Source of the DNA: Escherichia coli
Lineage (GTDB): Bacteria; Pseudomonadota; Gammaproteobacteria; Enterobacterales; Enterobacteriaceae
Assembly (NCBI RefSeq): GCF_003334305.1
Contig: NZ_QOWS01000031.1
Reading direction: 5' to 3' (one strand)
DNA length: 37,766 nucleotides
The notes below the pieces were generated by a model. It did not search any database and was not told the origin of the DNA. It saw only the letters and a list, made by a program, of their open reading frames with translations. The translations under genes were made by a program, and so were the position numbers. Positions 1-37,766 of the stretch are shown here, piece after piece (within the stretch, counting starts at the first letter, position 1; each line of letters opens with the position of its first letter).

Positions 1-156
1 ACCGACATCGTGGTGATGCGCATTATGTGTCGTCGCGGCTTCGAAATGGACTTTGCTGAACTGTTGCTGGAAGACTATAAAGCCTCCCTGAAATATCTCA
101 GCGATCACCCGAAACTGCAGGGTATTGCCCAGCAGAACAGCTTTAAACATACCTGA
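1..156 (+). CDS. gadB: Glutamate decarboxylase beta, C-terminal 51 codons (5' end outside window)
   Basis: Open frame from window edge to TGA at 154-156; translated tail ...[14 protein letters not shown] matches recalled GadB C-terminus; lies directly upstream of gadC as in the gadBC operon. Confidence 0.8.
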
Positions 157-176
157 TAACGTTTAACGGTAACGGT

Positions 177-202
177 GTCCCGAAACGAACCCGTTTCGGG
201 AC
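177..202 (+). other. Perfect 11-bp stem / 4-nt loop hairpin (GTCCCGAAACG-aacc-CGTTTCGGGAC) in gadB-gadC intergenic region; no T-tract
   Basis: Inverted repeat read directly from sequence; sits 21 nt after the gadB stop and 110 nt before the gadC start. Confidence 0.5.
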
Positions 203-311
203 AATTTCCAAAGTCTGTTCACTGGCATTAGCAACGGAAAATATTGTTCTGAATACGCTTCAGAACAAAACAGGTGCGGTTCCGACAGGAATACCGTTTT
301 AGGGGGATAAT

Positions 312-1847
312 ATGGCTACATCAGTACAGACAGGTAAAGCTAAGCAGCTCACATTACTCGGATTCTTTGCCATAACGGCATCGATGGTAATGGCTGTTTA
401 TGAATACCCTACCTTCGCAACATCGGGCTTTTCATTAGTCTTCTTCCTGCTATTAGGCGGGATTTTATGGTTTATTCCCGTGGGACTTTGTGCTGCGGAA
501 ATGGCCACCGTCGACGGCTGGGAAGAAGGTGGTGTCTTCGCCTGGGTATCAAATACTCTGGGGCCGAGATGGGGATTTGCAGCGATCTCATTTGGCTATC
601 TGCAAATCGCCATTGGTTTTATTCCGATGCTCTATTTCGTGTTAGGGGCACTCTCCTACATCCTGAAATGGCCAGCGCTGAATGAAGACCCCATTACCAA
701 AACTATTGCAGCGCTCATCATTCTTTGGGCGCTGGCATTAACGCAGTTTGGTGGCACGAAATACACGGCGCGAATTGCTAAAGTTGGCTTCTTCGCCGGT
801 ATCCTGTTACCTGCATTTATTTTGATCGCATTAGCGGCTATTTATCTGCACTCCGGTGCCCCCGTTGCTATCGAAATGGATTCGAAGACCTTCTTCCCTG
901 ACTTCTCTAAAGTGGGCACCCTGGTTGTATTTGTTGCCTTCATTTTGAGTTATATGGGCGTAGAAGCTTCCGCAACCCACGTCAATGAAATGAGTAACCC
1001 AGGGCGCGACTATCCACTGGCTATGTTACTGCTGATGGTGGCGGCAATCTGCTTAAGCTCTGTTGGCGGTTTATCTATTGCGATGGTCATTCCGGGTAAT
1101 GAAATCAACCTCTCCGCAGGTGTAATGCAAACCTTTACCGTTCTGATGTCCCATGTGGCACCGGAAATTGAGTGGACGGTTCGCGTGATCTCCGCACTGC
1201 TGTTGCTGGGTGTTCTGGCGGAAATCGCCTCCTGGATTGTTGGTCCTTCTCGCGGGATGTATGTCACAGCGCAGAAAAACCTGCTGCCAGCGGCATTCGC
1301 TAAAATGAACAAAAATGGCGTACCGGTAACGCTGGTCATTTCGCAGCTGGTGATTACTTCTATCGCGTTGATCATCCTCACCAATACCGGTGGCGGTAAC
1401 AACATGTCCTTCCTGATCGCTCTGGCGCTGACGGTGGTGATTTATCTGTGTGCTTATTTCATGCTGTTTATTGGCTACATTGTGTTGGTTCTTAAACATC
1501 CTGACTTAAAACGCACATTTAATATCCCTGGTGGTAAAGGGGTGAAACTGGTCGTGGCAATTGTCGGTCTGCTGACTTCAATTATGGCGTTTATTGTTTC
1601 CTTCCTGCCGCCGGATAACATCCAGGGTGATTCTACCGATATGTATGTTGAATTACTGGTTGTTAGTTTCCTGGTGGTACTTGCCCTGCCCTTTATTCTC
1701 TATGCTGTTCATGATCGTAAAGGCAAAGCGAATACCGGCGTCACTCTGGAGCCAATCAACAGTCAGAACGCACCAAAAGGTCACTTCTTCCTGCACCCGC
1801 GTGCACGTTCACCACACTATATTGTGATGAATGACAAGAAACACTAA
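312..1847 (+). CDS. gadC: Glutamate:GABA antiporter (APC family, 511 aa)
   Basis: 511-aa ORF, highly hydrophobic multi-TM protein; sequence recognised as GadC; SD-like AGGGGG upstream; follows gadB. Confidence 0.93.
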
Positions 1848-1872
1848 CCATGTCTGAATGGTTATAAGACAA

Positions 1873-1900
1873 GGGAGCGATAAGTCATCGCTCCCTTTTT
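1873..1900 (+). terminator. Rho-independent terminator after gadC (GGGAGCGAT-loop-ATCGCTCCC followed by TTTTT)
   Basis: 9-bp GC-rich stem with 5-nt loop followed by T5 tract, 26 nt after the gadC stop. Confidence 0.7.
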
Positions 1901-1977
1901 CGTGCTTGCTGTCGTATTGACTTAACCGGGATAAGTACGAGAATGAGCGCACATCTGTTTACCGGAAACCAGCACAT

Positions 1978-3297
1978 ATGGATATCTGCTCCCGAAACAA
2001 GAAATTAACGATTAGAAGACCAGCGATACTAGTTGCACTGGCACTTTTACTGTGTAGTTGTAAAAGCACGCCTCCAGAGTCCATGGTGACACCACCAGCA
2101 GGTTCAAAGCCACCAGCCACGACGCAACAATCGTCACAACCGATGCGTGGCATCTGGCTGGCCACGGTTTCTCGGCTCGACTGGCCACCGGTTTCCTCGG
2201 TTAACATTAGTAACCCCACCAGCCGGGCCCGTGTACAACAACAGGCGATGATCGACAAACTGGATCATCTGCAACGTCTCGGCATAAACACGGTCTTTTT
2301 CCAGGTCAAGCCGGACGGTACCGCCCTGTGGCCATCGAAAATTTTGCCGTGGTCCGATCTTATGACCGGTAAGATTGGTGAAAATCCGGGTTACGATCCG
2401 CTGCAATTTATGCTCGACGAAGCCCACAAGCGTGGGATGAAAGTACACGCCTGGTTTAACCCCTATCGCGTATCGGTTAATACGAAGCCCGGTACTATCA
2501 GGGAACTGAATAGCACTCTGTCTCAACAACCGGCGAGCGTCTATGTGCAACACCGTGACTGGATCAGAACGTCTGGCGATCGCTTTGTCCTCGACCCGGG
2601 CATCCCTGAGGTTCAGGACTGGATCACATCAATAGTCGCTGAAGTGGTTTCCCGCTATCCGGTAGATGGCGTGCAGTTTGACGACTATTTCTATACTGAA
2701 TCACCGGGTTCACGGCTAAATGATAACGAAACGTACCGTAAATACGGAGGCGCATTTGCGTCAAAAGCAGACTGGCGGCGCAACAATACTCAGCAGTTAA
2801 TTGCAAAGGTATCACACACCATTAAAAGCATTAAGCCGGGAGTCGAATTTGGCGTTAGCCCGGCAGGCGTGTGGCGTAACCGATCACACGATCCGCTCGG
2901 TTCCGATACCCGAGGCGCGGCAGCCTATGACGAATCCTACGCTGACACCCGTCGATGGGTGGAACAAGGATTGCTGGATTACATTGCTCCCCAAATTTAC
3001 TGGCCGTTCTCACGGAGTGCCGCGCGTTATGACGTGTTGGCAAAATGGTGGGCGGATGTCGTTAAACCGACCAGGACCCGCCTGTATATCGGTATCGCCT
3101 TCTATAAAGTGGGTGAACCTTCAAAGATAGAGCCAGACTGGATGATTAACGGCGGCGTACCGGAACTGAAAAAGCAGCTCGATCTTAACGATGCGGTACC
3201 AGAAATTAGCGGCACCATCTTGTTCCGTGAGGACTATCTGAATAAACCGCAGACTCAACAAGCGGTCAGCTATCTGCAAAGTCGTTGGGGCAGTTAA
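1978..3297 (+). CDS. digH: Outer-membrane lipoprotein, glycoside-hydrolase-like (YddW/DigH family), 439 aa
   Basis: 439-aa ORF; N-terminal signal peptide with lipobox-like LLLCSC; sequence recognised as E. coli YddW (DigH). Confidence 0.85.
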   Translation: MDICSRNKKLTIRRPAILVALALLLCSCKSTPPESMVTPPAGSKPPATTQQSSQPMRGIWLATVSRLDWPPVSSVNISNPTSRARVQQQAMIDKLDHLQRLGINTVFFQVKPDGTALWPSKILPWSDLMTGKIGENPGYDPLQFMLDEAHKRGMKVHAWFNPYRVSVNTKPGTIRELNSTLSQQPASVYVQHRDWIRTSGDRFVLDPGIPEVQDWITSIVAEVVSRYPVDGVQFDDYFYTESPGSRLNDNETYRKYGGAFASKADWRRNNTQQLIAKVSHTIKSIKPGVEFGVSPAGVWRNRSHDPLGSDTRGAAAYDESYADTRRWVEQGLLDYIAPQIYWPFSRSAARYDVLAKWWADVVKPTRTRLYIGIAFYKVGEPSKIEPDWMINGGVPELKKQLDLNDAVPEISGTILFREDYLNKPQTQQAVSYLQSRWGS

Positions 3298-3668
3298 ACT
3301 CCCATGCTTACTTTGTAACAAGCCGGTGCTTTACCCACCGGCGTGTTACACCTTGTGAAATATCCCACTAGTAATCATGCTTACATAAGTCAAATTAACC
3401 ACGCAATTAACCACACTTAGTTAAACAGCTATAAATCCCTAATAAAAATGTATGAATATGAAAAACCATACGATATTCGCTGTCACCGAAAAATAATTAC
3501 GATGGGCTATACTCTTCTGAAGAACAGTAGCGTAGATTAAAACTGTCCTAAGTCGCTTATTTCTTTTCAGTATATCTTCATATTTCAGGAGAATATGGTG
3601 CAGTTAGTCGATCTCGCACGTTGCGTTTTGATTCCGTCTGATTTCCCAGCCTTATAAGGGTGTGAATT
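3298..3668 (+). promoter_or_regulatory. AT-rich intergenic region upstream of dosCP; probable promoter region
   Basis: 371-bp non-coding AT-rich gap between digH and dosC; no credible ORF with SD; exact promoter elements not resolved. Confidence 0.35.
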
Positions 3669-5051
3669 ATGGAGATGTATTTTAAAAGAATGAAAGATGA
3701 GTGGACCGGACTTGTCGAACAGGCAGATCCTTTCATTCGTGCTAAAGCCGCAGAAATTGCCCTTGCGCATGCTCATTATCTGAGTATCGAGTTTTATCGA
3801 ATTGTCCGCATCGACCCGCATGCCGAAGAATTCTTGAGTAATGAACAAGTTGAGCGGCAGTTGAAAAGTGCGATGGAACGCTGGATTATTAACGTGCTTT
3901 CTGCCCAGGTTGACGATGTCGAAAGGCTAATACAAATCCAGCATACCGTCGCGGAAGTGCATGCCCGCATAGGAATTCCGGTAGAAATTGTCGAGATGGG
4001 GTTTCGGGTGCTGAAAAAAATCCTCTATCCGGTAATCTTCTCTTCGGATTATTCCGCCGCAGAAAAACTTCAGGTCTACCATTTCTCGATTAACAGTATT
4101 GATATCGCTATGGAAGTGATGACCCGCGCGTTTACCTTTAGTGACAGTAGTGCCTCAAAGGAAGATGAAAACTATCGTATCTTCTCGTTACTGGAAAACG
4201 CCGAAGAAGAAAAAGAACGGCAAATAGCCTCAATACTTTCATGGGAAATAGATATTATCTATAAAGTCCTGCTGGATTCTGATTTAGGCAGCAGTTTGCC
4301 TTTAAGCCAGGCTGATTTTGGCCTGTGGTTTAACCATAAAGGTCGACATTATTTTAGCGGCATTGCCGAAGTGGGCCATATCTCCCGTCTGATTCAGGAT
4401 TTCGACGGTATTTTCAATCAAACCATGCGTAACACCAGGAATTTGAATAACAGAAGTTTGCGGGTGAAATTTCTATTACAGATAAGAAATACCGTATCGC
4501 AGATTATTACCTTGCTGCGTGAATTGTTTGAAGAAGTATCGCGCCACGAAGTCGGTATGGATGTACTGACGAAATTACTTAACCGCCGTTTCCTGCCGAC
4601 TATCTTCAAACGCGAAATTGCCCATGCCAACCGGACCGGTACACCACTGTCAGTGCTGATTATTGACGTTGATAAATTCAAAGAGATCAACGATACGTGG
4701 GGCCATAACACTGGCGATGAAATTCTGCGTAAAGTCTCTCAGGCCTTTTATGACAACGTCCGCAGTAGTGATTATGTTTTTCGCTACGGGGGCGATGAAT
4801 TTATCATTGTTTTGACTGAAGCTTCTGAAAACGAAACGTTACGTACCGCAGAACGTATTCGCAGTCGGGTGGAGAAAACCAAACTGAAAGCCGCAAACGG
4901 CGAGGATATTGCCCTCTCACTTTCCATCGGTGCCGCCATGTTTAATGGTCATCCTGACTATGAGCGCCTCATTCAAATAGCCGATGAAGCTCTGTATATC
5001 GCCAAAAGACGAGGTAGAAACCGTGTTGAACTCTGGAAAGCCAGTCTTTAG
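3669..5051 (+). CDS. dosC: Heme (globin-coupled) oxygen-sensing diguanylate cyclase, 460 aa
   Basis: 460-aa ORF; C-terminal GGDEF domain with intact RYGGDEF motif; N-terminal globin-sensor-like region; recognised as DosC (YddV). Confidence 0.9.
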   Translation: MEMYFKRMKDEWTGLVEQADPFIRAKAAEIALAHAHYLSIEFYRIVRIDPHAEEFLSNEQVERQLKSAMERWIINVLSAQVDDVERLIQIQHTVAEVHARIGIPVEIVEMGFRVLKKILYPVIFSSDYSAAEKLQVYHFSINSIDIAMEVMTRAFTFSDSSASKEDENYRIFSLLENAEEEKERQIASILSWEIDIIYKVLLDSDLGSSLPLSQADFGLWFNHKGRHYFSGIAEVGHISRLIQDFDGIFNQTMRNTRNLNNRSLRVKFLLQIRNTVSQIITLLRELFEEVSRHEVGMDVLTKLLNRRFLPTIFKREIAHANRTGTPLSVLIIDVDKFKEINDTWGHNTGDEILRKVSQAFYDNVRSSDYVFRYGGDEFIIVLTEASENETLRTAERIRSRVEKTKLKAANGEDIALSLSIGAAMFNGHPDYERLIQIADEALYIAKRRGRNRVELWKASL

Positions 5052-5075
5052 ATGCGCCAGGATGCAGAGGTAATC

Positions 5076-7475
5076 ATGAAGCTAACCGATGCGGATAATG
5101 CCGCCGATGGCATTTTTTTCCCCGCCCTTGAGCAAAATATGATGGGTGCGGTGTTAATTAACGAAAATGATGAAGTGATGTTTTTCAACCCCGCCGCAGA
5201 GAAGCTCTGGGGGTACAAACGTGAAGAAGTCATTGGCAATAACATTGATATGCTGATTCCGCGGGATTTGCGTCCTGCGCATCCTGAATACATTCGTCAT
5301 AACCGTGAAGGCGGTAAAGCGCGTGTCGAGGGGATGAGTCGGGAGCTGCAGCTGGAGAAAAAAGACGGCAGTAAAATCTGGACCCGTTTTGCGCTATCGA
5401 AAGTGAGCGCCGAGGGGAAAGTTTATTACCTGGCGCTGGTACGGGATGCCAGCGTAGAAATGGCGCAAAAAGAACAGACTCGACAATTGATTATTGCCGT
5501 TGACCATCTCGACCGACCGGTGATTGTCCTCGATCCGGAACGCCATATTGTGCAGTGCAATCGCGCATTTACCGAAATGTTTGGTTACTGCATTAGCGAA
5601 GCCAGCGGTATGCAGCCCGATACACTCCTGAACATTCCTGAATTCCCTGCCGATAACCGCATTCGTTTACAACAGTTGCTATGGAAAACCGCCCGCGATC
5701 AGGATGAATTTCTGCTGTTGACGCGCACCGGTGAAAAAATCTGGATTAAAGCCTCTATCAGCCCGGTTTATGACGTGCTCGCGCATCTGCAGAACCTGGT
5801 AATGACCTTCTCGGATATCACCGAAGAACGGCAAATCCGCCAGCTTGAAGGCAATATTCTCGCCGCCATGTGCAGCAGCCCGCCATTTCATGAAATGGGG
5901 GAAATCATTTGTCGTAACATCGAATCTGTTCTCAACGAATCGCATGTTTCGCTGTTCGCACTGCGCAACGGGATGCCGATACACTGGGCGTCATCTTCCC
6001 ACGGTGCAGAAGTTCAAAATGCGCAAAGCTGGTCAGCGACCATTCGTCAGCGTGATGGCGCGCCTGCGGGGATCCTGCAAATTAAAACCTCGTCAGGAGC
6101 AGAAACCAGCGCCTTTATCGAACGCGTGGCAGATATCAGTCAGCATATGGCCGCGCTGGCGCTGGAACAGGAAAAAAGCCGCCAGCATATTGAACAACTC
6201 ATCCAATTTGATCCGATGACCGGTCTGCCAAATCGCATTAACCTGCACAATTACCTCGATGACCTGGTCGACAAAGCCGTCTCTCCGGTGGTGTATCTCA
6301 TCGGTGTTGACCATATTCAGGATGTGATTGATAGCCTTGGCTATGCGTGGGCCGATCAGGCATTGCTGGAAGTGGTCAATCGCTTTCGTGAAAAACTCAA
6401 ACCGGATCAGTATCTCTGTCGTATCGAAGGTACGCAGTTTGTCCTCGTGAGCCTGGAAAACGACGTCAGTAACATTACCCAAATCGCCGATGAGCTACGG
6501 AATGTGGTCAGCAAGCCGATAATGATTGACGATAAACCCTTCCCGCTTACCTTGAGTATTGGCATCAGCTACGACGTGGGTAAAAACCGCGATTACCTGC
6601 TCTCCACTGCTCACAATGCAATGGATTATATTCGCAAGAATGGCGGTAACGGCTGGCAGTTCTTCAGCCCGGCGATGAACGAAATGGTAAAAGAGCGTTT
6701 GGTTTTAGGCGCAGCGCTGAAAGAAGCGATTAGCAATAACCAACTGAAACTTGTTTACCAGCCGCAAATCTTCGCAGAAACGGGTGAACTGTACGGCATC
6801 GAAGCCCTTGCGCGCTGGCACGATCCCCAGCATGGTCATGTGCCCCCTTCACGGTTTATTCCTCTCGCAGAAGAGATTGGTGAAATCGAAAATATTGGGC
6901 GCTGGGTCATCGCGGAAGCTTGCCGTCAGTTAGCAGAATGGCGTAGCCAGAATATTCATATCCCGGCGCTTTCCGTTAACTTGTCGGCACTGCACTTTCG
7001 CAGTAATCAACTGCCTAATCAGGTGTCTGATGCAATGCACGCCTGGGGTATTGACGGCCACCAGCTGACGGTAGAAATCACGGAAAGCATGATGATGGAA
7101 CACGATACCGAAATCTTTAAGCGCATTCAGATCCTGCGTGATATGGGCGTGGGCTTATCGGTAGATGATTTTGGTACGGGCTTTTCCGGATTATCCCGCT
7201 TAGTCAGTCTTCCGGTAACGGAAATCAAAATTGACAAAAGTTTTGTCGATCGTTGTCTGACCGAAAAACGCATCCTTGCCTTACTTGAAGCCATTACCAG
7301 CATTGGGCAAAGCCTCAATTTAACCGTCGTGGCGGAAGGCGTCGAAACCAAAGAGCAATTTGAGATGCTACGCAAGATCCACTGTCGCGTTATTCAGGGA
7401 TATTTCTTTTCCCGCCCCCTACCCGCCGAAGAAATTCCAGGCTGGATGAGCAGCGTGTTACCGCTGAAAATCTGA
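5076..7475 (+). CDS. dosP: Heme-PAS oxygen-sensing c-di-GMP phosphodiesterase (PAS-PAS-GGDEF-like-EAL), 799 aa
   Basis: ORF open from 5052 but ATG at 5076 is preceded by GAGGT SD (5064-5068) and gives 799 aa; EAL motif (YGIEALARW) present; recognised as DosP (YddU). Confidence 0.88.
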   Translation: MKLTDADNAADGIFFPALEQNMMGAVLINENDEVMFFNPAAEKLWGYKREEVIGNNIDMLIPRDLRPAHPEYIRHNREGGKARVEGMSRELQLEKKDGSKIWTRFALSKVSAEGKVYYLALVRDASVEMAQKEQTRQLIIAVDHLDRPVIVLDPERHIVQCNRAFTEMFGYCISEASGMQPDTLLNIPEFPADNRIRLQQLLWKTARDQDEFLLLTRTGEKIWIKASISPVYDVLAHLQNLVMTFSDITEERQIRQLEGNILAAMCSSPPFHEMGEIICRNIESVLNESHVSLFALRNGMPIHWASSSHGAEVQNAQSWSATIRQRDGAPAGILQIKTSSGAETSAFIERVADISQHMAALALEQEKSRQHIEQLIQFDPMTGLPNRINLHNYLDDLVDKAVSPVVYLIGVDHIQDVIDSLGYAWADQALLEVVNRFREKLKPDQYLCRIEGTQFVLVSLENDVSNITQIADELRNVVSKPIMIDDKPFPLTLSIGISYDVGKNRDYLLSTAHNAMDYIRKNGGNGWQFFSPAMNEMVKERLVLGAALKEAISNNQLKLVYQPQIFAETGELYGIEALARWHDPQHGHVPPSRFIPLAEEIGEIENIGRWVIAEACRQLAEWRSQNIHIPALSVNLSALHFRSNQLPNQVSDAMHAWGIDGHQLTVEITESMMMEHDTEIFKRIQILRDMGVGLSVDDFGTGFSGLSRLVSLPVTEIKIDKSFVDRCLTEKRILALLEAITSIGQSLNLTVVAEGVETKEQFEMLRKIHCRVIQGYFFSRPLPAEEIPGWMSSVLPLKI

Positions 7476-7672
7476 CAAATTCCTCTCGCCCGCACTCGCG
7501 GGTTTTCATTTAACGTGACACTGTCACTTAAATACTGTGATTTCAGCTACGATTCCGGGAGATTCCTTCCTTAACTTCCCCTCTTGCACCAAAACTGCAC
7601 TACGCTGCACAAATGTTGATCAAAAGTTAAAAAATATAACTTTAAGCCAGCATTCTGGCGCTTATCCCGGCA

Positions 7673-7689
7673 TGGCATGAGATCTGCAT
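7673..7689 (+). promoter_or_regulatory. Candidate sigma-54 (-24/-12) promoter TGGCATG-N4-CTGCAT upstream of ddpX
   Basis: TGGCATGAGATCTGCAT matches consensus TGGCACG-N4-TTGCW at GG and GC with correct spacing; about 45 nt upstream of ddpX ATG; TGCAC repeats at 7585-7610 could be an activator site. Confidence 0.35.
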
Positions 7690-7732
7690 AAGCGGAAAGC
7701 GCAGCAATTTTTGTCTTATACAGGAACCGTTT

Positions 7733-8314
7733 ATGTCGGATACCACCGAACTGGTTGATTTAGCCGTAATCTTCCCTGATCTGGAGATCGAATTGAAATA
7801 CGCCTGCGCTGATAACATCACAGGTAAAGCTATTTATCAGCAAGCGCGTTGTCTGCTACACAAGGATGCGATTACCGCGCTGGCGAAAAGTATCAGTATC
7901 GCCCAGCTGTCAGGCTTACAACTGGTGATTTACGATGCGTATCGCCCACAACAAGCACAGGCGATGTTGTGGCAAGCCTGCCCAGACCCGCAATATGTTG
8001 TTGATGTGACGGTCGGTTCTAATCACAGCCGTGGCACGGCGATCGACCTGACGCTTCGTGATGAGCACGGGAACATCCTCGATATGGGCGCAGGGTTCGA
8101 TGAAATGCACGAGCGCTCCCATGCCTATCACCCTTCCGTCCCGCCCGCCGCTCAGCGCAATCGGCTGTTGCTGAATGCGATAATGACTGGTGGCGGTTTT
8201 GTCGGTATCTCCAGCGAATGGTGGCACTTCGAATTACCCCAGGCAGCGAGTTACCCTCTGCTCGCTGATCAATTCACCTGTTTTATATCCCCTGGCACAC
8301 AACACGTCAGTTAA
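7733..8314 (+). CDS. ddpX: D-Ala-D-Ala dipeptidase (VanX family, Zn-dependent), 193 aa
   Basis: 193-aa ORF with VanX-type motifs (SNHSRGTAIDL, EWWHFE); first gene of ddp cluster. Confidence 0.9.
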   Translation: MSDTTELVDLAVIFPDLEIELKYACADNITGKAIYQQARCLLHKDAITALAKSISIAQLSGLQLVIYDAYRPQQAQAMLWQACPDPQYVVDVTVGSNHSRGTAIDLTLRDEHGNILDMGAGFDEMHERSHAYHPSVPPAAQRNRLLLNAIMTGGGFVGISSEWWHFELPQAASYPLLADQFTCFISPGTQHVS

Positions 8315-8327
8315 TCAGGAAACTGTC

Positions 8328-9878
8328 ATGAAGAGATCGATACCGTTTCGTCCCACATTGCTCGCGCTCGTCCTTGCCACAAATTTCCCGGTTGCGCACG
8401 CCGCCGTACCGAAAGATATGCTGGTGATTGGTAAGGCCGCCGATCCACAAACCCTCGACCCGGCGGTAACAATAGATAATAACGACTGGACGGTGACCTA
8501 CCCGTCTTATCAGCGGCTGGTTCAGTACAAAACGGACGGTGATAAAGGCTCAACCGACGTTGAAGGCGATCTGGCAAGTAGCTGGAAAGCGTCTGACGAT
8601 CAAAAAGAGTGGACGTTCACCCTGAAGGACAATGCTAAATTTGCCGATGGCACACCGGTCACTGCCGAAGCAGTAAAACTCTCTTTTGAGCGGCTACTAA
8701 AAATCGGCCAGGGGCCAGCAGAAGCATTTCCCAAAGATTTAAAGATTGATGCTCCCGACGAACATACGGTGAAGTTTACCCTTAGCCAGCCATTCGCACC
8801 GTTCCTCTACACGCTGGCGAATGACGGTGCATCCATTATCAATCCGGCGGTGTTAAAGGAACATGCGGCGGATGATGCCCGCGGCTTCCTCGCGCAAAAT
8901 ACCGCCGGTTCCGGACCATTTATGCTGAAAAGCTGGCAAAAAGGTCAGCAATTAGTTCTGGTGCCAAATCCGCATTACCCCGGCAATAAACCGAACTTTA
9001 AGCGAGTATCGGTAAAAATTATCGGTGAAAGTGCCTCCCGTCGCCTGCAGCTCTCCCGTGGCGACATTGACATTGCCGATGCGCTGCCGGTGGATCAACT
9101 CAACGCCCTGAAGCAGGAAAATAAAGTCAATGTGGCAGAGTATCCGTCACTGCGCGTTACCTATCTGTATCTGAATAACAGCAAAGCGCCTCTTAATCAG
9201 GCGGATCTGCGTCGGGCCATTTCCTGGTCTACCGATTATCAGGGCATGGTTAACGGCATTCTGAGTGGTAACGGAAAACAGATGCGCGGCCCGATTCCGG
9301 AAGGCATGTGGGGCTACGATGCGACGGCAATGCAATACAACCATGACGAAACGAAAGCCAAAGCCGAATGGGATAAAGTGACGAGCAAACCCACCAGCCT
9401 GACGTTTCTCTACTCCGATAACGATCCGAACTGGGAGCCTATTGCTTTGGCGACACAATCCAGTCTCAACAAGCTGGGTATCAATGTGAAGCTGGAAAAG
9501 CTGGCGAACGCCACCATGCGCGACAGAGTGGGTAAAGGTGATTACGACATTGCGATTGGCAACTGGAGTCCGGATTTTGCCGACCCGTATATGTTTATGA
9601 ATTACTGGTTTGAGTCAGACAAAAAAGGTCTGCCGGGTAACCGCTCGTTCTATGAAAACAGTGAGGTCGATAAGTTACTGCGCAATGCGCTTGCGACCAC
9701 CGACCAGACGCAGCGTACCCGGGACTACCAGCAGGCACAGAAAATCGTCATTGATGACGCTGCTTATGTGTACCTGTTCCAGAAAAACTACCAACTGGCG
9801 ATGAACAAAGAGGTGAAAGGCTTTGTGTTCAATCCCATGCTGGAACAGGTCTTCAATATCAATACCATGAGTAAATAA
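8328..9878 (+). CDS. ddpA: Periplasmic D,D-dipeptide-binding protein (ABC substrate-binding, family 5), 516 aa
   Basis: ORF open from 8190, but ATG at 8328 gives N-terminal signal peptide (MKRSIPFRPTLLALVLATNFPVAHA) and 516 aa; preceded by AGGA. Confidence 0.9.
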   Translation: MKRSIPFRPTLLALVLATNFPVAHAAVPKDMLVIGKAADPQTLDPAVTIDNNDWTVTYPSYQRLVQYKTDGDKGSTDVEGDLASSWKASDDQKEWTFTLKDNAKFADGTPVTAEAVKLSFERLLKIGQGPAEAFPKDLKIDAPDEHTVKFTLSQPFAPFLYTLANDGASIINPAVLKEHAADDARGFLAQNTAGSGPFMLKSWQKGQQLVLVPNPHYPGNKPNFKRVSVKIIGESASRRLQLSRGDIDIADALPVDQLNALKQENKVNVAEYPSLRVTYLYLNNSKAPLNQADLRRAISWSTDYQGMVNGILSGNGKQMRGPIPEGMWGYDATAMQYNHDETKAKAEWDKVTSKPTSLTFLYSDNDPNWEPIALATQSSLNKLGINVKLEKLANATMRDRVGKGDYDIAIGNWSPDFADPYMFMNYWFESDKKGLPGNRSFYENSEVDKLLRNALATTDQTQRTRDYQQAQKIVIDDAAYVYLFQKNYQLAMNKEVKGFVFNPMLEQVFNINTMSK

Positions 9879-9879
9879 C

Positions 9880-10902
9880 GTGACCTTCTGGAGTATTTTA
9901 CGCCAACGCTGCTGGGGGCTGGTGCTCGTGGTGGCGGGCGTCTGCGTGATTACGTTTATTATCTCGCATCTGATCCCTGGCGATCCGGCGCGGTTACTGG
10001 GGGGTGACCGCGCCAGCGATGCTATCGTGGAAAATATTCGCCAGCAACTGGGACTGGACCAGCCACTGTATGTACAGTTTTACCGCTACGTCAGCGACCT
10101 GTTTCATGGTGACCTGGGAACATCCATTCGTACCGGGCGTCCGGTGCTGGAAGAGTTGCGTATATTTTTCCCGGCGACGCTGGAACTGGCTTTTTGTGCC
10201 CTGCTGCTGGCACTCCTGATTGGCATCCCGCTGGGCATACTCTCTGCAGTCTGGCGAAATCGCTGGCTGGATCATCTGGTGCGAATAATGGCCATTACCG
10301 GAATCTCCACACCTGCGTTCTGGCTTGGACTGGGCGTCATTGTGCTGTTTTATGGTCATCTGCAAATTCTTCCCGGCGGCGGAAGGCTTGATGACTGGCT
10401 GGATCCACCAACGCACGTTACCGGCTTTTATCTGCTCGATGCGCTGCTTGAAGGCAACGGTGAAGTCTTCTTCAATGCGTTGCAACATCTCATCTTACCG
10501 GCATTAACGCTGGCGTTCGTTCACCTGGGAATTGTCGCTCGCCAGATCCGCTCAGCGATGCTGGAACAATTGAGTGAAGACTACATTCGTACCGCCCGGG
10601 CCAGCGGCTTGCCCGGCTGGTATATCGTTTTATGTTATGCGCTACCCAATGCGTTGATCCCATCGATTACCGTATTGGGTTTGGCGCTGGGCGATTTGTT
10701 GTATGGCGCAGTGCTCACCGAAACCGTTTTTGCCTGGCCCGGAATGGGTGCATGGGTAGTAACATCAATACAGGCGCTCGACTTCCCGGCAGTGATGGGC
10801 TTTGCCGTCGTGGTTTCATTTGCTTATGTGCTGGTCAACCTGGTGGTGGATTTGCTCTATTTGTGGATTGATCCGCGTATCGGACGTGGAGGTGGTGAAT
10901 GA
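9880..10902 (+). CDS. ddpB: Dipeptide ABC transporter permease, 340 aa (GTG start)
   Basis: GTG start 2 nt after ddpA stop; multi-TM permease of DppB/OppB type. Confidence 0.88.
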   Translation: MTFWSILRQRCWGLVLVVAGVCVITFIISHLIPGDPARLLGGDRASDAIVENIRQQLGLDQPLYVQFYRYVSDLFHGDLGTSIRTGRPVLEELRIFFPATLELAFCALLLALLIGIPLGILSAVWRNRWLDHLVRIMAITGISTPAFWLGLGVIVLFYGHLQILPGGGRLDDWLDPPTHVTGFYLLDALLEGNGEVFFNALQHLILPALTLAFVHLGIVARQIRSAMLEQLSEDYIRTARASGLPGWYIVLCYALPNALIPSITVLGLALGDLLYGAVLTETVFAWPGMGAWVVTSIQALDFPAVMGFAVVVSFAYVLVNLVVDLLYLWIDPRIGRGGGE

Positions 10903-11795
10903 TGCTAAGCGAGGAAACGTCCGCCGTACGCCCACAAAAACAAACGCGATTTAACGGTGCAAAACTGGTATGGATGCTGAAAGGCAGTCCGCTCACCGTG
11001 ACCGGCGCAGTCATCATTGTATTAATGCTACTGATGATGATTTTTTCACCGTGGCTGGCGACGCATGATCCCAACGCCATTGATTTAACCGCCCGCCTTT
11101 TGCCGCCTTCTGCGGCGCACTGGTTTGGCACCGATGAAGTGGGACGCGATCTGTTCAGCCGCGTACTGGTCGGCAGTCAGCAATCAATTCTCGCCGGATT
11201 AGTCGTGGTTGCCATTGCGGGTATGATTGGTTCGCTACTCGGATGTCTATCCGGTGTGCTTGGCGGACGCGCAGACGCCATCATCATGCGCATCATGGAC
11301 ATTATGCTGTCGATTCCTTCGTTGGTACTGACAATGGCACTGGCTGCCGCTCTCGGGCCGAGTTTATTTAACGCCATGCTGGCGATTGCTATTGTGCGAA
11401 TTCCCTTTTATGTGCGCCTGGCGCGGGGGCAAGCATTAGTTGTACGCCAGTATACTTATGTTCAGGCGGCGAAAACCTTTGGCGCGTCTCGTTGGCATCT
11501 GATCAACTGGCATATTTTACGTAACTCCCTGCCGCCGCTGATCGTGCAGGCATCGCTGGATATCGGTAGCGCGATTTTAATGGCCGCCACGTTGGGATTT
11601 ATTGGCCTGGGTGCACAACAACCGAGTGCTGAATGGGGCGCGATGGTAGCGAATGGTCGCAACTATGTACTCGATCAGTGGTGGTATTGCGCATTTCCGG
11701 GGGCAGCGATTTTGCTTACCGCCGTCGGGTTTAATCTCTTTGGTGATGGTATTCGCGATCTGCTTGACCCGAAAGCAGGAGGAAAGCAGTCATGA
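10899..11795 (+). CDS. ddpC: Dipeptide ABC transporter permease, 298 aa
   Basis: ATG overlaps ddpB stop (ATGA); DppC/OppC-type permease. Confidence 0.9.
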   Translation: MMLSEETSAVRPQKQTRFNGAKLVWMLKGSPLTVTGAVIIVLMLLMMIFSPWLATHDPNAIDLTARLLPPSAAHWFGTDEVGRDLFSRVLVGSQQSILAGLVVVAIAGMIGSLLGCLSGVLGGRADAIIMRIMDIMLSIPSLVLTMALAAALGPSLFNAMLAIAIVRIPFYVRLARGQALVVRQYTYVQAAKTFGASRWHLINWHILRNSLPPLIVQASLDIGSAILMAATLGFIGLGAQQPSAEWGAMVANGRNYVLDQWWYCAFPGAAILLTAVGFNLFGDGIRDLLDPKAGGKQS

Positions 11796-12778
11796 CCCAA
11801 CCCGTTCTGGACATTCAACAACTGCATTTGAGTTTCCCCGGTTTTAACGGCGACGTTCACGCGCTCAACAATGTGTCCTTGCAGATTAACCGCAGTGAAA
11901 TTGTCGGTCTGGTGGGAGAATCCGGCTCAGGTAAATCAGTCACCGCAATGCTGATTATGCGTCTGCTACCGACGGGCAGTTATTGCGTACATCGAGGGCA
12001 GATTTCACTGCTGGGAGAAGATGTTCTTAACGCTCGGGAAAAACAGCTTCGTCAGTGGCGCGGCGCACGAGTGGCGATGATCTTTCAGGAACCGATGACC
12101 GCCCTCAATCCGACACGTCGAATAGGTCTTCAGATGATGGACGTAATCCGCCATCATCAACCAATAAGTCGTCGGGAAGCCAGAGCTAAAGCGATTGCCC
12201 TGCTGGAAGAGATGCAAATCCCGGATGCCGTGGAAGTTATGTCGCGCTATCCGTTTGAGCTTTCAGGTGGTATGCGCCAGCGGGTAATGATTGCGCTGGC
12301 ATTCTCCTGCGAGCCGCAATTGATTATTGCCGACGAACCGACTACGGCGCTGGACGTCACGCTACAGTTGCAGGTACTGCGTTTGCTTAAACATAAAGCC
12401 CGCGCCAGTGGAACTGCGGTACTGTTCATCAGCCATGATATGGTCGTGGTGTCGCAACTGTGCGATAGCGTTTACGTGATGTATGCCGGAAGCGTAATTG
12501 AAAGCGGCGTGACGGCAGACATTATCCATCATCCCCGGCATCCGTATACCATTGGTTTGCTGCAATGCGCACCAGAACATGGAGTACCACGCCAGCCATT
12601 ACCCGCCATTCCAGGGACGGTACCAAACCTCACCCATTTGCCTGAAGGCTGCGCTTTTCGCGATCGTTGCTATGCGGCAGGTGCACAGTGTGAAAACGTC
12701 CCGGCGCTGACAGCGTGTGGTGACAACAACCAGCGCTGCGCCTGTTGGTATCCGCAGCAGGAGGTCATAAGTGTCTAA
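11792..12778 (+). CDS. ddpD: Dipeptide ABC transporter ATP-binding protein, 328 aa
   Basis: Walker A GESGSGKS, ABC signature LSGGMRQR, Walker B IIADEPT; start overlaps ddpC stop. Confidence 0.92.
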   Translation: MTQPVLDIQQLHLSFPGFNGDVHALNNVSLQINRSEIVGLVGESGSGKSVTAMLIMRLLPTGSYCVHRGQISLLGEDVLNAREKQLRQWRGARVAMIFQEPMTALNPTRRIGLQMMDVIRHHQPISRREARAKAIALLEEMQIPDAVEVMSRYPFELSGGMRQRVMIALAFSCEPQLIIADEPTTALDVTLQLQVLRLLKHKARASGTAVLFISHDMVVVSQLCDSVYVMYAGSVIESGVTADIIHHPRHPYTIGLLQCAPEHGVPRQPLPAIPGTVPNLTHLPEGCAFRDRCYAAGAQCENVPALTACGDNNQRCACWYPQQEVISV

Positions 12779-13697
12779 CACGTTATTAACGTTATGCGAC
12801 GTCCATATCAATTTCCCGGCCCGTAAAAACTGGCTTGGTAAAACTACGGAACATGTTCATGCCATTAATGGTATTGATTTACAGATCCGCCGTGGTGAAA
12901 CCTTAGGGATCGTCGGCGAGTCAGGCTGCGGCAAAAGCACCCTCGCACAGCTTTTAATGGGTATGCTGCAACCGAGCCACGGGCAGTACATCCGTTCTGG
13001 CTCACAACGCATTATGCAGATGGTGTTTCAGGACCCGCTCTCTTCGCTCAATCCGCGCTTACCGGTGTGGCGCATCATCACAGAACCGCTCTGGATAGCT
13101 AAGCGTAGTAGTGAACAACAGCGGCGAGCGTTAGCAGAGGAGTTGGCTGTGCAGGTGGGTATTCGTCCGGAGTATCTCGACCGCCTGCCTCATGCGTTCT
13201 CCGGCGGGCAGCGGCAACGCATCGCCATTGCCAGAGCACTCTCTTCGCAGCCTGACGTGATTGTGCTTGATGAGCCAACCTCTGCACTGGATATCTCCGT
13301 GCAGGCGCAGATCCTCAATTTACTGGTAACGCTACAGGTAAATCGCGGGCTGACCTATGTGCTGATCTCACACAATGTCTCGGTGATTCGTCATATGAGC
13401 GATCGGGTAGCGGTGATGTATCTCGGGCAGATTGTAGAACTGGGCGACGCGCAGCAGGTGTTGACGGCACCTGCACATCCATACACCCGATTATTGCTGG
13501 ATTCCCTCCCCGCCATTGATAAACCGCTGGAGGAAGAATGGGCATTACGTAAAACGGATCTGCCGGGAAACCGCACGTTGCCGCAAGGCTGTTTTTTCTA
13601 CGAACGTTGCCCTCTGGCAACCCACGGATGTGAAGTCCGGCAATCATTAACAATAAGGGAGGACGGACGTGAGATCCGGTGCTGGCGGGCGCTGTAG
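12771..13697 (+). CDS. ddpF: Dipeptide ABC transporter ATP-binding protein, 308 aa (GTG start)
   Basis: Walker A GESGCGKS, signature FSGGQRQR, Walker B IVLDEPT; GTG start overlapping ddpD 3' end by 8 nt. Confidence 0.9.
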   Translation: MSNTLLTLCDVHINFPARKNWLGKTTEHVHAINGIDLQIRRGETLGIVGESGCGKSTLAQLLMGMLQPSHGQYIRSGSQRIMQMVFQDPLSSLNPRLPVWRIITEPLWIAKRSSEQQRRALAEELAVQVGIRPEYLDRLPHAFSGGQRQRIAIARALSSQPDVIVLDEPTSALDISVQAQILNLLVTLQVNRGLTYVLISHNVSVIRHMSDRVAVMYLGQIVELGDAQQVLTAPAHPYTRLLLDSLPAIDKPLEEEWALRKTDLPGNRTLPQGCFFYERCPLATHGCEVRQSLTIREDGREIRCWRAL

Positions 13698-13752
13698 AGA
13701 TGCTAACAACGCATCAGGCATTCACGCGCCTGACGCGTCATCCGGCAATGCT

Positions 13753-14184
13753 TTACGATTTCAACTGGTAATCAAGCGTAATTTCCGCTTTCAGTACCTG
13801 AGAAACCGGGCATCCTGCTTTTGCTTTCTGGATGATGCCGTCAAAGGTAGAGGCATCAATACCCGGCACCGCAACTTCACTCTTCAGTGCGATTTTCGTA
13901 ATCGCAAAACCGGCATCCACTTTATCCAGCAACACATCGGCGGTGGTATCAATCGATGTTGGCGTAAATCCCGCTTCCCCCAGCATTAATGAAAGCGCCA
14001 TTGAGAAACATGCGGCATGCGCTGCGCCAATCAGTTCTTCAGGGTTAGTTCCTTTTTCGCCTTCAAAACGCGTGTTAAATCCATACGGCTGTTGGTTCAG
14101 CACACCACTCTCGGTGGATACTGTTCCCTTCCCGCGTTTGATATCGCCTTCCCAGTGTGCCTGACCTTTCTTATGGATTGTCAT
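13753..14184 (-). CDS. osmC: Osmotically inducible peroxiredoxin OsmC, 143 aa
   Basis: 143-aa ORF recognised as OsmC (OsmC/Ohr family); convergent with ddpF. Confidence 0.93.
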   Translation of the reverse strand: MTIHKKGQAHWEGDIKRGKGTVSTESGVLNQQPYGFNTRFEGEKGTNPEELIGAAHAACFSMALSLMLGEAGFTPTSIDTTADVLLDKVDAGFAITKIALKSEVAVPGIDASTFDGIIQKAKAGCPVSQVLKAEITLDYQLKS

Positions 14185-14529
14185 TGTTGCTCTCCTGTGG
14201 GCTTAAAAAGGAAATTATAGACTACGTGAGAAACAGCACGAGGATAAGCAGGATATTCCGAATAAAAATCCGGCAGAAATATTACTTCTGCACTTAAATT
14301 AAATTTCCACAATAGATAACCGGGAATATATAACCCAAGAGATATTGCATTAATATTAATCAACTCACCACAATAATAATACCTATCAATATCATGAGGT
14401 TAAAATATAAAAATCATCAACCAGGACTAATCTTAACAACGAAGCGGCAAATATTTGCCATGCTGAATGTGCTTTATAAATCTGCGATCCGTAGCAGACA
14501 CCATAAATACACAGACACGGAGAATCACT
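14185..14529. promoter_or_regulatory. Divergent osmC / bdm promoter region (AT-rich), with near-palindromic GGATATTCC element at about 14251-14259
   Basis: 345-bp AT-rich gap between divergently oriented osmC and bdm; the GGATATTCC core resembles an RcsB-type box as I recall it; exact -10/-35 not resolved. Confidence 0.45.
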
Positions 14530-14745
14530 ATGTTTACTTATTATCAGGCAGAAAATTCAACAGCAGAACCCGCTCTGGTTAATGCCATTGAGCAAGGCCT
14601 TCGGGCAGAGCACGGTGTTGTCACTGAAGATGACATTCTCATGGAGCTGACCAAATGGGTGGAAGCTTCTGATAACGACATCCTCAGTGATATCTACCAG
14701 CAAACGATCAATTATGTGGTCAGTGGCCAGCACCCTACGCTTTAA
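14530..14745 (+). CDS. bdm: Biofilm-dependent modulation protein Bdm, 71 aa
   Basis: Internal ATG at 14530 of ORF 14467..14745 gives 71-aa MFTYYQAENSTAEP..., recognised as Bdm. Confidence 0.85.
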   Translation: MFTYYQAENSTAEPALVNAIEQGLRAEHGVVTEDDILMELTKWVEASDNDILSDIYQQTINYVVSGQHPTL

Positions 14746-14846
14746 GGTGCTATGCTTGATCGGCAACCTAATTTAGGGGTTTAGCACGTGTTTCTTCGCT
14801 ACGGCGATGTTGTCCTTAAAACTAGCAACAGGATTGAGGAGTTAAA

Positions 14847-14984
14847 ATGAAATCGAACCGTCAGGCACGTCATATTCTTGGACTGGACCATAAAATTTCT
14901 AACCAGCGCAAAATAGTTACCGAAGGTGACAAATCCAGCGTGGTAAATAATCCAACCGGCAGAAAACGCCCCGCTGAAAAGTAA
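14847..14984 (+). CDS. sra: Stationary-phase ribosome-associated protein Sra (RpsV), 45 aa
   Basis: Not in ORF track (<60 aa). ATG at 14847 preceded by GAGGAG; encodes [45 protein letters not shown]; followed by a strong terminator. Confidence 0.85.
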
Positions 14985-15015
14985 TTCATAACCATCAGTC
15001 CTCAATGACGATTAA

Positions 15016-15049
15016 ACACCATTGCCTGCGCAATGGTGTTTTTGTTTTT
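15016..15049 (+). terminator. Rho-independent terminator after sra (ACACCATTGC-loop-GCAATGGTGT + TTTTGTTTTT)
   Basis: 10-bp perfect stem, 4-nt loop, long T tract. Confidence 0.75.
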
Positions 15050-15140
15050 ATCTGCTCTATACTTGGGGCCGACGCCCTGGCGGTAAAGCAAAGACGATAA
15101 AAGCGTGCCAGGGATGGATATTCAAAAAAGAGTGAGTGAC

Positions 15141-16838
15141 ATGGAACCAAAAACAAAAAAACAGCGTTCGCTTTATATCCCTTACGCTGGCCCTGTACTG
15201 CTGGAATTTCCGTTGTTGAATAAAGGCAGTGCCTTCAGCATGGAAGAACGCCGTAACTTCAACCTGCTGGGGTTACTGCCGGAAGTGGTCGAAACCATCG
15301 AAGAACAAGCGGAACGAGCATGGATCCAGTATCAGGGATTCAAAACCGAAATCGACAAACACATCTACCTGCGTAACATCCAGGACACTAACGAAACCCT
15401 CTTCTACCGTCTGGTAAACAATCATCTTGATGAGATGATGCCTGTTATTTATACCCCAACCGTCGGCGCAGCCTGTGAGCGTTTTTCTGAGATCTACCGC
15501 CGTTCACGCGGCGTGTTTATCTCTTACCAGAACCGGCACAATATGGACGATATTCTGCAAAACGTGCCGAACCATAATATTAAAGTGATTGTGGTGACTG
15601 ACGGTGAACGTATTCTAGGGCTTGGTGACCAGGGCATCGGCGGGATGGGCATTCCGATCGGTAAACTGTCGCTCTATACCGCCTGTGGCGGCATCAGCCC
15701 GGCGTATACCCTTCCGGTGGTGCTGGATGTCGGAACGAACAACCAACAGCTGCTTAACGATCCGCTGTATATGGGCTGGCGTAATCCGCGTATCACTGAC
15801 GACGAATACTATGAATTCGTTGATGAATTTATCCAGGCTGTGAAACAACGCTGGCCAGACGTGCTGTTGCAGTTTGAAGACTTTGCTCAAAAAAATGCGA
15901 TGCCGTTACTTAACCGCTATCGCAATGAAATTTGTTCTTTTAACGATGACATTCAGGGCACTGCGGCGGTAACAGTCGGCACACTGATCGCAGCAAGCCG
16001 CGCGGCAGGTGGTCAGTTAAGCGAGAAAAAAATCGTCTTCCTTGGCGCAGGTTCAGCGGGATGCGGCATTGCCGAAATGATCATCTCCCAGACCCAGCGC
16101 GAAGGATTAAGCGAGGAAGCGGCGCGGCAGAAAGTCTTTATGGTCGATCGCTTTGGCTTGCTGACCGACAAGATGCCGAACCTGCTGCCTTTCCAGACCA
16201 AACTGGTGCAGAAGCGCGAAAACCTCAGTGACTGGGATACCGACAGCGATGTGTTGTCACTGCTGGATGTGGTGCGCAATGTAAAACCAGATATTCTGAT
16301 TGGCGTCTCAGGACAGACCGGGCTGTTTACGGAAGAGATCATTCGTGAGATGCATAAACACTGTCCGCGTCCGATCGTGATGCCGCTGTCTAACCCGACG
16401 TCACGCGTGGAAGCCACACCGCAGGACATTATCGCCTGGACCGAAGGTAACGCGCTGGTCGCCACTGGCAGCCCGTTTAATCCAGTGGTATGGAAAGATA
16501 AAATCTACCCTATCGCCCAGTGTAACAACGCCTTTATTTTCCCGGGCATCGGCCTGGGGGTTATTGCTTCCGGCGCGTCACGTATCACCGATGAGATGCT
16601 GATGTCGGCAAGTGAAACGCTTGCTCAGTATTCGCCGCTGGTCCTGAACGGCGAAGGTCTGGTACTACCGGAACTGAAAGATATTCAGAAAGTCTCCCGC
16701 GCAATTGCGTTTGCGGTTGGCAAAATGGCGCAGCAGCAAGGCGTGGCGGTGAAAACGTCTGCCGAAGCTCTGCAACAGGCCATTGATGATAATTTCTGGC
16801 AAGCCGAATACCGCGACTACCGCCGTACCTCCATCTAA
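15141..16838 (+). CDS. maeA: NAD-dependent malic enzyme, 565 aa
   Basis: ORF open from 15105, but ATG at 15141 ([18 protein letters not shown]...) gives 565 aa; recognised as MaeA/SfcA. Confidence 0.93.
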
Positions 16839-16845
16839 GCCTGCG

Positions 16846-16890
16846 CCCGGTAGTGAAGGCTACCGGGCTATTTCTCTCTCCCTTTTTCAG
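16846..16890 (+). terminator. Hairpin (GCCCGGTAG-loop-CTACCGGG) with downstream T-rich tract after maeA
   Basis: 8-bp stem 8 nt after maeA stop followed by ctatttctctctccctttttc; T-tract not immediately adjacent. Confidence 0.4.
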
Positions 16891-16971
16891 ATCTCATCCA
16901 TACTGGGTAGTGGCGAATAAATCTCATTTGCCTCACCTGCTATGCAGAACATCATCCGAAAAGGAGGAACT

Positions 16972-17982
16972 ATGAAGGCTGCAGTTGTTACGAAGGATCA
17001 TCACGTTGACGTTACGGATAAAACACTGCGCTCACTGAAACATGGCGAAGCCCTGCTGAAAATGGAGTGTTGTGGTGTATGTCATACCGATCTTCATGTT
17101 AAGAATGGCGATTTTGGTGACAAAACCGGCGTAATTCTGGGCCATGAAGGCATCGGTGTGGTGGCAGAAGTGGGTCCAGGTGTCACCTCATTAAAACCAG
17201 GCGATCGTGCCAGCGTGGCGTGGTTCTACGAAGGATGCGGTCATTGCGAATACTGTAATAGTGGTAACGAAACGCTCTGCCGTTCAGTTAAAAATGCCGG
17301 ATACAGCGTTGATGGCGGGATGGCGGAAGAGTGCATCGTGGTCGCCGATTACGCGGTAAAAGTGCCAGATGGTCTGGACTCGGCGGCGGCCAGCAGCATT
17401 ACCTGTGCGGGGGTCACCACCTACAAAGCCGTTAAACTGTCAAAAATTCGTCCAGGGCAGTGGATTGCTATCTACGGTCTTGGCGGTCTGGGTAACCTCG
17501 CTCTGCAATACGCGAAGAATGTCTTTAACGCGAAAGTGATCGCCATTGATGTCAATGATGAGCAGTTAAAACTGGCAACCGAAATGGGTGCAGATTTAGC
17601 GATTAACTCACGCACCGAAGACGCCGCCAAAATTGTGCAGGAGAAAACCGGTGGCGCTCACGCTGCGGTGGTAACAGCAGTTGCTAAAGCTGCGTTTAAC
17701 TCGGCAGTTGATGCTGTCCGTGCAGGCGGTCGTGTTGTGGCTGTCGGTCTGCCGCCGGAGTCTATGAGCCTGGATATCCCACGCCTTGTGCTGGATGGCA
17801 TTGAAGTGGTCGGTTCGCTGGTCGGCACGCGCCAGGATCTAACCGAAGCCTTCCAGTTTGCCGCCGAAGGCAAAGTGGTGCCGAAAGTCGCCCTGCGTCC
17901 GTTAGCGGACATCAACACCATCTTTACCGAGATGGAAGAAGGCAAAATCCGTGGCCGTATGGTGATTGATTTCCGCCGTTAA
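16972..17982 (+). CDS. adhP: Zn-dependent alcohol dehydrogenase (propanol-preferring), 336 aa
   Basis: ATG at 16972 preceded by AAGGAGG (16960-16966); motifs CGVCHTDLH and GHEGIGVV; GxGxxG-like GLGGLGNLA. Confidence 0.93.
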
Positions 17983-18128
17983 GAGGCCTTTGCTGCGAGT
18001 GCCAGTCCTGGTGTCGCAGCATCGCACTCTCTCCGACATTAAATGGCTAAATGGATTATTGTTCCTTCCTACGCAACAATAATGATAGTGTTCCTGATGA
18101 AGGAACACTACTGAGAGTAAAGACACTG

Positions 18129-18413
18129 ATGAAAATGGCCAATCATCCCCGCCCGGGGGACATTATTCAGGAATCACTGGACGAACTTAATGTCAGCCTG
18201 CGCGAGTTTGCCAGAGCAATGGAAATTGCTCCCTCAACGGCAAGCCGATTGCTGACCGGAAAAGTAGCTTTGACACCAGAAATGGCGATTAAACTTTCCG
18301 TGGTGATCGGCAGTTCGCCGCAAATGTGGCTGAATCTGCAAAACGCCTGGAGTCTGGCAGAGGCAGAAAAAACGGTGGATGTGTCGCGACTACGCCGTCT
18401 GGTTACGCAATAA
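18129..18413 (+). CDS. yddM: HTH (XRE/HigA-like) DNA-binding protein, 94 aa
   Basis: Internal ATG at 18129 gives 94-aa [45 protein letters not shown]... with HigA-antitoxin-like HTH; recognised as YddM. Confidence 0.8.
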
Positions 18414-18416
18414 AAA

Positions 18417-18442
18417 AATGGCGCTTCTTAAAGCGCCATTTT
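18417..18442. terminator. Bidirectional rho-independent terminator between yddM (+) and fdnI (-): AATGGCGCTT-ctta-AAGCGCCATT flanked by A-run and T-run
   Basis: 10-bp perfect stem with A7 upstream and TT downstream; placed between convergent genes. Confidence 0.65.
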
Positions 18443-18463
18443 CAGCTTAAAGTTCAAAAGAGA

Positions 18464-19117
18464 TTATATCCCTTCTTCACTCTCTTTTTTCGCTTCTGCC
18501 TTCTCGATTTCACGATACCAGCGCGGATGGTGTTTCTTCGCCCAGCGACGGCTCACCTTCCCTTCGATCATCCCTTTAATCGACCCTTTCACCCAGAATG
18601 CCATATACATATGGATCAGGATGGCGTGGATCAGGATGATACCCGCAGCCGCGTGGATCAGCAGGCTGTAGCGAACAACCTGCATCGGGAAGTACTGCGC
18701 AAAGTACGGACGCCAGATAATCACCCCGGTCACCAGCAGCACGAAAATCATGCTCATGATCGACCAGAACATCATCTTTTGCCCGGCGTTGTACTTACCG
18801 ACATCCGCCACTTTATGCTCATTGCCTTTCAATACTTCGACAATGTTCAACAGCCACGGAATATCTTTCTTATCCGGGATGTTGTGATGCACAAAACGCA
18901 CAAACATAAACATCAGTGCGACGAAAATCGCAATGCCGAAAAACGGGTGCAAAATGCGTCCCATCTGCGGCGTACCGAAGGTTTGCGTCAGCCATTGCAG
19001 CGTCGGGAAGAAGAACGAAATCCCGGACAGCGCCACCAGGAAGAAGCAAATCACCACGGTCCAGTGACAGGCGCGATCAATAAATTTGGTGCGCACAATC
19101 ATTTTCGACTTACTCAT
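18464..19117 (-). CDS. fdnI: Formate dehydrogenase-N gamma subunit (cytochrome b556), 217 aa
   Basis: Start chosen at ATG 19117 ([15 protein letters not shown]...); overlaps fdnH 3' end by 8 nt; multi-TM heme b protein. Confidence 0.9.
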
Positions 19118-19994
19118 GATGATCCTCCTCGTCATCGTCCACTTCCTTATTCGGGCCAATACCGATGTAGTGGAAAATCAACCCGGCAAAAGTGGCAATA
19201 AAGCCAGCCGCTGCCAGCGGTTTCAACGCGCCTTTCCACAGGCTTACCGAGGTGTCGATCTTCGGATCTTTCGGCAGACCGTGATACAGCTCCGGCTGAT
19301 CGGCGTGATGCAGCACGTACATAACGTGCGTACCACCGACCCCTTCCGGGTTGTAGACGCCAGCATGTTCGTAACCACGCGCTTTCAGTTTCGCCACGCG
19401 CTGTTCCGCCAGCTCCAGCATCTCCTTCTTGGTGCCGAAGTGGATAGCCCCGGTCGGACAGGTTTTCACACAAGCCGGTTCCTGGCCGACGCTGACGCGA
19501 TCGACGCAGAGCGTGCATTTATATACCCGGTTATCCTCTTTGTTGAGGCGCGGAATATTAAACGGACACCCGGCAATGCAGTAACCACAGCCGATGCAGT
19601 TTTCCGACTGGAAATCGACAATCCCGTTAGCGTACTGAATGATTGCACCAGCAGACGGGCACGCCTTCAGGCAGCCGGGATCTTCACAGTGCATACAGCC
19701 GTCTTTACGGATCAGCCACTCCAGCTTGCCGTTCTGTTCGGTTTCGCTAAAGCGCATCACCGTCCAGGACTTGGCGCTCAGATCGGCGGGGTTATCGTAA
19801 ACCCCGACGCAGTGCCCCACTTCATCACGGATGTCGTTCCACTCCGAACACGCCACCTGACAGGCTTTACAGCCGATACAGGTGGAAACGTCGATAAGTT
19901 TTGCGACTTCTGCTTTGTAATCACGCACCTGAGAAGGCGGCGTGATGGAGTTAGTTGCGGACCTTTTGATAATGTCCTGCGTTTCCATAGCCAT
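19110..19994 (-). CDS. fdnH: Formate dehydrogenase-N beta subunit (4x[4Fe-4S], C-terminal TM anchor), 294 aa
   Basis: Multiple CxxCxxCxxxCP ferredoxin motifs; C-terminal hydrophobic anchor; recognised as FdnH. Confidence 0.93.
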
Positions 19995-20006
19995 CTGTTC
20001 GCCCCC

Positions 20007-37766: not shown

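Follow-up and report, generated by a model that had tools for sequence, protein, structure and literature searches.

A conserved stem-loop at the gadB-gadC junction of Escherichia coli and the RNA 3' ends mapped beside it

The junction and its hairpin

The gadBC genes, described in textbooks as an operon, are the core of the strongest acid-resistance system of Escherichia coli. The DNA analyzed here, referred to as the window, is a stretch of 37,766 nucleotides from contig NZ_QOWS01000031.1 (assembly GCF_003334305.1). It opens within gadB, the last 51 codons of which occupy positions 1-153 and are followed by the stop codon TGA at 154-156, and it continues through the intergenic spacer into gadC (Table 1). 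The names gadB and gadC are those given by RefSeq annotation of identical DNA and in all sampled E. coli genomes; one silent difference separates this gadB from that of K-12 strains, and with a loop difference from MG1655 in the gadC terminator it marks the window as DNA of a non-K-12 E. coli. The gadB-gadC junction was found in all 5426 complete E. coli genomes, where five of the matches lie on plasmid-labelled records and up to four matching places occur in a few genomes.

Table 1. Features at the gadB-gadC junction and at the end of the operon, in window positions
Feature	Positions	Strand	Remarks
gadB coding sequence, 3' end	1..156	+	Open reading frame and translation; RefSeq annotation of identical DNA is glutamate decarboxylase
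gadB 3' UTR spacer, single-stranded, from stop codon to hairpin	157..175	+	
Hairpin, perfect 12-bp stem 176-187/192-203, loop AACC 188-191	176..203	+	
Tail AUUUCCAAAG bearing mapped RNA 3' ends	204..213	+	Term-seq U207; TRS peak 203-213, dominant 209
gadC leader, read-through part of the junction	208..311	+	Shine-Dalgarno-like AGGGGGA at 301-307
Second, weaker hairpin in the gadC leader, 10-bp stem, loop UACGC	244..268	+	-10.2 kcal/mol
gadC coding sequence, glutamate/GABA antiporter, 511 aa	312..1847	+	ATG at 312
Canonical intrinsic terminator at operon end, stem GGGAGCGAT/ATCGCTCCC and five-T run	1873..1901	+	

Positions 177-202 read GTCCCGAAACG-AACC-CGTTTCGGGAC, a sequence with one match in the window at 0 mismatches, still only one when 3 mismatches are allowed, and 0 in 100 shuffles of the window. 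A first-pass annotation had described it as a perfect 11-bp hairpin inside the gadBC junction and free of a U-tract. Its sequence and place were exact, and the hairpin does lie between the gadB stop and the gadC ATG, but the stem is one pair longer than stated: U176 also pairs with A203, which gives a perfect 12-bp stem closed by the 4-nt loop AACC. Seven of the 12 pairs are G-C, the base of the stem is G+C-rich, and the predicted free energy lies between -19.9 and -20.7 kcal/mol. Shuffling the 155-nt spacer 100 times never yields an equally stable hairpin (z = -6.5), and the wider stretch 150-320 also folds better than its shuffles (z = -3.58). The stem starts 20 nt past the gadB stop and ends 109 nt ahead of the gadC ATG.

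Only three perfect 12-bp small-loop hairpins are present in the 37.8 kb of the window. The other two, both with 4-nt loops, lie at 15014-15041 and 18415-18442. The sequence of the former is that of a Term-seq 3' end at 1555766(-), downstream of sra (Adams et al. 2021, PMC7815308), and the T-run that follows it marks a canonical terminator.

After the gadB hairpin, the transcript continues as A-UUU-CCAAAG, with AUUUCC in place of a U-run and 3 U in the first 8 nt. A terminator consensus scan requiring at least 5 T in 8 nt does not flag the hairpin with its tail AUUUCCAA, in agreement with the earlier annotation, and an upstream A-tract is absent. The covariance models of Rfam 15 gave 0 matches over 150-320 at E-values up to 10; in the rest of the window they gave four weak matches, all far under gathering scores.

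Similarity to gadA ends at about position 160, some 4 nt beyond the gadB stop (the gadA match covers query positions 1-61 only), which makes the hairpin a feature of the gadB copy alone. Over its last 57 nt, gadB shows only 0-2 differences among Escherichia species, compared with 9-13% for gadC overall, a pattern that fits concerted evolution of gadA and gadB. The single-stranded spacer between the stop codon and the hairpin is similarly constant, with 0-2 changes per 20 columns among Escherichia species.

RNA 3' ends mapped at the junction

Positions in strain MG1655 are obtained here as 1,570,801 minus the window position, a conversion verified by Term-seq strings at 207 and 1901.

In Term-seq of MG1655 grown in M63 glucose to OD 0.4, a 3' end classed as 'orphan' appears at 1570594(-) (Supplementary file 1 of Adams et al. 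2021, PMC7815308). The sequence printed for this end, TAACGTTTAACGGTAACGGTGTCCCGAAACGAACCCGTTTCGGGACAATTT/CCAAAGTCTG, finishes in ...GTCCCGAAACGAACCCGTTTCGGGACAATTT and corresponds to window U207, the third U past the stem, which lies 4-5 nt beyond it. Presumably the 'orphan' label reflects a distance of 51 nt from the gadB stop, just past what we take to be the limit for 'primary' ends. The next entry on the same strand is the gadC terminator at 1568900(-), and average reads are 33,816.8 at 1570594(-) versus 70,553.1 at 1568900(-) (Adams et al. 2021, PMC7815308). The latter position is C1901, right after the stem and five T of the operon-end terminator, which carries the TRS label 'Primary gadC'.

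The TRS data (RNAtag-seq or Term-seq), obtained independently by a second group with a different method, also place a terminus at 1570588-1570598(-), labelled 'Alternative primary in TU, gadB', with a dominant position at 1570592, a signal of 0.82 and p <= 1e-17 in three replicates (PMC10687069, Supplementary Data 2). In window positions, this interval is 203-213. Mapping of 3' ends had been proposed as a check on the hairpin, and both published data sets place ends at it, in favor of that proposal. Supplements of SMRT-Cappable-seq contain no gadB or gadC entry. In the two LB sheets of the Term-seq table, neither the hairpin end nor the gadC terminator is present, and the bicyclomycin data set, which covers LB at OD 0.5 only, has no entry at the hairpin (Adams et al. 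2021, PMC7815308).

Altogether, a substantial pool of RNA ends just past the hairpin and another pool runs to the end of gadC. The Term-seq counts, which are uncalibrated as a measure of abundance, would suggest about 1.5 gadB 3'-end-bearing RNAs per gadC-containing RNA. The 3' end at the hairpin is in this sense already known, being present in two published genome-wide tables. Full-text literature searches, with the older Northern papers on gadA and gadBC outside their scope, found no description of a hairpin, terminator or processing site at the gadB-gadC junction or of a monocistronic gadB RNA, and no measurement of the GadB:GadC ratio was found in the literature. The hairpin is not mentioned in papers on yhiM, ArcZ overexpression (Bak et al.), CsrA or Brucella. 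A gadB-only RNA would co-migrate and cross-hybridize with gadA mRNA in older Northerns, and could have gone unnoticed there.

Conservation of the hairpin and of the gadC leader

Within E. coli, the stretch that holds the hairpin (172-207, 36 nt) matches the window allele in only 3604 of the 5426 genomes (at least 94% coverage; 3601 records with at least 99% identity), whereas the adjoining 208-243 matches in 5403 of them (at least 92% coverage; 5394 records with at least 99% identity) and 239-274 in 5070. Three main alleles, with loop AACC (3604 genomes), loop AAGC (1151), or an apical G-to-A change combined with loop CACC (362), make up 94% of the genomes, and all their differences fall in the loop or the apical pair; in the CACC allele, the top G-C pair is broken. 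The apex of the hairpin is thus a hot spot of polymorphism within an otherwise near-invariant spacer, and about 300 genomes carry other variants. Loop-only variation is seen again in the gadC terminator, where positions 1882-1886 read AAGTC in the window and AATTC in the MG1655 Term-seq string.

In other Escherichia species, the hairpin differs by loop changes (CACC, AAUC, CUCU) or by the replacement of an A-U pair with G-U. In E. albertii, 13 of 30 columns differ and pairing is kept: in its stem, GCCCCGGG-C-CGA/UUG-U-CCCGGGGC, both partners of three pairs have changed, and the tail, AAACUCC, holds only one U. In the Escherichia alignment, 95.9% of cells are paired, compared with 30-53% when the partners are slid. 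A shuffle control is only suggestive, the same pair count being reached in 15 of 500 shuffles of these few sequences. The G-U pairs at locus L005 and in E. albertii fit sense-strand RNA only, since each would turn into a C-A mismatch if read from the opposite strand or as a symmetric DNA site. By these alignments, it is the pairing of the hairpin that is under selection, and not its sequence.

Beyond Escherichia, a scan of one genome per species gave 80 gadC loci. With the window counted alongside 45 of these loci, gadB lies directly upstream of gadC at 46 junctions, and the spacer is at least 40 nt in 40 of them. At 37 of these 40 junctions, the most stable hairpin of the spacer reaches -12 kcal/mol or below and begins no more than 60 nt past the gadB stop. 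For 33 of these hairpins, 0 of 100 shuffles are as stable; for the other four, 1-3 are. The hairpin sequences are unrelated between genera (Providencia, Proteus, Yersinia, Serratia, Acinetobacter, Halomonas and Comamonas, as well as alphaproteobacteria). The Providencia/Proteus-type hairpin can be aligned within its group, with compensatory change in 9 of 14 pairs. A canonical U-tract, counted as 6 T or more among the 8 nt past the stem, follows only 6 of the 37 hairpins, and the remaining 31 have about 33% T after the stem, which we take to be roughly the intergenic background, and show no U enrichment. From sequence comparison, a hairpin after gadB appears to be a general property of gadBC operons. 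This recurrence across genera is the most useful fact added here, and the element itself is ordinary in type.

At the six loci with a run of 6-8 T (L008, L012, L055, L057, L014 and L060, which include Yersinia rohdei, Serratia sp. and Comamonas kerstersii), a canonical terminator follows gadB and stands between two genes that are usually taken as one operon. About 35 of the 80 gadC homologs, for example in Hafnia, Morganella, Buttiauxella and Kosakonia (among them loci L009, L017, L018, L020, L038, L042-L049, L051 and L053), have no gadB directly upstream, so the gadB-gadC arrangement is not universal. In some of these, the partner of gadC may be a glutaminase or a differently oriented gadB.

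The gadC leader is itself constrained. Positions 208-311 diverge by 6-9% among Escherichia species, compared with 31-40% at four-fold degenerate sites of gadC between E. coli and the other species, and so evolve 4-5 times slower. A sequence-specific function in the leader is likely on this pattern, whether in control of gadC translation, as a binding site or as an internal promoter; no description of a conserved gadC leader was found. The leader also contains the second hairpin, UUGUUCUGAA-UACGC-UUCAGAACAA, in which 96% of cells are paired across Escherichia and no compensatory change is seen. Read on the minus strand, where TATTTTCC comes next, this hairpin is picked up as terminator-like; it could influence antisense transcripts or the structure of the gadC leader. 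A weak sigma-70-like match at 282-311 (CCGACA, 18-nt spacer, GATAAT; 9/12) overlaps the gadC ribosome-binding region, and a promoter candidate read by hand (TTCACT at about 218-223 with AATATT at about 240-245) falls under the scan threshold.

Formation of the gadB 3' end and comparison with known systems

We read the hairpin as the 3'-terminal stem-loop of a gadB-only mRNA that coexists with the full gadBC mRNA. The explanation preferred here, which we put at somewhat short of an even chance, is that it forms a barrier to 3' exonucleases and guards the end of the gadB message. Transcription of gadBC would produce the stable 12-bp stem-loop in the sense-strand RNA, 20 nt past the gadB stop, at which distance a terminating ribosome is too far upstream to melt the stem. 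The 3' ends would first arise downstream, by endonucleolytic cleavage in the gadC leader or in gadC, or alternatively by ordinary decay of the gadC part or by termination within the untranslated leader with the help of a factor. Trimming by PNPase and RNase II would then proceed until halted by the stem, and the gadB segment would outlive the gadC segment. Together with translation signals, a longer-lived gadB segment could raise the output of soluble hexameric decarboxylase above that of membrane antiporter. The mode of 3'-end formation, the greater stability of the gadB-only RNA and the changed GadB:GadC ratio are what we infer.

The preference for the exonuclease barrier comes from the fit to the protective U-less stem-loops of Dar and Sorek (2018, PMC6061677), and from E. 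albertii and most of the orthologs, which keep the stem where the U's are absent; a stem kept in this way would fit a barrier better than a terminator. Of the possible sources of downstream ends, one based on Rho is disfavored by the sequence after the hairpin, which lacks a rut-like excess of C over G (C/G is 1.14 over 204-243 and 0.80 over 204-311; in sliding 78-nt windows, C makes up 17-26% and G 19-27%), and by the shortness of the untranslated leader, which spans 108 nt and is partly structured. Several observations count against the barrier. In geometry, the stem matches an intrinsic terminator exactly, the three U's after it occupy the most important proximal positions, and the presumed RNA-DNA hybrid, AAUUUCCAA, is rich in A and U, which makes some factor-independent termination plausible. 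Moreover, the canonical U-tracts at six orthologous junctions suggest termination at that position in those species, and the mapped 3' end is listed in the Term-seq tables for M63 glucose only.

Several of these observations speak for the reading of the hairpin as a leaky intrinsic terminator, a serious rival that we rate somewhat below the barrier. Here, hairpin and AUUU would release a minority of transcripts at about 207-211 and let the rest read into gadC, the weak U-tract keeping termination partial and acting as a fixed valve for the gadB:gadC mRNA ratio. A 12-bp stem with a G+C-rich base and a 4-nt loop is typical of terminators, the 3' end maps inside or just past UUU, the reads are about half those of the operon-end terminator, as partial termination predicts, and TRS calls the E. 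coli site an alternative gadB terminus. Orthologs in Yersinia, Serratia, Comamonas and others even carry a run of T6-T8, but 31 of the 37 orthologous hairpins are without U enrichment, and the E. albertii stem is kept by compensatory change, yet is followed by AAACUCC. The E. coli site also failed the consensus scan and has no A-tract upstream, and its mapped end, at +4/+5, is nearer to the stem than the usual release point of +7 to +9, although trimming could explain this. Barrier and leaky terminator have the same outcome, a gadB-only mRNA beside a gadBC mRNA, and both fit.

Factors acting on the gadC leader would give the junction a more elaborate role. As a regulated attenuator or pause site, which we consider improbable, the junction would have its 3'-end formation modulated by Rho, NusG, an sRNA, a protein or gadC translation, and the ratio would shift with acid stress or growth phase. 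The slow evolution of the leader, the presence of 208-243 in nearly all genomes, which implies something sequence-specific there, and the second conserved hairpin at 244-268 are all in keeping with such control, and many regulated premature 3' ends in 5' leaders are described by Adams et al. (2021, PMC7815308). Against it, the predicted fold offers no anti-terminator pairing of comparable strength, 0 Rfam matches were obtained, and rut-like C>G bias is absent; conservation of the leader may also simply reflect control of gadC translation or a promoter. A broader proposal, unlikely but less so than the attenuator, joins the two parts of the junction into a gadBC 'valve' conserved across Proteobacteria, with a U-less stem-loop and a separate regulatory RNA in the gadC leader setting an acid-tuned enzyme:transporter ratio. 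The U-less stem-loop would set the 3' end of a decarboxylase-only mRNA, and the leader would control transcript or translation into the antiporter through a factor, an sRNA or acid-dependent processing. If this were true, the enzyme:transporter ratio would be tuned in acid stress and not hard-wired.

It is also conceivable, at a low probability below that of the attenuator, that the 3' end of gadB yields a functional sRNA or a fragment bound by ProQ or Hfq, with the hairpin as its terminal stem-loop. AdiZ sets a precedent in the mRNA of another acid-resistance decarboxylase, the 3' UTR spacer at 157-175 is conserved, and the 3' end is abundant and stable; conversely, the RNA lacks a U-tail for Hfq, the gadB 3' UTR measures only 51 nt, 0 Rfam families matched, and literature searches, including one for ProQ with gadB, found no such RNA. 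Least probable of all, and hardly credible, is a site for a dimeric protein in the DNA, or a chance or mutational palindrome without function. In double-stranded DNA, the sequence is indeed a perfect 12-4-12 inverted repeat, but the half-site sequence is not kept (E. albertii retains pairing with 13 of 30 columns changed), the loop and apex are its most polymorphic part in E. coli, the G-U pairs become C-A mismatches in a symmetric DNA reading, other genera have unrelated hairpins at this place, and an RNA 3' end maps to the palindrome; chance is excluded by the shuffles. A protein operator was accordingly rejected for the hairpin on the covariation pattern. Of the roles first suggested, as attenuator, processing or stability element, or protein-binding site that could set the GadB:GadC ratio, those acting through RNA are favored over the protein site by the loop variation and the compensatory and G-U changes.

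With a stable gadB-only mRNA, gadB and gadC would not be expressed one-to-one from one transcript. The hairpin may therefore explain in a simple way, in cis, why the soluble hexameric decarboxylase would outnumber the membrane antiporter, and probably helps to make more GadB enzyme than GadC transporter. An equivalent hairpin at 37 of 40 gadB-gadC junctions, in distant genera, would point to a general design rule. Possible uses lie in the engineering of GABA production, in the interpretation of polar effects of gadB insertions, and in the annotation of 3' ends without a U-tract. Operon-internal stem-loops that form 3' ends are well known, and the hairpin changes no concept.

Compared with intrinsic terminators, the hairpin has a G+C-rich stem within the range of 5-14 bp, a short loop and a 3' end near the stem, but it lacks the U-rich tract, with 3 U in 8 nt where the operon-end terminator has five T, as do most of the orthologous hairpins, which are also without a U-run. 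It is therefore not a canonical intrinsic terminator. Partial operon-internal terminators are said to tune stoichiometry in the Rend-seq work of Lalanne et al. 2018; the gadB hairpin is like them in geometry, in the adjoining 3' end, in its place after a more highly needed first gene, and in the read-through past it to a strong operon-end terminator. REP elements between malE and malF were reportedly recognized as intercistronic mRNA stabilizers by Newbury, Higgins and co-workers in 1987, and the gadB hairpin similarly lies downstream of the first cistron, where it would shield the upstream mRNA and raise expression of the upstream gene. Membership in REP/BIME or another repeat family was rejected; the hairpin has no REP consensus and occurs at a median of 1 place per genome, with 2 as the highest count.

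AdiZ, a 3'UTR-derived sRNA from the adiA decarboxylase mRNA of Salmonella, resembles the gadB hairpin in that the gene of an acid-resistance decarboxylase is directly followed by a structured 3' end (bioRxiv 10.1101/2025.06.06.658255). The gadB hairpin differs from it in having no U-tail and a co-transcribed downstream gene. As is generally expected of structured RNAs, the hairpin shows compensatory and G-U changes across relatives. Non-intrinsic 3' ends in E. coli have been found to lie precisely, just past stable U-less stem-loops that guard against PNPase and RNase II (Dar and Sorek 2018, PMC6061677). Unlike the members of that class, the gadB hairpin sits inside an operon, ahead of a gene that needs expression, and has no C>G rut-like bias downstream; like them, it is stable, resembles a terminator in the sizes of its stem and loop, has neither U-rich tail nor A-tract, and is followed within a few nucleotides by a precise steady-state 3' end (Dar and Sorek 2018, PMC6061677).

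What the first reader, a model, noticed from the sequence alone, without database searches (positions are those of the whole stretch)
5049..5078. dosC and dosP are in the same reading frame, separated by a single amber (TAG) codon
dosC ends with TAG at 5049-5051, and the following 8 codons (MRQDAEVI) lead in-frame into the dosP ATG at 5076. Amber read-through (for example in supE suppressor strains, or low-level natural read-through) would produce one diguanylate cyclase-phosphodiesterase fusion polypeptide from two proteins that are already known to work as a complex. The arrangement also implies tight translational coupling.
Basis: seen in the sequence. Interest (0 to 1): 0.42.

Follow-up and report, generated by a model that had tools for sequence, protein, structure and literature searches.

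The report
Ordinary in-frame dosC–dosP gene junction

Summary
dosC (3669-5051) ends in TAG at 5049-5051. Eight open codons (MRQDAEVI, 5052-5075) then lead in frame to the dosP ATG at 5076.

It is not more than chance would give (about 0.2 for a 24-nt spacer), and the sequence is already known. The eight codons begin with an ATG that abuts the TAG. They are the historical 807-residue "Ec DOS" N-terminus, still used in PDB entries and residue numbering.

- E. fergusonii has TAA.
- Citrobacter rodentium has TGA, and C. amalonaticus has TAA, each with a 26-nt out-of-frame spacer.
- Three further genera have TAA and are out of frame.
- Only the ribosome-binding site GCAGAGGTAA and the second ATG are invariant in the six Escherichia and Citrobacter junctions that could be aligned.
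- On the order of 1000 E. coli genomes lack a functional dosC but keep dosP.

No read-through structure, Rfam match or proteomic evidence was found.

The mechanical part of the idea holds. A suppressor strain, or one point mutation, gives a 144.6-kDa fusion. One clone (15 complete genomes) carries TAG→TAT and an intact 1268-codon DosC-DosP ORF.

Verdict: a known, ordinary junction of low interest, with one side-finding worth a look.

The parts
3669..5051 (+). dosC (dgcO/yddV): globin-coupled diguanylate cyclase, 460 codons plus stop
   Evidence: ORF; RefSeq annotation of identical DNA; Pfam Protoglobin, DosC_2nd and GGDEF on orthologues.
5049..5051 (+). dosC stop codon TAG, followed by A
   Evidence: An exact 30-mer around it is present in 5049 genomes, and 168 more carry a nearby C5057T variant with TAG kept. 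TAT is found in 15 genomes, TAA in 1 K-12 derivative and TGA in 0.
5052..5075 (+). 24-nt intercistronic spacer, open in the dosC/dosP frame (MRQDAEVI); it equals the first eight codons of the historical 807-residue DosP
   Evidence: PDB chains 9bgv, 9cdr and 1v9y start with MRQDAEVIMKLTD. PMC11543664 Methods says these eight residues are extra relative to UniProt P76129 and are kept for historical numbering. The 5' half is the least conserved part of the junction.
5052..5054 (+). Upstream ATG abutting the stop (TAGATG); the old annotated dosP start and probably not the main start
   Evidence: It is ATT in Escherichia strain E69 (L005) and ATA in E. fergusonii, and it is absent or out of frame in Citrobacter. 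No Shine-Dalgarno-like sequence lies at a usable distance upstream (read from the sequence).
5066..5071 (+). dosP Shine-Dalgarno sequence (AGAGGT), 5 nt before the ATG
   Evidence: The block GCAGAGGTAA is invariant in the six Escherichia and Citrobacter junctions aligned. The three more distant junctions were not aligned. Its role as a ribosome-binding site is inferred from the consensus.
5076..7475 (+). dosP (pdeO/yddU): haem-PAS c-di-GMP phosphodiesterase, 799 codons plus stop; start as in RefSeq and UniProt
   Evidence: The ATG is invariant in the aligned relatives.
7485..7513 (+). Terminator-like hairpin plus T-run just after dosP (probable end of the dosCP transcript)
   Evidence: Consensus scan only.

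Best explanation
This is the ordinary junction of the two-gene dosCP (dgcO-pdeO) operon of E. coli. dosC terminates normally at TAG. The 24-nt spacer carries the dosP ribosome-binding site (AGAGGT, 5 nt upstream), and dosP starts at ATG 5076.

The shared frame, the stop-free spacer and the amber stop are a recent, lineage-specific coincidence within Escherichia. They are not a selected read-through device. The coincidence has three real but incidental consequences:
1. An ATG that happens to abut the stop made early annotators call an 807-residue DosP. This is the source of the 'His77/Met95' numbering.
2. In amber-suppressor laboratory strains, a fraction of ribosomes should make a 144.6-kDa DosC-Gln-MRQDAEVI-DosP fusion, as they extend every TAG-terminated protein.
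3. A single base change at the stop fuses the genes, and this has happened in one natural clone.

Shown here: the sequence anatomy, the annotation history, and the variation among genomes and species. Inferred: Shine-Dalgarno function, negligible read-through in wild-type cells, and fusion synthesis in supE strains.
For: - Anatomy.
- RefSeq places the dosP start at the second ATG.
- The eight codons are the historical N-terminus (PMC11543664).
- Cross-species junction table and alignment: the stop is TAG, TAA or TGA; the spacer is 24, 26, 43 or about 157 nt, or the genes overlap; only Escherichia is in frame. The stop and the first 9 nt of the spacer are the most variable columns, while GCAGAGGTAA plus ATG are invariant in the six aligned Escherichia and Citrobacter junctions.
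- Linker codons change non-synonymously.
- dosC is dispensable. Remnant-only dosC with an intact dosP occurs in roughly 1000 of 5316 genomes. dosC occurs without dosP in Kluyvera, Kosakonia and Enterobacter mori.
- There is no significant RNA structure at or after the stop (z = -0.05) and no Rfam match.
- A proteome-wide read-through survey of wild-type E. coli reported events for TAA and TGA genes only. It does not mention dosC or dosP in any of its 50 supplementary files (PMC11126739).
- No paper linking dosC to amber read-through was found.
Against: - Within E. coli the TAG, the 24-nt spacing and the upstream ATG are nearly fixed: at least 5217 of 5316 genomes. These genomes are more than 97% identical here, so this is what common descent predicts and carries little weight.
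- The base after the stop is A, a context recalled (not tested here) as relatively permissive for supE suppression.
- Read-through rises in cold and starvation (PMC11126739), and dosCP is a stationary-phase operon (PMC5635695), so a small amount of fusion in wild-type cells cannot be excluded.
- No experiment on this junction was available to me.
Confidence: 0.85

Rival explanations
1. Programmed or selected amber read-through: a regulated fraction of ribosomes decode the dosC UAG in wild-type E. coli and make a functional single-chain cyclase-phosphodiesterase. This would tether two enzymes that act as a complex.
For: - The ORFs are in frame with no second stop.
- TAG is leakier than TAA, and read-through rises under stress (PMC11126739).
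- DosC and DosP are reported to act together in a degradosome-associated complex (PMC5635695; PMC11543664).
- A natural clone with a constitutive fusion ORF shows that the fusion is at least tolerated.
Against: - Stop identity, spacer length and frame are not conserved even in E. fergusonii and Citrobacter.
- E. fergusonii uses TAA, the tightest stop.
- The linker codons are not under coding constraint.
- There is no stimulatory structure and no Rfam element.
- About a fifth of E. coli genomes have no functional dosC.
- A K-12 derivative with TAA at this position exists as a sequenced strain.
- There is no proteomic trace.
Confidence: 0.03
2. The ATG at 5052 is a genuine, additional dosP start. 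It would be used by ribosomes that terminate at the abutting TAG and re-initiate (TAGATG), giving an 807-residue isoform alongside the 799-residue protein. In that case the in-frame arrangement follows trivially from stop-start adjacency.
For: - Stop and ATG are directly adjacent, a classic coupling geometry.
- The ATG is kept in nearly all E. coli.
- The recombinant 807-residue protein folds, binds haem and is regulated by O2 (PMC11543664; PDB entries).
Against: - The ATG is ATT in Escherichia strain E69 and ATA in E. fergusonii, and it is absent in Citrobacter.
- The eight residues vary freely.
- A conserved, well-placed Shine-Dalgarno sequence serves the second ATG, not the first.
- RefSeq and UniProt curators moved the start to the second ATG.
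- In dosC-deleted lineages no upstream translation exists to feed re-initiation, yet dosP is kept intact.
Confidence: 0.1

Closest known systems
E. coli dosCP (dgcO-pdeO, yddV-yddU) operon
   Same: The DNA is identical: 100% matches with RefSeq dosC/dosP annotation in thousands of genomes. It has the same neighbours (gadC, digH upstream; ddpX downstream) and the same 24-nt junction.
   Different: Nothing differs. This is that locus, from a non-K-12 strain (2 mismatches to MG1655 in 431 nt).
Historical 807-residue 'Ec DOS' annotation of DosP
   Same: The eight 'intergenic' codons, MRQDAEVI, are exactly the extra N-terminal residues of the 807-residue form used in crystal and cryo-EM work.
   Different: Current curation (UniProt P76129, RefSeq) and the comparative data here place the start at the second ATG.
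Programmed UAG read-through as in gammaretrovirus gag-pol
   Same: Two ORFs lie in one frame, separated by a single UAG. Read-through would give an N-terminal-protein/enzyme fusion (MuLV described in PMC4178896, listed).
   Different: In MuLV the stop, the frame and a 3' pseudoknot are conserved and required. Here none is conserved and no structure is predicted. The downstream gene also has its own ribosome-binding site and start.
Translationally coupled operon junctions with a short intercistronic spacer
   Same: The stop-to-start distance is 24 nt, the downstream Shine-Dalgarno sequence lies inside the spacer, and the two products are reported to act together.
   Different: Coupling has not been shown. 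dosP persists intact where dosC translation is abolished, and spacer length ranges from an overlap to about 157 nt in relatives.
Single-chain GGDEF-EAL (cyclase-phosphodiesterase) proteins
   Same: The TAG->TAT clone and the deletion hybrids encode one polypeptide with an active-type GGDEF domain and an EAL domain.
   Different: These arose by recent mutation within E. coli and combine a globin sensor with the DosP modules. No older family with globin + GGDEF + EAL appeared among the hits. Their function is untested.

Membership tests
E. coli dosCP operon | Sequence identity to annotated dosC and dosP, in the same order and with the same neighbours | tested here: met
   100% identity to RefSeq-annotated dosC/dosP, in the gadC-digH-dosC-dosP-ddpX context.
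Programmed stop-codon read-through | Downstream ORF in frame with no second stop before it | tested here: met
Programmed stop-codon read-through | Stop-codon identity and reading frame conserved among relatives | tested here: not met
   the stop is TAG, TAA or TGA; spacers are 24, 26, 43 or about 157 nt, or the genes overlap; only Escherichia is in frame.
Programmed stop-codon read-through | Protein-coding pattern of conservation in the read-through linker | tested here: not met
   MRQ to IPS (E. fergusonii), Q to P, M to I and A to T substitutions. The conserved bases are the Shine-Dalgarno block, not codon positions.
Programmed stop-codon read-through | Stimulatory 3' context or RNA structure | tested here: not met
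   The fold of 4990-5110 has z = -0.05. The hairpin at 5097-5114 has z = -1.2, and its left arm is not kept in E. fergusonii. There is no Rfam match.
Programmed stop-codon read-through | Read-through product detected in wild-type cells | not testable with these tools
   Literature only: dosC/dosP are absent from a proteome-wide read-through data set, and no paper on the subject was found.
Translationally coupled gene pair (termination-reinitiation) | Short distance between the upstream stop and the downstream start, with the Shine-Dalgarno sequence near the stop | tested here: met
   The spacer is 24 nt, and the Shine-Dalgarno sequence at 5066-5071 lies 15-20 nt after the stop.
Translationally coupled gene pair (termination-reinitiation) | Downstream translation depends on upstream translation | tested here: inconclusive
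   This is indirect. dosP stays intact in roughly 1000 genomes whose dosC start is deleted but whose promoter region is kept, which suggests independence. No expression data were available.
807-residue DosP isoform starting at ATG 5052 | Start codon conserved in orthologues | tested here: not met
   It is ATT, ATA or absent in L005, E. fergusonii and Citrobacter.

The most novel reading that the evidence does not exclude
Because the two genes are one base change away from a full-length fusion, E. coli has already run the experiment. A globally spread clinical clone (15 complete genomes; 37 contigs in public data) carries TAG->TAT and must translate DosC only as a 1268-residue globin-GGDEF-PAS-PAS-GGDEF*-EAL protein. 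If that single chain is stable and active, it is a new natural architecture in which two haem O2 sensors with opposite outputs sit on one polypeptide. It would also be a ready-made tool to test whether DosC-DosP proximity matters.

A corollary is that amber-suppressor hosts such as TG1, used for later DosP constructs, would make some covalent MBP-DosC-DosP from the malE-dosCP plasmid. This should be excluded as a contributor to the reported co-purification.
Probability: 0.3. Interest if true: 0.4.

Novelty: already known. Interest (0 to 1): 0.15.

Why it matters
The finding itself matters little. It is a well-studied operon junction, and the in-frame 'linker' is already implicit in the 807- versus 799-residue annotation history of DosP.

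Three practical points follow:
1. Residue numbers in the DosP literature are offset by eight because of the ATG that abuts the TAG.
2. DosC/DosP work in supE hosts should check for a 145-kDa species, or about 187 kDa with MBP.
3. Annotation pipelines label the TAG->TAT allele as a dosC pseudogene. This hides an intact fusion ORF that could serve as a natural test of enzyme tethering in local c-di-GMP signalling.

Tried and rejected
- I looked for a read-through-promoting RNA structure and for any Rfam family. Nothing significant turned up.
- I searched the literature for dosC/yddV together with amber, UAG or read-through and for a DosC-DosP fusion protein. Nothing specific was found.
- The supplements of the RF1-deletion proteomics paper (PMC4333366) are not held. 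A proteome-wide read-through study does not list dosC or dosP.
- The Povolotsky & Hengge 2016 paper and Tuckerman 2009 are not in the library. I therefore could not check gels of the malE-dosCP product or whether the hybrids have been described.
- I considered that within-E. coli conservation of TAG means selection. I rejected this because the genomes are more than 97% identical here and the next species out differ.
- I considered that the in-frame state explains the deletion hybrids. I rejected this as special, because one in three deletions restores a frame in any arrangement.
- About 83 of 5316 E. coli genomes have some other, unresolved variant within 5038-5063. Sense-codon variants other than TAT were not queried individually.
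- The single genome-contig scan with one protein returned only close relatives. More distant junctions had to be collected through DosC homologues.
Full report
**1. The observation**

The window reads …AAA GCC AGT CTT TAG ATG CGC CAG GAT GCA GAG GTA ATC ATG AAG CTA….
- dosC is the 460-codon ORF 3669-5051, with TAG at 5049-5051.
- The following eight codons (MRQDAEVI, 5052-5075) contain no stop.
- ATG 5076 opens the 799-codon dosP ORF, which ends at 7475.
- The ORF listing reports one 807-codon ORF from ATG 5052.

The DNA is E. coli dosC-dosP. A 431-nt query finds it in 5,354 of 5,426 complete genomes, with RefSeq dosC/dosP annotation. RefSeq starts dosP at the second ATG. Every coordinate in the finding is therefore right.

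**2. Whether it exceeds chance**

It does not. A shared frame has probability 1/3, and eight stop-free codons have probability about 0.68, so the product is about 0.23. Roughly 8% of E. coli genes end in TAG (PMC11126739). One of the nine adjacent same-strand gene pairs in this window is in frame (coordinates).

**3. The eight codons are already known**

They start with an ATG that directly abuts the stop (TAGATG). They are the N-terminus of the historical 807-residue 'Ec DOS'. PDB chains 9bgv, 9cdr and 1v9y begin MRQDAEVIMKLTD. [quoted passage not shown] The in-frame relation between dosC and this extended ORF is therefore implicit in the literature.

**4. What is conserved**

I collected dosC-dosP junctions from other lineages and compared them.

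| Lineage | Stop | Spacer | In frame | Note |
|---|---|---|---|---|
| E. coli and cryptic Escherichia clades | TAG | 24 nt | yes | Q→P in three; first ATG→ATT in one |
| E. fergusonii and a matching metagenome contig | TAA | 24 nt | yes | linker ATA CCA TCG… (IPS, no ATG) |
| Citrobacter rodentium | TGA | 26 nt | no | |
| C. amalonaticus | TAA | 26 nt | no | |
| C. freundii-labelled genome | TAA | 43 nt | no | |
| [Enterobacter] lignolyticus | TAA | about 157 nt | no | |
| Pseudocitrobacter | TAA | called start overlaps dosC | no | |

Kluyvera, Kosakonia and Enterobacter mori have dosC with no dosP at all.

In the six-sequence alignment of Escherichia and Citrobacter junctions, the stop codon and the first nine spacer bases are the most variable columns. 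GGA-GCAGAGGTAA and the second ATG are invariant. That block is a good Shine-Dalgarno sequence (AGAGGT) 5 nt before ATG 5076. No comparable site precedes ATG 5052. The three more distant junctions were not aligned.

**5. Within E. coli**

Exact-word searches gave the following counts.
- The wild-type 30-mer around the stop is in 5049 genomes.
- A C5057T variant that keeps TAG is in 168 genomes.
- TAA is in one MG1655 derivative from Boston. It is probably an engineered amber-free strain, which is my inference.
- TGA is in none.
- TAT is in 15 genomes.
- About 83 genomes carry other variants that I did not resolve.

Near-fixation of TAG among genomes that are more than 97% identical is what descent predicts.

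Separately, on the order of 1000 genomes (B2-type; 10 of 13 sampled rows at 98.9% identity) retain only a 165-nt dosC remnant. The deletion removes the dosC start and most of the gene but keeps the upstream region, and dosP is intact. Frequent loss of DosC has been noted before (PMC5635171). Together these points argue that DosP does not need DosC translation or a DosC fusion.

**6. No read-through signal**

- The junction RNA folds no better than shuffles (z = -0.05).
- A hairpin at 5097-5114 is weak (z = -1.2), and its left arm is not kept in E. fergusonii.
- Rfam finds nothing.
- In wild-type E. coli the read-through order is TGA > TAG > TAA. The proteome-wide survey reports read-through proteins for TAA and TGA genes only (PMC11126739). 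dosC and dosP appear nowhere in its supplements.
- I found no paper connecting dosC with amber read-through.

**7. What is right in the interpretation**

Decoding the TAG gives a 1268-residue, 144.6-kDa protein. TG1 is an amber-suppressor strain (PMC8164376), and the DosP laboratory uses it as an expression host (PMC11543664). If the parental malE-dosCP plasmid was expressed in TG1, some covalent MBP-DosC-DosP is expected. This is an inference that I could not check, because Tuckerman 2009 is not held.

**8. Side-finding: natural fusions**

The 15 TAT genomes come from Switzerland, Taiwan, the UK, Ecuador and elsewhere.
- The three loci fetched with 4-kb flanks are identical over 8 kb, and a fourth genome gives the identical 1268-residue protein.
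- All four carry the same DosP allele, and the three fetched with 4-kb flanks also share a frameshifted ddpA, so they are one clone.
- The 1268-codon ORF is intact in all of them.
- PGAP annotates dosC there as a pseudogene 'missing C-terminus', whereas GenBank entries call the whole ORF DosP (VCY91112.1; seen on 37 contigs).

In-frame deletion hybrids also recur.
- A 923-residue DosC(1-436)::DosP(337-799) hybrid arises from a 1035-nt deletion, with an IS1 upstream. It is in 23 complete genomes and on more than 351 contigs.
- A 1015-residue form is on 31 contigs.
- 983- and 1054-residue forms also occur, and the 1054-residue form uses MRQDAEVI as its linker.

The E. albertii type strain has a 1725-nt dosC'-'dosP deletion with a broken frame. 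The locus is evidently a deletion hotspot in decay or flux.

**9. Verdict**

The feature is real, ordinary and already known in substance. The best explanation is a standard operon junction whose frame, open spacer and amber stop are coincidental and recent (confidence 0.85). Programmed read-through gets about 0.03, and use of the upstream ATG as a minor second start gets about 0.1. The only element worth follow-up is the natural TAG→TAT fusion clone, together with the caution about supE hosts.

Noticed in passing
window 5049-5051; L011 2498-2500, L020-L022 4015-4017: Fifteen complete E. coli genomes have dosC TAG->TAT, giving an intact 1268-codon DosC-Tyr-MRQDAEVI-DosP ORF (144.6 kDa). They form one clone: the three loci fetched with 4-kb flanks are identical over 8 kb, a fourth genome gives the identical fusion protein, and all carry the same DosP allele. 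Hosts are human, from Switzerland, Taiwan, the UK and Ecuador among others. PGAP calls dosC a pseudogene there, while GenBank VCY91112.1 annotates the whole ORF.
   Followed up: partly
window ~4977-6011 (deleted); L027/L028 2501-5272: A 923-residue in-frame hybrid, DosC(1-436)::DosP(337-799), arises from a 1035-nt deletion and has an IS1 inserted upstream of the gene. It is present in 23 complete genomes and on more than 351 contigs. It keeps the globin and active GGDEF domains plus the degenerate GGDEF and EAL domains, but loses both DosP PAS domains. Other hybrids of 1015 (31 contigs), 983 and 1054 residues exist.
   Followed up: partly
window 3629-4886; L003 2955-3001: In roughly 1000 E. 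coli genomes (B2-type, for example MS8345, EC958, IHE3034), the dosC start and most of the gene are deleted. This leaves the upstream region, a 47-nt internal scrap and the last 165 nt, followed by an intact dosP. In MS8345 the ddp operon is also absent, and osmC follows dosP.
   Followed up: partly
window 5097-5121 (+): A terminator-like hairpin (AATGCC-GCCGAT-GGCATT) followed by seven T's lies inside dosP codons 8-16. It is a possible intra-operon attenuator. However, its stability is not significant (z = -1.2) and the left arm is not kept in E. fergusonii.
   Followed up: partly
L009 (E. albertii NBRC 107761) ~3017-3019: The E. albertii type strain has a 1725-nt deletion from dosC codon ~353 to dosP codon ~459, with a 1-nt irregularity at the joint, so the hybrid ORF is broken. 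This is another independent dosC-dosP deletion.
   Followed up: partly
L013 (strain PEC422) 2500-2501; window 1054-5044: A 4-kb deletion joins truncated gadC to the last 4 nt of dosC plus the TAG. It removes digH and dosC while leaving the dosP ribosome-binding site and gene intact.
   Followed up: no
P0141 (655 aa), P0204 (541 aa), P0054 (1091 aa): Further chimeric ORFs occur in E. coli assemblies: DosC::DdpA (26 contigs), DosC::DdpX and DosP::DdpA. These show repeated deletions across dosC-dosP-ddpX-ddpA.
   Followed up: no
L010: A 519-nt contig in a Terrisporobacter petrolearius (Firmicutes) assembly is 96% identical at the protein level to E. coli DosP and has coverage of 0.76. This is almost certainly E. 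coli contamination of that assembly.
   Followed up: no
window 4990-4997 with 5062-5069: In the minimum-energy fold, CUCUGUAU inside dosC pairs with AUGCAGAG, which covers part of the dosP Shine-Dalgarno sequence. Such pairing could make dosP initiation depend on ribosomes translating dosC. However, the fold is no better than shuffles, and covariation was not tested.
   Followed up: no

Follow-up and report, generated by a model that had tools for sequence, protein, structure and literature searches.

TGCAC half-sites as a candidate NtrC enhancer of the sigma-54 promoter of the Escherichia coli ddpXABCDF operon

The DNA analysed here (the window) is a stretch of 37,766 nucleotides of Escherichia coli, and the region of interest is the spacer between dosP, which ends at 7475, and the ATG of ddpX at 7733, behind which ddpABCDF follow. 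The open reading frames and the RefSeq annotation place the ddpXABCDF operon, encoding a D-Ala-D-Ala dipeptidase and an ABC dipeptide transporter, at 7733-13697 on the plus strand (locus tags b1488-b1483 in K-12). When compared with complete E. coli genomes, positions 7400-7800 match thousands of them at 99-100%, and the annotation beneath these matches is that of dosP and ddpX. Moreover, bases 7476-7740 are those of MG1655 (K-12) with zero differences, so the experiments published on K-12 carry over directly. A search of Rfam gave no match in the ddpX promoter region.

The ddp promoter and ddpXABCDF together make up a presence/absence cassette of 6,157 bp (6.2 kb) at 7552-13708. Indeed, ddp-less strains are devoid of this interval: the APEC strain E18006 carries 69 bp in its place (locus L093, 5153-5221), with osmC directly after dosP, and the 161-nt ddp regulatory region is missing from about 1,150 of 5,426 complete E. 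coli genomes (about one fifth). As the cassette edge lies at 7552, the complete ddp-specific control DNA must be contained in 7552-7732 (plus strand), from the left end of the cassette to the ATG, which leaves 181 bp for any enhancer. We also noticed a natural deletion in CAVP880 (locus L094, 1495-1625), where a truncated dosC is fused to window position ~7613; dosP and all three of the TGCAC repeats described below are lost, and the -24/-12 element and ddpX are retained. This allele is a ready-made natural version of the locus from which the candidate enhancer has been removed.

The sigma-54 element of the operon is ATGGCATGAGATCTGCA, at 7672-7688 on the plus strand. Its GG (7674-7675) and GC (7686-7687) dinucleotides are exactly one helical turn apart, the spacing of sigma-54 promoters (TGGCAC-N5-TTGCW). 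An earlier note on this DNA, made from the sequence alone, had drawn the element as TGGCATGAGATCTGCAT at 7673-7689, about 45 nt upstream of the ATG; these coordinates are exact, and 44 nt separate the end of the element from the ATG. We carried out the scoring proposed there with a sigma-54 PWM built from 41 published intergenic sigma-54 ChIP-seq sites, ddpX excluded, and 7672-7688 came out as the best match on both strands of the 37.8-kb window. Its score of 15.9 bits equals the median of the 41 real sites, and 0.31 such matches are expected per window by chance. In the two other Escherichia lineages available for comparison (L001 and L002, see below), the segment 7672-7699 shows 0/28 differences in each case. 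A search with the plain consensus TGGCACGNNNNTTGCW, allowing at most two mismatches, returned 7 matches against 8.6 expected by chance; such a search is blind with respect to chance, and the PWM was used instead. A perfect 7-nt inverted repeat, CGCTTAT/ATAAGCG, flanks the element at 7659-7665 and 7688-7694 and may be due to chance.

In sigma-54 promoters, transcription starts 11-12 nt downstream of the GC. Here, the motif geometry, with the GC at -13/-12, and the "Distance 34" entry in Table 1 of Bonocora et al. predict a start at 7699 (plus strand), so that 34 nt of leader would precede the ATG (7733). Our search of the literature for an experimental mapping of the ddpX start by primer extension or 5'-RACE returned none.

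Published work on K-12, whose sequence is identical here, bears out both the sigma-54 promoter and the control by nitrogen limitation and NtrC that the earlier note had proposed. In sigma-54 ChIP-seq, ATGGCATGAGATCTGCA is site OS16, assigned to ddpX with a FAT of 10 and a predicted start 34 nt upstream of the gene (Bonocora et al. 2015, PMC4591121). In nitrogen-starved cells, NtrC ChIP-seq gives a 24-fold enriched peak at ddpXABCDF, of middle rank and similar to that of astC (Brown et al. 2014, PMC4066584). A ddpX probe is shifted in gels by NtrC, by the RpoN holoenzyme and by both together (Shimada et al. 2021, PMC8743547), and we map the primers of this probe to window 7401-7809 (409 bp). 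In the same study, ddpX mRNA rose 104.5-fold on nitrogen depletion, as measured by RT-qPCR, and the authors conclude that activation of ddpX requires both RpoN and NtrC (PMC8743547). Their gSELEX with NtrC alone shows no ddpX peak at the 40% cutoff, and the combination of holoenzyme with NtrC does yield ddpX, at 44% (PMC8743547). For ddpX, the supplement to that study lists primers only, with no motif instance (PMC8743547). Hence the ddpX promoter is already known, and so are the sigma factor, the activator and the physiological signal that govern it. It explains how starving E. coli switches on the uptake and cleavage of D-Ala-D-Ala, a product of cell-wall breakdown, to gain nitrogen, a story present in the literature since 2000-2021. 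The original assignment is credited by later papers to Zimmer et al. (2000) and to Reitzer and Schneider (2001).

Where does NtrC bind? We found no published footprint or mutational mapping of an NtrC site at ddpX. The ChIP-seq window for NtrC at ddpX spans 80 bp and is centred on the start. At glnA, glnH, nac, astC, glnK, rutA and ddpX, we calculate that the NtrC peaks reported by Brown et al. fall no more than ~30 bp from the sigma-54 start, despite mapped NtrC sites located 87-253 bp upstream at these reference promoters. Since the peaks sit on the start at every promoter checked, whatever the distance of the site, the position of an enhancer is not readable from them, and we rejected a placement of the ddpX enhancer from the ChIP-seq peak.

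The ddpX upstream region does contain three direct TGCAC repeats, starting exactly where the earlier note had reported them, at 7585, 7596 and 7606, with spacings of 11 and 10 bp. The distance given there, 65-90 bp, holds as well, as 63-88 bp separate the repeats from the -24 element downstream. These half-sites, TGCACCA, TGCACTA and TGCACAA (7585-7610, plus strand), reach 10.5, 9.0 and 8.0 bits, respectively, as half-sites, and we regard them as a candidate low-affinity NtrC enhancer. They start at -114, -103 and -93 from the predicted start (centres of the corresponding 17-mers at -106, -95 and -85), in the range typical of NtrC enhancers, roughly 80-250 bp upstream of a sigma-54 start. We calibrated our NtrC scan on the MG1655 promoters of glnK, gltI, glnH, potF, rutA, astC, yeaG, nac, argT, yhdW and glnA. 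The consensus scan recovers sites at -140/-108 for glnA, -121/-108 for glnH, -87 for glnK, -152 for nac and -253/-233 for astC. These are the positions of the literature; their return by the scan indicates that the coordinate frame is sound, and the ddpX triplet (-85 to -114) lies inside the range of the mapped sites so recovered.

In the gel-shift probe (7401-7809), the three TGCAC are the only half-sites scoring at least 6.5 bits, and the top two NtrC 17-mers of the probe begin at repeats 1 and 3. Three TGCAC in the same orientation within 26 bp are found at this one place of the window; after Markov shuffling, 1.7% of windows contain such a triple, a figure that covers the clustering alone and not the placement directly upstream of the best sigma-54 site. 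As strong half-sites are confined to the triplet in a probe that NtrC shifts, the triplet is, by elimination, the probable NtrC site, and from the sequence we consider it most probably to be where NtrC binds. In this respect, the proposal of the earlier note that TGCAC marks an NtrC enhancer designates the best candidate of the probe.

The triplet does not qualify as a canonical enhancer. Those of the known enhancers examined that have a recognisable site pair TGCAC with GTGCA 12 bp away, as an inverted pair; ddpX has three TGCAC in one orientation and no GTGCA partner, and the distances between its TGCA cores are 11 and 10 bp instead of 13. The 17-mers at repeats 1, 2 and 3 have 5, 5 and 4 mismatches, respectively, to the consensus TGCACCAnnnTGGTGCA. 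With a symmetric NtrC PWM made from 13 reference sites (9.3-19.7 bits), the full 17-mers at repeats 1 and 3 score 8.4 and 7.3 bits, under all 13 reference sites, which places them 18th and 29th among the 17-mers of the window. The absence of a 17-bp dyad, the single orientation and these scores are the grounds on which we do not call the triplet canonical. Closer to the promoter, the palindromic GCCAGcattCTGGC (7646-7662, plus strand; arms conserved, spacer variable) resembles an NtrC 17-mer weakly (4.9 bits), with its centre at -45.

Scanning one genome per species gave 80 loci with ddpX. Most Enterobacterales have another coding gene immediately before the homologue, which makes the upstream DNA unsuitable for comparison; the usable loci were the two Escherichia lineages, L001 and L002, and two distant ones, L038 (an Enterobacterales MAG) and L072 (Erwinia endophytica), whose promoters were compared by hand. 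L001 and L002 have the same dosP-ddpX arrangement, with DdpX 94% identical. Third codon positions of dosP and ddpX diverge by 33.1% and 29.5% in L001 and by 27.0% and 23.8% in L002, and the spacer segment 7476-7580 diverges by 22.9% and 11.4%, respectively. In the following 152 nt (7581-7732), divergence is 2.6% (4 differences) with L001 and 4.6% (7 differences) with L002, where ~40-48 differences are expected at the third-position rate (P = 1e-19 and 6e-12, respectively). The onset of this conservation is abrupt, ~7 nt before repeat 1, and the TGCAC segment itself (7581-7615) differs at 0/35 positions from L001 and at 1/35 from L002. As the whole 152-bp block is conserved, this conservation is not specific to the TGCAC repeats.

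Both distant promoters have their own strong sigma-54 element before ddpX, CTGGCACAGACGCTGCA in L038 and CTGGCACAGCTTCTGCA in L072, and both share with E. coli a block made of the third TGCAC and TTGAT (CTGCACAAATGTTGATC, 7605-7621, plus strand; CTGCACATTTGTTGATT in L038 and CTGCACATGATTGATC in L072), with the common motif CTGCACA-N3/4-TTGAT. The TGCAC of the block begins upstream of the sigma-54 17-mer, by 66 nt in E. coli, 85 nt in L038 and 102 nt in L072, and such a flexible position would suit an enhancer element. The conserved right half, TTGAT, does not correspond to the half-site of NtrC, and another protein may have a part here. In three Pantoea loci (L054, L074 and L077), ATGCCATGATAACCGCC or a similar sequence is found ~50-60 nt before ddpX, at the position equivalent to -24/-12; with GC in place of GG and CGCC in place of TGCA, it may be related to this promoter and have decayed.

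Between the triplet and the promoter, composition, inverted-repeat search and conservation delimit an A+T-rich spacer (86%) at 7611-7645 (plus strand), with A-tracts and the inverted repeat AAAGTTA-N7-TAACTTT. We presume that it serves as a bending region between enhancer and promoter.

Two other readings of the upstream sequence have to be weighed against NtrC binding to the triplet. Repeats 1 and 2 also compose a sigma-54-like 17-mer, CTTGCACCAAAACTGCA (7583-7599, plus strand), in which the GG is changed to TG, and they could form a second, weak site for the sigma-54 holoenzyme, alongside the NtrC enhancer or instead of it. With 12.9 bits, CTTGCACCAAAACTGCA is the third-best sigma-54 PWM match of the 37.8-kb window and the highest secondary match among 12 NtrC-dependent promoter regions, and the ddpX probe forms 2-3 bands with holoenzyme (Shimada et al. 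2021, PMC8743547). Its G-to-T change is that of the ChIP-verified potF site TATGCACGTTTATTGCA: both are TGCAC-N5-YTGCA with GG changed to TG, at 12.7 bits for potF and 12.9 bits for 7583-7599, and the potF site, which is bound weakly by sigma-54 in vivo (FAT 2), is taken as the promoter of its operon. Unlike that of potF, however, the ddpX look-alike has a much better element 89 bp downstream. The two sites with this same change in the intergenic table of Bonocora et al. have the lowest enrichments (FAT 2-3), and the likeness may simply reflect the resemblance of TGCAC to both GGCAC and TGCA. The single sigma-54 ChIP-seq peak on the main motif is neutral in this matter, since two sites 89 bp apart would probably merge into one peak. 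It is the absence of the conserved GG dinucleotide that leads us to rate a second sigma-54 site as a minority possibility and, on balance, unlikely. We give equally little weight to what such a tandem site could do, namely direct a minor start near 7610 or hold a non-productive holoenzyme in competition with NtrC. The combined arrangement, an atypical enhancer in which NtrC-phosphate would assemble cooperatively on three same-orientation half-sites while the first two double as a weak decoy or secondary holoenzyme site, the two proteins competing over 26 bp, seems to us similarly doubtful.

The other reading starts from the block shared with the distant promoters, CTGCACAnnnnTTGAT(C), which might be read by a protein other than NtrC, with NtrC bound elsewhere or contacting the holoenzyme from solution. 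In the part of the block that L038 and L072 have in common with E. coli, the invariant TTGAT/ATCAA lies outside the NtrC consensus, and in the 17-mer TGCACAAATGTTGATCA the right half is kept as TTGAT and not as GGTGC. Furthermore, the block adjoins the 86% A+T stretch, a typical setting for bend sites in sigma-54 promoters, and NtrC alone gave no ddpX peak in gSELEX. Against this, neither the 181-bp region nor the gel-shift probe contains another NtrC-like site, yet NtrC alone shifts the probe, and we find this reading very improbable. A bending protein such as IHF would be the candidate, recognizing ATCAA-N-TGTGCAG on the opposite strand; but the IHF consensus WATCAANNNNTTR is matched poorly on both strands (2-3 mismatches, read by eye), and our literature search found no link between IHF and ddpX, so that IHF in particular is just as hard to credit.

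The earlier note had also mentioned an RpoS dependence of ddp, and the literature bears this out: ddpXA appears, with values 39/31, in a table of RpoS-controlled genes of the O157:H7 strain EDL933 (PMC2907692). A simple scan found no sigma-70-like promoter in 7400-7800; candidates for a -10-like sequence and a CRP half-site near 7531-7551, read by eye only, lie outside the ddp cassette. The dosCP operon, and with it the production of DosP, is RpoS-controlled. The intrinsic terminator of dosP (7488-7503, plus strand) is a modest one, a 6-bp hairpin and then UUUUCAUUU, with an interrupted U-tract (-10.9 kcal/mol, z = -4.3). The RpoS dependence of ddp is probably indirect, or due to read-through from dosCP past this terminator. 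The terminator is followed by a conserved block (7512-7543), in which TGTGATT comes after a perfect palindrome, GTGACAcTGTCAC (7515-7527). This block does not belong to the ddp cassette, hardly varies among three Escherichia lineages and is also found in strains devoid of ddp.

The explanation that we favour as a whole, and consider likely, joins the known ddpX promoter, NtrC-phosphate bound to the TGCAC half-sites, an A+T-rich bend and an RpoS effect that is indirect or due to read-through. A closed complex would be poised at the promoter, with its start near 7699, and NtrC-phosphate would assemble on the half-sites at -114, -103 and -93, on one face of the helix. The A-tracts of the A+T-rich spacer (7611-7645) would bend the DNA and let the oligomer reach the promoter from ~100 bp. 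As no repeat has a dyad partner, binding of NtrC would be weak and cooperative, which would restrict the firing of the ddp operon to the high NtrC-phosphate of real starvation. The gSELEX data, with ddpX absent for NtrC alone and present for holoenzyme and NtrC together, would fit such weak cooperative binding.

How does this promoter compare with others? The ddpX promoter of K-12 is the same object, with zero sequence difference and an identical OS16 17-mer. The textbook NtrC-activated sigma-54 promoters, glnAp2 and glnHp2, are activated by looping; like ddpX, they have a GG-N10-GC promoter with NtrC sequence ~85-140 bp upstream. The candidate enhancer of ddpX (-85 to -114) overlaps the positions of the glnA (-108/-140) and glnH (-108/-121/-134) sites. 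However, the latter are 17-bp dyads with 1-3 mismatches to TGCACCAnnnTGGTGCA and paired TGCAC/GTGCA, whereas ddpX has no dyad. At the other extreme, argT, potF, yeaG and gltI are NtrC-dependent, and our consensus scan found no site with four mismatches or fewer in the 300 bp upstream of their -24/-12 elements. That of yeaG, ATGGCATGAGAGTTGCT, is near-identical to that of ddpX. In contrast to ddpX and its conserved cluster of half-sites, argT, potF and yeaG have 0-1 TGCAC or GTGCA pentamers. The remaining value of ddpX is as a test case for NtrC activation without a proper dyad, and for nitrogen promoters without recognisable NtrC sites. Its sharp conservation edge, self-contained 181 bp and natural enhancer-deleted allele make it well suited to dissection.

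Elsewhere in the window, the best full NtrC-type 17-mers are TTCACCAGATTGGTGCA at 34438-34454 (15.9 bits) and TGCATCATTTAGGTGCT at 37115-37131 (14.1 bits). The former lies at the 3' end of the open reading frame 33838-34518, presumably narV. Neither stands beside a good sigma-54 site, and both are therefore probably chance matches. The second-best sigma-54 PWM match of the window is ATGGGACGCATTTTGCA, on the minus strand at 18948-18964 (13.8 bits), with GGG replacing TGGC; it is not among the published sigma-54 ChIP-seq sites. Finally, Rfam identifies SECIS_3 (84 bits) on the minus strand at 22414-22472, between the minus-strand open reading frames 20007-22418 and 22467-23054, which we take to be fdnG split at its selenocysteine codon, where SECIS_3 is expected.

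Follow-up and report, generated by a model that had tools for sequence, protein, structure and literature searches.

An RcsB-type box at the osmC promoter of Escherichia coli, its conserved position across genera of Enterobacterales and a separate candidate box for bdm

The near-palindromic 9-mer GGATATTCC in the divergent osmC-bdm spacer of Escherichia coli is very probably the core of the known RcsB operator at promoter osmCp1, acting on osmC only, with bdm served by a second box at positions 14422-14435. Positions refer to the window, that is, the whole stretch of 37,766 nucleotides that was analysed. RcsB is the FixJ/NarL-type response regulator of the Rcs envelope-stress phosphorelay. For osmC the RcsB interpretation is right and already known; mildly new are the positional conservation of the osmC box across many enterobacterial genera and the one-base-shorter spacing found in Escherichia. 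The result illustrates that a textbook operator of the Rcs regulon can be recovered from raw sequence, and it matters little beyond annotation, where a single shared site would give way to two independent RcsB boxes with fast-evolving AT-rich DNA between them.

The window is part of the E. coli chromosome. A 1.1-kb query around the element was 100% identical to many E. coli genomes and was found in 5413 of the 5426 complete genomes searched. Downstream of bdm lie sra and maeA, and ddpF is convergent with osmC. A preliminary description of this DNA had pointed to a shared AT-rich region of 345 bp, and the spacer (14185-14529) indeed has a GC content of 35.1% compared with 50.2% for the whole window, falling to 27% in its central 150 bp (14266-14415). 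This central part, located between the two boxes, is also the most variable of the spacer among E. coli alleles, with both substitutions and indels, and both promoter-proximal ends are conserved. No credible RNA family was returned by an Rfam scan of 13600-15200, and the spacer therefore matches no known RNA element. A sigma-70 promoter scan of the region gave two weak matches only, in the AT-rich middle, and shuffled sequences give as many.

Table 1 Features of the osmC-bdm region in window coordinates
Feature	Position	Strand	Remarks
osmC	13753-14184	-	CDS, peroxiredoxin OsmC, 143 aa
Divergent osmC-bdm spacer	14185-14529		345 bp
Sigma-S-type -10, CTATAAT	14214-14220	-	Overlaps TAGTCT; TATA[AC]T conserved in orthologues
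Candidate osmCp1 -10, TAGTCT	14219-14224	-	17 bp past TTATCC; proposed from hexamer spacing only
-35-like hexamer, TTATCC	14242-14247	-	Directly abuts the box; putative -35 role
osmC RcsB box, TCGGAATATCCTGC	14248-14261	-	Consensus, position weight matrix (PWM), conserved offset from the -10
Near-palindrome, GGATATTCC (osmC strand: GGAATATCC)	14251-14259		GGA/TCC arms 3 bp apart
bdm RcsB-box match, CAGGACTAATCTTA (other strand: TAAGATTAGTCCTG)	14422-14435	+	95 bp upstream of the bdm ATG
bdm core promoter candidates	14456-14480	+	From alignment; choice of promoter putative
bdm	14530-14745	+	CDS, 71 aa; ATG at 14530

The 9-mer, which had been placed at about 14251-14259, is found exactly there on the + strand, and the description of it as near-palindromic is accurate: the GGA arm pairs with the TCC arm, T faces T at the fourth pair and A occupies the centre. 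Taken simply as a string, it is within chance. It occurs once in the window against 0.28 copies expected, at least one copy was present in 26 of 100 dinucleotide shuffles, and there are 15 instances of the looser GGA-N3-TCC in the window. These counts are what speaks for a chance feature of AT-rich intergenic DNA without function, a reading that we regard as scarcely credible, given that the position of the 9-mer is beyond chance, with the RcsB box sharply enriched at one offset across genera, that its arms are kept in E. coli amid a variable background, and that RcsB control of osmCp1 has already been published. The palindrome forms the centre of the 14-mer TCGGAATATCCTGC, running from 14261 to 14248 on the osmC strand, and it is this 14-bp box that a dimer of phosphorylated RcsB would bind.

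On the osmC strand, the order of elements is ...GGATTTTTAT TCGGAATATCCTGC TTATCC TCGTGCTGTTTCTCACG TAGTCTATAAT TTCC...(SD AGGAGA)...ATG, with the box 64 bp away from the osmC ATG. The left half-site of the 14-mer, TCGGA, is canonical; the right half-site reads CCTGC in a register with a 4-nt spacer (N4) or TCCTG with a 3-nt spacer (N3). The box ends at 14248 and TTATCC follows at 14247-14242, which places the box immediately upstream of the putative -35 hexamer. Two overlapping promoters serve osmC, the distal osmCp1 depending on RcsB and NhaR and the proximal osmCp2 on sigma S; CTATAAT is a typical sigma-S -10, and we take the one found here to belong to osmCp2. With start sites predicted from hexamers only, we infer that the centre of the box (14254.5) lies ~42 bp upstream of the start given by TAGTCT and ~47 bp upstream of that given by TATAAT. 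A search of Cappable-seq, ROSE, Rend-seq and 3'-end mapping data gave no usable entries for osmC and bdm starts. From its promoter-proximal place abutting TTATCC, RcsB would activate osmC transcription, and NhaR, a LysR-type regulator, would use a site overlapping the RcsB box.

Regulation of osmC by RcsB is known from the literature. Phosphorylated RcsB activates osmC, RcsB boxes have been likened to the one regulating osmC, and osmC showed a log2 fold change of 2.67 in Salmonella RNA-seq (PMC7913699). A review places RcsB homodimer sites usually upstream of the -35 and counts osmC among the targets. The osmC RcsB box itself is cited to Davalos-Garcia et al. (2001, J Bacteriol 183:5870), and the action of NhaR and RcsB at overlapping sites at osmCp1 to Sturny et al. 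(2003, J Bacteriol 185:4298). The published box shares with ours the gene, the regulator and the promoter-proximal place just upstream of the -35, and, judged by position and motif, TCGGAATATCCTGC is almost certainly the published osmCp1 element. A full-text literature search for the box sequences themselves returned unrelated papers only.

From the motif match alone, the RcsB call for the osmC site would be uncertain. The structure-derived box of the RcsB homodimer is TN(G/A)GAN4TC(T/C)NA, with a lower-affinity variant TN(G/A)GAN4(A/C)CTNA (Salmonella RcsB-DNA structures, PMC7913699). The left half-site TCGGA fits the former exactly; the osmC site departs from it in having C rather than T at position 10 and C rather than A at position 14 or, seen in the other register, arms 3 bp rather than 4 bp apart. 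One of these two mismatches to TNRGAN4TCYNA, C10, replaces the otherwise invariant T10. Matches of this quality (≤2 mismatches) number 518 in the window on both strands and would be expected ~4.7 times per 345 bp, and such a weak match, to be met several times in a spacer of this length, counts against an RcsB operator. The lower-affinity variant is matched with one mismatch, for which 0.38 occurrences are expected per 345 bp. When a PWM trained on 30 unique non-Escherichia orthologous boxes was run over the window (75506 positions scored), the E. coli 14-mer ranked 25th on the + strand and 86th on the - strand, that is, within the top 0.03-0.11%. The RcsAB box, TaAGaatatTCcta (Wehland & Bernhard 2000, quoted in PMC4325325), shares the same general dyad and the RcsB half-site family with the osmC 14-mer, which nevertheless deviates from it at 6 of 14 positions, and no match to the RcsAB box with ≤2 mismatches was found anywhere in the spacer. 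The preliminary description had likened the element to an RcsB-type box; this holds in that the element sits inside a 14-mer upstream of the osmC -35-like hexamer, where orthologues carry a box, but the GGA-N3-TCC register that it had singled out is not the canonical GGA-N4-TCC dyad.

The position of the box was compared across species. We collected 80 osmC loci from Enterobacterales, nominally one genome per species, anchored them on the -10 hexamer and scored every offset from 0 to 109 for the published RcsB box. Of 81 sequences (the 80 loci and the window), 76 had the hexamer TATA[AC]T at 30-70 bp upstream of the ATG, usually as CTATACT; the five lacking it came from Pectobacterium (four loci) and Pseudocitrobacter (one locus). 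In 39 of the 76 loci, the hexamer was preceded by a box with ≤2 mismatches whose end lay 27-28 nt upstream of it (≤1 mismatch in 25 of these loci), and the remaining offsets had 0-4 matches each, except for offset 109 with 7; the loci are related and these counts are not independent events. The E. coli 14-mer is at offset 28. Among the 39 boxes, G4 was conserved in 38 and A5 and C11 in all, T10 was nearly invariant and the four spacer columns varied freely. This column conservation is partly circular because the loci were selected on the consensus, whereas the enrichment at one offset is not. In addition, every one of the 36 non-Escherichia boxes is followed, 2-3 nt on, by a TT dinucleotide that played no part in the selection, and the flanking and spacer columns are near random.

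Genera with a box at osmC include Citrobacter, Enterobacter, Kluyvera, Lelliottia, Cedecea, Buttiauxella, Siccibacter and Superficieibacter, and those without it include Pantoea, Erwinia, Klebsiella, Rahnella and Hafnia. A point against the RcsB operator is that Salmonella and C. amalonaticus, the closest genera in which bdm lies beside osmC, have no good box at this offset. Among the box-positive genera, the gene upstream of osmC varies in both identity and orientation, and the box is therefore a property of the osmC promoter.

Within E. coli, 5402 of 5426 genomes contained the 40 nt surrounding the box, and the half-site arms were retained in all eight alleles sampled, in a region whose middle is highly variable. 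The A-run beside the box is polymorphic, with one A fewer in K-12. An ST131-type allele (L083, 367-375) carries GGATAATCC in place of GGATATTCC, the spacer base being changed and the arms intact, and its exact 39-mer occurs in about 1032 of the 5426 complete E. coli genomes (~19%). In isolate F467 (L085, NZ_OY754409.1, about 370-723), the osmC RcsB box is interrupted by an IS1 element directly after CAGGATATTC, corresponding to window position 14258/14259; the insertion cuts the distal half-site off from the promoter and parts osmC from bdm.

The Escherichia box differs from all others in its spacing. T10 and a 4-nt spacer were found in all 36 non-Escherichia boxes, whereas C10 occurred only in the three Escherichia sequences, in which the spacer is N3. 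When the E. coli promoter was aligned to the profile of the other genera, its score rose from 2.7 to 11.4 bits once the spacer was allowed a 1-nt gap; the same gap restored T10, C11 and Y12 and brought the TT after the box into alignment, both half-sites then being canonical. Given this gain, the Escherichia box is best described as the half-sites TCGGA and TCCTG separated by a 3-nt rather than a 4-nt spacer, and it is because of this contracted spacer that the 9-bp palindrome exists. The published lower-affinity (A/C)CT variant is an equally good description of this DNA. We tentatively propose, as a rather doubtful possibility read from the alignment, that the Escherichia lineage lost one spacer base (N4 to N3) and thereby may have acquired a deliberately weak or geometrically strained RcsB operator, functional in vivo, which could be tuned to sharing its DNA with NhaR or to responding only to high levels of phosphorylated RcsB. 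If true, this would amount to a response-regulator dyad with naturally altered spacing, which could be used to test the tolerance of the RcsB dimer to half-site spacing. An N3-spaced RcsB box at ftsA1p (GGATTATCC) was considered as well and rejected, as a scan of ftsQ-ftsA in MG1655 gave no such site.

A second constraint on the sequence would fit the departure of Escherichia from the N4 spacing of all 36 non-Escherichia boxes, and the reported overlap of NhaR and RcsB sites at osmCp1 suggests a candidate. The N3 palindrome could then be primarily an element recognised by NhaR, the activator of osmCp1 under NaCl or LiCl, with RcsB limited to the overlapping left half-site and a degenerate right half. 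We consider this unlikely, since in the gapped alignment E. coli retains the RcsB-consensus bases G4, A5, T10 and C11, and the palindrome is polymorphic at its central base; recognition by NhaR would in any case be compatible with RcsB binding.

The core of an RcsB operator thus remains our preferred reading of the palindrome, and the question arises which of the two divergent genes it serves. The preliminary description had noted that both flanking genes respond to stress, which is borne out by the literature, where osmC and bdm are both reported as RcsB-regulated and osmotically induced, and had suggested that the one site at 14251-14259 might coordinate the two promoters. The shared regulation speaks for such a site, as does a table for S. 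Typhimurium that gives a single predicted box for both osmC and the bdm homologue yddX (PMC7913699). We nevertheless regard a single shared site as very improbable. Measured from its centre, the bdm ATG is 275 bp away and either of the candidate starts of bdm about 215-235 bp, and bdm has a better box of its own at 14422-14435. This second box, CAGGACTAATCTTA, has one mismatch to TNRGAN4TCYNA, is the top match in the spacer, ranks 8th of 75506 positions by PWM and is 174 bp away from the osmC box. A single shared operator would leave no separate second site and would be conserved with both genes; here a second site is present, and in many box-positive genera the osmC box keeps its offset with different neighbours and no bdm within 2 kb upstream of osmC. 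Because bdm has a separate, better-matching RcsB site, the site at 14251-14259 serves osmC only, and bdm would be driven independently from its own box.

Among the 80 loci, bdm lies beside osmC only in Escherichia, Salmonella and C. amalonaticus, and in these genera the distance from the bdm-side box to the bdm ATG is nearly constant (89-96 bp). In three Escherichia lineages, S. arizonae and C. amalonaticus, the half-sites of this box are kept and its spacer varies (CAGGACTAATCTTA, CAGGATTAATCTTA, CAGGAGTTTTCTGA). Downstream of the box, the block AAATATTTGCCATGCTGAAT is conserved in the three genera and contains the extended -10 candidate TGcCATGCT (14456-14464), likewise conserved across them; TATAAA (14475-14480) is less so. 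The centre of the bdm box would be near -42 if transcription started ~7 nt past TGcCATGCT and near -59 if TATAAA were used. The bdm promoter is reportedly RcsB-dependent (Francez-Charlot et al. 2005, J Bacteriol 187:3873). The candidate box at 14422-14435, with its canonical N4 spacing, agrees with this promoter in regulator and intergenic region; what sets it apart from the osmC box, besides the distance between them, is that it is conserved with bdm and not with osmC. Between the bdm box and the -10 candidates of bdm, at 14446-14459, there is a perfect 14-bp palindrome, GGCAAATATTTGCC. Salmonella and C. amalonaticus share its right half together with the adjoining CATGCTGAAT, and the palindrome may belong to the core promoter or be bound by another factor.

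The osmC side has changed in these relatives. The osmC-bdm spacer of S. arizonae (Salmonella enterica subsp. arizonae, L015) is 519 bp long, with a ~190-bp insertion relative to E. coli that lies between the osmC sigma-S -10 and a distal RcsB-like box, TAACATTTTTCCTA; the distance from that box to the osmC ATG is 238 bp. This distal box corresponds in position to the RcsB box predicted for S. Typhimurium, TGAGATTTATCCTA, between osmC and yddX (PMC7913699 table). The latter involves the same gene pair and is on the osmC-distal side of the spacer; owing to the ~190-bp insertion, it is about 240 bp from the osmC ATG, as opposed to 64 bp for the osmC box of E. coli. In C. amalonaticus, the osmC-side box is degenerate, with three mismatches. 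Neither this degeneration nor the Salmonella rearrangement is in keeping with one site for both genes, and conservation within the spacer is lowest between the two boxes. Conserved ends, a variable 150 bp between them and independent evolution of the osmC side together point to two independent operators, one per promoter.

A consensus scan also flagged two terminator-like hairpins in the spacer, at 14273-14291 and 14445-14460. Both were rejected as terminators because they lie upstream of the promoters, where there is no transcript to end. The first is an inverted repeat, GCAGAAATATTACTTCTGC, just distal to the osmC RcsB box and flagged on the - strand, which is probably non-functional as a terminator also because it is not conserved among E. 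coli alleles.

Elsewhere in the window, the best PWM score for an RcsB box was obtained at 4044-4057 (TCGGATTATTCCGC / GCGGAATAATCCGA), with canonical GGA-N4-TCC spacing. This match lies inside a 460-aa open reading frame (3669-5051, + strand), whose size and map position lead us to take it for dosC. RcsB boxes within genes have been described in Salmonella.

Follow-up and report, generated by a model that had tools for sequence, protein, structure and literature searches.

A solo HigA-family antitoxin gene, yddM, left behind by deletion of its toxin gene in Escherichia coli and most likely retained as a stand-alone repressor

HigB-HigA of the Proteus vulgaris plasmid Rts1 is the founding member of its toxin-antitoxin family and shares with the orthologs of E. 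coli YddM a toxin-first gene order and an antitoxin with an N-terminal helix-turn-helix; YddM matches Rts1 HigA (4MCX_A) at E = 1.3e-18. The antitoxin fold family of YddM also includes the antitoxins of GraT-GraA from Pseudomonas putida (6F8H/6F8S, E ~5e-11) and of P. aeruginosa HigBA (6JPI, 4.6e-8). Both GraA and P. aeruginosa HigA repress at palindromes; the latter has further genes under its control. In contrast to YddM as described here, both of these sequence-distant systems still have their toxins. In the Rts1 promoter, Phig, operators O1 and O2 overlap the -35 and -10 elements and bind one HigA dimer each (PMC12266136), and HigA alone represses ~1.6-fold better than the HigB-HigA complex (PMC12266136), so that a solo HigA of the Rts1 type can repress without its toxin. 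The two-operator layout of Phig matches that of the window, by which we mean the whole 37.7-kb (37,766-nucleotide) stretch of DNA that was analysed, whereas the locus in the window is chromosomal and toxin-less and has other operator sequences.

Within E. coli, the HigB-HigA pair of B2 strains (HigA of CFT073; 'ParE-2/HigA-2', TA20, in AIEC NRG857c) occupies the orthologous locus between adhP and fdnI. The CFT073 HigA is identical to the YddM of the window at 93 of 94 residues and the operator half-sites are alike, but the toxin gene of 279 bp, whose B2-strain product is WP_000605676.1, is missing from the window together with its ribosome-binding site, and there are differences in the operator spacers and in the sequence that precedes O1. 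K-12 and HS were found by Bustamante and Vidal (2020) to keep the antitoxin alone at this parE-2/higA-2 locus, whose two genes measure 279 and 285 bp (PMC7232551). A second HigA-type protein of K-12, YbaQ (PDB 2EBY, E = 1e-8 against YddM), is 113 residues long, distantly related and encoded at another locus. K-12 and HS lack the gene of its partner toxin, parE-1, and CFT073 has it as a pseudogene (PMC7232551). DNA binding by YbaQ has also been confirmed by ChIP-exo (PMC6237786); ybaQ is a second E. coli HigA-type orphan with the same history as yddM. That yddM is an orphan is itself already known: RefSeq calls it a HigA family antitoxin, there is a solved structure of the CFT073 protein, and for K-12 and HS the absence of the partner toxin is published (PMC7232551). 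Added here are the allele frequencies in 5426 genomes, the architecture of the deletion with its surviving stop-start overlap, the footprint of two operators in several genera and the pattern of substitutions since the toxin was lost.

The 1-kb stretch around yddM is 100% identical to E. coli strain A7, and the window is E. coli chromosome from a strain other than K-12. The gene order across the locus, taken from the list of open reading frames and the RefSeq annotation of identical DNA, is maeA, adhP and yddM followed by the convergent fdnI, fdnH and fdnG. The features referred to below are the following.

16972-17982, plus strand: adhP (alcohol dehydrogenase), upstream neighbour; open reading frame and RefSeq annotation of identical DNA
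17991-18021, plus strand: adhP terminator hairpin with arms TGCTGCGA / TCGCAGCA; inverted repeat, -18.5 kcal/mol
18022-18054, plus strand: segment peculiar to the toxin-less (K-12-type) allele; alignments
18060-18078, no strand: operator-like palindrome O1, TGTTCC-N7-GCAACA, one mismatch; pattern search
18084-18089, plus strand: candidate -10 element GATAGT between O1 and O2, inferred from the consensus of 24 promoters
18089-18107, no strand: operator-like palindrome O2, TGTTCC-N7-GGAACA, perfect; pattern search
18108-18123, plus strand: 16-nt filler CTACTGAGAGTAAAGA at the deletion site; local alignment
18124-18129, plus strand: toxin-gene vestige, the last codon and stop CAC TGA, overlapping the yddM ATG (TGATG); alignments
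18129-18413, plus strand: yddM, solo HigA-family antitoxin and XRE helix-turn-helix protein, 94 aa
18415-18442, both strands: bidirectional intrinsic terminator hairpin common to yddM and fdnI; folding
18464-19117, minus strand: fdnI (formate dehydrogenase-N gamma subunit), convergent downstream neighbour

RefSeq annotates yddM in the identical DNA of strain A7 as a gene of 285 bp. The longest open reading frame that holds it is 18051-18413, with an in-frame TAA at 18048-18050, and the start at ATG 18129, giving 94 aa, is backed by the HigA profile (which matches from residue 3), by RefSeq and by the 94-aa solved structure. The original prediction had the gene begin at 18003; given the in-frame TAA and the supported ATG at 18129, this position is not a gene start, and 18003-18128 is non-coding sequence that holds the adhP terminator, the yddM promoter and the operators. 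The frame stays open for 26 more codons upstream of ATG 18129, to ATG 18051, in the window and in K-12, even across a 21-bp inversion described below. Twenty-six stop-free codons are not unusual and lend no weight to a 120-aa form from ATG 18051, which we rejected because 18129 is where HigA profile, PDB entry and RefSeq gene alike begin.

The flanks of the gene were described correctly in the original prediction. The space between adhP and yddM, put there at about 146 bp, is exactly that (adhP stop codon at 17980-17982, yddM ATG at 18129) and is too short for a 92-aa toxin gene. The terminator said to follow yddM is the hairpin at 18415-18442, with a 12-bp stem (-16.2 kcal/mol, z = -4.1) and a UUUU tract behind it. 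Read on the minus strand it has a folding energy of -17.6 kcal/mol and ends in a U7 tract, so that the same hairpin is predicted also to terminate the convergent fdnI. A simple consensus terminator scan did not flag this hairpin, its sole flag being operator O2 on the minus strand, and an Rfam search returned only sub-threshold matches to the terminator hairpin. The adhP terminator hairpin, at the other end of the locus, is kept in all Escherichia alleles in the alignment.

The spacer between yddM and fdnI (18414-18463 in the window) varies in length among strains, being 50 bp here, 228 bp in APEC37 (L003:1015-1242) and 406 bp in K-12 (L002:1014-1419). The extra DNA consists of one or two tandem copies of a ~178-bp unit that comprises the terminator hairpin and two REP-type palindromes, and in some strains an IS200-family element is inserted in the spacer. 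Further downstream, fdnG on the minus strand has an in-frame TGA at ~22467-22469 (…NQARV*HGPT…), which we take to be the expected selenocysteine codon and because of which the list of open reading frames shows only an 803-aa fdnG fragment.

YddM is a member of the HigA antitoxin family of the Rts1/CFT073 type. The 94-aa form scores 91.5 bits against the NCBIfam profile TIGR02607 (antidote_HigA, 'HigA family addiction module antitoxin'; curated cut-off 47.7 bits), covering profile positions 1-80 of 81, and its N-terminal XRE helix-turn-helix matches Pfam HTH_3 at 2e-8. It is identical at 93 of 94 residues to PDB entries 2ICP/2ICT, 'antitoxin HigA' of E. coli CFT073; these entries are the YddM of CFT073 (PMC3968373), whose fold is that of a HigA dimer (PMC6987408). 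The next-best structures are Rts1 HigA, P. putida GraA, Coxiella VapI/HigA, E. coli YbaQ and P. aeruginosa HigA. Profile score, fold and the position of its orthologs directly downstream of a PF05015 HigB all agree on this family, as do the helix-turn-helix and HigA resemblance originally noted; a match to a non-antitoxin XRE subfamily, named in the original prediction as the outcome that would speak against it, was not what profile and structure returned. PADLOC gave only weak helix-turn-helix matches for YddM and no match for the orthologous toxin. The YddM of the window differs from the common E. coli protein only by A46V, just after the recognition helix, and this V46 form is rare (33 contigs, against more than 1000 with the common form).

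Among 5426 complete E. coli genomes, in 5414 of which the yddM locus was found, 1331 carry a HigB-type toxin gene (279 bp, 92 aa) between adhP and yddM, a count that takes in intact and frameshifted genes. The toxin gene is single copy and always beside yddM, at no more than one place per genome. Its annotation reads 'type II toxin-antitoxin system RelE/ParE family toxin'. The product has a match to Pfam PF05015 (HigB-like toxin) at 1.5e-17 and can be aligned over its whole length with HigB of Rts1, an endoribonuclease (4MCT_B, E = 8e-32, ~57% identity), of which it retains the C-terminal YEDYH. Intact alleles end ...TAT CAC TGATG, the toxin TGA overlapping the yddM ATG by 1 nt. ST131-type strains have a 1-bp frameshift in the toxin gene, seen in 16 of 39 evenly spaced toxin-bearing rows and hence in roughly 40% of toxin-bearing genomes. 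In E. coli strain A3, from a bat, the toxin gene has a 9-bp in-frame deletion that removes QVK (L056:401-670); the resulting 89-aa protein is annotated as intact.

In a collection of one genome per species, every close YddM ortholog outside E. coli is preceded by a full-length toxin ORF; in ~30 loci of such species 0-3 nt separate the end of this ORF from the yddM ortholog. The pair is present in E. albertii, other Escherichia and ~13 Citrobacter species as well as in Buttiauxella, Cedecea, Pluralibacter, Enterobacter, Chimaeribacter and Erwinia, and it adjoins fdnI in Escherichia, Citrobacter and some other genera. This distribution points to a pair ancestral at the site and a derived toxin-less state. 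Comparison of E. coli with Citrobacter gives omega values of 0.03-0.10 for both the toxin and the antitoxin genes, an indication that the pair is functional where it is intact. The comparison with other E. coli that was proposed at the outset thus yielded a toxin gene upstream of yddM, exactly between adhP and yddM and in either intact or frameshifted form, and the observed co-occurrence disposes of the possibility, raised at the outset, that YddM-type proteins never accompany toxins.

The window has lost the whole 279-bp toxin ORF together with its ribosome-binding site, AAGGA. The original prediction had proposed a search for decayed toxin sequence in 17983-18128; neither tblastn nor HMM searches found any there, and the last CAC TGA alone survives. 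Searches in six frames with 22 orthologous toxins (tblastn) and with an HMM built from the same 22 gave no toxin-like sequence at the locus or elsewhere in the window, the best match (35946-36122, minus strand, E = 0.011) being a chance match inside nhoA. The idea of a toxin-antitoxin remnant that has lost its toxin is directly supported, since orthologous loci keep the HigB-type gene of which the window retains only CAC TGA. With no toxin gene in the operon, such as a complete type II HigBA module would have, the window holds a solo antitoxin and not a toxin-antitoxin module, and its yddM is the surviving antitoxin of a HigB-HigA pair whose toxin has been cleanly deleted in most E. coli lineages. 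Alignments show the same deletion allele in K-12, APEC37, O111, O121 and most O157 strains, and a junction-spanning query found the junction shared by K-12 and the window in 3890 complete E. coli genomes.

Upstream of the operators, an unrelated 33 bp (18022-18054) stands in place of ~92 bp of the toxin-bearing alleles. This segment and the 16-nt filler (18108-18123) flank the operators, and neither has a counterpart in any toxin-bearing allele sampled. We rejected a derivation of the filler from the start or the end of the toxin gene, since its local alignment was no better than that of shuffled sequences. The heptamer AAATGGC in 18022-18054 recurs at the yddM start. The operator spacers differ between the two allele classes far more than the synonymous sites of yddM do, and no intact allele with K-12-type upstream sequence was found among the divergent toxin-bearing strains A3, AR_0013 and M16807, all of which have B2-type upstream sequence. 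A rare mosaic allele occurs in O157:H7 strain TR01 (L006 636-746), in which intact-type sequence after the adhP terminator gives way to a K-12-type O1 that is joined straight to the final 47 bp of the toxin gene, O2 and the -10 element being absent. We rejected this allele as typical of O157 or as a second major deletion: a search with its junction found only one genome at full identity, 47 of the 48 genomes that reach 80% coverage doing so at only 80-90% identity, and other O157 strains have the K-12-type deletion.

The window has kept the promoter region of the operon with its two operator-like palindromes. O1 and O2 are the only TGTTCC-N7-GGAACA-like sites in the 37.7-kb window, and the arms of O2 can be extended to 10 bp over 18086-18110. 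We compared them with the higB promoters of 24 orthologous loci, which range from Escherichia to Erwinia and Xenorhabdus. The orthologous O1 (TGTTGC-N7-GGAACA) lies at about -59 of higB with at most one mismatch in 22 of the 24, the remaining two (Pluralibacter/Enterobacter loci) having a more diverged O1, CGTTGC-N7-GCAACA, and O2 half-sites lie at about -30 in all 24. The 7-nt operator spacers vary freely, and a -10-like element (GATAGT, or TATACT or TATGAT in distant orthologs) abuts O2. Fixed half-sites with free spacers are, as read from these alignments, the predicted footprint of a dimeric helix-turn-helix repressor, and O1 and O2 are putative YddM binding sites. A consensus promoter scan found no sigma-70 site upstream of yddM and the Shine-Dalgarno sequence of the toxin gene has been lost, so yddM expression may be very low.

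The region 18059-18079 is a 21-bp quasi-palindrome that contains O1 and is exactly inverted relative to K-12 (TTGTTCCTTCCTACGCAACAA against TTGTTGCGTAGGAAGGAACAA), an inversion that swaps which of the O1 half-sites is perfect. The inverted form belongs to the lineage of the window and is found in ~1040 genomes, O111:H8 among them. It looks like the product of a hairpin template-switch mutation.

We consider it probable that these observations reflect a HigB-HigA operon that lost its toxin by one deletion, with YddM most likely now serving as a stand-alone self-repressor. An ancestral chromosomal higB-higA operon of the Rts1 type would have stood between adhP and fdnI, and in the lineage leading to this strain and K-12 a single deletion would have taken out the toxin gene (279 bp) with its ribosome-binding site while sparing the antitoxin gene and the operon promoter with both operators, of which O1 covers the -35 region and O2 immediately follows the -10 element. 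The surviving YddM, with no toxin in cis that it could neutralise, would bind as a dimeric helix-turn-helix repressor to the TGTTCC-N7-GGAACA sites of its own promoter, keep its own expression low and bind a few other chromosomal sites. YddM was one of 10 candidates confirmed by ChIP-exo in toxin-less K-12, where a motif was also derived (PMC6237786), and a CRISPRi preprint describes expression changes consistent with YddM binding sites (bioRxiv 10.64898/2025.12.20.695731). The published K-12 ChIP-exo and the purifying selection described below support the reading as a stand-alone regulator, and YddM would still repress its own gene in the present strain. A remnant of toxin loss and a stand-alone regulator, which the original prediction had offered as alternatives, are better supported as stages of one history.

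Were yddM a functionless remnant on its way to decay, its wide presence would have to reflect a recent deletion and a small mutational target. The gene is indeed dispensable, as Keio and other deletion strains exist, it has no recognisable strong promoter or ribosome-binding site, and inactivated alleles occur. The latter include a W74* nonsense allele, a loss of 29 bp between direct repeats of GAAGGAAC, which takes with it the -10 element and half of each operator, and one IS-disrupted copy; the 29-bp deletion and W74* alleles lie in toxin-less strains (L053:384-501, L054:721). W74* is nevertheless confined to 34 of the 5426 complete genomes (487 contigs of the protein collection carry the 73-aa form), 5409 of the 5426 have a full-length yddM, and the deletion allele is old, being spread over ~3890 genomes across K-12, O157, O111 and O121. 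Synonymous divergence has reached ~0.06 (window against K-12 yddM: dS = 0.061, dN = 0.005, omega = 0.08), yet WP_000781370.1 is the product of nearly all sampled copies, with or without the toxin, although these differ at 1-11 nucleotides. In ten sampled K-12-type deletion alleles, a small sample and a test that is not tree-aware, the toxin-less clade shows 13 synonymous and 2 non-synonymous changes against an expected synonymous share of 24% (binomial P = 6e-7), or 6 and 2 when only variants unseen in toxin-bearing alleles are counted (P = 0.004); recombination from toxin-bearing lineages may import pre-filtered synonymous variation and so inflate this signal of selection. The substitution pattern and the near-universal retention disfavour pure drift, and the in vivo DNA binding seen in K-12 likewise speaks against a gene without function, an explanation that we regard as improbable.

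Purifying selection fits any retained function, and one other candidate is anti-addiction or immunity: a solo YddM could be kept because it neutralises HigB-type toxins borne by plasmids or prophages, so that the cell could lose such elements, or resist their toxins, unharmed. Related toxins do circulate, with HigB homologs in 539 enterobacterial plasmid records, an Rts1-type HigB that is 56.5% identical to the chromosomal toxin, and YddM homologs (~50% identical) next to a 'plasmid maintenance system killer' gene on Stx-converting and other E. coli phages. These mobile homologs are, however, no more than 50-57% identical, a distance at which toxin-antitoxin pairs tend to be specific. Orphan antitoxins have been discussed as candidate anti-addiction modules in a review that also states that this role 'remains to be demonstrated' (PMC7354431). 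Such a role is compatible with, and does not exclude, a repressor role; as the explanation of the solo gene we think it rather unlikely, though less so than decay. It is far less probable still, to the point of being negligible, that YddM is a trans-acting antitoxin whose partner toxin is encoded elsewhere in the genome, the pair being split over two loci. E. coli carries other RelE/ParE-type toxins, which makes this possible in principle without singling out any of them. No PF05015-like sequence is present in the 37.7-kb window apart from the chance match in nhoA, the orthologous toxin is never found away from yddM in 5426 genomes, and the viability of yddM deletions argues against a partner toxin that would be left unneutralised.

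The solo YddM is thus most likely a retained, non-essential stand-alone repressor, and yddM appears to be kept by selection as the gene of a DNA-binding protein. A further-reaching version is conceivable, and we put it forward tentatively, as something we doubt more than we believe: YddM may have been domesticated and kept by selection across most E. coli as a low-level transcription factor whose targets are not confined to its own promoter, as immunity to the HigB of Stx phages and Rts1-like plasmids, or as both. If so, the repeated remodelling of the operators (the 21-bp inversion in ~1040 genomes and the changed spacers) would represent retuning of the circuit and not drift.

These results call for no change of annotation. 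They present a clean and well-sampled case of chromosomal toxin-antitoxin decay in which the toxin is the first component to disappear, through one precise deletion here, a frameshift in ST131 and rarer events elsewhere, and the antitoxin persists because losing the antitoxin first is unsafe. The locus bears on what orphan antitoxins do, and its toxin-bearing and toxin-less strains constitute a natural test pair.
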